This document shows, in pieces, positions 1-64,000 of a stretch of DNA of 64,000 nt (within the stretch, counting starts at the first letter, position 1; each line of letters begins with the position of its first letter). The notes beneath the pieces are model-generated. The model ran no database searches. It saw only the letters and a list, made by a program, of their open reading frames with translations, and had not been told where the DNA came from. This stretch comes from Octopus vulgaris (Eukaryota): the NCBI GenBank assembly GCA_951406725.2, contig OX597828.1:55180001-55244000 (forward strand). Direction: 5' to 3'. The position numbers and the translations under genes were made by a program.

Positions 1-349
1 TATGCTAATGCTAATTCTCTCGGACGCAAGTTAGCTCTGATAGACTAAATCAGTATAAAGGATCGATGTGATCGACTGAAACGTCTGAGACCCAGGATGG
101 CCGCCGTTTGATGACTGGAAAGAGTAAATGAAGTTCAAAAGAATATAAAACAGAAGTTCTCTGGGTCTCATTCCAATACATCTCTAGTCACTCGTAAACG
201 ATAAAAAGCAACGAGTACCAGATGCTATTCTCGCGATAGCTCTGGCACCGATAAAAGAAATTCCTACCTGATATTGACGTGCGCATGTGTGCATGCACAC
301 AGAGCATATGAGTGTGTATATATATATATGCCTATATATATATATATAT

Positions 350-401
<52 letters not shown>

Positions 402-1222
402 TACACACGTACATATATTTATGTATAAATACGCACATACATACACACACACATACATACATACATGCATACATATACACACACATACCCACACTTTCTC
501 TCTCTCTCTCTCTCTTTCTCTCATTCACACACAAGAGCGGAAGACTGTCGGTTTTCTTTCTTTCTTGACTTTTCTTTTTAAAGTTTAACATATATCAGAA
601 TCAAGCAACAACATGAAATAAACTTCTGTTCTAAAATTCCGTTTTATTTATTTCTTTATCTATTTATTTATTTATTTATTTATTTATCTATCCATTTATT
701 TCTTCATTTTTAAAATCTCATTTGGCTGCGTTTGTCTGTCTTACTACAGAAAATTTCCTGCATTGAAAGATTTATTGGATTCGGTTCATATTCAATGTAG
801 AAATACATTAGTATACACACTACATAAATATACAACACACACATACACATACATGCTTACACAGACATACATTTATACATACAAACATAATGCACATAGA
901 AACATGCACGCACACACATATGTATCCATATCTATATATATATGCGTATATGTATGCATATACATACATTATATATATATATGTTTGCAAATTTGTTTGC
1001 ATGCGTGTATGACTGTGTAAGTATGTGTAAATGCCTCCGTGCTTATATACCCTGTATACACACTGTATAAGCTGATGATGTAAACACTTTAATGGCGGTT
1101 AAATTAAAACATCTCAACAGAGAAACAAACAGAGAGTAACTTATCTGGACTAGTTTTTTTTTTGTATATTTACTGCAGCAACCAAAATGCATAAATATGT
1201 GTATTCATACATGCATACACAT

Positions 1223-1306
<84 letters not shown>

Positions 1307-1399
1307 TACATGTTTCTGTGTGTATTTGTGTCTTTGCATCTGTGCGTTTTCGTATGTATAACTACTAAGTATAATATGTGCATACACACACAGGCATTT

Positions 1400-1431
<32 letters not shown>

Positions 1432-1543
1432 AAAAATGGTAAATAATTTTCCTGTGGTTTTTCATGTAACCAACAATTATTTACCGGTAAATTTCGGTAT
1501 GTAAATACGACAAAATAATTGTCAAGACCTTTGTAAGGTTCAG

Positions 1544-1820
1544 TATATAGTAAAGAAAAATAAGTTGGCTAGCAGCAAGCTGTTTCGCCTCATACCGAAG
1601 GAATTAGAAATGGCAGTCAAAGACCGTTTTTCCATTTCTATAAGTGGAGATTCCAAAAACGAAGGCCCTTGTGTTTTGTGTATGTGAGCCGCAAGGGCCT
1701 TCGTTTTTGGAATCTCCACTTATAGAAATGGAAAAAACGGTCTTTGACTGCCATTTCTAATTCCTTCGGTATGAGGCGAAACAGCTTGCTGCTAGCCAAC
1801 TTATTTTTCTTTACTATATA
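1544..1820. repeat. Near-perfect inverted repeat (~128-bp arms, ~20-bp spacer) next to (TA)n
   Basis: 1544-1671 is the reverse complement of 1692-1820, with one indel in a T5/A6 run. Confidence 0.9.
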
Positions 1821-1830
1821 TATATATATT

Positions 1831-1862
<32 letters not shown>

Positions 1863-1930
1863 CATATATGTATATATATATATATACATAGATACACATA
1901 CATACATATATATACATAAATATCAAAATA

Positions 1931-2039
<109 letters not shown>

Positions 2040-2168
2040 CATACTTAAATTTACGCATTCATATATTATTTTTATATCTAGGTCGTTGCAAAAACAGTTT
2101 AGATAAGTTGTTACAAACAGAAAGTAATCATATATATATGTACACACACACACATGTAAAAATACAGA

Positions 2169-2202
<34 letters not shown>

Positions 2203-2334
2203 TCACTGTATATCATTGAAGCTTAAGTGAGTTGAGTTACGAGAGCACTATAAATAAACTCTCTCTTAAATACTGTTATCTAATTGAGTGTTTGGGGAGG
2301 CTAAGTGGGACGAAGTAAGGGAATGACAGAAGGA

Positions 2335-2386
<52 letters not shown>

Positions 2387-2860
2387 AGGAAAGAAGAAAA
2401 GAAAGAAAGAAAGAAAGAAAGAAAGGAAGGAAGGAAGAAAGACATTGAGGAAAGAAAAGAACTAGCGAAAAAATTCGTCGCTGATAGAATGAGATAGGAA
2501 GAAAAAATAGAAGGAAAAATAAGAAAAGCGTAAAAAGTAATGGATGAATGAAAGAAAGAATGAAATGAAATTAATAATTAAAGGAAGGAAAGAAAACTCA
2601 AGGAAGATTTAGAGAAAGAAAGTTTGATTGAAAAAGAGAAGAAACAAAACAGGTCCAAACCAGAGATGGGGAAACGAGATATATTTTTTTCAATTTATTT
2701 GGTGGTTAGTCGAACAAAGAGAGATATTGTTAGTATTTAAATACATCGGAAAATAAATACACGGTTTATTAGGCGGTGGTCGTTGATCTTAGATAATTAT
2801 AGAAATAAAATAAACTAGTGTTTGCGACATCCCAAGGTTGTCGTTATTTCTCTCTATCAA

Positions 2861-3197
2861 GGCGGCGAGCTGGCAGAAACGTTAGCACGCTGGGCGAAAT
2901 GCTTAGTGGTATCTCGTCTGCCGCTACGTTCTGAGTTCAAATCCCGCCGAGGTCGACTTTGCCTTTTATCCTTTCGGGGTCGATTAAATAAGTACCAGTT
3001 ACACACTGGAGTCGATGCAATCGACTTAATCCATTTGTCTGTTCTTGTTTAGCCCCTCTGTGTTTAGCCCCTTGTGGGTAGTTAAAGAAATAGGTATTTC
3101 GTCTGTCACTACGTTCATCCATTCAGGGTTGATAAATCAAGTACCAGTTGCGTACTGCCCCAAATTTCAGGCCTTGTGCCTATAATAGAAAAGATTA
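2861..3197 (+). mobile_element. tRNA-derived SINE, family B (GGCGGCGAGCTGGCAGAAAC head), plus a partial second copy
   Basis: B-box-like GAGTTCAAATCCC and conserved body GCCTTT(C/T)ATCCTTTCGGGGTCGAT..AAGTACCAG; many copies in the window. Confidence 0.85.
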
Positions 3198-3559
3198 TTT
3201 CTCTCATTCAATTTCAAGAGTTTTAGACATTGTCGCCGTTGTCGTCGATGTTGATATCTCAGTCAGGTTTTTGATTCTTCAATTTTTCTTTGCTTTTTTT
3301 CCACGAAATATTTTAACTGAGGAAGGTCTTGATTAATGGACGCGTTTCCTATTATATGTTACGCAGATCTGGTTTAACTTCATTATTACAACTTATATGA
3401 CTCGATGTCAGAACAAACCAGCTGTTCCAGACCTCACTTACGCGGATACTCTAACAGCGATTTGAAGTAGTTTGTTACATTTGACTCGAGTCAAATAAAG
3501 TTCTGCAGATTTCTAAGAGCAACGCGTTTCTATTTCGATGTTCTTTGTCTTAAATCATT

Positions 3560-3870
3560 CGTTACACACCCTGCGACCTCTTCAACAACTCTCCATCCCA
3601 TGTTCTCCTCCTGTTCTGTTTTATCCATTCTCTGGGAATTTCTTTTATTATCGGCTTCTTTCCACCTTTTCGTCAGTAGTCTTAGCTCTTTACTCATTTT
3701 TGCATTCATGAGTCTTCACGCCACCTTCGCTCCGGAATACTCTTCCACAGACGCTACATATCCTTCTGATTTCACCCTACTGTCTTTCAGTGTCCCGTCT
3801 CGTAATCCGAAAACTCCTACCAAACACGTAATCCATGTGTTGCGACCTGTCTGGCACATTATCCTCCCCG
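3560..3870 (-). pseudogene. Decayed LINE N-terminal fragment with a C2H2-like zinc finger
   Basis: Minus strand 3758-3708 reads CSVCGRVFRSEGGVKTH, like the N-terminal zinc finger of RLE (R2-group) retrotransposons. Stops lie on both sides. Confidence 0.35.
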
Positions 3871-4679
3871 ACACCGCGCTCTGCCTGGGGGTTTCATATA
3901 CAATACAACACAAAGACTTGCTTTATTTAAATTATCTCCGCTCTCAAATGGCAATTAAAAAGACCAGCCGCATTTGAGAAGGGGAGATAGTCTCAAAAAT
4001 CAAAGATTCTCCTTAATTAGCACGTCATTTAAGAAAAGGATTATCGTCTGGATATAAACGAACAGTTGCAGCCACTTGTTTCTGCTTCAATAACCGTCAT
4101 CAGTGACAGTTGTCCGACCTAATCTCTAGTAGCCAAAGAACTCAGACTCATACAGAAAAGAGTAGAAAGCACTAATGGCCTAAGTAATCTGTAAAAAAAA
4201 CTCATTTTTGTTAAATGAATAAATAATTCAACATTCTAATATCCGAAAGCTGATGAACCAACTAAATTGTTTCTCCATTTTCTTATTTGTATAATATATA
4301 TATACATACATATATATATATATATAGGTTATGAGAGGTAATGGTGTCATTGAGACCCAAAGGTGTTACGTAATGCTGAATAAGTGCTATAGATGGACCG
4401 CAGTTACGTTCCAGGTCCGGTGATTATGCGAATAAGGGGTTCAAAGTTGGTCATATGTCAGCATGTGTATATATAAATTTTATTTCGCTGTGTACATATC
4501 CCTTCATCGGAGACGGTGTGAGAAGATGGTTAAGAAATAGTTAATTTAGATATGATATAAAATAGGGAGTGAGGTGGAGGAAATAAAAGAAAATAGATGT
4601 GAGGTGTGTGTGGGGTTTTTGGAACATAAAATCCGCGATAGTCGAGGGATTACCGTATATATTCATTTATTTGCTTCAA

Positions 4680-4872
4680 ATTTTGAAACAAGGCTAGCAA
4701 TTTCGGGGAAGGAGATAAGTCGATTACTCAAATGGTACATAATTTATCGACCCCAAAATGATGAAAAGCAAAACCGACATCGGCGGAGCTTGAACTCAGA
4801 ACCTAAGGACAGATGAAATGCTTCGAAGCATTTTACCCGGAGTGCTAACGATTCTACCAGTTCACTGCCTTA
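4680..4872 (-). mobile_element. Diverged SINE family B copy
   Basis: Reverse-complement similarity to family B (TTTATCGACCCC..., TGAACTCAGAAC). Confidence 0.7.
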
Positions 4873-5915
4873 AATGTATTCCTTTATTAATTTTCTCAAA
4901 ATCAAAGTCCAAATTTACACAGTTTCACTGATAAAAGTATAGACTAGTGCCATAAAAGTTGTAGATAGCAGCGTAAAGTAGAACACGGCAAAATCAAGAT
5001 ACAGACACAGTTTCCTCTCGCATTTAGCATCGATAAGGCAAAAAACAGATGTACTTATATAATTCCATATAAGAATATATTTTAAGATTTTCTGTAAACT
5101 AATTTTGGGATCATAACCTTTAGAGGAAAGATTCTAATCTGACAACTGAAGGGTCGTGATTTCCACGTAGTCAGCTCTGTTTTTATCTGTTTCTTTTTCT
5201 ATGTTTTTTTTTTCTTCTCTACCAGGCATGTTACCTTAAGGATATTTTTGAGATATCGGTATTACCAGATATCCGGAATCAATAATCTAGAGCTGTAAAT
5301 ATGGCAACAAGTTTACGAGAAAAATTGCGTATCAAATTATTCAACCGGCATCAACTGGTGTCAGCTGGTTTATTTAAGTCTGTTTTTCCATAAAAGTATT
5401 CTCAGTTGAGATGGACTAAGTATTAATGACCTAGCCAGAGAAAGGCGGGTCGGAGCAGGAAAATCAATTACTGGGGGGTTCGTCGGTGGACAGAATATTT
5501 AACAATGTCGATATAAGCAAATAAAAAAAAACAATTGTTACTGTTTAACCCCAGCCATAGTCGAATCGTGCTATGATCATATTCCAGTCATTCTTTTATT
5601 TCTATACGTACTAAATTTAGGACTACAGTAATTGATGTGCCCTGGTTATTTTGTTTAAAAAAATACTGGGTTACCTTTGGAGGAGATTTCGTAGCTATTT
5701 CTTGCAGATCAAACAACGGTAAGACTATAATATGAATAGTTACTAAAATTGGTAAATCCTTTCAACTACTTAAAGATATCATTTGGAAAATATGAAATGA
5801 AAGAAGTGTAAGGTCGACAATTTTGTAAGTAGAAAATAAGGAATTCTAAAACACCGATTCATATGCACCGATGCGGACGAATGATGGTTGGAACCGGCAA
5901 AATAATAATAATAAC

Positions 5916-5990
<75 letters not shown>

Positions 5991-6559
5991 TAACAACAGC
6001 AACAACAACAACAACAAAAACAACAACAATAATAATAATAATAATAATAATAATGATAATAATAATAATACGAAGAAGAAGAAGAAGAAGAAGAAGAAGA
6101 AGAAGAAGAAGAAGAAGAAGAAGAAGAACAACAACAACAACAACAACAATAATTATCCTTTCTACTATCAGCACAAAGCACAAAGCATGAAATTTTTTTA
6201 CGGGGTGGGGGGACTACTCGATTACATCGACCACAGTGCATTGTAAGGGACCCTATAGATCCCGAGTCACTCTGATAAAACCAGGTGGACTATGGTAAGC
6301 GTTCTTCTCTCCTCTGTAAATTCCAGCCTACACGCACATGCTTAGAGTAGGTTCATTTATTCGGGCCATCTTCGGTACATTTACCCACATTTCAACAATT
6401 TTTACTGAGAGACACTTCCCTCTTCATCTTCACTTTCCTTTCCAAGTGGAACCTGAAAAGCCGAAAAGGAAAGTACCTGTCTCCAGCCCTTTCAATCCCG
6501 ACTAGCACATGACCTCTTTTGCTATAGCCCCCAAAGAGTGGCTATGGCAAAAGAGGCTG

Positions 6560-6770
6560 TTTTGTGGACGAGGCTGTGACCTATCCTTTCCGGCCAGTCA
6601 TTTATCATTCCTCTTACCAGATGCTTACCAGATGTCCACTCCACCTCAAACGACTTTGCAGAATGATCGATTCTACAGTTCTACTACAACTCTCAAGTAA
6701 CTCTATATCACTGAACACCATTCTCTAGTTTATTCCAAGAATTTTCCGAAGACGGTGTTGATGGAAACCC
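6560..6770 (-). mobile_element. RTE-clade LINE fragment
   Basis: Homologous to 12230-12395 (AATGATCGATTCTACA..., TTTTCCGAAGAC). Confidence 0.6.
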
Positions 6771-6779
6771 CTCTTCCAC

Positions 6780-7130
6780 AGAGCAATGCCCGCAAGTTGG
6801 CAGGGCGTTTGTCACAACGGAGCCGGCTGATAACCGGTCTCGTCATTCACATGGAGAAAGGTGTTCCACATACATAACTAACTCCACATGTTGGCAATGC
6901 TCGGGCACTGTACGAGAGCATGTAGAACTGTTTCGTCGTTCTGCGCGTATTCGGACAGGTGCAGCTGACAGCACCACACTGCTTATACAGTTTATCTCGA
7001 ACCGACAATGCATCCGGTAGTACTACTAGGTCAAGGGCTTCTGGAAGTTATCCATGGTCCCTGGCCTTTGGATCCTCTGGAACGGAACAGCAAGGTGATT
7101 TACGTCAACGACCAGAGTCTCCCCAAGAAC
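6780..7130 (+). mobile_element. Probable Tx1/L1-like LINE fragment
   Basis: GC-richer, coding-like remnant resembling in style the Tx1-like pieces at 56690-58245; weak evidence. Confidence 0.3.
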
Positions 7131-7411
7131 ATTTTCGCGTAAGAGATGAAATATTATTTTTATCTATTGCGCAATTAACTGAAACGCGCATATTAAATGC
7201 ATTCAAAATAATATTACTTGACTTGACTATACGTACAGCCGGCCATTTCTTTTCCTTCTTTGGACCTTTTCCCTTTCTCCTTTCCGACGAACGGCTTTGC
7301 TCGAAACGTCAAACGCTATCCTTTCACCGTGCCTTCAGCTAAAACATTTCTTGTACACGTCTTCATGTTGTCTGTTTTTATTTGTTTATTTGAATTGACT
7401 GTGCGTGTGTA

Positions 7412-7817
7412 CTCTCTTTTACTCTTTTACTTGTTTCAGTCATCTGACTGTGGCCATGCTGGAGCACCGCCTTTAGTCGAACAAATCGACCCCAAGACTT
7501 ATTCTTTGTAAGCCTAGTACTCATTCTATCGGTCTCTTTTGCCGAACCGCTAAGTTACAGGGACGTAAACACACCACCATCGGTTGTCAAGCGATGTTGG
7601 GGGACAAACAAAGACACACAAACATGTACACACACATACATACATAGATACATATATACGACGGGCTTCTTTCAGTTTCCGCCTACCAAATCCACTCACA
7701 AGGCCTTGGTCGACCCGAGGCTATAGTAGAAGACACTTGACCAAGGTGCCACGCAGTGGGAATGAACCCGGAACCATGTGGTTGGTAAGCAAGCTAATTA
7801 CCAAGCAGCCACTCCTA
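7412..7817 (-). mobile_element. tRNA-derived SINE, family A (CORE-like CCTTGGGCAAGT motif, internal (TA)/(TG) tract)
   Basis: Reverse complement of GGAGTGGCTG...GGTTCCGGGTTCA...GGCGGTGCTCCAGCATGGCC.CAGTCA.ATGACTGAAACAAGTAAAAGAG. Confidence 0.9.
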
Positions 7818-7850
7818 GTTCAATCAAATTCCAACGTAGTTTGATTTTTA

Positions 7851-7914
<64 letters not shown>

Positions 7915-8279
7915 CTTTTTTTTCATGTTTTACAATTTTACAATATTACATGTTACAATAACGCTAGTACTTTCATGTTGTCCGCAGTCTTAAGGTCTAT
8001 TTAGAAGCTGCTTTAACATTTTTACAACAGCAGTGAAATAACTATTTCCTTGAAATACTTTCTGACAAGCTCCAGCTGGTTGAATCTTATAATCATTATT
8101 TCAACCAATCATTACAGTTTGACGCATGCACTGACACAGCTGACATCGACAGAGATTCCTCATTTAAAGTCATTTTAATCGATCAGGGTCATCTGCAAAG
8201 GATTTAACTACATTCAGACATTTCTCAACGTCTGAAAACCGTCGAATACATTTAAATCAATACTGATAATATTTTTTTA

Positions 8280-8500
8280 AGACAGTGAGCTGGTAGAATT
8301 GTTAGCACGCCGAGTGAAATGTTTAACGGCATTTTATCCGTCTTCATGCTCTGAGTTCAAATTCCGCCGAGGTCGAGTTTGTCTTTCATCCTTTCGGGGT
8401 CGACAAAATAAGTATTAGTTGAGTATTGGGGACGATGTAATCGACTTACTCCTGCCCCTGAAATTGCTGGCCTTGTGAGGAAAATTTGAAATCAATATTA
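8280..8500 (+). mobile_element. SINE family B
   Basis: GAGTTCAAATTCCGCCGAGGTCGA...CATCCTTTCGGGGTCGA. Confidence 0.8.
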
Positions 8501-8539
8501 TTATTTGTTTTTATTTCTTAATCTTATGTGTTATGCTGC

Positions 8540-9650
8540 TTCATTCTGCTGGATAGCAAGTCACATCCTGCAACCTTAGGTATTCAGCACCTTTCCCAAG
8601 ATTCTTGCTGCTCCCCATAAACAGGCTAGCGGAATAAAAGAGAAGTTTAGGTCATAACCAAGATGTGCCTCGAAATTTCTGCTTACAATACTCAACGCGT
8701 CGATGACAAGCGACACCACCTTTACAGTGTTACATTCCCATAACTGCCCAATCTCATATCTCAAATCATTGTAGTTATTAAGCTTTTCCTGTTCTTTCTC
8801 TTTCATTATGGTATCAAAAGGACATGCTATATCCACCATTATACATTCACGAGATATATTGTGCAAGATAACGATGTCGGACTGTGAGTGTTCCATGACC
8901 TTATCCGTCTGCAATTTACAATCCCACAAGATCTTTGTGTTTTCATTTTCGAGCACCTTCTCTACTTTGTGATTATAGCAATTCCCACAATTCTTCTTAC
9001 AGATTTCCCGATGCACGACATTCGCTATCCTATTATGTCACCAGTTCTAATACCCATTTTGGTGCTAATTTGGGGTATTCTGAAACTACGTGTGTAACCG
9101 TTTCTTCTCTGTCACCACACATCCTACTCTTCCTGTCAATATTTTCATTGTGAATGACTTTCCTAATATTTCTCGTATGCAATGCTTGCTCCTTGGCAAC
9201 CACAATCATTACTTCAATCTCTCTCTTCAAGCCACTTGTCTTCAGTCAGTTACAAAGAGTTTGCCATGCAAATGTTTATTGGAATAGGCGTTTTCCCGTT
9301 CGGATCGATCGTCTTCCTTCTCCTTCCCACCATCAAAGATTTTTTCCTTATATATCGACTTAACATTTCTTTGCTTTCGTGGATATACTTTTTGAAATTA
9401 ACAACCTCCATATTCATGCAATCCTCAACCCTTATCATCCCTCGTCCTCCTTTCTCTTCTTCACGAATAACCGATGAACGTTTTCTTGGGTATGGAATGC
9501 CCTATATATCGAGAACAATTTTCTGGTCTTTTTGTCCAAGATCATTTGACCATAATTCGTCCACTTGGCTATACCACCTCAATACGTTGTGCCCATAAGC
9601 CAAGAGTTAACAGTGGAGATAGTGTTTACTCCATTCAATTTCGATTTCAA
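8540..9650 (-). mobile_element. 5'-truncated Dong/R4-like non-LTR retrotransposon (restriction-like endonuclease), pseudogenised
   Basis: Degenerate CCHC knuckle (SRMCGDREETVTHVVSE), ILWDCKLQTD, SDIV...VDIACPFD, EQEKLNNYNDL. Frameshifts present. Confidence 0.85.
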
Positions 9651-9809
9651 GATCATCATCATCATCATCATCATCTTCTTCTTCTTCTTCTTCTTCTTCT
9701 TCTTCTTCTTCTTCTTCTTCTTCTTCTTCTTCTTCTTCTTCTTCTTCTTCTTCTTCTTCTTCTTCTTCTTCTTCTTCTTCTTCTTCTTCTTCTTCTTCTT
9801 CTTCTTCTC

Positions 9810-9987
9810 CGGGCAAAATGCTTAACCTTATTTCGTCCATCTTTACGTCCTATGTTCAAATCCCGCCAAGTCTAACTTTGCTTTTCATCCTTTCAGGGAC
9901 GATAAAATAAGTACCAGTTAAGAACTGGGGTCAATGTAATCGACTTGCCTCCTCCAAATTTCAGGCTTTGTGCCTTTTGTAGAAAAG

Positions 9988-9990
<3 letters not shown>
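9810..9990 (+). mobile_element. SINE family B, partial
   Basis: GTTCAAATCCCGCC...TTTCATCCTTTCAGGGACGATAAAATAAGTACCAG, followed by an (ATT)n tail. Confidence 0.75.
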
Positions 9991-10056
<66 letters not shown>

Positions 10057-10094
10057 TGTAGTAGTAGTAGCACCTTATGTATATATATGCGCGC

Positions 10095-10174
<80 letters not shown>

Positions 10175-10334
10175 ATGTATACATACATTTAGATATATGT
10201 ATGTATGTGTGTATGCATGTATGTATATCGATAAACCACGTGCGCTGGCGAGAGATAGAACCCAATATCGTTAAAAATAGAAGATTATATTTATTGATTA
10301 ATATAAGTATGGAAACTTACAAATAAGCCTTTAA

Positions 10335-11474
10335 GTTTCTGGGTCAACAATTCGATGATCGTGGCACGTCTTCAGCTGCGCAATTACGGTGCGCGTGGAA
10401 CAATCGATTCCAAAATATGAAAACACAGGCACCGCCGGTGGGTAAATAAAAACAACTCTCAGGCATTAGATCAGGCTTGATTGCAAAATCGGTCAAGCTA
10501 AAGCATTAGACCCAAGCAAAAAACAACAAAAAAAAATCGTGCAATAGCTGTACAACAACATGTACTAAACGAATATGAAGGAAAAAAATGCGAGGAGGCG
10601 AACGGAGGGCGGGGGAGAGGACTCGCAAAATTCATATCGAGAATGTTCCGAGTCCTCTCACCACTTCCCCGTCCATCGGCGAATTTTTTTTTCTTCATAT
10701 TCTTTTACTACACGTTATCGAAAAATACCTTAGGAATGAGAACCCATGTTCGAAATTTCCTCAAGACACCTGATGAAGTCTGAAGGGTATATCAGTCGAA
10801 ACGTTGTGTTAACAACAGACAAGATGAGGACAAATATTCGTCAAATGAGGATGGGTGGGGTGCGGACTCGGATAATTCACACGATCCAGTAACCTCACTT
10901 CGACATCCAGTCACAAAAATTGAAAAAAAAAAATAGTGTAATAGGTGTAAAACAACATGTAGTAAACGAATATGAAAAAAATGCGCGCTGGCGAAGTGGG
11001 AGGGGCGGGCGGGGGAGAGGACCAGGACAATTCACACGAACAGATTTTTTTCCCTAAAGAAAATGAATATTCTTCCCAACCCCACGGTTTCGGGTTCAGC
11101 CCCACTGCATGGCACACCCCGTCCGCCAGCGCGAATCATTTTTTTTTTCATATTCGTTTACTTCATGTTGTTTTACACCTATTACACTATTTTTTTTTTC
11201 ATTTTTGTGACCGGGTGTTAACGTTGAGTTTTCGGATCATGTGAGATTGATCGTGTGAATTTTCCGAGTCGTCTCCCCGCCCCTCCCGTTCGCCAGCACA
11301 CATTTTTTCATATTCGTTAACTACATGTTGTTTTACGCCTTTTGCACTATTTTTTTTTCTTTGCTCGGGTCAAACGCTTTAGTTTGACCGCAAAATCTTG
11401 GCAAAAACCCTAATACGCTTTGAAGCTAAAACTTTGAAGACGTACAACGATCATCGAGTTCGTGTCAGAGAAAC
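10335..11474. mobile_element. Non-autonomous foldback DNA transposon with TTAA flanks and internal inverted subrepeats
   Basis: Imperfect TIRs GTTTCTGGGTCAACAATTCGATGATCGTGGCACGTCTTCA / TGAAGACGTACAACGATCATCGAGTTCGTGTCAGAGAAAC. TTAA at 10331-10334 and 11475-11478. 10492-10640 is inverted at ~11250-11390. Confidence 0.75.
10765..10810 (+). ncRNA. Minimal type I hammerhead-like motif (Penelope-like terminal fragment)
   Basis: GACAC-CTGATGA-A-GTCTGA..TCAGTC-GAAA-CG-TT-GTGTT. Confidence 0.6.
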
Positions 11475-11532
11475 TTAAAGTGCAACATGTACTTCTTCAT
11501 ACCTGTATCAACGAATATATATATATATTCAT

Positions 11533-11575
<43 letters not shown>

Positions 11576-11689
11576 AACACACACACACATACATACACGC
11601 ATACATACGGCTGATTTTTCGTATACAAGCAAGGCCATTGCTAGAAAGAATCATTGAAATGAGTCATGATAATGCAACGCGAGGCCCTT

Positions 11690-12560
11690 AAATGACTCTT
11701 GGGTCACCCAAAAGATTGTCACATTTTATTGCATGATGCACAGTTGTGCTGGCTGGCAGAAGGAACCGGCACCACAGTATGAAATCTTTTGATATATCAT
11801 TTTTATCCGCCAACTAAACTGCACACCTTTCCACAGATTGCACATGTTCTGTTGTCAACAATAGTTGTCCATAATTTACAAGGGGACGATACCCGTGGTT
11901 TCTTTGATGGCTGACCAGACCAGCACAACTCACGTATTTCCTCCTACAAATCACACATGTAACCATCAATACACCTTCATTTTTTAATGGTTCATTCTTT
12001 CTAAGCTTTCTCCTGATCTTCTCATGCTTCATTCTCTTTCTTTCAAACTCCGAGCAACCACTGTGCACTCTTTTCCTCCATCTATTTCGGTCTTGCGCTT
12101 CTCTCTCCCAATCAATATCTGAAATACCTGTTTGTGTCAAAGCAGTTTTAAGGCAGTCTTTGAACCTTAATTTGGGTTTATATGCTGGCTTTTTACGACC
12201 CTAAAGCTTGCCAAACAAAAGTTGCTTAGGAAGTCTTATCATTCATTCTCACCAGATATCCACCCCACATCAGACGATCTTGCACAATGATCGATTCTAC
12301 ACTTCTGCTACGACTTCTATCAAGTACCTCTACATCACCGATCGCCATTCTCCAGCTTATCCTAAGTATTTTCCGAAGACAAAGTTGATGGAATCGTTCT
12401 AAATGCTTGAAATGTTTACTATAAATAGTCCAAGTCTCACTTCCATAGAGTACTGATGGCAAAACACGTGTGTTATGAACCTTAACTTTAGTTTGGATAA
12501 ATATGCTATGGCGTGACCAGAGCCGGTTGTCAAGCCTACCAAACGCATCACTAGCTGTGT
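11690..12560 (-). mobile_element. RTE-clade LINE 3' portion, pseudogenised
   Basis: PSVLYGSETWT, LERFHQLCLRKILRISW, RLMWGGYLVRM, WEREAQDRNRWR, and C-terminal CVICRRKYVSCAGLVSH. Confidence 0.85.
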
Positions 12561-12602
12561 TGATTCTCTCTCTCTCTTTCTCTCTCTCTCTATATATATA
12601 TA

Positions 12603-12653
<51 letters not shown>

Positions 12654-13134
12654 TTAATTCATTAATAGCGAAACAATTGTCCCAAAATAATCTGTATTTT
12701 TGTTATTTTTTATTTGCCCTGTCCGTGTGAGCTAACAGTCGTACCGGCTTTCATGGGAAACATGTATTTTTCGTGGTTGAAACCTCTTGGATTAACTGGT
12801 GCTAGAGTGATCAATATAGTGAACACTCTCTTATATTTATTTTGTGAAAATATTATAATATGTTATAAAATATTATAATAATCCAGGTTTCTCGTAGCAC
12901 TAGGCCACTTGGTGTGGAATAAATATACTATTAAATTAGTATCTAATTCTCTCACCCTTATTAATTAATTATAATTATGCTGCATTTATTTCTAAATGCT
13001 GTATTTGTTTTCCGTGAGAGTTTGGCGCGCTGTTGGTTGGGGCATTTGAATTATAACGTCCGATGTAATCAATTGAACCGCACGCGTATTTATCGTTATG
13101 GTAAAATCTGGCGTGTGATTGAGTGGATTTCATC

Positions 13135-13228
13135 CAGATAGTCTTGGCTGAAGAGCTACAAATGGATTACTGTAAGTAATATTACATTTAATTCATTAAT
13201 AGCGAAACAATTGTCCCAAAATAATCTG
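13135..13228 (+). ncRNA. Type I hammerhead ribozyme, copy 1
   Basis: Stem I 5' CAGATAGTCTTGG, core CTGAAGA (13148-13154), stem II GCTA...TAGC with an extended hairpin, GAAA (13204-13207), stem III CAATTG, TC (predicted cleavage after C13215, GUC triplet), stem I 3' CCAAAATAATCTG. Confidence 0.85.
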
Positions 13229-13668
13229 TATTTTTGTTATTTTTTATTTGCCCTGTCCGTGTGAGCTAACAGTCGTACCGGCTTTCATGGGAAACATGTA
13301 TTTTTCGTGGTTGAAACCTCTTGGATTAACTGGTGCTAGAGTGATCAATATAGTGAACACTCTCTTATATTTATTTTGTGAAAATATTATAATATGTTAT
13401 AAAATATTATAATAATCCAGGTTTCTCGTAGCACTAGGCCACTTGGTGTGGAATAAATATACTATTAAATTAGTATCTAATTCTCTCACCCTTATTAATT
13501 AATTATAATTATGCTGCATTTATTTCTAAATGCTGTATTTGTTTTCCGTGAGAGTTTGGCGCGCTGTTGGTTGGGGCATTTGAATTATAACGTCCGATGT
13601 AATCAATTGAACCGCACGCGTATTTATCGTTATGGTAAAATCTGGCGTGTGATTGAGTGGATTTCATC

Positions 13669-13762
13669 CAGATAGTCTTGGCTGAAGAGCTACAAATGGA
13701 TTACTGTAAGTAATATTACATTTAATTCATTAATAGCGAAACAATTGTCCCAAAATAATCTG
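13669..13762 (+). ncRNA. Type I hammerhead ribozyme, copy 2
   Basis: Same sequence as copy 1, offset +534. Confidence 0.85.
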
Positions 13763-14202
13763 TATTTTTGTTATTTTTTATTTGCCCTGTCCGTGTGAGC
13801 TAACAGTCGTACCGGCTTTCATGGGAAACATGTATTTTTCGTGGTTGAAACCTCTTGGATTAACTGGTGCTAGAGTGATCAATATAGTGAACACTCTCTT
13901 ATATTTATTTTGTGAAAATATTATAATATGTTATAAAATATTATAATAATCCAGGTTTCTCGTAGCACTAGGCCACTTGGTGTGGAATAAATATACTATT
14001 AAATTAGTATCTAATTCTCTCACCCTTATTAATTAATTATAATTATGCTGCATTTATTTCTAAATGCTGTATTTGTTTTCCGTGAGAGTTTGGCGCGCTG
14101 TTGGTTGGGGCATTTGAATTATAACGTCCGATGTAATCAATTGAACCGCACGCGTATTTATCGTTATGGTAAAATCTGGCGTGTGATTGAGTGGATTTCA
14201 TC

Positions 14203-14296
14203 CAGATAGTCTTGGCTGAAGAGCTACAAATGGATTACTGTAAGTAATATTACATTTAATTCATTAATAGCGAAACAATTGTCCCAAAATAATCTG
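14203..14296 (+). ncRNA. Type I hammerhead ribozyme, copy 3
   Basis: Same sequence as copy 1, offset +1068. Confidence 0.85.
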
Positions 14297-14736
14297 TATT
14301 TTTGTTATTTTTTATTTGCCCTGTCCGTGTGAGCTAACAGTCGTACCGGCTTTCATGGGAAACATGTATTTTTCGTGGTTGAAACCTCTTGGATTAACTG
14401 GTGCTAGAGTGATCAATATAGTGAACACTCTCTTATATTTATTTTGTGAAAATATTATAATATGTTATAAAATATTATAATAATCCAGGTTTCTCGTAGC
14501 ACTAGGCCACTTGGTGTGGAATAAATATACTATTAAATTAGTATCTAATTCTCTCACCCTTATTAATTAATTATAATTATGCTGCATTTATTTCTAAATG
14601 CTGTATTTGTTTTCCGTGAGAGTTTGGCGCGCTGTTGGTTGGGGCATTTGAATTATAACGTCCGATGTAATCAATTGAACCGCACGCGTATTTATCGTTA
14701 TGGTAAAATCTGGCGTGTGATTGAGTGGATTTCATC

Positions 14737-14830
14737 CAGATAGTCTTGGCTGAAGAGCTACAAATGGATTACTGTAAGTAATATTACATTTAATTCATTA
14801 ATAGCGAAACAATTGTCCCAAAATAATCTG
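14737..14830 (+). ncRNA. Type I hammerhead ribozyme, copy 4
   Basis: Same sequence as copy 1, offset +1602. Confidence 0.85.
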
Positions 14831-15270
14831 TATTTTTGTTATTTTTTATTTGCCCTGTCCGTGTGAGCTAACAGTCGTACCGGCTTTCATGGGAAACATG
14901 TATTTTTCGTGGTTGAAACCTCTTGGATTAACTGGTGCTAGAGTGATCAATATAGTGAACACTCTCTTATATTTATTTTGTGAAAATATTATAATATGTT
15001 ATAAAATATTATAATAATCCAGGTTTCTCGTAGCACTAGGCCACTTGGTGTGGAATAAATATACTATTAAATTAGTATCTAATTCTCTCACCCTTATTAA
15101 TTAATTATAATTATGCTGCATTTATTTCTAAATGCTGTATTTGTTTTCCGTGAGAGTTTGGCGCGCTGTTGGTTGGGGCATTTGAATTATAACGTCCGAT
15201 GTAATCAATTGAACCGCACGCGTATTTATCGTTATGGTAAAATCTGGCGTGTGATTGAGTGGATTTCATC

Positions 15271-15364
15271 CAGATAGTCTTGGCTGAAGAGCTACAAATG
15301 GATTACTGTAAGTAATATTACATTTAATTCATTAATAGCGAAACAATTGTCCCAAAATAATCTG
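15271..15364 (+). ncRNA. Type I hammerhead ribozyme, copy 5
   Basis: Same sequence as copy 1, offset +2136. Confidence 0.85.
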
Positions 15365-15804
15365 TATTTTTGTTATTTTTTATTTGCCCTGTCCGTGTGA
15401 GCTAACAGTCGTACCGGCTTTCATGGGAAACATGTATTTTTCGTGGTTGAAACCTCTTGGATTAACTGGTGCTAGAGTGATCAATATAGTGAACACTCTC
15501 TTATATTTATTTTGTGAAAATATTATAATATGTTATAAAATATTATAATAATCCAGGTTTCTCGTAGCACTAGGCCACTTGGTGTGGAATAAATATACTA
15601 TTAAATTAGTATCTAATTCTCTCACCCTTATTAATTAATTATAATTATGCTGCATTTATTTCTAAATGCTGTATTTGTTTTCCGTGAGAGTTTGGCGCGC
15701 TGTTGGTTGGGGCATTTGAATTATAACGTCCGATGTAATCAATTGAACCGCACGCGTATTTATCGTTATGGTAAAATCTGGCGTGTGATTGAGTGGATTT
15801 CATC

Positions 15805-15898
15805 CAGATAGTCTTGGCTGAAGAGCTACAAATGGATTACTGTAAGTAATATTACATTTAATTCATTAATAGCGAAACAATTGTCCCAAAATAATCTG
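15805..15898 (+). ncRNA. Type I hammerhead ribozyme, copy 6
   Basis: Same sequence as copy 1, offset +2670. Confidence 0.85.
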
Positions 15899-16048
15899 TA
15901 TTTTTGTTATTTTTTATTTGCCCTGTCCGTGTGAGCTAACAGTCGTACCGGCTTTCATGGGAAACATGTATTTTTCGTGGTTGAAACCTCTTGGATTAAC
16001 TGGTGCTAGAGTGATCAATATAGTGAACACTCTCTTATATTTATTTTG

Positions 16049-16100
<52 letters not shown>

Positions 16101-16783
16101 ATGTATGTATGTATGTATACACACACACGCGCAGAGAGAGGGGGAGAAAGAGAGATATCCCTTTATGGCAAAATTTAGTATGTAATTATGCAAGATGGAC
16201 CAATAACGATTTCATGAGTTTGAAATATACATTTAATATCTCTCAATTAACAGATTACAGTAGGAATGAGAGATAAAGTGAGAGAGACAGAGACAGAGTG
16301 AGAGGGATAGAGAATATATGTGTGTGTATTCGTATATATATATATGTATGTATATACATGCTCATACACACACATATATGTACACACACACGCACACACA
16401 TATATGAAGACTGAAAGAGAGACCTGCAGACAGACAGAGAAGAGGAGGGAGGGGTAGTTTACTTGCGTAAGTTTATGAAGGGAAGAAGCTCATGGAAGGA
16501 GCGGATGTTGTCAGAATTTATGTTCACTGGAGCTAGAAATGAATTTTGCTTAATGTGTAGCAGCAGTCTGTCGCAGGTTTCCGTGTTGTTATGGATATCG
16601 TTACCCTTAAAATACCTTTTTATGAAGAAAACGTAAGGGAAGCGTTAGGTCAGAATGCTTTCTAAAGCCAACTTATTTTTTCCCTTGGTTTTAGAGAAAA
16701 AAAAAAAGCCAAACCTGATGATCTTCCAGAAAGCTCCAAGTATTGCTGGGGAGCAGAGGAATTAAGGAACCAGAAATGATTTA

Positions 16784-17014
16784 GGCGGCGAACTGGCAGA
16801 AACGTTAGCACGCCGGGCGAAATGCTTACCGATATTTCGTCTGCCGTTACGTTGTGAGTTCAAATTCCGCCGAGGTCGACTTTGCCTTTCATCCTTTCAG
16901 GGTCGATAAATTAAGTACCAGTTACGCACTGGGGTTGATATAATCGACTTAATCCCTTTGTCTGTCCTTGTTTGTCTCCTCTATGTTTAGCCCCTTGTGA
17001 TCAGTAAAGAAATA
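16784..17014 (+). mobile_element. SINE family B, full length with target-site duplication
   Basis: Direct repeat AGAAATGATTTA at 16772-16783 and 17015-17026. Confidence 0.92.
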
Positions 17015-18159
17015 AGAAATGATTTAGTTAGAATTAGTTGTAATTGAAACTGAAATTGTTTATTCAGAAGGTCTGACCGTAATACTTATGGCAATATGCA
17101 TTCCTCTAAAAGCAGTTCAAGGCCAAGTGGTTGATGTTAGACCGGGTCACGGATGAAGTCCAGTACTCAAAGACAGACACAGAGTTTTCATTTCTAGCAA
17201 TTTCTCTGTGTTTCTCTCATGGTTGACTGCTTGCTTCCTTGTAGTGGGATGAGGACTGAAAAGGAGCTGACATCTTGCCTCGTTTCATAAATTTACTTGG
17301 TTTTAAGCTTTACTGATTTTTCCAGCACATGACAAAGAAAGAACAGTTATATGGAGGCAAACTTTATTTTGCTTCCTCATTAATGAAGAAGAGAGAGGAA
17401 AGATTGTGTATTTGGAGTTGGGTATTTGTCTATTTGAGAACGGTTGGGCTTTCGCCCATCTACTCTGTGTTTCTCTCCTCACTACTTAGACAGATATTGT
17501 AGTCTATGCTTCGCTAATGAGACTTAATAAGACGAAAGCATATAGAGTTGTCTCCCATTAGTTACAAAAATGTTTAGGATAGCATTAGTCATTGATTTGA
17601 TGTTGACTTATGTTCACCACGTAACTATTCTTCATTAGATATGTGATCTTCCTTCCATTAAATATATTTACTTAGCTGTTGCTTTTTCGAACGGTGGATG
17701 CTGCTATTTAACTTCTGTTTCTGAATGTAGTAGATAACAATTGTTAAAAGTACCGTGTAATGTGATCGAACCCGGAGCCAGACGAACGTTCTAATCACAT
17801 GAGCACGACTACAGATTGCTTCTTGGGTTTACCAAAAGAAATTGTGTCTGAATAACGACTGTAAGCAATGCAGGGGAAATGTGCGAGGAGTGTTCATAAA
17901 GAACTAGGTTTTTATTCATTCAGGAGAGAGAAACAGAGAGATAGAGAAAAATGAGGGGTGGGGGAGAAGAGAGGCTGAGAATGAGAGGCTAAGGGTGGAA
18001 AAGATTGATGTATAGATCATGAAAGAAAGAAGAGCTGGGTGAAAATACATTAGACAAGAAAAAAACAGAACTTCCACGCATTAATCTCTCTCGTTTCCTT
18101 CTGGAGAGAACTGATGTAGATAGATTATACAGATAGATAGACCGACAGAGTGATAGATT

Positions 18160-18249
<90 letters not shown>

Positions 18250-19279
18250 CAGAGAGTGTATGACAGGAAATGAGACCAAGACTGTGTAGTGTATGACAGG
18301 ATGTGAAACCGGATCAACAGGGAAGTTGGTGCATTGTACAGGTTCTAATGCAGCTTGTTTCTGCTCTTGCTAGACATGTCAGACGACACCACCCCGTCTT
18401 TAATTAACATTGTATCGAGGCCTATTCTTCACAAACAATGTATTCCAGCTCAGCGGTGCCCTGTGACTCAATGCTGCCTCACGAAACAATGAAATATCAG
18501 TCATTTAGTTCAACCTGCTTTTTTTTTAAGCTTTAAAAACTCCATAGTTATGCCCGGATGCCAAAAAATTTTAAGAACCTCTCATCTAGGCCTACATTAT
18601 GCTACATATCTTTCTTCCATTTTAAAGATATTATAGTGTAATTACTGAGAGATTTCGCTGCTATTTCTAGCAGACAGGAAGGCTGCATGGAAGCACCCTG
18701 TTTTATCAGTATAATGTGTTTAAAAGCTACTACAGAAGAGACAGAATGTATTCAAGGAGTACACGACTTGGTCTGGTAATCTCTCCTGAAGCACCACAAA
18801 AAAACTCATGAACTCACAACATGCTAGAAATGGCAGTGAAACTTCTCTTAGCACCATTTCGTATCCTTAAGTAATGTTATTTCGAGTACATATGCTTGAA
18901 AAATTTCCAGGTACAAACGTTCTGGAGGGTGAGTGGTCGTATGGATGCTAACAACAACTGTTTATTATCTACTGTCAAGTCCGACAGATTAAGGTAATGG
19001 TTAGAAGTGCTGGTGCGGATTCGGATGGAGATGGTGGTGGTGGTGGTGACGGTGGTTCGTAAGTTGAAATAACAGACCACACTGTCACTAGGTAGCGCAA
19101 TAGCTCAATTAGAATGAAAGGACAGGTGCAAATGGAGGTGACGCGGATTGGAATGGTTTCGGCGGCAGGCGGCGACTGAATACACAGATACATGCACACA
19201 TTCATACATACATACATACATACATACATACATACATACATACATACATTCATACATACATACATACATACATACATAC

Positions 19280-19310
<31 letters not shown>

Positions 19311-19407
19311 CATACATACATACATACAGACATTCATACATGCATACATACATGCATACATACATACTTACATACATACATACATACATACATGCATACA
19401 TACATAC

Positions 19408-19438
<31 letters not shown>

Positions 19439-19512
19439 CATACATACATACATACATACATACATGCATATCCATATGCAGATATTCATACACATATACA
19501 TATACATACATA

Positions 19513-19544
<32 letters not shown>

Positions 19545-19685
19545 AACAAGAAAAAAACTTTTTTCTTGTTTATAATCACCCCGCATTATCTTATGGTTAA
19601 TACCATATAGATTTATGGTGCATCTAAGTTAAGTACCGCATTCATGTGAATTCAACAGAACTCACTTGAATCTTAATTGCTTTTA

Positions 19686-19758
<73 letters not shown>

Positions 19759-19760
19759 TA

Positions 19761-19796
<36 letters not shown>

Positions 19797-19802
19797 TGTA
19801 TG

Positions 19803-19833
<31 letters not shown>

Positions 19834-20640
19834 GTAATATTTTATACTAGTCTAATGAGTATACGTCATTTAGTCTGCTGATGTGTTGAGTATAGCACTA
19901 ACACAGTTTGGGCTATCTGGTGTCATCTGCAGTTGGGGTATATTTCTTTGGATCCAATGAGGAATTCCGCAGTGCTAATCGTAATAACAATCAAATAATT
20001 AAACATAGAATAGAATCGGTATAACTCTTCATTTTGTGCGACGAACGTTTCGACCCATCCTGCAACTGTCCTTTATTGGCGGGATGCTGTGCATCATACT
20101 TTGTGGCACCAATTTTGCCGCCTGCGTCACATCAGGTGCATTCATTCATAAAATGGTGTCTCGCTAAAGGTCTTGATTTTGGGTAGTCATGTAGTTATTT
20201 GGCTGTTCATTCCCAAAATAAAACGATCGTCGTACAGACTCCATCTTCTGTTTACTTATTGGATTATATACATATACATACATGCATGCATACATACAGG
20301 CATGCATATATATATATATATATATATATAAATCAGAGGTAGAACAGAAAGAACACAACAAACGGAAACCAGCAAAACACAACATGCGGAAAAATAGATG
20401 ATAGCACGAGAAAGAGCATACACACACACACACACACACATACACACAGAGTATATATATACACACATATATATATGTATGTTTGTATGCATGTATGTAT
20501 ATACACTCACAAGCATACATGCATCCATACATACACACACAAACATATATAATGAAGATGATGATGATGATGACGATCTGATTTATAGTGTTGGTGGAGT
20601 TGTGGTGACGATGGAAGTGTTGTAGAAAATGATAGGGCTC

Positions 20641-20672
<32 letters not shown>

Positions 20673-21684
20673 GGTGGTGGTACACTTTGTAGTGTCAGAG
20701 ACAACGAGGATTAGAAGTGCAGGTGTTGAAGGAAATTCTAATGGATGCGCGTGCGCGTGTGCATGCTTTTATACATACTGGTACACATACACACACATAC
20801 ACACGAATACACACTCACATATACATGAATGTATACTTATACCTATGCCTGCGTTTCTAATTATAGACACCTACATAAATATTGTTATAAACATCTATAT
20901 ACATAATATACTTACATGCACACACACATACATACACACACGCACACGTACACATACACATATATAAATACATATACATACACACGTGGTGCTATTAAGT
21001 TAGACATGGCCTGGACCAGTCTTTGGTCGAAACATATCTATGCTCGTATAGATAAACATATAAGTATGTGTATGGATGTATGTAATATATACATATATAT
21101 TTAAACACATATATACAAATATAAATATATACACATATATACATATATGGATATAAATATGTGTGGTCATGTTTGTGTATATGTATATGTATGTATGCAT
21201 GCACGTATGTGTGTGTGTGTGTGTGTGTGTGCGTGTGTTGATGGATTTAAATGAAACGGAAGTTTTAATTCTATTTAATATGATAGGCTTAATTGGAATG
21301 TTAGAAGGAGAGAGGGAGCCGTATGTAGTGGCGGGTGGGGAGATACTGTTGATGGATAGAAGACATTAAAGACAGAGAGCAGTGTGAGTGAGAATGAGAG
21401 GGAGGGAGAGTGTTAAAGTAAGGTAGAACGAGGGAAGGGGGGGCAGTAGAAAAATACTAAAAGGCGTAGAAGGAAAATGAAAGAGAAGGGAAAGAGACAG
21501 TTAATGAGGTGTTGATAGATGCAATGTTGAAAGAATGGTAAGAGGAAGTTATTAATTGGTTAATGTTTAATTAGCATTTGAAAATAAGAGATTATCCCGA
21601 TTTATGAAACGAGAATGTTTCCTCTCTAAATGCCTGTATATTCTCAGGCATTCTAAGGTCTGCTAATTCTACGTACGATTATGT

Positions 21685-21723
21685 TTCACTGAGGAGGATT
21701 CATAACACTAAAACATGTCTGAA
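21685..21723 (+). ncRNA. Degenerate minimal hammerhead-like motif
   Basis: TTCA-CTGAGGA-(weak stem II)-AAAA-CATG-TC-TGAA; G12 is mutated. Confidence 0.35.
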
Positions 21724-22282
21724 TCGTCGCCCTTCTTACTGAAGATCGGACTCACAACACTAATGCTTCTAACCCTGCATAACATTTTTCGTTTGAGGTA
21801 TAATTTTAATTGATTAAAATATTTCCTTTTACCCGCTGCATGAAATATTAGTTATAGTAATAGTTATTAGACTTTAGGAGTCATCATAGGTACTTTGATT
21901 CTCTTTTTCCCTCTATATACATAGTCTTCATAGTCATTCTTTTAACCTAGTACCCGACATACTGCTCATCAATTCCTTCATATCAAGGAGAAAGCTTTAC
22001 GTACTGGATATATTTCTTATTATATATTACACAGACCTGAAACGTACGTATTAAACGATTTCTAAGTACGAGCATTTGGTTTCATTTCATTATTACACCT
22101 TATACGATTCGATGCCGGTACAAACTAACCAGTCCAGACTCCACTTATGAAGATACTCTAACAACGATTTGGAGCTGTTTGATACGAGTCGAAAATTCCG
22201 GTACCACTTCTTAGTGCAACACGATATTACTATTAAGTTTTTTTTTTCTTTGAATTCTTTCTCAGTTTATTTTCTCTTATTC

Positions 22283-22365
22283 CTTCCTGTTGAAGAGCGT
22301 AGGCTCGAAACGCAAAAGACTTTCTCACTTTCTTAAGCGCCAAACTAATACACCTGCTTGTTGTT
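22283..22365 (+). mobile_element. Short Penelope-like terminal fragment with a variant hammerhead core
   Basis: CTGTTGA-A-GAGC-GTAG-GCTC-GAAA-CGCA-AAAG; same family as the copies at 24113 and 29373. Confidence 0.55.
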
Positions 22366-22371
22366 CATGCT

Positions 22372-22737
22372 ACCATGCTGGAGCACCGCCTTTAGTCGAA
22401 CAAATCGAGCCCAGGACATATTCTTCTTAGGCCTAGTACCTATTCTATCGGTTTCTTTTGCCGAACCGCTAAGATACGGGGACGTAAACATACCAACATC
22501 GGTCGTCAAGTGATGATGAGGGGATAAACAGATACACAAACATATATATACATATACATACATACATACATATATATACGACATGCTTCTTTTCAGCGTC
22601 CGTCGAACAAAACCACTCACAAGGCTTTGGTCGGCCGTAGCTATAGTAGAAGACACTTGGCCCAGGGTGCCACGCAGTGGGACTCAACCTAGAACTATGA
22701 GGTTGGGAAACAAGATTCTTACCACACAGCCACGCCT
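22372..22737 (-). mobile_element. SINE family A
   Basis: Reverse-complement match to family A head and body. Confidence 0.88.
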
Positions 22738-22799
22738 ATAGACAGACAGAGAGACAGACAGACAGATAGACAGACAGACAGATAGATAGAAAGATAGAT

Positions 22800-22865
<66 letters not shown>

Positions 22866-23007
22866 TAGATAGATAGATACGGGGGAGTGGACAAACGAAA
22901 GAAAGAGGAACTTAGTATATTTTGTAAGTGTTACATATATTATTATTTAAAATAGTTTGATACGACCCCATACGACACAGTTTAATAGACTTCTTCATGT
23001 GTGTGTA

Positions 23008-23095
<88 letters not shown>

Positions 23096-23189
23096 TTACA
23101 TACAATATATATACCTATATACATATATACATATACATATATATATGTATGTGTATGTGTGTGTGTGTGTGTTTGCTTGTGTGTCGTGT

Positions 23190-23345
23190 TTGTTCCCCCA
23201 GCGGTTCGGCAAAAGAGGCCGATAGAATAAGTACGAGACTTACAAAGAATAAGTCGTGGGGTCGATATGCTCGATTAAAGACGGTGCTCCCGCATGGCCG
23301 CAGTCAAATGGTTGAAAAATTGAAAAAGTAAAAGAATAAAAGAAT
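23190..23345 (+). mobile_element. SINE family A 3' fragment
   Basis: GCGGTTCGGCAAAAGAG...GCATGGCCGCAGTCAAATG. Confidence 0.8.
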
Positions 23346-23992
23346 ATATACACACACAAAATTATGTGTGTGTGTGTGTGTGTGTGTGTGGCAGAGTGTG
23401 TACACGATATGTGTGTACGCGTACAGCACCCTACACACACGCGTGAGTATATAAATTGAGAAAGATTTCGATGAAACTACATTAACTTGATTACAGGTGA
23501 TGATGATGATGATGCTGATGATGATGAGAAGAAGGACGAGGTGGAGGAGGGGGTGGGAGGAGAAGGAAGGTGTAAAGATGCAAATGAAAGAAACGGCGGA
23601 GGGTGGGGAAGGAGATTAGTACGGACGTGGGAGGAAGGCAAGAAATGAGAAGCAAGGGTTGTTCTTATAATCGTTGCAGGAAGTTATGCGATTACGTTGT
23701 GGGATTTCAACTTTATTCTGCAAGAAAATGATTCAGTTTGTGTGTTTAATCTTATGGCTTGTTAAAAAAAATGATGGCTGCGTTGTTACTCGATAGTTTT
23801 GAAGTTGAAGAACTGCGAAGAGAGCGTCAGAAAACTCCTTTTCTATTGCGGTACGAGTTGTTTATTTTGACAATTGTAATTTACGGCCTACTCAGACATA
23901 GTTACCAGCTGTTAATCAATCAACCCCCACATACTAATCGTACTCCACTACAAACTGACGATATTTGATTGATCTTTGTACTTATACATACA

Positions 23993-24038
<46 letters not shown>

Positions 24039-24051
24039 TGTATGTATAAGA

Positions 24052-24228
24052 CGCCATGATAGATCGTTAGCTACTACACACATTTTTTTCTCTTCTTGCT
24101 TTTTCTGTGTCCCTTTCCGTAGAAGAGCGTAAGCTCGAAACGTAAAAGACTTTTTCTATTCCTCAGCGCTATACTAATACATCTGTTTGTTTGTACATCA
24201 CCTGCCTTCGTCTTTTGTTTATTTTGTA
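24052..24228 (+). mobile_element. Short Penelope-like terminal fragment with a variant hammerhead core, between (TA)n tracts
   Basis: CTTT-CCGTAGA-A-GAGC-GTAA-GCTC-GAAA-CG-TA-AAAG at 24113-24148. Confidence 0.55.
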
Positions 24229-24282
24229 TATATATATATATATATAAATGTGTGTGTGTGTGTGTGTGTGTATTTATTTATA

Positions 24283-24402
24283 CTTTATTTAAAGCAGCAG
24301 AAAATTCAACAAAACCTGTTTCACGTTGCCGTTCGTCGGACATGTCCAACGAACGGCAACGTGAAACAGGTTTTGTTGAATTTTCTGCTGCTTTAAATAA
24401 AG
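24283..24402. repeat. 120-bp near-perfect palindrome without spacer
   Basis: Centred on GGACATGTCC (24342/24343), with a single mismatch. Confidence 0.92.
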
Positions 24403-24564
24403 CATATTACTGGTATTTGGGTACTCTTTTTTCCACCTTGTTTCACATTTATGTGTTTACTCCGGTATATTTATTTATATATATAAATATATGTATATAT
24501 CGATACATATACACAAATACATACATAAATATATACATACATATGTGTTTGTGTGCGTGTGCAG

Positions 24565-24607
<43 letters not shown>

Positions 24608-24739
24608 AACACCAACCGACAACGGAATACACCCTCACACACACACATACACCACACCAATCGACACGAGAATATGTAAGTAGTTAATGATGTAAAATTA
24701 TTTCCTCTATTGTCGCTTTCCGTTTTGCAAACTGTTTTC

Positions 24740-24742
24740 CTC

Positions 24743-24776
<34 letters not shown>

Positions 24777-24852
24777 GCAGCAACAATAATAATGATAATC
24801 ATCACATTACTGCTACTACTTCATTCGTCTGCAAACTTATTGCAGCATGTGC

Positions 24853-24883
<31 letters not shown>

Positions 24884-24885
24884 AG

Positions 24886-24978
<93 letters not shown>

Positions 24979-25077
24979 TTAGTTGTAGTAGTAGTAGTAG
25001 TAGTAGTCGTAGTCGTAGTAGAGGTATTAGTAGTAGTCGTCGTCGTCGTCGTCGTCGTCGTAGTAGTAGTAGTGGTG

Positions 25078-25126
<49 letters not shown>

Positions 25127-25190
25127 AACTAGTAGTAGTAGTAGTATTAGTATTATTATTATTATTATTAGTAGTAGTAGTAGTAGCTTT
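24740..25190. repeat. Compound trinucleotide microsatellite (AAC, AGT, CGT, GGT, ATT)
   Basis: Directly visible. Confidence 0.95.
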
Positions 25191-25540
25191 TTTTGCTGTC
25201 ATGTTATTGAATTGCCAGTAATTGTAAGTGATACTTAGAAGAATGTATTTGTTTCGAGTTTATTGTGTCGATGTACTGGCTTTGTGGGAGGGGAGTGGGT
25301 GGTGCATTTATTCCCAGACCTATTCAGGAAGACATTAGAAGTTTTCTAACAATTGAAAACAACGGAAGATGATGATGATGGTCGAGAGCTCGCTCCACTC
25401 ACGTGAAGTGTCAACATAAAGCAGAATGGTCTAGAAATAGTCACACTAGTTATTACAAAAAGAAACACCAAAATAGAAAACAAAACTTAAGTTGTGGTTT
25501 CATTGATGTATGCATGTGTGTGTATGTGTGTATATGCATG

Positions 25541-25580
<40 letters not shown>

Positions 25581-25776
25581 TGTGTGTGAGTGGGAATTCG
25601 AGCTTATCATTTTAAAGTTTTCAGTGCACGTGGAAATTCCACGGTTATTTTGTAAGTTGTGATAGAATTGCATATTTTTTACTAATACATTTGAATCTTG
25701 AGAAGATGTAAAAATTCACAAAGGCAGTATTGAGGGGCATTCAATCAATCAATCAATTAGTCTATCTATCTTTCTT

Positions 25777-25807
<31 letters not shown>

Positions 25808-25828
25808 ATCTATCTATCTATCTATCTA

Positions 25829-25871
<43 letters not shown>

Positions 25872-25959
25872 GTCTGTCTATCTCTCTCTCCCTATCTATC
25901 TATCTATCTGAAAAATTGTTGGAAAAAAAACGTCCATGCAACAATGACAAGTTCATAGC

Positions 25960-26052
25960 AGATGTAAACGCAATGCGCTGCTCGTTCGGTGCATCGAACC
26001 CACGATCTAGCTATCGTGAGTGCAACACTGTAACCACTAAGCCACGCGCCTG
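25960..26052 (-). mobile_element. tRNA-derived SINE head fragment
   Basis: Minus strand reads GCGCGTGGCTTAGTGGTTA (A box)...GGGTTCGATGC (B box). Confidence 0.55.
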
Positions 26053-26177
26053 CACCCCACCACACACACACATGAAAAGCGTGAAAAAGATATATAACCA
26101 GGACTCCTGCTTCGAGCTTGTCTTCTAGTCGCTGATGTTGCGTTACACTCTTTGACGCGGTACTCAACACAACCCGC

Positions 26178-26366
26178 ATTGACTCCATATTGGTGGGCCC
26201 AGTCACAATGTTCCACTCTTGCTTATATCGTTAATGGGAAGATAAATCCCCGTCGACTCCACTCAATTGACTCCAACCCTTGCATTGACTCCATACTGGT
26301 GACTCCAGTCACAATATTTAACTCCTGTTTATATCATTAACGGGAGATAAATTCCCGCCAACTCCA
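26178..26366 (+). repeat. Diverged two-copy tandem duplication (~106-bp period)
   Basis: ATTGACTCCATA.TGGTG..CCAGTCACAAT...TTATATC.TTAA.GG.AGATAAAT.CCCG is present twice. Confidence 0.7.
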
Positions 26367-26505
26367 GCACTGAGCCGACCAGATCATGATGGAAGCTCGA
26401 CCACTTGAGATAGTAACGGGTCATCTCACAGCCAGCAATATATAGAAAAACAGTGCCAGAACAGGCGCTTGTGTTGCGTTTAACCAGTGAGTTTCTTCTT
26501 CTTCT

Positions 26506-26552
<47 letters not shown>

Positions 26553-26561
26553 TTCTTCTTC

Positions 26562-26564
<3 letters not shown>

Positions 26565-26598
<34 letters not shown>

Positions 26599-27100
26599 CC
26601 ACCACCACCACCGTTTAACGTCCGTTTTCCATGCTAGCATGGGTTGGACGATTTGACAGAGGTTTGGCAAGCCAGATGGCTGCAGCAGACTCCAATCTGA
26701 TCAGGCAGAGTTTCTACAGCTGGATGCCCTTCCTAACGCCAACCACTCCGAGAGTGTAGTGGGTGCTTTTACGTGCCACCAGCATGGGGGCCAGTCAGGC
26801 GGTACTGGCAACGGTCACGCTCAAAAGGTGCTTTTTACGCGCCACCTGCACAGGAGTCAGTCTAGCGGCACTGGCAGCGACCTCGCTCGATTGTTTTTTC
26901 ACGTACCACCAGCACAAGTGCTAGTAACGATCACGCTCGAATGGTGTGTTTAACGTGCCATCGGTACGGAGGCCAGCTTGTTGCTCTGGCAACGATCTCA
27001 CTCGTATGGTACTTTTAACGCTCCACTAGCACGGATGCTAGTCATCGAATTTGATTTCGATTTCGATTTCACTTGCCTCAACAAGTCTTCGCAAGCAAAG
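26565..27100 (-). mobile_element. SINE family C (V-domain-like GGAAGGGCATCCAGCTGTAGAAA, (GAT)n tail) with internal ~60-bp tandem subrepeats
   Basis: 3' end CCATGCTAGCATGGAAAACGGACGTTAAACG followed by (GAT/GGT)n; repeated TTTTACGTGCCACC..GGCAACG units. Confidence 0.75.
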
Positions 27101-27194
27101 ACTATATATTAGAAACAGAGGCAGTATTAATACATAGAGGTAATATTTACCCTCACTTAAATGTAGATGTTCTGTTGGAACAAACTATAATACC

Positions 27195-27413
27195 TATTTC
27201 TTTACTACCCACAAGGGGCTAAACACAGAGAGGACAAACGAATTAAATCGATTACATCGACCCCAGTGCATAACTGGTACTTAATTTATCGACCCCGAAA
27301 GGATGAAAGGCAAAGTCGACCTCGGCAGAATTTGAACTCAGAACGTAATGGCAGACAAAATACGGCTACGCATTTCGCCCGGTGTGCTAACGTTTCTGCC
27401 AGCTCGCCACCTT
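27195..27413 (-). mobile_element. SINE family B with 16-bp target-site duplication
   Basis: AACAAACTATAATACC at 27179-27194 and 27415-27430. Confidence 0.92.
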
Positions 27414-27679
27414 TAACAAACTATAATACCATTGATACTGTTAGAGAAACGCTGATATTGACTTTCGATGCTGAATGTACTCTTGTTAATAGAGCTAGAG
27501 GAGATAAGTCTTCGCTATCTTCAGCGCCGGATCCACCAGATAGTAATTATTTTAAGCCTGTCATTTGAAAAAAAATTTAGAAATCAAAAACCAAGAGATC
27601 GTGGACAGGAAGTAGGAAACCGTGATATCTAGTCTCAAAGCAGAGAATGTAACAAGGATATATGTTATCAGTAATGTAG

Positions 27680-28030
27680 ATTTCAAATTTTGGTACAAGG
27701 CCAACAATTTCTGAGGTTGGGGCAAGTCAATTGCATTGACCCCAATACTCAACTGGTAGTTATTTTATCGACCCCACCAAATGATGAAAGGAAAAGTCGA
27801 CTTTGGCAGAATTCGAACTCAGAACATAAAGACGAACGAAATGCCGGAACCACATGGTTCCGGGTTCAGTCCCACTCCGTGGCACCTTGGGCAGGTGTCT
27901 TCTACTATAGCCTCGGGAAGACCAAAGTCTTGTGAGTGGATTTGGTAGACGAAAACTGAAAGAATCCCGTCGTATATATACATATATATATTTATATGTG
28001 TGTGTGTGTGTCTGCATTTGTCCTCTCACC
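27680..28030. mobile_element. Fused fragments of SINE B (minus) and SINE A (plus)
   Basis: Family B reverse complement to ~27845, then family A body AACCACATGGTTCCGGGTTCAGTCCC. Confidence 0.75.
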
Positions 28031-28112
28031 TGGTGCTGTATGAACATTTAATGTGGTTTTAGAGTCAAGTTTTGGCTGCTATATCTAGCAAGTTGTTATC
28101 TCTTAGATACCC

Positions 28113-28164
<52 letters not shown>

Positions 28165-28614
28165 AAATGTATATATATATTTACGTGCATGTATGTATAT
28201 ATACATATATGTGCGTGTGTGTGCGTTCGTGTTTGCGTGTTTGTGTATGTTGTGTGTGTGTGTGTGTGTGTGATGCATAAAGTGATGTTTTCTCTCTCTC
28301 TTTTTATGAACATTCCAGTACGTAGATATAAAGAACTCTTGTGTCGAAATAAGATGAATATAGGGCATTAAGATAGCTTCTGGCATTCCATTTCTTATAA
28401 AATCTCTTTGGTTCACTAAGTCTAAGGAATTGGTACAGCAACGTAGTGGTGCGGACATAGTTACAGACTGACAGTCGCTTGTGGGCAGAGACTGTTGACA
28501 ACACCAGCCATCTGGGACAATTATATACACAATTTTAGACACACACATGCATATATATATATATATCTTCACGCACACACAGAGGTAGTTAGATAAATAG
28601 ATAGAAAGATAGAT

Positions 28615-28690
<76 letters not shown>

Positions 28691-29327
28691 TGAGAGATAC
28701 ACACACGCACACAAAATCATAGCATTGACTACCTGTTGAGTCGCTTTTCAACCTCGGCGATTAAATATCTTGCTTGTACGATCAAGTTCATTATCGTATG
28801 TCTGCTAGTTTCTCTGCCTATCTATATATCAGTATTATGTGTGTATGGGGGGGGTGTATAACTATATATATGGAGCAAATAATTCAGGTGAAAATATTTG
28901 TGAAGATATCATTGACTCTGTTATTGTCTAGTGTAACAATTAAAAATGATAATAACATAATAAATAATATAGGCGATTGTAGGTCCCCAAAACATTAAAT
29001 AGCTGAAGGATTAAAAATAATCAAAGAACATACTAGGTATGTCTACCTGCTGGAAATAAGTGTCAAACGTCTTATTTAATCGCCGTAAAAAGACACTGTT
29101 AATAACTACAGAAATCAACCGTCCGCGGGCAAACGGGAATCCCAATACTTGAATGCATGTTCAGAGATCGTTTTAGCCCATTTGCTCGAAGATTTCTGTA
29201 GATATTATCAGTGTATCTTTCGGCGATTTAAATAAGAGGTTTGACTGTTATTTCCAGCAGGTAGACATACTTAGTATGTACTTTGATTAGTTTTCATCGT
29301 TCAGCCATACATACATACATACATACA

Positions 29328-29361
<34 letters not shown>

Positions 29362-29372
29362 CATACATACAT

Positions 29373-29494
29373 CTGTAGAAGAGCGTAGGCTCGAAACGTA
29401 AAAGGCGTTTTCTATTCCTAAGCGTTATACTAATACATCTGTTTGTTTTGTACGCCACCTGTCTTCGTCTTTTGGTTTTTTCGTAAACTTTCCC

Positions 29495-29495
<1 letters not shown>
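29373..29495 (+). mobile_element. Short Penelope-like terminal fragment with a variant hammerhead core
   Basis: CTGTAGA-A-GAGC-GTAG-GCTC-GAAA-CG-TA-AAAG; microsatellite flanks. Confidence 0.55.
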
Positions 29496-29531
<36 letters not shown>

Positions 29532-29532
29532 G

Positions 29533-31376
29533 CAGGTATGACAAAGAAACGGCTACGGTGCACTGTAGGATAGGGCCACTCCTTGAAAAGGATGGCACAC
29601 TCACAGGAAATCCAATGAGGGTAAGTGAAATACTAAATGAGCATTCAAGAGTATTTTCACTCCACCCCTAGGGCATTTTCAAGTCAGCAATCCAACTGAC
29701 TTCTTTACCACTGCAGATATAAAATCAGAGGCAGCGATGATTGATTACATCAATATAAAGGAAGACTATGTAATAAAGGCTATTGATGAAATGAAAACAA
29801 ACTCAGCTACTGGCCCCGATGGATTCCCAGCAATCCTTCTAAAAGTATGTAAGAGAGTCCTAGCAAGACCACTGCAGTTCCTCTTTCAGAGCTTCCTTGC
29901 AACTGGTAAACTTCCAAGAAAACTGAAGGAAGGTAAAATATGCCCTATTCATAAAGGAGGTAGCAGAGCGGAGGCCAAGAACTACAGACCTATCTCTCTG
30001 ACCTCACACATCAGCAAGGTCATGGAACGAATAGTCAGAAGGAAACTAATCACCTTCCTTGAAGAAAATGACTTGCTGCCTGACACCCAACATGGTTTCC
30101 GATCAGGAAGAAGCTGCTTAACTCAGCTCCTACAACACTATGACTGGGTGCTGAAACGACTGCTCAACCACTCAAATGTGGAAGTGATATATCTCGACTT
30201 TGCAAAGGCCTTTGATAAAGTCGATCATGGAATGATATGTCACAAGCTGCGTGATCTTGGCATAGTTGGAAAATTGGGAGAATGGCTTCATGACTTTCTG
30301 AAGGATAGAAGTCAGGTGGTAGTAGCCTATTAACACGCAAATAGTGAGCGGTGTTCCGCAAGGCACTGTTCTGGGACCACTACTGTTCATAATGGCCCTC
30401 TCAGCCACGCAGAGAGCCACGATCACAAGTTATGCAGATGATGCAAAAGTTTCACAGGCAATACAGAACCCTGAAAACACTAAGCACCTGCAATGTGAGC
30501 TGGACAAAATATATAAGTGGGCTGAAAAGAATAGCATGCAGTTCAATCCTGAAAAGTTTCAAGCTTTATACTATCAGCATGCAAAACTAAATGCAATACC
30601 CAATAAATACACTGGACCTGGAGGGATTGCAATCCCAGAGGCACAATCAGTGCCAGACCTGGGTATTTACATGAGTGATGATGCAACCTTTCATGTGCAT
30701 ATTGCTAAATTGGCAATGAAATGTAGGCGGCTGACCGGATGAATTCTTAGAACCTTTAGAACAAGAGACCAGGAAACCATGATGGTCCTCTGGAGGACAC
30801 TTGTCCTAAGCCACTTTGACTATTGCTCTCAGCTATGGTCACCATCCAGTGTCAAGTTAATCACAGAACTTGAGGCGATCCAACGAAGCTACACGAAGAA
30901 GATAGCCTCTGTGCAGCATATAAGCTATTGGGAAAGACTCAAGAGATTGAGACTCTATTCCTTAGAGCGTAGGCGAGAAAGATATGCCATAATATACATC
31001 TGGAAGATCCTGGAAGGACTTGTCCCAAACTTTGGCATCGAGAGTTACACAAATGCCAGAACTGGGCGCCACTGCATAGTGCCAAGGACTCCAAATTTGC
31101 CATCAAGATGTAGGACAAGATACTGTGATAGCCTGGGCTTCCGAGGCCCACAGTTCTTCAATATCCTCCCGAAGAACCTAAGAGACCTGCATCTCTTCTT
31201 GTCAGGTGTCCCAGATGAACCAACTTCACGGCAGGAGGTGCAGATGAGGGCAGCTGCATCGAACTCTCTCATGCACCAGATGGCAATTGCTAAAAAGCAT
31301 TCGTGAAGTAAAATCATGTAGCAACACCAAATGGCGGTGCCCCAGCATGGCCACAGCTTGTGAGCTGAAACTAAAT

Positions 31377-31380
<4 letters not shown>
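29533..31380 (+). mobile_element. 5'-truncated CR1/L2-group LINE; reverse transcriptase ORF2 pseudogene
   Basis: GPDG, NYRPISLTS, QHGFRSGRSC, YLDFAKAFDKVDH, SGVPQGTVLGPLLF, YADD, SYWERLKRLRLYSLERRR. Broken at ~30333 and by a stop at ~30740. Confidence 0.93.
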
Positions 31381-31427
<47 letters not shown>

Positions 31428-31485
31428 TCATAATACATACAACGCACACACCACACACATACACACTCAAATGTGTGTGTGTGAG

Positions 31486-31720
31486 GGGGCATAGCTTAGT
31501 GGTTAGGGTGTTGCACGCACGCCCTAGCGATCTTGATTTCAATTCCTAGATCGGATGGTGCATTGTGTTCTTGGGCAACACACTTCATATCACGTTGCAC
31601 TGCCATCATTTCGACACCTGACGTGTGGTGCACCATGCACTGTTTCAAATAACGCCGATTTGATGGAAGGAGAGTGAGCTAATATGCTGCAGGCAAAAGC
31701 TGAACGCTCATACGTCGTCT
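31486..31720 (+). mobile_element. Diverged tRNA-derived SINE (CORE-like)
   Basis: GCTTAGTGGTTAGGGTG...TTCAATTCC...TTCTTGGGCAACACACTT. Confidence 0.6.
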
Positions 31721-32041
31721 TCGATGGCAGTCCAACATACACACAAACACATACATACACACACACACACAGAGCAAGACAAAATGCTAGTATGTCAAAC
31801 ACTATACAACATGAATTCTAGATTTATCAGAATTATCTCCGCTTCCAGAGGACGTATCATAATTACCAAATGGTGCTTATGACAAATGCTTCTTGTGAAA
31901 GGGCGATTCACAAGATTAAATATTTCTCCAAAACTGACATGCCATTCAAGAATTATTGCTACGTGGTATCTGACATGCCGTTATTTGTCTATGTTACTCA
32001 AATATATGACACTGGCCACTTCGAGTTACCTCTCTTAGCTA

Positions 32042-32094
<53 letters not shown>

Positions 32095-32210
32095 AATAGA
32101 TTAGTGTATTTTTGCCTTGTTAACAATTAACACGGAAAAAAAAAAAATAGTTACCAGGGTAGCAAAAAATCACACATGTAAAGAGGTTATAACTACTTGC
32201 GTTAAACTCC

Positions 32211-32251
<41 letters not shown>

Positions 32252-32379
32252 TATATAAGGTTTAAGTTAGAGGTGCTAAGCCCTCTAAGGGATAGAAGTA
32301 TCCAGAGGCACTCCAGGTAAATACCTCAGTAAGTATGGTCCTTGGTATAAGGTATAGGGCAGCAAGGTATAAGGTATAA

Positions 32380-32607
32380 GGCGGCGAGCTGGCAGAAACG
32401 TTAGCAAGCCGGGCGAAATGCTTAGCGTTATTTCGTCTGCTATTACGTTCTGAGTTCAAATTCCGCCGAGGTTGACTTTGCCTTTCATCCTTTCGGGGTC
32501 GATTAAATAAGTACCAGTTACGCACTGGGGTCGATATAATCGACTTAATCCGTTTGTCCTTGTTTGTCCTCTCTGTGTTTAGCCTCTTGTGGGTAGTAAA
32601 GAAATAG
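32380..32607 (+). mobile_element. SINE family B, full length
   Basis: Consensus head and body; flanking AGGTATAGGGCAGCAAG is repeated. Confidence 0.9.
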
Positions 32608-32930
32608 GTATAGGGCAGCAAGCAATTTAAAGAGGTAAACCGTAGTTTAATGTATATATAGACGATAAAAAAAAGGAGGAAAAACAACAAATAGAAGAGG
32701 ATCTTTGGTGCTAAAAAGCCATTATTTAATTAGTTAAGCAAAGACATATGTGTACATACGTGTATATCTGTGTGTGTGCTTGTATGTGTGTGTATGTATG
32801 TGTGTGCGTGTGTATGCTTGTGTATGCGTGCATGTCTGTATGAATACGTATATGGGTATAATTCCCACTAAAACAATTTCTTTTCAGACATCTGTCTGTC
32901 CGTCTGTCTGTCTGTCTCTCTCTCTATCTA

Positions 32931-32973
<43 letters not shown>

Positions 32974-33101
32974 GTCTCTCTGTCTCTCTCTCCACCCAAT
33001 ACTAGAGGTGTGTGAATTCTAGTTAATCCCCGACTTCCGAATCTAATAAATACCAACGAAATATTTAACAGCAAAAGAAGATAATTTAAAGTGCCATTCC
33101 T

Positions 33102-33167
<66 letters not shown>

Positions 33168-33439
33168 ATCTACATTGTGTTGAGTCGAACAGTTTTGCAA
33201 TATTTTGCTAACTTATTTGCTGTATCCGTCAGGTTACAAGAAGAACAGCCTCGCATTCAAAGTAGAAGCCATCATGTTGCACCACCCTTTTGCCAGTTCT
33301 TTGATCCTTACGTTGATGCTGGTTCTTGTTCTTCGAGGCGAAGAACTCCTTCACTGATGTCCCCATCTCCTCCTGATTGATGAAGCGTAGCGAGTATAGG
33401 ATTATTGCTGTGGATCAGAACGCGTAATAATCCGAGGGA

Positions 33440-33665
33440 AATATTTTTACGCAATCCTGACGTACATATCCAGTGGTTAAGCAAGGGCGAACTGCCGAAA
33501 CCTATCGTCACAAATGGGAGTTTCGAACACAAGGTGATGGTCTTGGTCTGATGGAATTACCAGGGGTTAATATTCACTACGAGTTCGTTTCGGACTGTCT
33601 GTCGAAATATTGATGCTAACTTGTACTCCAAACAGCTGGAGTGGATGTATGCCATTGTGTGTGAA
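33440..33665 (+). mobile_element. Mariner transposase fragment
   Basis: QWLSKGELPKP..KVMVLV*WNYQGLI..NIDANLYSKQL, typical of the mariner catalytic region. Confidence 0.7.
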
Positions 33666-33959
33666 TATGTGCGTGTGTCTTTGATAATGAAACATTATAT
33701 CTTAGATGTGGTTTTAATGGTTTTGATCTATTAGTTTGTTTAGTCAAGGTTAACAAGAATAATTGGCGCAGCAACAACATTAGCCAATGAGGGAGCAGCT
33801 CGACATAAACGTAGCAGCCAAATCTCTCTCAAATTACTTTCTAGAGTCATAAATAATGAAAGAGTCACTGGATACAGCATTGTTCTCAATACAATATGTG
33901 CAAAAAATAATGGAAGGCTCATAGTTGGTGCGCTTTTGATCACGTCTGCTGTATTGTGG

Positions 33960-34252
33960 TTACTCTCGGGTGGGGTTGGGACAAGCAGGTGGGTTGGACA
34001 TTTGCTTAAATTCATATAGACGGGTGGGTTGGAATAAACGCGGGTGGGTGGGTATCAGTAACTGGAAAATCGGCAATTGTATAGTAGTAACTGTATAAAA
34101 TTTTAAAATTTTATAAGTTGTCTCCAATGATTTTTAAAAAAAACAATTATTTACTCTCGGGTTCTAAATAATGGGAGTGGAGTGTTGAATAAGCGGGTGG
34201 GTTGGACGTTTGTTTGAATTCATATACGCGGGTGGGTGAGTATCAGTATCTG
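33960..34252 (+). repeat. Diverged direct repeats (TACTCTCGGG...GGGTGGGTTGGA...TATCAGTA); probable DNA-transposon subterminal repeats
   Basis: 33960-34062 resembles 34152-34252. Confidence 0.5.
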
Positions 34253-34557
34253 TATAGTGTACGTACGAAAATTAGGGAAAAAGCATCTTAAAGCACATAT
34301 AACGACACAACGAGGCAAAAGAATTGAACAGGAGGCAAGTGAAATTAGCACATATGTATGCTTCAAACGTCCACTTTAGTTAAGATATACATTTGGACAA
34401 TAAAAATAAGACATTTGTTGATTATGGTAATCATGGGATTTCTTTTTATGCTGTAGACTAAACAGATATTGATAGAAGCAACACGTCTTAAAAAGAAAGA
34501 TAAAACAATGACAAGAGTATAATTACCGTTTCGTAAACTTGCAGCGTTTATTATACT

Positions 34558-34757
34558 CATCATCATCATCATCATCATCATCATTTAACGGCCGCTTTCC
34601 ATGCTAGCGTTGGACGATTTGACTGAGGACTGGCGAACCAGATGGCTGCACCAGGCTCCAATCTGATCTGGCAGTCTTTCTACAGCTGGATGCCCTTCCT
34701 AACGCCAACCACTCCGAGAGTGTAGTGGGTGCGTTTACGTGCCACTGGCACGAGGGC
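34558..34757 (-). mobile_element. SINE family C 3' fragment
   Basis: Matches 26610-26790; (CAT)n tail. Confidence 0.8.
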
Positions 34758-35429
34758 CTATACATAATGAAATATAGCACTCCGTAAATAGGTATAAATA
34801 TGATTTTTCGTCACTGTCCTTCGGCAGGTTAGTAATTGATAGAGAAATCGTTGAGGAATTGAAAATGAAGATTTGTTGACTACAGTGTGGAGTAGCAGTA
34901 AACTCACGCGTATGTTACAGACTGGGGCAGTTGTCCAGCCTGAAGTTTTTATAAATTCTGGCCAGTTGTAAAGCAGATTTTCTGACAATAATCTCCTTGT
35001 TTTCTATGTGTCCCGAAACAGGTGTGTTGTGTCTCGAAATGATTGATCTTCTTTAAAATGTTGAAGGCTCACCCGCATGAACGTTGGCTACATATACTGT
35101 GGATAAATATCTTTGCTCCATGCGTTATGAAAACAAACAGAACACTCCAGGTTTTATTCACATTCCTGTCTACTGCTTGTTGTTTTTGTTTTTGTTCTCT
35201 TTCGTCATGCTGATTCCCAATTTGTGTCAGTCAAAATAATAATGAATTCCCCAGATTTTGTTGTTTTCTTCTAGTAACCGGAGTCAGTTTAATCGATGAG
35301 GCTGGAGAAAATCTGAAAAATTAATAACCGGTGGGAGGGGGGGGCATTATTCAAGACCCCAGAATAACTTGCTTCTAAAAGCATCAACTTTTCTTCTTTT
35401 TCTTCTTCTTCTTCTTCTTATTATTCTTC

Positions 35430-35469
<40 letters not shown>

Positions 35470-35744
35470 CATCATTATTATTATTATTATTTTTATAGGT
35501 GTTGAGTCTGAAGAGAAGGGAATTTTCAACAAATCTTGCAGGTCCTCCAAGACTGGTGAACTTGCGATTTTCTTGGCAGGAAAAGACTAGGCATAATAAT
35601 TATTGTGCTAATGTTGAAAGACGAGTGGGTCAGAGGAACCCGAATGATGGAGCTTGGAGACCATCCAGCTCCATCATTCAGGTACAGAGGCGATTATAAG
35701 AACCATGGAAAGTGCAGAGATTAGAGACAGTATATTTGTAAACC

Positions 35745-36390
35745 ACAAACTAGAGAATGACCTTTGATGATTGAATACTATCTAGTTTAGTGGTTTCCCT
35801 TTGAATGCAGTCTAGAATGTCAGTGTGCGTTGCAGCAGCATCGTCCCAGATATAGGAGCAGTATTTCATACAGTGCCTCATTTGAGCTTTGCAGAACGTC
35901 AGCAGCTGCTGAAGGCTGAAATGTTTTTTGTCTCTGAAGAGAAGGGCCAATCTTAGCGATGCACTCCTAGCTATGTTAAGTATATGCTTTCAACTGGGGA
36001 GATTCTAGTTTGTAGTGATGCCTGTCCTTTTGAGCATTTGTGAAGACTCTGATCAAATGCCCCTTATGTTTAATGAAGACATGACGTGAAGGTGGTGTCT
36101 TCATATGAGTACTGCTTTTTTATTCGTTGTTAAAAAGGGACAAGGTTGGAATGGCCCCCACTGGAGTATACACTCAAGGAATCCGTTTGTGGAATCAATA
36201 CAGGTTTGGTGTATGGCATCTAGGTTGTGTGTAGATAATGCATGAGCAATAAAATTTAGGAAGGATTGAAGGAAAGTGTGGGCGTTCTTCAATGTAGCGA
36301 GAAGTAAGTCACTGATATATGGAAGGGAAAAAGTGGGATCAGAACTGAATCTGGGAACTGAACCTGAGAACACTAGAGTTGATTATTGAG
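35745..36390 (-). mobile_element. Decayed CR1/Jockey-group LINE reverse transcriptase fragment
   Basis: Degenerate SGVPQGS/PTLF..YISDL; LLTFCKAQMRHCMKYCSYIW..ILDCIQR. Confidence 0.65.
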
Positions 36391-37537
36391 AGTGGGGCAG
36401 AAACAGGTCAGTCAATACATGCTACGATATTGCGATCAGACAGAAATTTACCAATCCAAGAGATGATCGATAGGTGGAAGATACTGTTTCGATAGGTGAT
36501 TTGCATATTAAACGCAGTGGAAGGTTTTGCTGATACTCAGAGTAACAACATTGCTCTAACCGAAAAACTTAAAAACCCTATTCCACTGGTGAGTGACATA
36601 AGTGAGTAGGCCTCCGGTGGGTCTGGCTCATCAAAAACCCTTATGGATATAAAATGATGGTTACTGAAGGGAGAGAGAAGGGGAGAGGGAAGGAGAAAGA
36701 GCGAGGGAGAGAGAGAGATTCATAATATTGAAGATTGTCATAGTTAATGGTCGTCTCCATTACTTTAGAGATGTTATACGCAAGAATAATAGGAACAGCT
36801 TTAGGAATGCTAAATCTCCTTCAAATCATAACTTTTGTCTTGGAAAAAGGAAGAATATGAGCAATATTGTTCTAAAATACTTGTAAAATAGATGGGGAAA
36901 ATTTCTGTGAAGGTGTAGCGGCAAATATGTTTGTGTGTTCTTGAGTGGCTAAAATAAATTCCATCATGCACTTTCAGGTTCATCTCACGGTCAGCTCATT
37001 GGTTGACAGGTATTACTCCATAATATAATAAAACCCACGTTATGAAAGTGCTGTTTAGCAGAAAATCCCATCGTAACGTTGAATTCCATAACGTAAAGTG
37101 TATTTTCTATTGACTTCCATATAACTTGGGAGTCAAGGAAGATAGGTTTCACGTTACGGAATTCCGACTTGCAGAAAATTTTCCAAGAACGCTTCCGTAA
37201 TGTGGTTAACGCCGTATTGATAAACAATAAACTTAAAAGCGATCCTTTCCGCTGTGACTCTTCCCATTCCCTACCTCCGTCCATCACCCTTGGGAATTTA
37301 ACTCTGAGCAATGAGTTAATGTAAAAGCAGTTTAAAAACATTGGAACACGTGCTTAGGATGTCAGCTGTTTATATTTGTTACCAACCCAAACCACCACCA
37401 CCACCACAAGCGCTGCCGCCATCGTCGTATAACATGACTACTGTGAGCTAAGACAGGAATTATTTATACAAGATCCTTCAACTTGCTAAAAATACCAACT
37501 AAATCTCCCTCATTGACATCGTGCTTTCTGGAAAAAA

Positions 37538-37572
<35 letters not shown>

Positions 37573-37992
37573 ACGTACACACGAGTCAATGAAGATGGAA
37601 CGACAGCACGTAGAAAAGTTTGATCAGAACCAAAATGAGGTTAAACAGGAACAACATGGTACAAGATTTTAGAGGAAGAAAACAGTGAATAAAATCAGCC
37701 TCATTATATAGCAGGAAGCTTGATGTAAATTCAGTCTCTGTGGGTTTTGAACTCCAATTCAACGTAGACAGAGGAAACTAAAGATTATGAATGGATGTAT
37801 ATGCATGTGTGTATATCTATATGTGTTACTCTGGAGTTTTCATGGTATGTAGATTTGCATTCGTTGAGAGAAATGGCACCCAAAGGACCTATAAAAACTT
37901 CCTACCAATATCTTTAAACAACGGTATAACCAACATCTGTAATCTATCATCAAATCAAAACTAGGTAAAAAGAAATCCTAGCCAGATCAGTT

Positions 37993-38220
37993 CGCGGTGG
38001 TATCAAAACGTTCCCGGACTAGTTCTGTAACGCACCAATAGATGGCAGCACACGGTTGCGTGCGCAGTGAGAGTTAGCATTGACCTTCATGAAGCAGTGT
38101 GCCAAGTGACATCACTGTGTTTACTTCGCAAGTTGTGTGAAATTTGTATTTTTGTGATCACGTGTATACTGTAGTCTGCAATTTTTGTCAAAGAGCCAAC
38201 GTGAAATTTTGCGTTAAAGC
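37993..38220 (+). mobile_element. Mariner 5' end fragment
   Basis: TIR-like GGTGGTATCAAAACGTTCCCGGACT and transposase start QRANVKFCVK. Confidence 0.65.
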
Positions 38221-38254
38221 ACACACACACACACACACACACATACACACACAC

Positions 38255-38303
<49 letters not shown>

Positions 38304-39019
38304 TGATTGAAGTCAACAAAGTAGGACAGTAACATTTTAATCACTACAGTTGCTTTCACATAACGCAGTTCTTCAAAAACACAGGTATTTGATTATGCAA
38401 CTGTTTGTTTTCTTAATGAGATCTAATTATGTTTCCAGGTGATATTCCAGTGTTATCTTCGTTAGTCTAAAATCTTCGACTTCAAGGTCATCCCATTTGA
38501 CCGTCTTGGTTTGAATTTAGTAGAAGCTGGGAGATTCAAGTTGTTTGCTGCCAGAGTGCGTTTGGCGGACTCCTTGTTGACTTCAACTTCCCGAATTTTA
38601 TATCCACACGCGAAGAAAGCCCAAACGTAAAGTTGGAAGTATATAATAATGCTACCGGATAGTATTGGGCAATTCTGAGGGTGGGCGAGCTTTATACATC
38701 ATTATATATATATATATATATATATAGGATAAATGTAAAAAAACACAAACTGGGACAAGAACGCAAAACATTTAGAAGATGATCGAGACAAACCGCTATC
38801 TAGTTATTCCATCAATAGTGAAAAGATATTATCTATAATAACCACATAGAAATTAATTAAATATTTTATAATTATTATTCTAAAAATCTCGTAATAAATC
38901 AAACATTAAATTGACTACGCGCATTTCATGACTAAATATATAAATTGATAATATTAAAATTTAATTTTTAAAAATTTTAAATTCAGTATTAATTCAAAAG
39001 GTTAAAACACACTCGCGCG

Positions 39020-39257
39020 CACACACACACACATACACACACACGCACACACATAAACATACACATAAATATATATATATATATATATACATATATACGA
39101 CAGGCTTCTTTCAGTTTCCGTCTACCAAATTCACTCACAAGGCTTTGGTCGGCCCGAGGCTATAGTAGAAGACACTTGGCCAAGGTGCGACGCAGTGGGA
39201 CTGAACCCAGAACCATGTGGTTGGTAAGCAAGCTACTTACCACACAGCCACTCCTGC
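39020..39257 (-). mobile_element. SINE family A 5' half
   Basis: Reverse-complement match to family A. Confidence 0.85.
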
Positions 39258-39304
39258 ACTATATAAACATATAAATATAGGTATACATTATCACATACAC
39301 ATGT

Positions 39305-39775
39305 TGTTGTGTTGTGACCCCACTTCAGTCATGAATGACCCTGGGATTGCACCTAGAAAGTTACCCTCTGAAGCACAAGCATGGGCAAAGTTGTTTACGG
39401 AAGACCAGCAGTCGCCCATGCATACCAGCCTCCCCTCTCCACACCACCGATGTTTTCCAAGAGAAGAGCAAAGGCCGATACAGCTTGGCACCAGTGACGT
39501 CGCAGCTCATTTATTAACGTGTACTCTTAACGTAGTTGTCGGAGAGATTCAGCATGACACGGAGAGTGACAAGGCTGGCCCTTTGAAATACAGGTGCAAC
39601 AGAATCAGGAAGAAACAGTGAGAGAAAGTTGTGGTGAAAGAGTACAGCGGGGTTCACCCCCACTCTCCTGCCGGAGCCTCGTGGAGCTTTAGATGTTTTC
39701 GCTCAAAAAACACTCACAATGCCCGGTCTGGGAGTCGAAACCGCGATCCAACGACCACGAGTCCACTGCTCTAAC
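39305..39775 (-). mobile_element. tRNA-headed element with an RTE-like 5' region (SINE family D)
   Basis: Minus strand GTTAGAGCAGTGGACTCG...GGTTTCGACTCCC (B box), then GCGACGTCACTGGTGCCAAGCTGTATCGGCC. Confidence 0.55.
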
Positions 39776-40295
39776 ATACACATAAAGACAGCAAAAATCC
39801 CCATTGTGTTAAGAGACATAAATAAAAAGTTAAACACATTCATGTTCCTTATAAAGTCACACGTGCCAGTATATGCGTGTGTAGGTATGAGGTGTGTGTG
39901 TGTGTGTGTGTCTTTGAGTGTATAACTATGTGTGCGTAAACTAGATTTCACGCTAGTTTTGTACAGCTGAAGCTGGTTGAACGTGTTACCGGTGTGTCTG
40001 AAATGTGGTCGACTAAACTCAACTACACGAAATATTTAGGCAGGTGTAAGCGAACAACCCCGTCTGTCGGCAAGCAGATTCTATCAACAAACTTTTATTA
40101 TTGCTGCATCACAGAGACTAATTCCTTCTGTCTGTCTCTCATTCTGCATTTTCATAATTTCATTCTGTACATACATACATACATACATACATACATACAT
40201 ACATACATACATACATACATACATACATACATACATACATACATACATACATACATACATACATACATACATACATACATACATACATACATACA

Positions 40296-40386
<91 letters not shown>

Positions 40387-40387
40387 A

Positions 40388-40942
40388 GGTGCAGGCGTGG
40401 CTGTGTGGTAAGAAGCTAGATTCCCAACCACATGGTTCCGGGTTCAGTGCCACTGCGTAGCACCTTGGGCAAATGTCTTCTACTCTATCCTCGGGCCGAT
40501 CAAAGCCTTGTGAGTGGATTTGGTTGACAGAAACTGAAAGAAGCCGTTGTATATATATATATATATATATATATATGTTATATTCTTTTACTTGTTTCAG
40601 TCATTTGACTGCAGCCATGCTGGAGCATCGCCTTTTAGTCGAAGAGATCAACCCCAGTACTTATTCTTTGTAAGCCTGGTACTTATTCTATTCGTCTGTT
40701 TTGCCGAACTGCTTATGTTACGGGGGACGTAAACACACCAACATCGGTTGTCAAGTGATGTTGTTGAGGGATAAACACAGACACAAAGACTCAATGCACA
40801 CATAAAAGGCAGGCTTCTTTCAGATTTTTGTCAGCCCGAGGCTATAATAGAAGGCACTTGACCAAGGTGCCACACAGTGGGACTGAACCAGGAACCTTGT
40901 GGTTTGGAAGTAAGCTTCTTACCACACAGCCACGACTGCACC
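40388..40942. mobile_element. Two family A SINEs in opposite orientation (plus 40388-40550, minus 40580-40942)
   Basis: Heads GGCGTGGCTGTGTGGTAAG and CTTACCACACAGCCAC lie at the outer ends. Confidence 0.85.
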
Positions 40943-41014
40943 TACATATTTATAGAGTCACATTTAAATGACAAACTATTATAATATGACTTTATATAAT
41001 AATAATAAAAATAT

Positions 41015-41437
41015 GGATCTTTTCGGTTTGAACGGCAGTTTTTTAAAATAATTTCTAGGTAACTAAAAAATTTTAAACTTCGTATACTGGTAGAATGTGT
41101 TCATAAAACATCTTTTTCTTTTGGCTTTATTGAGAAAATTCTATAGTTTGTAAGATATTTGTTGTTTTTTTTCTTCAATTTCTGCAATTTCAACCAATCA
41201 AATACCTCTATTGAGGTAAAAAACATTCTGTGCCGTATGAATATGTCCCTCGTTTAAGAAACAGATTAGGTTTATTTACATTTGAGAAGAAAAAATGATA
41301 CCCTTACCCCCATCCCTAACCCTAACCCTAACCCAAAACAGATTGAAATGCAATAGATCGATACTAGGGTCATAATTATGGGTGACAATTTCATATGACA
41401 CCGCTAGAAAAAACTGCCGTTCAAACCAGAAAGATCC
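41015..41437. mobile_element. MITE with GG..CC TIRs and internal telomere-type (CCCTAA)n
   Basis: TIRs GGATCTTTTCGGTTTGAACGGCAGTTTTTT / AAAAAACTGCCGTTCAAACCAGAAAGATCC. Flanks AAAAATAT / AAAAAAAT. (CCCTAA)3 at 41314-41331. Confidence 0.82.
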
Positions 41438-41599
41438 AAAAAAATGAAATCACATCCACTCATAAAACACGCACGCACATCCACTTTTACACATTCATAT
41501 AAACATGTCCGCAAGGTAATCACATGGCATTGAGAATGAATGTTAATAGATTAATATCAAATATCGTTAGTTGTAAATAAATAAAAATCCAGATATCTG

Positions 41600-42402
41600 C
41601 GGAGATGAGATTTGTCGATTACATCGAGCTCAGGACTTGGCTAGTACTTTATTTCATCGACCAGGAAAGGATGACTTGCAAAGGTGAACACGCAGGGATT
41701 TGAAATGTCAACGTGAAAAACCGGAAAATATATAGTAAGGTATTTTTCCGACGCTTAAACGATACTGCCAATCCACGGCCCAAATAACAACAACAAAACT
41801 AAGAAAAAACAATAAATTTGTGGGGAGGGGACTATTCGATTATATCGACCCCACTGTTTCCTTGGTACTTAATTTATCGATCCCGAAGGATGAAGAGCAA
41901 AGTCGACCTCAGCGGAATTTGAACTCAGAACGTAGCGACGGGTGAAATACCTATTTCTTTACTACCTACAAGGGGCTATACATAGAAGGGGACAAACAAG
42001 GACAAACAAACGGATTAAGTCGATTATATCGACCCCAGTGCGTAACTGGTACTTATTTAACCGACCCCGAAAGGATGAAAGGCAAAGTCGACCTCGGCAG
42101 AATTTGAACTCAGAACGTAGCGGCAGACGAAATACCGCTAAGCAATTTGTCCAACGTTTCTGCCAGCTCGCCGCCTTATTATAACAACAACGATAATAAT
42201 AATCCTTTCTATTATAGGCACAAGCCCTGAAATTTTAGGGAAGCGGGGCCAAGTCGATTATTTCAACCTCATTACTCAACTGGTACACATTTTATGGACC
42301 CCGAAAGGAGAGAAGGCAAAGTCGAACTCGGAAAGTAAAGACGAACGAAGTGCCGCAAAGTATTTTGCCCGGCGTGCTAACCGTTCCTACTAGCTAGCTG
42401 CC

Positions 42403-42484
<82 letters not shown>

Positions 42485-42880
42485 AATAATAATAATCCTT
42501 TTTTTACTATATGCACAAGACCTGAAATTTATTTATTTATTTATTTATTTATTTTTGAAGAGATCAGTTGATTACATCAAACCCAGTGCGTAACTTAATT
42601 TATCGACCCCGAAAGGATGAAAGGCAAAGTCGACATCGGAGGAATTGAACTCAGAACGTAGTGACGGGCAAAATACCTATTTTTTTATTACCCACAAGGG
42701 GCTAAACATAGAGGGGACAAACAAGGACAGACAGACGGATTAAGTCGATTACATCGACCCCAGTGCGTAACTGGTACTTAATTTATCGACCCCGAAACTT
42801 TGAAAGACAAAGTCGACCTCGGCGGAATTTGAACTCAGAGCGTAACGGCAGACGAAATACCTATTAAGCATTTCGTCTAG
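41600..42880 (-). mobile_element. Cluster of ~6 head-to-tail or nested family B SINE copies
   Basis: Repeated TCGACCCCGAAAGGATGAAAGGCAAAGTCGACCTCGGC..TTTGAACTCAGA separated by (AAT)/(AAC) tracts. Confidence 0.85.
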
Positions 42881-42941
42881 TTCAATAAATGTAAAAACAC
42901 TGTACACAATGTTTACACGTTTATAAAAGTCTAAATATAAC

Positions 42942-43605
42942 AGGCGTGGCTGTGTGGTAAGTAGCTTGCTTCCCAACCACATGGTTCCGGGTCCAGTCTC
43001 AAAGCATGGCCCCTTGGGCAAGCGTCTTCTACTATAGCTTCGGGTTGACCAAAGCCTTGTGTGTGGATCTGGTAGACGGAAACTGAAAGAAGCCCGTCGT
43101 ATATATGTGTGTGTGTGTATGTGTGTGTGTGCTTGCAGCTCCCTCCCATCACCGCTTGACAACCGGTGTTGGTGTGTTTACGTCTCCGTAAGTTACCGGT
43201 TTGGCAAAAGAACTGATAGAATAAGCACTGGGCTTTAAAAATAAATAAGTCGGTACTACTTGAGAACAGTGGTCCCGGTGCGCGCACTCGCGCTAGCTAG
43301 TCGTGACTAGTCGATCCTACAACGACTCCCTAGCAAAGTAAATAAAACACAAATAAATAATTTTTTTACACAAAATAATTTTTTTAAAACAAAGTAAATA
43401 ACATACTAAAAAACACAAAGTAAGGATCGACTAGTCACGACTAGCTAGCGCTGATGCGTGACTACGCGAGTGCGCGCACCGGGACCACTGTTCTCATGTA
43501 GTACCAATAAGTCCTGGGGTTGTTTTGTTCGAATAAAACCTTTTGAGGCAGTGCTCCAGCTTGGCCGCAGTCAAATGACTGAAACAAGTAAAAGAATAAG
43601 AATAA
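42942..43605 (+). mobile_element. SINE family A interrupted by a MITE
   Basis: The SINE sequence resumes after the TSD at 43506 (AATAAGTCCTGGGG). Confidence 0.85.
43252..43505. mobile_element. 254-bp MITE with GG..CC TIRs and a perfect 8-bp TSD (Merlin-like signature)
   Basis: TIRs GGTACTACTTGAGAACAGTGGTCCCGGTGCGCGCACTCGCG / CGCGAGTGCGCGCACCGGGACCACTGTTCTCATGTAGTACC. AATAAGTC at 43244-43251 and 43506-43513. Confidence 0.92.
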
Positions 43606-43662
43606 CCACAAACACATGTGGTTGTGAGTGTGTGTATGTGTATGTGCAAATCAGTAACTATA

Positions 43663-43706
<44 letters not shown>

Positions 43707-44048
43707 TGACGCCTATAGAATTTACGAAGGACTTACCTTGACAGTGCAGGTATTACATAACAACAATCCAAGCCATTGCCACCAGGCGACATCCGGGAAT
43801 ACAACAACAGACGGCAGCAGAATATGCTGCGGCCTCTTTTCACTGGTGTCTCATTCAACACACAACACCGCTTAAATTCTTCACTGCTAAGTTTCGCTTC
43901 TGTCCAATATATGGCGCGAGCAACTCTTTTTCGACTTTATCACCAACAACTGTACCACCAGCATCGCTACCTCTAACGCCATCACCACTAGCACCACCTA
44001 CACTACCACCACCACCACCACCACCTCTCTCATATATCTAATATCCTA

Positions 44049-44093
<45 letters not shown>

Positions 44094-44504
44094 CTTTCTC
44101 TCTCTCTGTCTCTTTCTTTTTCTCTCTCTGTCTCTTTCTCTCCGTATATATATATATTATATATTTATAAACTATATTCCCTTTCTTCTTTCTCTTTTAA
44201 AGCATCGTTATCAATTAGCAACCACTCCTATTCATACGTGTGCGTGCGCCTGCGTGTATTAATTGAGTGCATACACTCACACACACGCACACACACTCAC
44301 ATACGCACACGCACACGCAAACACATCGTTCTTTCCTTTTCGTTTTCTTTCCTTGGGCCCCTGTCTCCTTTTCTCTCTCTCTTTTAAATCATCATCATCC
44401 TTGAAAAAAATCTGTTGCGCTTACAACCAACTGAATTAGGTTATCTAGGATAAATACAGAATCAGTTGGCTGATCCCCCTTACTGCTGCTGATGCTACTA
44501 ATGC

Positions 44505-44536
<32 letters not shown>

Positions 44537-45224
44537 ATTGTAACGATGGTGGCGGTGGTTGTGAGTATTTTGAGGAAGCTGGTCGGGAGGGTGATTGTGG
44601 GGGGCGTAGTGGTAGTGAAGATGGCGGTGAAGATGTTACGGATGATTCCGATAGTGGTAACAGAGATGATGGCAGTGAAGATTATTATGAGGGTGCTGGT
44701 GATGGTTGTGGTGGTGGTGGTGGCGGTGGTGGTAGCGGTAGTGGTGGTGGTGGAGGTGGTGGAGGTGGTGGTGGTGGTGGTGGTGGTGGTGGTGGTGGTG
44801 ATGGCGGTCTTTCTGTTCCGCTGGCTGTTTTCTAATGCTGATATTACTCCTACTGTTTAACCACATGTCGCTCTCATTCAGCAGAACAGTGACGAAAGAC
44901 ATTCCAGTCGTGACCATTCCGTCTTTCTTTAAAATGTAGCGTGTGATTGGAGATAAATTTGGCTGCTTTTTCTAACGAGTTAAGCGACCCTGTAAGAGCC
45001 CCGTCGTTGCCTCATTGGTGTTGTTGCTGTTATGACTGTCGTCTTTCAGTTGTTTCCGATTCATCCATTGCTGAGGATGGTGATGGAGTGGGAGTTGTAC
45101 TAGTCGCGATGGTGTTGGTGGTGACGGTGACTGTGGTGATGATGATGATGATGGTGGTGGTGATGATGATGATGATGGTGGTGGTGATGGTGATGATGGT
45201 GGTTATGGTGATGATGACAGCAGC

Positions 45225-45412
45225 GTAGCCGTATTTCGTCTACCGTTACGTTCTGGGTTCAAATTCCGCCGAGGTCGACTTTGCCTTTCATCCTTTCGGG
45301 GTCGATAAATTAAGTACCAGTTACGCACTGGGGTCGATGTAATCCACTTAATCCGTTTGTCAGTTCTTGTTTGCCCCCTCTGTGTTTAGCCCCTTGTGGG
45401 TAGTAAAGAAAT
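45225..45412 (+). mobile_element. SINE family B, 5'-truncated
   Basis: Consensus body. Confidence 0.85.
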
Positions 45413-45867
45413 ATATAATTAATAGTGATGATTAAAAGAGAGACAAACAGACACACAGACAGACAGACAGAAAGGAGCGAACGAACGAATGAACGAAGAA
45501 AGCAAGAAAGAACGAAAGAAAAGAAGGAAAGAGGGAAAGAAGAAAGAAAAAAGGTAGGGTGAAAGAAAGGAAGAAAGGAAGGTAGACAGGAAGGAGGAAA
45601 GAAAGAAAGAATTTGGTGTGTGATGAGTGTTCTATGTATTGAGGACAGAGATATTGAAATGGTCAAGCTGACCTCAGGTGAACGATGTTTGCGAGCCGAG
45701 ATCGATTCGCATTTAAATCATACTTCTCTGATGCAAACATGTCTGCATTAACAGGTATGCTCAGCATACATATTAATGCGTACATGTATGCAAACTTTTT
45801 TCCGTACAAAACTAATTCACCATGAAAAAGGTTGCGAAACGGCCGTAACCCTAAGGAAGTCACGTGG

Positions 45868-45922
<55 letters not shown>

Positions 45923-46268
45923 TAAAAAAGGAAAATACGCACACTTACATAGTTTTAATATAATTTTTAATATATCGACCGGTTTCGCTATCGCTATTCA
46001 TGATATTATGTTTTACTTATTTGAATATGTATTTTTTCTTAAGAAGAAATTTTGACCATGTTGTGTGTGATGAAATTCACGAGTGAATGACTTCACAAGT
46101 AGATAAATAAAGAGATATGAGGTGCCTACTCAATGTATGTTGTCTTGTTTCTGCACATTCCCCCAGTACATCATCTGCTACAGACTACATTCCTAACCTA
46201 ACAGTTAACCTGTTGGTTCCTCCTGCATACTGCACAGTTGTTATCCTTACACGAGGGTCTTTCGAATC

Positions 46269-46327
<59 letters not shown>

Positions 46328-46966
46328 TGATCTAATCTGATATCACTATTTCAATCATTGCATAACCGAATTCCAGTTATGTGGAGAATCAGTGACTCCA
46401 TCATAATTAAGATGCTTAATGAAATAATGGAATGGTGGAATAATCATTTATTTCTGCCATGTATATTTTTATTTGCTATAAATCGTGAAATGAAAGACCT
46501 TTCTAAAACGGCTCGAGTGAAAACAATGAACTTTTTTCATCGAATGAAGGTAGAAAAATTGGTAATACAAGAGAAGTCTTTAAACGAGGGACATGGTTGT
46601 ACTCTCGTTAATCTCTGCCCTTTCAAAGAGGTGATGAAAATATCATTTTTCCTCTCCCTTTCAGATCTCATTCACTTTCGTCTTACGTCTTCACTGTGCT
46701 GAGTTGTCGTGGTGAGCATCCTTTGCTATATTTGTATCCCCCTCCTGCTTTTCTCCAGATTATACCGCTTTCGCTATGTCCTTCCAATGTACACTGGACA
46801 GAAATTCTTTCTGCACACACCCATGTATCTGAGGTAGGCATGACTTTTTGGACGCTTTTATACTCGCGTCGGTCCTACAATAAATCTTTAGACTTCCACA
46901 CAGGCAACGCATATAATCAAGCCATCGCAGGCAACGTTCACTGAATATTGAACTAATGGTCTGACA

Positions 46967-47194
46967 TACCTATTTCTTTACTACCCACAAGGGGCTAAAC
47001 ACAGAGAGGACAAACAAGGACAGACAAACGGATTAAGTCGATTATATCGACCCCAGTGCGTAAATGGTACTTATTTAATCGACTCCGAAAGGATGAAAGC
47101 AAAGTCGACCTCGGCGGAATTTGAACTCAGAACGTAACGGCAGACGAAATATGGCTACGCATTTCGCCCGGCGTGCTAACGTTTTTGCCAGCCT
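46967..47194 (-). mobile_element. SINE family B
   Basis: Reverse-complement consensus. Confidence 0.88.
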
Positions 47195-47849
47195 TTGGGT
47201 TGGAAACCCTGACTTCTCAATTACCAAAAGTTTGCAAAGGCACAATTTCATGCCATAGATATCAGTTTCCTTTTCTGCATGACGAGTACCATACAAGAAA
47301 GAAATATTTCATGCTTAAAACGGGAATATTTCTTCGAGATTTATAATGATGTATAAATAATTCAAATATTACAGTGTAAATATGCATACGTAAAATCTAG
47401 CATTAACGTTCTGTATATATAATTGCATAGATAAAACGCGGTCTCAAGAGATGATAGGGTAACCAGTATGAGAGCATTACTTCTTTGTGTCCGCAATGTA
47501 TAATTTTAAAAACCACCGGAATCTACTGAGACCAACCGGAAATTAGAAATTCTGATGTCAATCGTTTTTGCATTACATTGAAAGCATTAAAGTGTTCAGC
47601 CTTAGAAATTATATATTGACGAAATTTAGTGACCTTTAATAATATCCCTCATGGGAACAAATATTTCTTTGATATAAAGGAAATGCGTCTTCGCACAAAA
47701 ATTAATAAAAGGGTCAGTGGAGTAAAAAGAAAATTCAATCAATAATAATAATAGCTATAATATATACGCACCCACGCGCACGTGTGTGTGTTTTACTAGC
47801 ATTATAATTCATTCAAAACTTGTACATTAGGTAAAAATCGAGTGTTTCT

Positions 47850-48316
47850 ACTAGGCTTACAAAGAATAAGTCCTGGGGTCGATTTCCTGTGGGGCGAAAA
47901 GACAAAACCCGTCGACACAACCCGAACCAATTGATCTGGGATTCATACCTAGGTACATAGGGTGGTAAGAAGCTTGCTTCCCAGCCACATGGTTCCTGGT
48001 TCAGTCCCACTGCATGACACCAGAGGAAAGTGTCTTCTACTATAGCCTTGGTCCGACCAAAGCCTTCAGAGTGGATTTGGTAGAAACTGAAAGAAGCCCG
48101 CCGTATATATATATATATATATATGAATATGCTTATCTTAGTGTGTCCTTGTGTCTGCGTTTGCCCCCCCCCTCCCACCATCGCTTGATGTTGGTGTGTT
48201 TAAAATCCCCGTAACTTAGCGGTTCGGCAAAAGATACCGATAAAATAAGTACTAGGCTTACAAAGAATAAGTCCTGGGGTCGATTTCCTGTGAGACGAAA
48301 AGAGAAGACCCCGTCA
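47850..48316 (+). mobile_element. SINE family A with a duplicated 3' junction fragment
   Basis: Body at 47960-48290; 47850-47915 resembles 48251-48316. Confidence 0.75.
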
Positions 48317-48989
48317 AAGGGCGGAGGGTTTCATGAGAGGAGTCAATGGCCATCCAATAATGTGTGTATGTCGAATAGGATCTGAGCAAAAGTCACCCTG
48401 AGGGCTCCCGAATCACCAACCCTCAAAAAGCGATTGAGGGAGTAATCTCCTTAGCTATGGTCTACTGCCTCCTTTGCTTTGCAAAATCTGCAGGATTATG
48501 GTAAATCAAGTCAGACAGCTTAATTCGATTATTGCTACCTGGTGTGTGACACATCGTACACCAATACTGGTAGTACTCTCCAGGTGGAGAGCGTGAGTTT
48601 TGTGAAGCACAAGTAAAGTCCGCTGTAACGAAATTCATAGTCAGAGAGTAGAACGGCGACGAAGTGATAGAGACTGAGACAAGACAGGGGATACCACTGG
48701 AGATTTGCACATCTGGTGTTAAAAGGTAGATGGCCGTCCTGTGAAACGCTTGTGGGCAATTTCAGAGTTTGTGACTTGTTCTTAACTACAAAACAACTTT
48801 TTTCCTGCGCTCTTGAATTTTTCCTCGTCTAGGCTAAAAAAGGCCCTCATTGTTTGTTTCTTTGTTTGTTTTTATTTCTTATACTGTATTTTTTGTATTT
48901 GTTTTTTATTTTGTATTTGTTTTTTATTTGTATTTTTATTTGTATTGTTTTTACGTCCTGTTTTTGTCACATTTTTTCTTTCCTTGTTT

Positions 48990-49591
48990 TTACCCCTCTG
49001 CAAAGGAATTTTATTTAATTCTTTCGCAGGAAGGGCTAGTTCGACGAGTCGTGTTCTGTCTTCGAAACACGCATGGAGTCGAACTAGGGACAGCTGATGA
49101 AGGGGAATTTTCCTTGTGTTGTTTGTCTTGTACTCTGTTCTTCGTTGTTAAAAAAAAGTCCGTTTCTATGTTTGTTTTTACGTTTTCGTTTCTCGTTGAG
49201 TTCTACGTCTATTTGTGGTGTCCTGTGCTCACGTATATATATTTATATATGCATGTATATATACATGTAGATGTAGGTACGTACATATATGTATGTATGT
49301 ATATATTTTTGTTTTTACGTACTTTTGTATTTTTACTCGTGTAGCATCGTCCGTTTTTCCGTCCTTGTTTTGTATACATTCGGGGCTTTCTTCCAAGGAA
49401 TCTAATGCGCTTGGCTTAGATTTTCCTTTGGGGCTGGCCAGGTCGGAGCAATCTCAAGATTAATCATCCAAAATTGCGAAGATGATCCGGTTCTTGACTG
49501 AAGATTGAAGGCTTCGAATGTCCCGTCCGTGTTTTTTGTATCGTCTTCTAAATGTTCCACGTTCTTGTCCCAGTTTGTATTTTTTTACATT

Positions 49592-49626
<35 letters not shown>

Positions 49627-49870
49627 GGAGTAGACGAAGCAAGGGCAGCTGAAGAAGGGGAATATTCTTTGTGTTGTATTTCTTTGTTTTTCCCTTGTTT
49701 GAAAAATGTCCGTTTCCACGGTCTTGTTTTTATGTTTTCGTTCCTCATTGTGTTCAAAGTTTTTTTTAGTGTCCTGTACCTATATATGCATGCATATATA
49801 CATATAGATGTAAGTATGTACATATTTGTATGTATATATGCATATGTTTTATTTATTATTTTCTTACTAT
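48990..49870 (+). mobile_element. Repeated non-coding fragments with a CTGA(T/A)GAAGGGG motif (probable Penelope-like terminal repeats)
   Basis: 49085-49300 resembles 49640-49860. Inverted copy at 50860-51090; related piece at 38730-38785. Confidence 0.5.
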
Positions 49871-50033
49871 ATATATGAGTTTCTGTCTGTTTGTCCCACA
49901 AATCAATTGAGACATCATTTCATTTATAAGCGTGGGTGTTTTGTCCACTTTCACACTTTAACTATGGTGATGATAATGCTGCTAATGGCGTGACCAGAGC
50001 TGAAGTGCCAAAATTTTCAAAGAATCGACATCT

Positions 50034-50081
<48 letters not shown>

Positions 50082-50234
50082 ATTTATCTATCTATCTTTG
50101 TCTTTCTATTTGGCCGGAAATTGTCTTGTGGCGAGAATGGTCAGCGTTCAAGAGAATGACAACCACCACACCATATATATTTATTCATTTATTTATTCAA
50201 GTATGGGCTGTTCTGCACAGTTAAACACAGTCAA

Positions 50235-50289
<55 letters not shown>

Positions 50290-51086
50290 CTCTAATGACT
50301 GTCATAAATAAAAATGAAATAAAATTCTGGGGTCAATTCGTCCAACTAAAATTCTTCGTGGTGATGCCCCAGCATGGCCACAATCTAATGACTGAAACAA
50401 GTAAAAGGTGAAAAGAAAGAAAAGATAAAAGAAAGAAAATGATAAGAGTGGCTGTTTTGTCCACTTTTCACCAGCAGAGTGCAACTCTAAAGAAATGGCG
50501 TCGATATTTTTTATCCGCCTATCTCTCTCTCTCTAACAGAACGCACGCACAAACACATACACACACATACATACACACACATACATACATACACACACAT
50601 GTATACCTATTTTTCTGACTTCGTTCAGATATAACTATACAAATTTCTTTCAGATAAGCAGACAGTGAAGCCATACGGAGACAGATACAAATTCACAGTG
50701 AAACGAGAATCCTCAACACACCAACAGAAAGACAACCACATCAGAGACATTTAGAGTTCATATTAAGAAGGTCAGTGACGGGGACCAAAACCAAACTGCA
50801 TGCCATCAATCAAAATAACACAGAGCAGGAACCAAGATCATATATATGTATATATAATAAATTAATAAATAAAACATATGCATATATATACATACATATA
50901 TGTACTACCTACCTCTACATGTATATATACACGCATATATGAGTACAGGACACCAAAAAAAACGTCGAACACAATGAGAAACGAAAACATAGACACAAAC
51001 CCAAGGAACTGGACATTTTTCTTAAACAACATCAAAAATAGAGTACAGGACAAATAACACAAGGAAAAAACCCCTTCTTCAGTCGC

Positions 51087-51126
<40 letters not shown>

Positions 51127-51128
51127 CA

Positions 51129-51408
51129 CTAGCAGCAGAACCCATCGTTGATCGGGTAATTACTTTTACTGATTATCGGGACCCACATTGAATGTATTAT
51201 CGTATGCATAATTTACTCCTCCAGTATGGGTGCATTTTTAAAAGAGAAAATTATAGGAGTGGCTGTGTGATAAGTAAGTTGCTTACCAACCACATGGTTC
51301 CGGGTTCAGTCCCACTGCGTGGCACCTTGGGCAAGTGTCTTCTACTATAGCCTCGGGCCGACCAAAGCCTTGTGAGTGGATTTGGTAGACGGAAACTGGT
51401 AGACGTCG

Positions 51409-51480
<72 letters not shown>

Positions 51481-52362
51481 TATGTCTGTGTTTATCACCT
51501 CAACATCGCTTGACAACCGATGCTGGTGTGTTCACGTCCCCATAACTTAGCGTAACATACGGAGACAGACACAAATTCACAGTGAAACGAGAATCCTCAA
51601 CACACCAACAGAAAGACAACCACATAACGCCTTGCCCTGCATTCCTGTAATATAGCGTCGGAATTTCAGCAAAAACACTGACACCATTCAGCATCTGTAA
51701 ATTCCTTCCATTGTTTCTTACTGATATTCTCACATTATTTGTACCTTCATTTCACTACAACTTACAGATATTCCTTATCAACAACATTTCTCATTCCCTA
51801 AAGCTATTTTCCTATGTGATATACCTATTTTCCTTGCATTACTATAACATAGCGTCCGAATTTCGTTTCACTATTACTTATTGATGTCTATTATCAAAAA
51901 AAAAGAAAAAATCTCATAAAAAGGACCGTCACAAAACGAACATCAAACAAACGCACAACGTGCATCAGAAAACGACGATGAGACACGGCCATGGATTTGC
52001 AAATCAGCGACAGAAAAGGAAGGTTCGATGTGCATCTGAAACCGAACCTCAACGAAATGCACGACTTGCAACTAGCAAACAAAGAATGGCAGCTCGGTGT
52101 GCAGCAGAAAACGGAGACGAACGACATGCAAGACTTGCAGCTCATCGGCTTCGAAGAGCATCACGTCGTATGCAAGAAACAACACAAGAAACTGCGGCCA
52201 TGCTGGAGCACCGCCTCTAATCGAGCAAATCGACCCCACGACTTATTCGTTGTAAGCTTAGTACTTATTCTATCGGTCACTTTTGCTGAACCGCTAAGTT
52301 AAAGGGACGTAAACACGCCACCATCGGTTATCAAGCGATTTTGGGGGACAAACACAGACACA

Positions 52363-52412
<50 letters not shown>

Positions 52413-52698
52413 TACATATATAATTTTTCAGTTTCCGTCTACCAAAACCACTCACAAGGCTTTGTTCGGCCCGAGGCTATAGTAGAAGACGTTTGCCCAA
52501 GAGGCCACGCAGTGGGGCTGAACCCGGAACCATGTGGCTGGTAAGCAACTCACTTACCACACAGCCACTCCTATAGTTTTCGCTTCTAAAAATGCACCCA
52601 TACTGGAGGAGTAAATTATGCATACGATAATACATTCAATGTGGGTCCCGATAATCAGTAAAAGTAATTACCCGATCAACGATGGGTTCTGCTGCTAG
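51129..52698. mobile_element. Inverted duplication of a Helitron-like 5' end plus SINE A, enclosing a Helitron N-terminal coding remnant
   Basis: 51129-51551 is the reverse complement of 52293-52698. Arms begin CTAGCAGCAGAACCCATCGTTGATCGGG. Confidence 0.7.
51960..52190 (+). pseudogene. Helitron RepHel N-terminal (STPR-like) repeat fragment
   Basis: ASETEPQRNARLATSKQRMAARCAAENGDERHARLAAHRLRRASRRMQETTQE: ~23-aa E.xxxR.ARL repeats. Confidence 0.65.
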
Positions 52699-52713
52699 GG
52701 TATATGTATACAC

Positions 52714-52879
52714 AGGAGTGGCTGTGTGGTAAGTAACTTGTTTACCAACCACATGGTTCTGGGTTCAGTCCCACTGCGTGGCACCTTGGGTAAGTGTCTT
52801 CTACTATAGCCTCGGGCCGACCAGAGCCTTGTGAGTGGATTTGGTAGATGGAAACTGAAAGAAGCCCGCCGTATATATG

Positions 52880-52910
<31 letters not shown>

Positions 52911-53118
52911 TTGTGTGTCTGTGTTTGTCCCCGTAGCATTGCTTGACAACCGATGCTGGTGTATTTACGTCCCCTTACTTAGCGGTTCGGCAAAAGAGAC
53001 CGATAGAATAAGTACTGGGCTTACAAAAGAATAAGTCCCGGGGTTGAATTGCTCGATTAAAGGCGGTGCTCCAGCATGGCCGCAGTCAAATGACTGAAAC
53101 AAGTAAAAGAGTAAAGAG
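52714..53118 (+). mobile_element. SINE family A, full length
   Basis: Complete head, CORE-like motif and 3' tail. Confidence 0.92.
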
Positions 53119-53269
53119 AGATATATATATGATCTTGGTTCCTGCTCTGTGTTATTTTGATTGATGGCATGCAGTTTGGTTTTGGTCCCCGTCACTGACC
53201 TTCTTAATATGAACTCTAAATGTCTCTGAGTGTCCCCAGCTCCCAATGCAATCGTCGCTTTGAGAAGGA

Positions 53270-54232
53270 ACAAAGGAAATCAGTTAAGAAGCCATGGGTG
53301 ACAGAAGAAATGTTTGGAAAGATGGAAGAGAGCAGACAGTAGAAGATAAACTCTGCAAAAGGAGAGAGGACGTGTAGTAAAATTATCAATGAGCTGAGAA
53401 GAGAAATAAATCGTGCTGGAAGGAAATACTGAAGAGATGCGTGTAAGGAAATACTGAAGAGATGCGTGTAAGGAAATAAAAGAGATGGAAAGAGCTGGGT
53501 TAATGAACAGACTGTATCAAAAGGGGAAGAAACTCAATTGGGCCAACAACAGTGCACAAAAGACCATGAATATCCTCAACAAGCAAAGTGAAACCGTAAC
53601 TAAATCAGATGAAGTCAGCAAGAGGTGGGAAGAGTATATTGAAGATCCCAACTTTAATGATAACAAACCTCGAGCGATTCCCATGGAATATGACAGGGAG
53701 CCTTTGGACTGTGTGACAAGCAGGTAAGGAAAGATCTTAAGAAGGGTAAAAATGAAAGGAAAGATTGGATATCTGCAGAGATACAGAGTTCAGAAGTGAT
53801 ACAGGTGCTGATGAGCCTATGCAAAAAAAGTCTACAAATCTGGTATATGGTCATAAAAATTTTTGAAAAGCATCATATTGCCCCTCCAGGAAAAAAAGGC
53901 CAATGGCCAGAAATGTGAAGGTCACCGCAAAATCAACCTCATATCCCATGTATCCAAAACTGAGGGCCAAAGCAGAGGGATTCATCAGGAGAGACCAATT
54001 TGGTTTCAAGAAACGGATGTGGACGAGAGAGGCAATCACTGTTGAGAGAACTTTAGGAGAGTAGAGCGTTAAGATTGATCAGAAAGTCTTTGTTGACTAT
54101 GAGTAAGCTGTCTATGGACTTGATTGGAAAAAAAAACCTGATGAGTTTACTCAAAAATCTGGGAGTAGATTAGAGAGAAAGGTGACTGACACAGTGGATT
54201 TGATAGACGGAAACTGAAAGAAGCCCGTCGTA

Positions 54233-54275
<43 letters not shown>

Positions 54276-54870
54276 GTGTGTTTGTGTTTGTCCTCCCAAC
54301 ATCGCTTGATAACCGATGCTGGTGTGCTTATGTCCCCGTAACTTAGCGGTTCGGCAAAAGAGGCCGATAGTATATTTGCTCGACTAAAGGCGGTGCTCTA
54401 GCATGGCCACAGTCAAATGACTGAAACAAGTAAAAGAGTAAAAGAGTACTATTCACCAAAGGCCTGAAGAATGACCCGAAGAAAAGCTGGCGAAAACACA
54501 AGCAAGGAGCTTGCTACTCAGAAACGGGACCCATCAAGAAGATTAGGAAACTGGAGAGATGTGAAATGTAGTTCTGGGACAAATGGAGAAAAAAATATGT
54601 TGTACTATCCATGTGGAGCAACAAAGAAGGGCTTAGAAGAATTGGAGGTGTAATGTTTGATGGATGCCATGTGAAGAAATATTATGAGGTCAGAGAGGCT
54701 TCTATGCCCAGTGATAAAGGGGAGATGCAGAAAAAACCAAGAGAGAGAGAAGAGCGATGATGGTGGAGCATATTCCGCAGAGGACGCCATACTAGTCAGT
54801 GAAGGGGACAGCGCGGTTAAGGGACTGCTGGAGAAGGTTCAAATGCACAGGACCTGCCCATCCTGTGATA
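53270..54870 (+). mobile_element. Decayed RTE-clade LINE, interrupted by a SINE A fragment (54193-54447)
   Basis: KKPWVTEEM, KRWEEYIE, HRKINLISH, degenerate FVDYE*A..DW, LLCPVIKGR, terminal RTC. Confidence 0.75.
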
Positions 54871-54873
54871 TAC

Positions 54874-54942
<69 letters not shown>

Positions 54943-55072
54943 AGTGTGTATGTTTGTGTGTGTGTGCGTGTGTGTGAGTGTGTATGTATGTGTGTATTTG
55001 TATATATATATATGTGCGTGTGTGTATGTATATATGTACATACATACATACGTACGTATGTATGTATGTATG

Positions 55073-55141
<69 letters not shown>

Positions 55142-55746
55142 GCATCTATATCTATCAATCTTTCCATCTACTTATATATTTATATAAAATTGTGTAGCCG
55201 CATACGAAGACACACACACATACGCATATTCTTTTTACATATACCGGTATACAGGCGTATACGGATGGAAATATATAATACTCACAGAAATAATTAAAAT
55301 AAGAATTGTGGAAAAAAAAACCCAGCTACCAAACAGAGAAATATACTTCCCATCAGAGTAATTAAATATAATACGGCGTATCATGTAACTAAATATAACA
55401 AAATATATTAAAAAAAACCCTAAAAACAAAAGTCAAGCAATATCGTTTATGTCAGAGAACAAAAATAGACTTCCAGAAATTTCTACACAAGAATTCATAG
55501 CATCATTTAAACCATATGCCGTTTACGTTTAAAAGAAAGAACAAATATATCTTGTTCACAACTCGCTTTATTCCAGCGTTCAGATTAAGGATGATGGTGG
55601 GATGGGGGGCTTCTTTCGTTTGTTTTCTGTCTTATTTTATGTAAACGGTAGGGTTTTTTCAGAGGCAAGCATTAATTTCGTGTCGAAAAAGAAAATGATT
55701 TTTTTTATGCCTAATGTGTAGAAGCAAGATATGTATTGCTATAATT

Positions 55747-55817
<71 letters not shown>

Positions 55818-56689
55818 TGTATGTATGCATGTATATAGGGATAAATTATCCGGGCGGGTACCGTAAGAGTTCTCAAGTATAGGTATAGGCCAGGTTCTAA
55901 CTAACTGCACCGAGAATCGCTTAGGGTGGAGCAATCCCCCGTAATTCTTCTGATGGGTAAATCCGGGTTCGCTTCGCTGGATTATGAATATTTTCGGGAG
56001 TGTAAATCCAGAACAGTTACAAAGAATACGGAGACTGGTACATTTTCACAATTTTTCTCTCAATCTGACAGTTAACTATACAGCATAATTAGTTAGTTAA
56101 AATGACCGATACATGTATCGGATGCATACCGTGTGTGCAGTTGCGTATGCGACCCGCAATATTCTACTACGCACCTTCATTCAAGATCTTTCTGCAAGCG
56201 TGGTCCGAAGCGAACTGAGTTTATTTATGCGTGGCTTGCTTATTTTATTATTCTGTTGTGGTTTAAGATACAAAAGGATATAATTATAAAATTTACTTCG
56301 TATCTGACCTCATGTTAACGAAACTGAGAGTTCTAAACATTAAATTCGGTCGAAGTGTACTCGTATCTGAGTGTAATAATATAGCTTCAGCTATGAATTA
56401 AAAGAGATTGAATAAAAACAAATTAAATTTATCTAAATTAATCGAAGAAATCATGTCATCTATAGGTAAGGTGTCCATATGAAAGGTGTACTTGTTAACT
56501 GGGTTTTAGACTATATGGAAGTTACCGTGTCCTGTATGTGATGCAATAAATTGTAAAAAAATACATTTTGAGCTAGTGATAAGAACGATAACCAGTCGAA
56601 TGTTAAACCAGACACAGTCCCGATACTTACCTCCTAAATTCAGGCACTGCTGAGAAAGGGCCCAAATAAGGCAGCTCAAATACAGAATT

Positions 56690-58245
56690 TTAGACCCATA
56701 ACGCTGCTGAATGTAAATTTCAAAATTTGGGCCAAGGTGTTAGCAAAGAGGTTGACTCTTGTCGAGGGAATGATGCGCAAACATGCGCCATCCCAAGCAG
56801 ATCCATCCGCGACAACCTCGACCTCATGAGAATCTCACCCAGAAACCGGCCAACAGAAAGCTATTTCTGAAAGTTCGGGTGCCGTGACATGCCCCGGTTT
56901 ACATCTGACCAATTTGAGCGCAGTCTTCCACTTTCTGTTGAAAGGACGCACTCCACTGGTCAGGTACTGTATTTGCTGTCCACGTCCGCAGAATGGAAAA
57001 CTGGGTACGACGTGGCTGCTGATGCGCTTAAGCTGCGGCATCTCTAGCACTTCCTTGACAGTGAACACTTGAGGCCGCCAATTGTCAGACTCGCTTCTCT
57101 ACAGCTCGTCACTTTCACTGAATAGCAGTCTTAGATCAAGCATAGACCAAGGCAAGGCACCTGGCACCTTGAGTATCATCAGGCGCTCACACTCCTCTGT
57201 CACTCTGCCAATGCAGTTGGCAGAAGTTCCATTTTGGCGTTCTATAGAGGGTTAGTGGCTGGCGAGTGCGACGACGTTCTCAAGGAGTCTCTCGGCGTCG
57301 ACGACAATCATCTGACTGATATCTCTCGGGGGACTTTCAGGTCGGGACCTATGGATAATTTCCAGAAATCTTTGGCGTGGCAATGTACCGGTGCGCATTG
57401 CCGCTTGTGGATAAAATCTACAGGCATGGATGTGTCGTCAGCAGAGCTTGCACGAGATGCATGCCGGGTGACGAAACTCTTTTGCACCCTTCCGTCCATT
57501 GCCCGAGCATTGCTGACTTGTGGGTTTATGTCGAACACCTGCTGTCATGTACAGCAGTGCTTCTCAACGTACCTGACGTAGTGTACTGGGATCCTTTTTC
57601 TAATGTGCCAGGGACCGGCATTATTTCTTAGTAATAGTAATTTATAACGGAAGCAATATATATAATGAATATAATAAAAGTTGACAATTTTGTTTTTATC
57701 CTATATTTATTTTGTAAACAAATAATACAATATTACATAAGCTGATAAGTTGTTTACTGCAGTGCATAAGGCAAAATTACTGAAATTATGATATTGTTTC
57801 TTTCTTTTCTGGGAACTCACCGTGTACTGGTACCGGTCCGCGGACCACCACTTTGAGTAGCACTGACATATAGGACGGACCCGGCTATCGGCTGCTTCCA
57901 ATGTGAAGATTGACATACCAACTTCCTTTGGCTTGGAAGTGTAGGCAGTGTTTCTTTGTCTGGTGGCCTAAGCTAAAGAGAGTTGTGTGATGGTTCACAT
58001 TGAAAAGGCTGAGGCAAAAACTTTCTTCTTTAGACAATCCCTCATGAAGTTATTCAAGATTCATTCGTAAAGGAAAGTGAGAGTAGAGGGCGAAGTGCTG
58101 CCTCCCAGAAATTACGTTACAAGGAGGGTGAATGTTGCAAGACTGGTCTGAGTGAACCTGTAGGTTGAAGGGGAACATTGTGGAGAGGGAACTAGTGGTC
58201 AGGGCGACTGAGGTTTAGTGGACTCTCCACGAGCAACCACTAAGA
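56690..58245 (+). mobile_element. Decayed Tx1/L1-like LINE fragments, interrupted by a hAT MITE
   Basis: LLNVNFKIWAKVLAKRL, QTCAIPSRSIRDNL, CTRCMPGDETLLH..HCP..DLW. Confidence 0.75.
57555..57865. mobile_element. hAT (Charlie/MER5-type) MITE
   Basis: TIRs CAGTGCTTCTCAA / TTGAGTAGCACTG; decayed 8-bp TSD ATGTACAG / ACATATAG. Confidence 0.8.
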
Positions 58246-58289
58246 AGCTTCCTTCTTTTGGAGAATTTTTCGTTGTTACTCTTAATATA

Positions 58290-58454
58290 GGCGCAGGAGT
58301 GGCTGTGTGGTAAGTAGCTTGCTAACCAACCACATGGTTCCGGGTTCAGTCCCACTGCGTGGCACTTTGGGCAAGTGTCTTCTGCTATAGCCCCGGGCCG
58401 ACCAATGCCTTGTGAGTGGATTTGGTAGACGGAAACTGAAAGAAGCCCTTCGTA

Positions 58455-58539
<85 letters not shown>

Positions 58540-58733
58540 TTGTGTGTCTGTGTTTGTCCCCCTAGCATTACTTGACAACCGATGCTGGTGTGTTTACGTC
58601 CCCGTTACCTAGCGGTTCGGCAAAAGAGATCGATAGAATAAGTCCCGGGGTCGATTTGCTCGACTAAAGGCGGTGCTCCAGCATTGCCGCAGTCAAATGA
58701 CTGAAACAAGTAAAAGAGTAAAAGAATAAAGAG
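58290..58733 (+). mobile_element. SINE family A
   Basis: GGCGCAGGAGTGGCTGTGTGG...GACTGAAACAAGTAAAAGAG. Confidence 0.92.
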
Positions 58734-58751
58734 TAATATATATATATTCGT

Positions 58752-59087
58752 TCAGGAGGTCGACGGTCGCCCTGAATGAAGTTGGTTATCAAGTGACAAG
58801 CGACCATTTCTAAAGCGTGAAATCCACTCGTAAACTTGTGCTTTACTCAGTGCAGCATCTTTGTAAGCCATTTGAAACATGATAACTGTTTCGGCCACCG
58901 TTTCCCCCAGCAGAAAACAAAATTTCATGGAAGCAGGCTGTTCCTTTGTTTCAGCCATCGCAAAAATCGACGTCGGTCAGCAGACTGATGCCGTGTGGTT
59001 GCATCAAGTCGCTTCTAGCGCCAAAGCCTGAACTGCGACGGGTTTGTCCCGTCGAGAACGTTTCCGATTATTTTTGGTTACCTTCAC

Positions 59088-59090
<3 letters not shown>
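58752..59090 (-). mobile_element. Mariner 5' end with transposase N-terminus
   Basis: EQPASMKFCFLLGETVAET..AYKDAALSKAQVYEWISRFRNGRLSLDNQLHSGRPSTS; TIR abuts (TA)n. Confidence 0.85.
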
Positions 59091-59127
<37 letters not shown>

Positions 59128-59182
59128 CAATGATAAATCTCAGAGCGAGTTACATACATAGGCTTTTATGTAGACGTATATG

Positions 59183-59237
<55 letters not shown>

Positions 59238-59346
59238 CTATATATGTGTGTGTGCGTGTGTGAGTGTGTGTGTATGTGTGCGTTTATTATATATACGCAA
59301 CTGTATAATACATATATGTATATAATGCATATACATTTATAAGCAA

Positions 59347-59640
59347 AGGCGTGACTCTGGTAGTAAGAAGCTTGCTTCCCAACCACGTGGTTCGGATTCC
59401 GTTCCACTGTGTGGCACCTTGGGCAAGTGTCTTGGACTATAGCCTGGGGCAATGTCGCCGGGCTATCGTTTGACAAGCGATGCTGCTGTATGTCCTTGTA
59501 ACTTTGCAGTTCAGCAAAAGAAACCGATATAAGTACCAGGCTTGCAAAAAATAAATCTCGGGGCTGATTCCTTCGACTAAAGACCTTTAACGCGGTGCAC
59601 CAGCATGGCCGCAGTCAAATGACTGAAACAAGTAAAAGTA
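59347..59640 (+). mobile_element. SINE family A with internal deletion
   Basis: Head and 3' tail are present. Confidence 0.8.
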
Positions 59641-59669
59641 TACAAGCACAGATACACATACACACATGC

Positions 59670-59700
<31 letters not shown>

Positions 59701-59819
59701 CATATATATATATATATATAACGGGAAGCTTTATGAAAATAGACAAAAGACGAAGGCAGGTTTACGGAAATAAACAAAAGACGCACACATACACACACAT
59801 ATGTATATATATATATATA

Positions 59820-59985
59820 GGCGCAGGAGTGGCTGTGTGGTAAGTAGCTTGCTAACCAACCACATGGTTCCGGATTCAGTCCCACTGCGTGGCATCTTGG
59901 GCAAGTGTCTTCTGGTATAGCCTCAGGTTGACCAATGCCTTGTGAGTGGATTTGGTAGACGGAAACTGAAAGAAGCCTGTCGTGC

Positions 59986-60041
<56 letters not shown>

Positions 60042-60262
60042 ATGTTTGTGTGTCTGTGTTTGTTCCCCTAGCATTGCTTGACAACCGATGCTGGTGTGTT
60101 TACGCCCCCGTTACCTAACGGTTCGGCAAAAGAGACCGATAGAATAAGTACTGGGCTTACAAAGAATAAGTCCTGGGGTAGATTTGCTCGACTAAAGGCG
60201 GTGCACCAGCATGGCCGCAGTCAAATGACTGAAACAAGTAAAAGAGTAAAAGAGAAAGAGAG
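59820..60262 (+). mobile_element. SINE family A, full length
   Basis: Complete consensus. Confidence 0.92.
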
Positions 60263-60632
60263 TATATATATATATACACACACACACACACGTACGCATA
60301 TCCCCAACCTACACACACACCTTGCTCGTGGTCGCAAGTGGTAGTTGTCTACCCACAACCTATACATATTGTGATTTATGAGAGAATAACAGATGAGCAG
60401 CGACATAGTGAAGTGGATTTCTGGCGATAAGAAAGTCTCCTGCCAAAAGTTGTCTGCTATTAATTCCTTATAGCCACATGTCTCTGCTGTGATCGGTGTC
60501 AGATAACTTCATACACTCACAGATTTAAACATACATACACACACACATACATACATACCATACATACATACATACATACATACATACATACATACATACA
60601 TGCATGCATGCATGCATACATACATACATACA

Positions 60633-60668
<36 letters not shown>

Positions 60669-60704
60669 TATATATACACATATATAATGTATATATATAC
60701 ACAT

Positions 60705-60736
<32 letters not shown>

Positions 60737-60737
60737 G

Positions 60738-60790
<53 letters not shown>

Positions 60791-60921
60791 CATTATATAT
60801 ATACATATATAATGTATATATATACACATATACATACATACATACATACATATATATATATATGTATGTATGTATATATATATATATATGCATATATACA
60901 TGCGTATATGTACATACATCT

Positions 60922-60994
<73 letters not shown>

Positions 60995-61264
60995 TATAGA
61001 TAGATAGATAGATTATATAGATAGAGAGGAACAGCTGGCGCAAGTCTTCCTGTCTAAAAAGCTAAGTATTAAAATATTCATACACGCATAATAAACAGCG
61101 TTTATGGCTTCCGACCTGGAGTTGTTTAGCATGTCATCTTATCGGAATTTTAAATCTAACTCCGATATGCTTAGACTTGATATATGGAATGATTATTAAA
61201 CTTTATTGATCAATTATCGAATCATTGGTATTTTCTATATAAGACTTGTTTATGTTATAAACAA

Positions 61265-61315
61265 GACAATTGCTTGTACATCGATGTCTTGGTTGATCAA
61301 CGAGGTTGTCTGGTG

Positions 61316-61381
<66 letters not shown>

Positions 61382-61770
61382 TCCCTGATTGGTTGAGCCC
61401 TGTCGACTTTTTCAAGTTTCACTTGAAAAGGAAAATGTGAGGATGGGGAGAGAGGTTCTGTCCTCGAGTTAATTTATTGCAAGTTGGGTGAAAGTTGCGA
61501 AAATGGCAAGAGTGGTCGGAACCGACCTAAGTGAAAGCCTGTAGGTCGGAGGAAAGAAAATGATATTCTGAGAGATCTTGGATAGTGGGGGTTCCTCGAT
61601 TATCCCCAGAGGTCCTCCAGCATCAGGAGGATCCCATCACTATCATTTTTCTCTCTCTATGTATATTTCCCTTCCTTTAATGTATACCGTCTATACTTTT
61701 CTTTTCCCTTTTTTTTTCTCATTACATTATATGTAGCTCATCCGCACTTCGAGTCTGTCTTTGTATTGTT
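61265..61770 (+). mobile_element. Tx1/L1-like LINE 3' end fragment
   Basis: GACTTTTTCAAGTTTCACTTGAAAAGGAAA matches 63632-63660 and 58040-58080. Confidence 0.65.
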
Positions 61771-61804
61771 CCCTTCATCCTTCACCCTGGTGACAAATAA
61801 AAGA

Positions 61805-62240
<436 letters not shown>

Positions 62241-62241
62241 T

Positions 62242-63290
62242 TTGACTTGACTCAGGTTCAGTCTTACTCCTGGCAGGATTTATGTGAGGAGCGGGTTACT
62301 ACACGAAACCTTACGTATCCACTAGCTTTTAATAGACTTTCAGGTGCTTAAAACCCTCCAGATAATCTTTTTTGTCCTTAAGTGGCAAACTTTCTATAAA
62401 AGCACTGCAGGACATTCCCTTCGAATCTCCTTCAACCATTTGTCTATATCTTCACTTACAGTTCCCAATGCACTAATTATTATAATTATTAGGCACAACG
62501 TTTACATTCTTCATATTCCAAATTCCTGTAATTTCAAATTTTAAGGGATTGTATTTCTTTTGTTCTTCGTCTTCTTTCTGTACGATCCTGGAATCAAACC
62601 GGCATTATAGATCAATAAGGGAGCAACTTTGTTTTTCCTTGTCTATTATTGTCATGTCTGATCTATTATTTTCTAGCTTCCTGTCCGTTTGGATAGGAAA
62701 ATCCCACAAAATCTTACAATTCTCCGACTCCAGCACTCTTTTGACTGATGCTCATTCTATGTGTCTCCAACTTCAAATATATATTCCTGGCAAAGCTTCC
62801 AGTGTAAAGATTTTACAACTTTATCATGCCTCCATTTCTTATATTTCTCCTGTGCAAGTTTGAGACATTTTGCAACAGTATGTGTCACTCTTTCGTTCCA
62901 AGTTCCACAGATTCTACGTTTTTTCTGACACATTTTCCCCTATACATTTTTTCAAGTTGTTTGTTTTTATCGCTTGATCTGGGCTGCTACAATTAGGCCC
63001 TTTGTTTCTTTTTTTATAAATTCTCTTTTTTTTTTACCCAAGCCCAAGATTTATTCCACGTACATTTCCAGTGGCTTCCCAAAATTGGCCATGCAGAGGT
63101 TTCTCTTTAATCAGTCTAACGTACTCTCTTTGAATTTCATCCTTGTCCTTTTATCTTATTCTGTACTGGATCATCTGTTCCTTATCCACTGTCTTTAATA
63201 GTCTCTCTCAGTGCTGTTATGTAAATATTCTAGTAGACTTTTTTCTTTCCTTCTGTACACACTATTCCACAGGTCGAATATTTGATGTCA
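62242..63290 (-). mobile_element. Second Dong/R4-like RLE retrotransposon remnant, with its 3' end in (TAA)n
   Basis: Minus strand reads ILWDFPIQTDRKLENNRSDMTIIDK..LIDL..FDSRIVQKEDEEQKKY. Confidence 0.75.
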
Positions 63291-63309
63291 AGTAACCCTT
63301 CAAGGGATG

Positions 63310-63700
63310 CTTGAGACATACCAGCGTTCGTCCACTTATGTGCTGTCAGACGGGCTTGTCCAAGGTGTGCACAGAGTGACGAAACCGTTCTGCGTGCCCT
63401 CGTTCAGTGTCCGGGCATTGCTGATTTGTGGGGTTGTGCCGAACAGCTGCTGTCACGTGTGGGACGGATTCGACTATCGGCTGAGTCTGTAGTGATGACT
63501 GCTCCGCCGTCCTCCTTCAGTCTGGCAGAAAAGGCAGTTTCTCTTTGCCTGGTGGCCGTGGCCAAAGAGACTCGTGGACAAGGCCGAAAGGCATGAGGAC
63601 AGATACATTCCTCTTTGGTAGAGCTCTCATTGACTTCTTCAAGTTCCACTTGAAAAGGAAATTGAGGGTAGAGAGGGAAGTACTGTCCTCGAGTGATTCC
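63310..63700 (+). mobile_element. Tx1/L1-like LINE 3' fragment
   Basis: Homologous to 57440-57550 and 57870-58110; DFFKFHLKRKLRVEREVL. Confidence 0.7.
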
Positions 63701-64000
63701 TCACCCAAAATGTCAGGCTTTGATCCGATAATCTTATAATAATTCTACTTGTCATTATGTTACTTAGCCCATTAGTAACGCTTTCATGTGATTAGAAAAA
63801 ATGAGGGAGAAAGAAAAGAGGGAGAGAGAAAAAGAGGATTAGACGAAGAGTGAGGCAGAAAGAGAGAGAAAGTAAAAGAGAGAGAAAAAAGGGAGAGAGA
63901 AGCGTCCATGACACGTGGTAGGGAGAACGTAATCTTTATTACGTGGTTAAAAAAGGTAGTTGAAAGTAGTGATATAGAGGAGAGTTATGAATATAACTTT

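Follow-up and report, generated by a model that had tools for sequence, protein, structure and literature searches.

The 534-bp hammerhead repeat array of Octopus vulgaris is one among hundreds of recent insertions whose two fixed end points suggest copying of one RNA circle from two starts

Animal non-LTR retrozymes are non-coding tandem units of low GC content, each carrying one type I hammerhead, that adopt a self-paired fold, reach thousands of copies, coexist with Penelope-like elements and are proposed to be mobilised from a circular template (PMC7229834; bioRxiv 10.64898/2026.07.22.740005). The repeat described here shares all of these features. The available text of PMC7229834 proposes that Penelope elements copy the circle, and that of the preprint supports a Penelope origin on phylogenetic grounds and considers unequal crossover as a way in which arrays grow. 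How retrozymes re-enter DNA, from a circle or a linear multimer and by which enzyme, is posed as a question in this literature, and so is the cause of Penelope insertions that lie head to head with a one-sided tail. These insertions are described with an inverted truncated copy, a tail of 30–40 bp on one side and a bias for (TA)n (PMC8557442). A Penelope protein, predicted to be a dimer, nicks and extends both target strands, and two internal start sites of reverse transcription delimit the tail (PMC11167929).

The window, the whole stretch of 64,000 nt that was analysed, comes from contig OX597828.1 of O. vulgaris. Positions 12649–16049 form a perfect 534-bp tandem of 6.37 units, with 2867/2867 positions identical at lag 534 and the identity ending precisely at 12649 and 16049. 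The longest stop-to-stop frame within the array is 69 aa, and no ORF with reverse transcriptase (RT) and GIY-YIG domains was found within or adjoining the arrays examined. The description given by the first-pass annotation, about 6.4 identical head-to-tail units without an ORF and lying inside (TA)n, was thus accurate, with (TA)n tracts on both sides. The array is invisible to Tandem Repeats Finder, which has a period limit of 500. CTGAAGA occurs in six copies at 13148 + n × 534, all on the + strand of the array, and GAAACAATTGTC ends at 12681, 13215, 13749, 14283, 14817, 15351 and 15885, so that the array holds six complete hammerheads and one 3′ half at its left end. The six cleavage coordinates predicted earlier (after 13215, 13749, 14283, 14817, 15351 and 15885) agree with these motif positions; a type I hammerhead in every unit, also claimed, applies to the six complete motifs but not to the leftmost, which is a 3′ half only. 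Phases are numbered from the first base 3′ of the predicted cleavage site (phase 1, e.g. 13216). By this numbering, the window copy (L070) is a single arm running from phase 502 to 164 at 100% identity and ending at the family terminus that we call A. The array had been said to start and end mid-unit; its right end is not random but one of two fixed termini of the family. The features are as follows.

12649..16049, + strand: single-arm insertion of the putative retrozyme, 6.37 identical 534-bp units (lag-534 identity, arm mapping)
12649..12681, + strand: 5′-truncated start at phase 502, hammerhead 3′ half without CUGAAGA (motif positions)
13141..13222, + strand: type I hammerhead motif 1, predicted cleavage after 13215 (GUC) (motif, fold, covariation)
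13675..13756, + strand: hammerhead motif 2, predicted cleavage after 13749 (motif positions)
14209..14290, + strand: hammerhead motif 3, predicted cleavage after 14283 (motif positions)
14743..14824, + strand: hammerhead motif 4, predicted cleavage after 14817 (motif positions)
15277..15358, + strand: hammerhead motif 5, predicted cleavage after 15351 (motif positions)
15811..15892, + strand: hammerhead motif 6, predicted cleavage after 15885 (motif positions)
13216..13749, + strand: cleavage-to-cleavage monomer and predicted circle, 534 nt, 33% GC, strongly self-paired (fold)
16029..16049, + strand: terminus A (phase ~158–167), the 3′ end of the window copy and the presumed start of reverse transcription (42/90 3′ ends)
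13485..13507, + strand: terminus B motif (phase ~279–297), present in every unit; a 3′ end in other copies, not here (46/90 3′ ends)
12591..12650, no strand: (TA)n target, left part (repeat scan)
16050..16119, no strand: (TA)n target, right part; the target-site duplication is unreadable within the microsatellite (repeat scan)

The hammerhead of each full unit is laid out as UUGG-CUGAAGA-stem II-GAAAC-AAUU-GUC-CCAA. Stem II is an 18-bp hairpin, with 49 nt between CUGAAGA and GAAA, and is extended relative to the animal non-LTR retrozymes described in the available text of the two sources above. Stem III has 2 bp only, around the palindrome ACAAUUGU, which makes a palindromic loop. A check with Rfam hammerhead models had been suggested; these miss the motif, with no match in the window at gathering score and nothing relevant for the 534-bp unit at E ≤ 10. 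The motif was evaluated in an alignment of 16 variants picked for diversity from at least three subfamilies (14 of 17 picks kept, three badly delimited ones dropped, three added and L049 removed). In this alignment 94.7% of the cells are paired, compared with 29–48% in slid controls, and double changes occur in 4 of 27 hammerhead pairs, three of them among the seven pairs of stem I. Percent paired and covariation score exceeded the shuffle control; the number of double-change pairs was not above chance in shuffle control (a) (199/500). Judged from the alignment, stem I covaries across subfamilies. Position N7 is variable (A, C, G, U) and the remaining core is nearly constant.

The monomer is predicted to fold without the full hammerhead at its minimum free energy (MFE) of −16.0 kcal/mol, and the forced hammerhead fold (−13.7 kcal/mol) costs 2.3 kcal/mol. 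A self-duplex of the stem III palindrome is predicted at −7.8 kcal/mol. Motifs with a short stem III and a palindromic loop are described as acting as dimers (PMC4209133), and both traits are shared with the satellite hammerheads of newt and axolotl (PMC4209133, PMC7229834), the self-duplex in our case being a prediction. As a caution on cleavage, in Xenopus only one of nine predicted retrozyme dimers was cleaved in vitro (bioRxiv 10.64898/2026.07.22.740005). The whole 534-nt monomer has an MFE of −157.7 kcal/mol, with z = −7.8 against shuffles on the + strand and −6.7 on the − strand, and when 14 units are folded as a circular consensus, 10 of the 133 pairs are compensatory.

We then searched the assembly (2.8 Gb, 227 contigs) for the family. 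The best 40 of 786 candidates contained at least 279 matches to the unit. The exact 21-nt hammerhead 3′ motif occurs 2,492 times and the exact 5′ half 1,752 times, with 0 occurrences of either control. An older subfamily with units of ~503 bp at ~75% identity is also present. The family is dispersed, recently mobile and without LTR features, and the window array is one among hundreds of recent insertions of this 534-base non-coding repeat. Six complete type I motifs in consecutive units and a GC content of 33%, below 45%, agree with the sequence criteria for retrozymes. The unit had been placed at or above the sizes of described animal retrozymes: it is above the ~170–400 nt given in the available text of PMC7229834, including the 350–390 nt of mussel retrozymes, but lies inside the 51–972 bp range of the preprint. 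Many Xenopus retrozyme families have homology to Penelope terminal repeats (bioRxiv 10.64898/2026.07.22.740005), and none was found for the 534-bp unit among the terminal repeats fetched here. The earlier identification as a retrozyme is upheld by the dispersal and youth of the family, the covarying hammerhead and insertions with Penelope hallmarks, and the repeat is almost certainly an animal non-LTR retrozyme. It is a new family of this known element type. Our literature search found no cephalopod retrozyme, twin priming in retrozymes, 534-bp family or pairing rule of the kind reported below; supplements and repeat libraries outside that search may hold the unit.

The anatomy of the insertions was mapped at 53 loci, 40 of them the best-scoring and 13 multi-copy loci from the list for one contig (C1). 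Among 90 3′ arm ends, 42 fell at A (phase 158–167), 46 at B (phase 279–297) and 2 elsewhere, so 88/90 lie at one of two points located ~160 and ~290 nt 3′ of the cleavage site and ~130 nt apart. The 90 5′ arm ends were uniform over the unit (KS p = 0.50). Other arrays had been expected to start and end at differing phases, which holds for the 5′ ends and not for the 3′ ends. There was no run-off peak at the cleavage site (5/90 ends in phases 1–15, p = 0.11). Head-to-head inversions were present in 37/53 loci, all divergent: 36 joined an A arm to a B arm, one joined B to another end, and none was A+A or B+B. Under independent arm choice this A+B excess has a probability of 1.5e-11. In 20 further loci, 28/31 ends were at A or B, with eight A+B pairs, three B+other and none alike, and the ~75%-identical older subfamily has the same two ends. 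Arms of more than one unit were common (73/90; longest 12.8 units), and both arms exceeded one unit in 20/37 inversions. Overlaps of 1–6 nt were seen at 21/37 inversion junctions. (TA)4 lay within 25 nt of an end in 51/53 loci, and target duplications of 14–16 bp were readable in five (L038, L040, L057, L062, L210). The insertions thus show an inverted 5′-truncated arm, a one-sided tail, a (TA)n target and a target duplication, as Penelope insertions do. Neither the pair of fixed 3′ termini nor the inversions had been noted in the first-pass annotation. Two fixed end points, one for each of the back-to-back arms, suggest that a Penelope-type enzyme copies one circle from two starts.

The resemblance to Hydra and Neptune Penelope-like elements is close: these too have a head-to-head, 5′-truncated inverted copy, a tail at one end, a (TA)n target and a hammerhead with a palindromic loop 3 upstream of the termini (PMC8557442). 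The retrozyme differs in that it has no ORF and both its arms are whole-unit multimers. Its tail is ~130 nt long, compared with 30–40 nt in PMC8557442. Poseidon of Anolis shares two internal tail-delimiting starts, nicking and extension of both strands and an AT-rich target, and differs in its linear template, closely spaced starts, lack of strand preference and a cleavage that is dispensable in vitro (PMC11167929). Fixed 3′ termini, A+B inversions and per-insertion haplotypes were not found in the available text of the two retrozyme papers (PMC7229834; bioRxiv 10.64898/2026.07.22.740005).

The inversions resemble those of L1, which arise when both nicks of the target prime cDNA (twin priming) and in which an inverted 5′ part is joined at short microhomologies. 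Like them, the retrozyme inversions have short junction overlaps. In contrast to L1, the second start of the retrozyme is fixed rather than a chance match, the first arm passes the second start, and the arms can span many units.

Taken together, we favour the reading that the window array is a young retrozyme insertion at (TA)n, made by a Penelope enzyme through rolling-circle reverse transcription of a 534-nt RNA circle, with a probability of roughly 0.7. Rolling-circle copying had been proposed from the non-integer copy number, and the insertions give it better, if indirect, support. A read-through transcript would cleave itself, with a double hammerhead as the likely active form, and ligation of the monomer would give a 534-nt circle. 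A Penelope RT-endonuclease, probably a dimer, would bind the circle, and both strands of the TA-rich target would be nicked ~14–16 bp apart. Each nicked 3′ end may then prime at one of A and B, each RT would circle the template until it falls off, and the two cDNAs would be joined at their random far ends. The window copy would be a case in which only the A-primed arm is detectable. The more specific proposal, that a Penelope dimer copies one circle from two fixed starts simultaneously, one per nicked strand and over many rounds, that this is the general origin of the Penelope head-to-head-plus-tail structure, and that locus L049 (below) records a dimer circle and hence cleavage and ligation in vivo, is somewhat better than an even bet. 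A strict A+B rule is not what PMC11167929 would lead one to predict, since its two start sites are used without a strand difference.

The value of the family lies in an insertion pattern that makes the mechanism testable and not in the element type. It offers hundreds of young insertions and sharp, countable predictions: two starts, one per strand, and one template molecule. Because the 534-nt substrate is defined and the genome itself encodes intact candidate enzymes, the in vitro assay already published lends itself to testing the model. RNA-templated insertion is a further area for which a small non-coding circle, written processively into (TA)n by an RT, would be of interest.

To trace the template, variants were scored wherever three or more units cover a site in the 53 loci. 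Variants fixed in all units of a locus comprised 183 shared and 29 sample-private substitutions, and the same sites gave 79 singletons and 20 intermediate cases. 'Private' here means private among the 53 loci, 40 of which are the best-scoring; ten of the 29 come from one older locus, and 12, in seven loci, span both arms. Each insertion carries one haplotype. With 73/90 arms longer than one unit, the template cannot have been a linear monomer released by cleavage. Template jumping across unligated ends was considered and rejected, as there was no excess of errors at the cleavage junction (6/281 units, against 0–9 in 20 control windows). In 32 inverted loci with two clean segments (five were dropped), the arms overlap in register over 37.7 units, with 23 differing positions and one shared non-fixed change; should assembly errors or mutations after insertion account for the 23 differences, this comparison would carry less weight. 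The shared change, in L049, is a 3-nt substitution that destroys GUC; in either arm it sits at the second junction counted from the 3′ end. The longer arm shows the order wild, mutant, wild over only three junctions, and the substitution has no other occurrence in the assembly. Each arm holds sequence absent from the other, so neither was copied from the other. Exactly this pattern is predicted for a dimer circle in which one junction cannot be cleaved. No further locus of period 2 was found: the broken triplets of L263 and L264 are single-unit changes, and in 20 further loci no variant occurred in two or more units. On this evidence the template was probably circular RNA.

An unlikely alternative retains the element and the Penelope enzyme and takes as template an uncleaved linear multimer from a homogeneous array, the hammerhead being a passenger or rarely active. 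The anole Penelope element inserts without cleavage, from unprocessed RNA, and its insertion in vitro is unaffected by hammerhead mutants (PMC11167929); stem III of the retrozyme is weak; and L049 taken alone also fits a linear template with one mutant junction. Partial variants without periodicity occur as well (GGGGAA in L040, CCGG in L054, CTTC in L060, AATTA in L069, TCCT in L202 and 4/13 in L205), and these six loci, which weigh against a strict single-circle model, need later duplication, conversion or assembly error. A linear multimer is at odds, however, with the fixation of subfamily and rare variants in all units, for which repeated one-unit bottlenecks would be needed, and with the in-register overlap, in which about 11 shared singletons would be expected (an estimate, at 0.3 per unit) and only the cleavage-dead junction was seen. 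Each of the 32 inversion junctions that were tested occurs only once, which means that no junction came over from a source array. The covariation of stem I also argues against an idle hammerhead.

Later expansion of short insertions by unequal crossover, the standard satellite model (discussed in bioRxiv 10.64898/2026.07.22.740005), is improbable. It would account for variants shared by adjacent units in L040, L054 and L069, but not for arrays of up to 12.6 units that are 99.97% homogeneous and identical between chromosomes, nor for arm lengths that decay smoothly around a mean of 1.6 kb. Arms of the older subfamily, a set retrieved with a short query copy, are mostly 1–1.5 units and not longer. 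The insertion anatomy favours arrays made at insertion.

Still less probable is the view that the inverted arm arises when the first cDNA folds back and primes itself, or is copied from an antisense template, with ends trimmed by the endonuclease at A or B. Self-priming has been proposed for rotifer Penelopes, with palindromic junctions (PMC3846280), and PMC8557442 ascribes the tail to endonuclease resolution. Near-identical phases (≤20 nt) are joined at 6/37 junctions, an excess that is not significant (p = 0.06), whereas 31/37 do not fit. Fold-back also conflicts with the arm-specific sequence of L049 and with arms that have no other non-fixed variants in common, and end trimming alone leaves the absence of A+A and B+B unexplained.

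That the array is a product of misassembly, or a simple satellite whose hammerhead-like motif arose by chance, as six perfectly identical units and the missing Rfam match might suggest, is largely refuted, except as regards the exact copy number at this locus, by many dispersed loci with their own lengths, haplotypes and target duplications, by the hammerhead covariation, by recovery of the unit in 20 of 24 sequencing runs (8 studies, three organism labels; 0/20 recorded as RNA) and by a contig of a DNA-labelled run that joins opposite strands of the unit. Contigs of runs X2, X5 and X12 (guessed to be RNA) and X3 (guessed to be DNA) cover the unit, and contigs in all four bridge the predicted cleavage site, which is compatible with a circle, uncleaved RNA or DNA. 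The summed depth of the unit relative to a Hydra terminal repeat was rejected as a measure of expression level, being inconsistent between runs (means of bins, ~100:1 in X5, 10:1 in X6, 0.5:1 in X17 and 4:1 in the DNA run X9).

The family was very probably mobilised by an enzyme of Penelope-like type. A search for an autonomous Penelope-like element sharing the unit sequence had been suggested; none was found in the fetched loci, and the retrozyme has no DNA homology to the terminal repeats of the one Neptune-type and three Hydra-type families there. Autonomous Neptune- and Hydra-type elements with long frames do have a (TA)n target and two ends, as in the retrozyme. A Neptune-type family encodes a 781-aa RT + GIY-YIG frame in many copies ~99% alike, and its two termini lie 35 nt apart, one per arm in both inverted copies seen (2/2). 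There are also three or more Hydra-type families, two of them with frames of 841 aa and 899 aa, which were assigned by visual inspection of their motifs. In these families a canonical hammerhead precedes the two termini, whose spacing is 85, 157 and ~200 nt. An apparent CYCTWAT likeness between termini did not withstand shuffling (lowest p = 0.06 in 14 comparisons), and the likeness of the retrozyme termini to those of the 841-aa element was not significant (p = 0.06–0.31). Rfam does not recognise the hammerheads of L153 or L261, and the Hydra-type frame of L193/L261 has no Pfam match. Read by eye, this candidate helper shows the Hydra clade features DKT, CTCRDKSNC (CxCX5C linker), CYLC and CRH, with RIKWK instead of RWK, a canonical hammerhead and (TA)n; its unit of ~6.8 kb compares with <3 kb described for the clade (PMC8557442). 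Because of the long tail and the canonical core, the helper is slightly more likely to belong to the Hydra clade than to Neptune, at about even odds. The 841-aa Hydra-type family and the retrozyme have an identical stem III palindrome.

The Penelope elements with long open frames, considered here as candidate helpers of the retrozyme, were located at the following loci of the genome (L-numbers; G000, assembly; C4 and C8, contigs).

L193:2251-9089 (G000:C8:63567800-63577700), also L261 (C4:127708000-127717900): Hydra-type Penelope element, assigned from motifs by eye

L131-L147, for example L142: Neptune-type Penelope element, 781-aa frame

The Hydra-type element at L193 and L261 was present in many copies with 94-98% mutual identity and carried an open 841-aa frame, along with an insert rich in N and a long non-coding part that is rich in GT. 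A Pfam search of this element returned no matches. Its unit of ~6.8 kb is larger than that of the Hydra-type members described in PMC8557442, which are below 3 kb. Additional Hydra-type families (L244-L256) had frames of ~900 aa, hammerheads with a long stem II, and tails between the two termini of 157 to ~200 nt, which greatly exceed the length of 30-40 nt given for Penelope tails in the same source (PMC8557442). The Neptune-type copies were ~99% identical to one another, and their terminal repeat contained a hammerhead-like motif with the core UUGAUAA in place of CUGANGA, preceded upstream by several UUGAUGA repeats.

Genome-wide, a hammerhead pattern combining a short stem II with the stem III sequence CAAUUG gave 1,949 matches against 12 in the control; these came from several families, the 534-bp retrozyme not among them. 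Two further hammerhead motifs with a long stem II were seen, at L079 (~3056, oriented strand) and at L150, which is weakly similar to the 534-bp unit around the ribozyme and may be a distant relative.

Distinct hammerhead or Penelope families were nested within one another's (TA)n flanks at L143, L115-L117 and L127-L129, and this nesting indicates that these tracts are landing sites common to the families. In the window, a minus-strand frame at 12226-12603 resembles the C-terminal part of a LINE, presumably RTE-like, and is immediately followed by the (TA)n target.

Within two retrozyme insertions, one arm was discontinuous: at L058 it comprised two segments, each ending at phase 356 of the unit, with a 30-nt spacer, and at L048 phases 138-122 were briefly repeated. 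Both discontinuities are possible template jumps.
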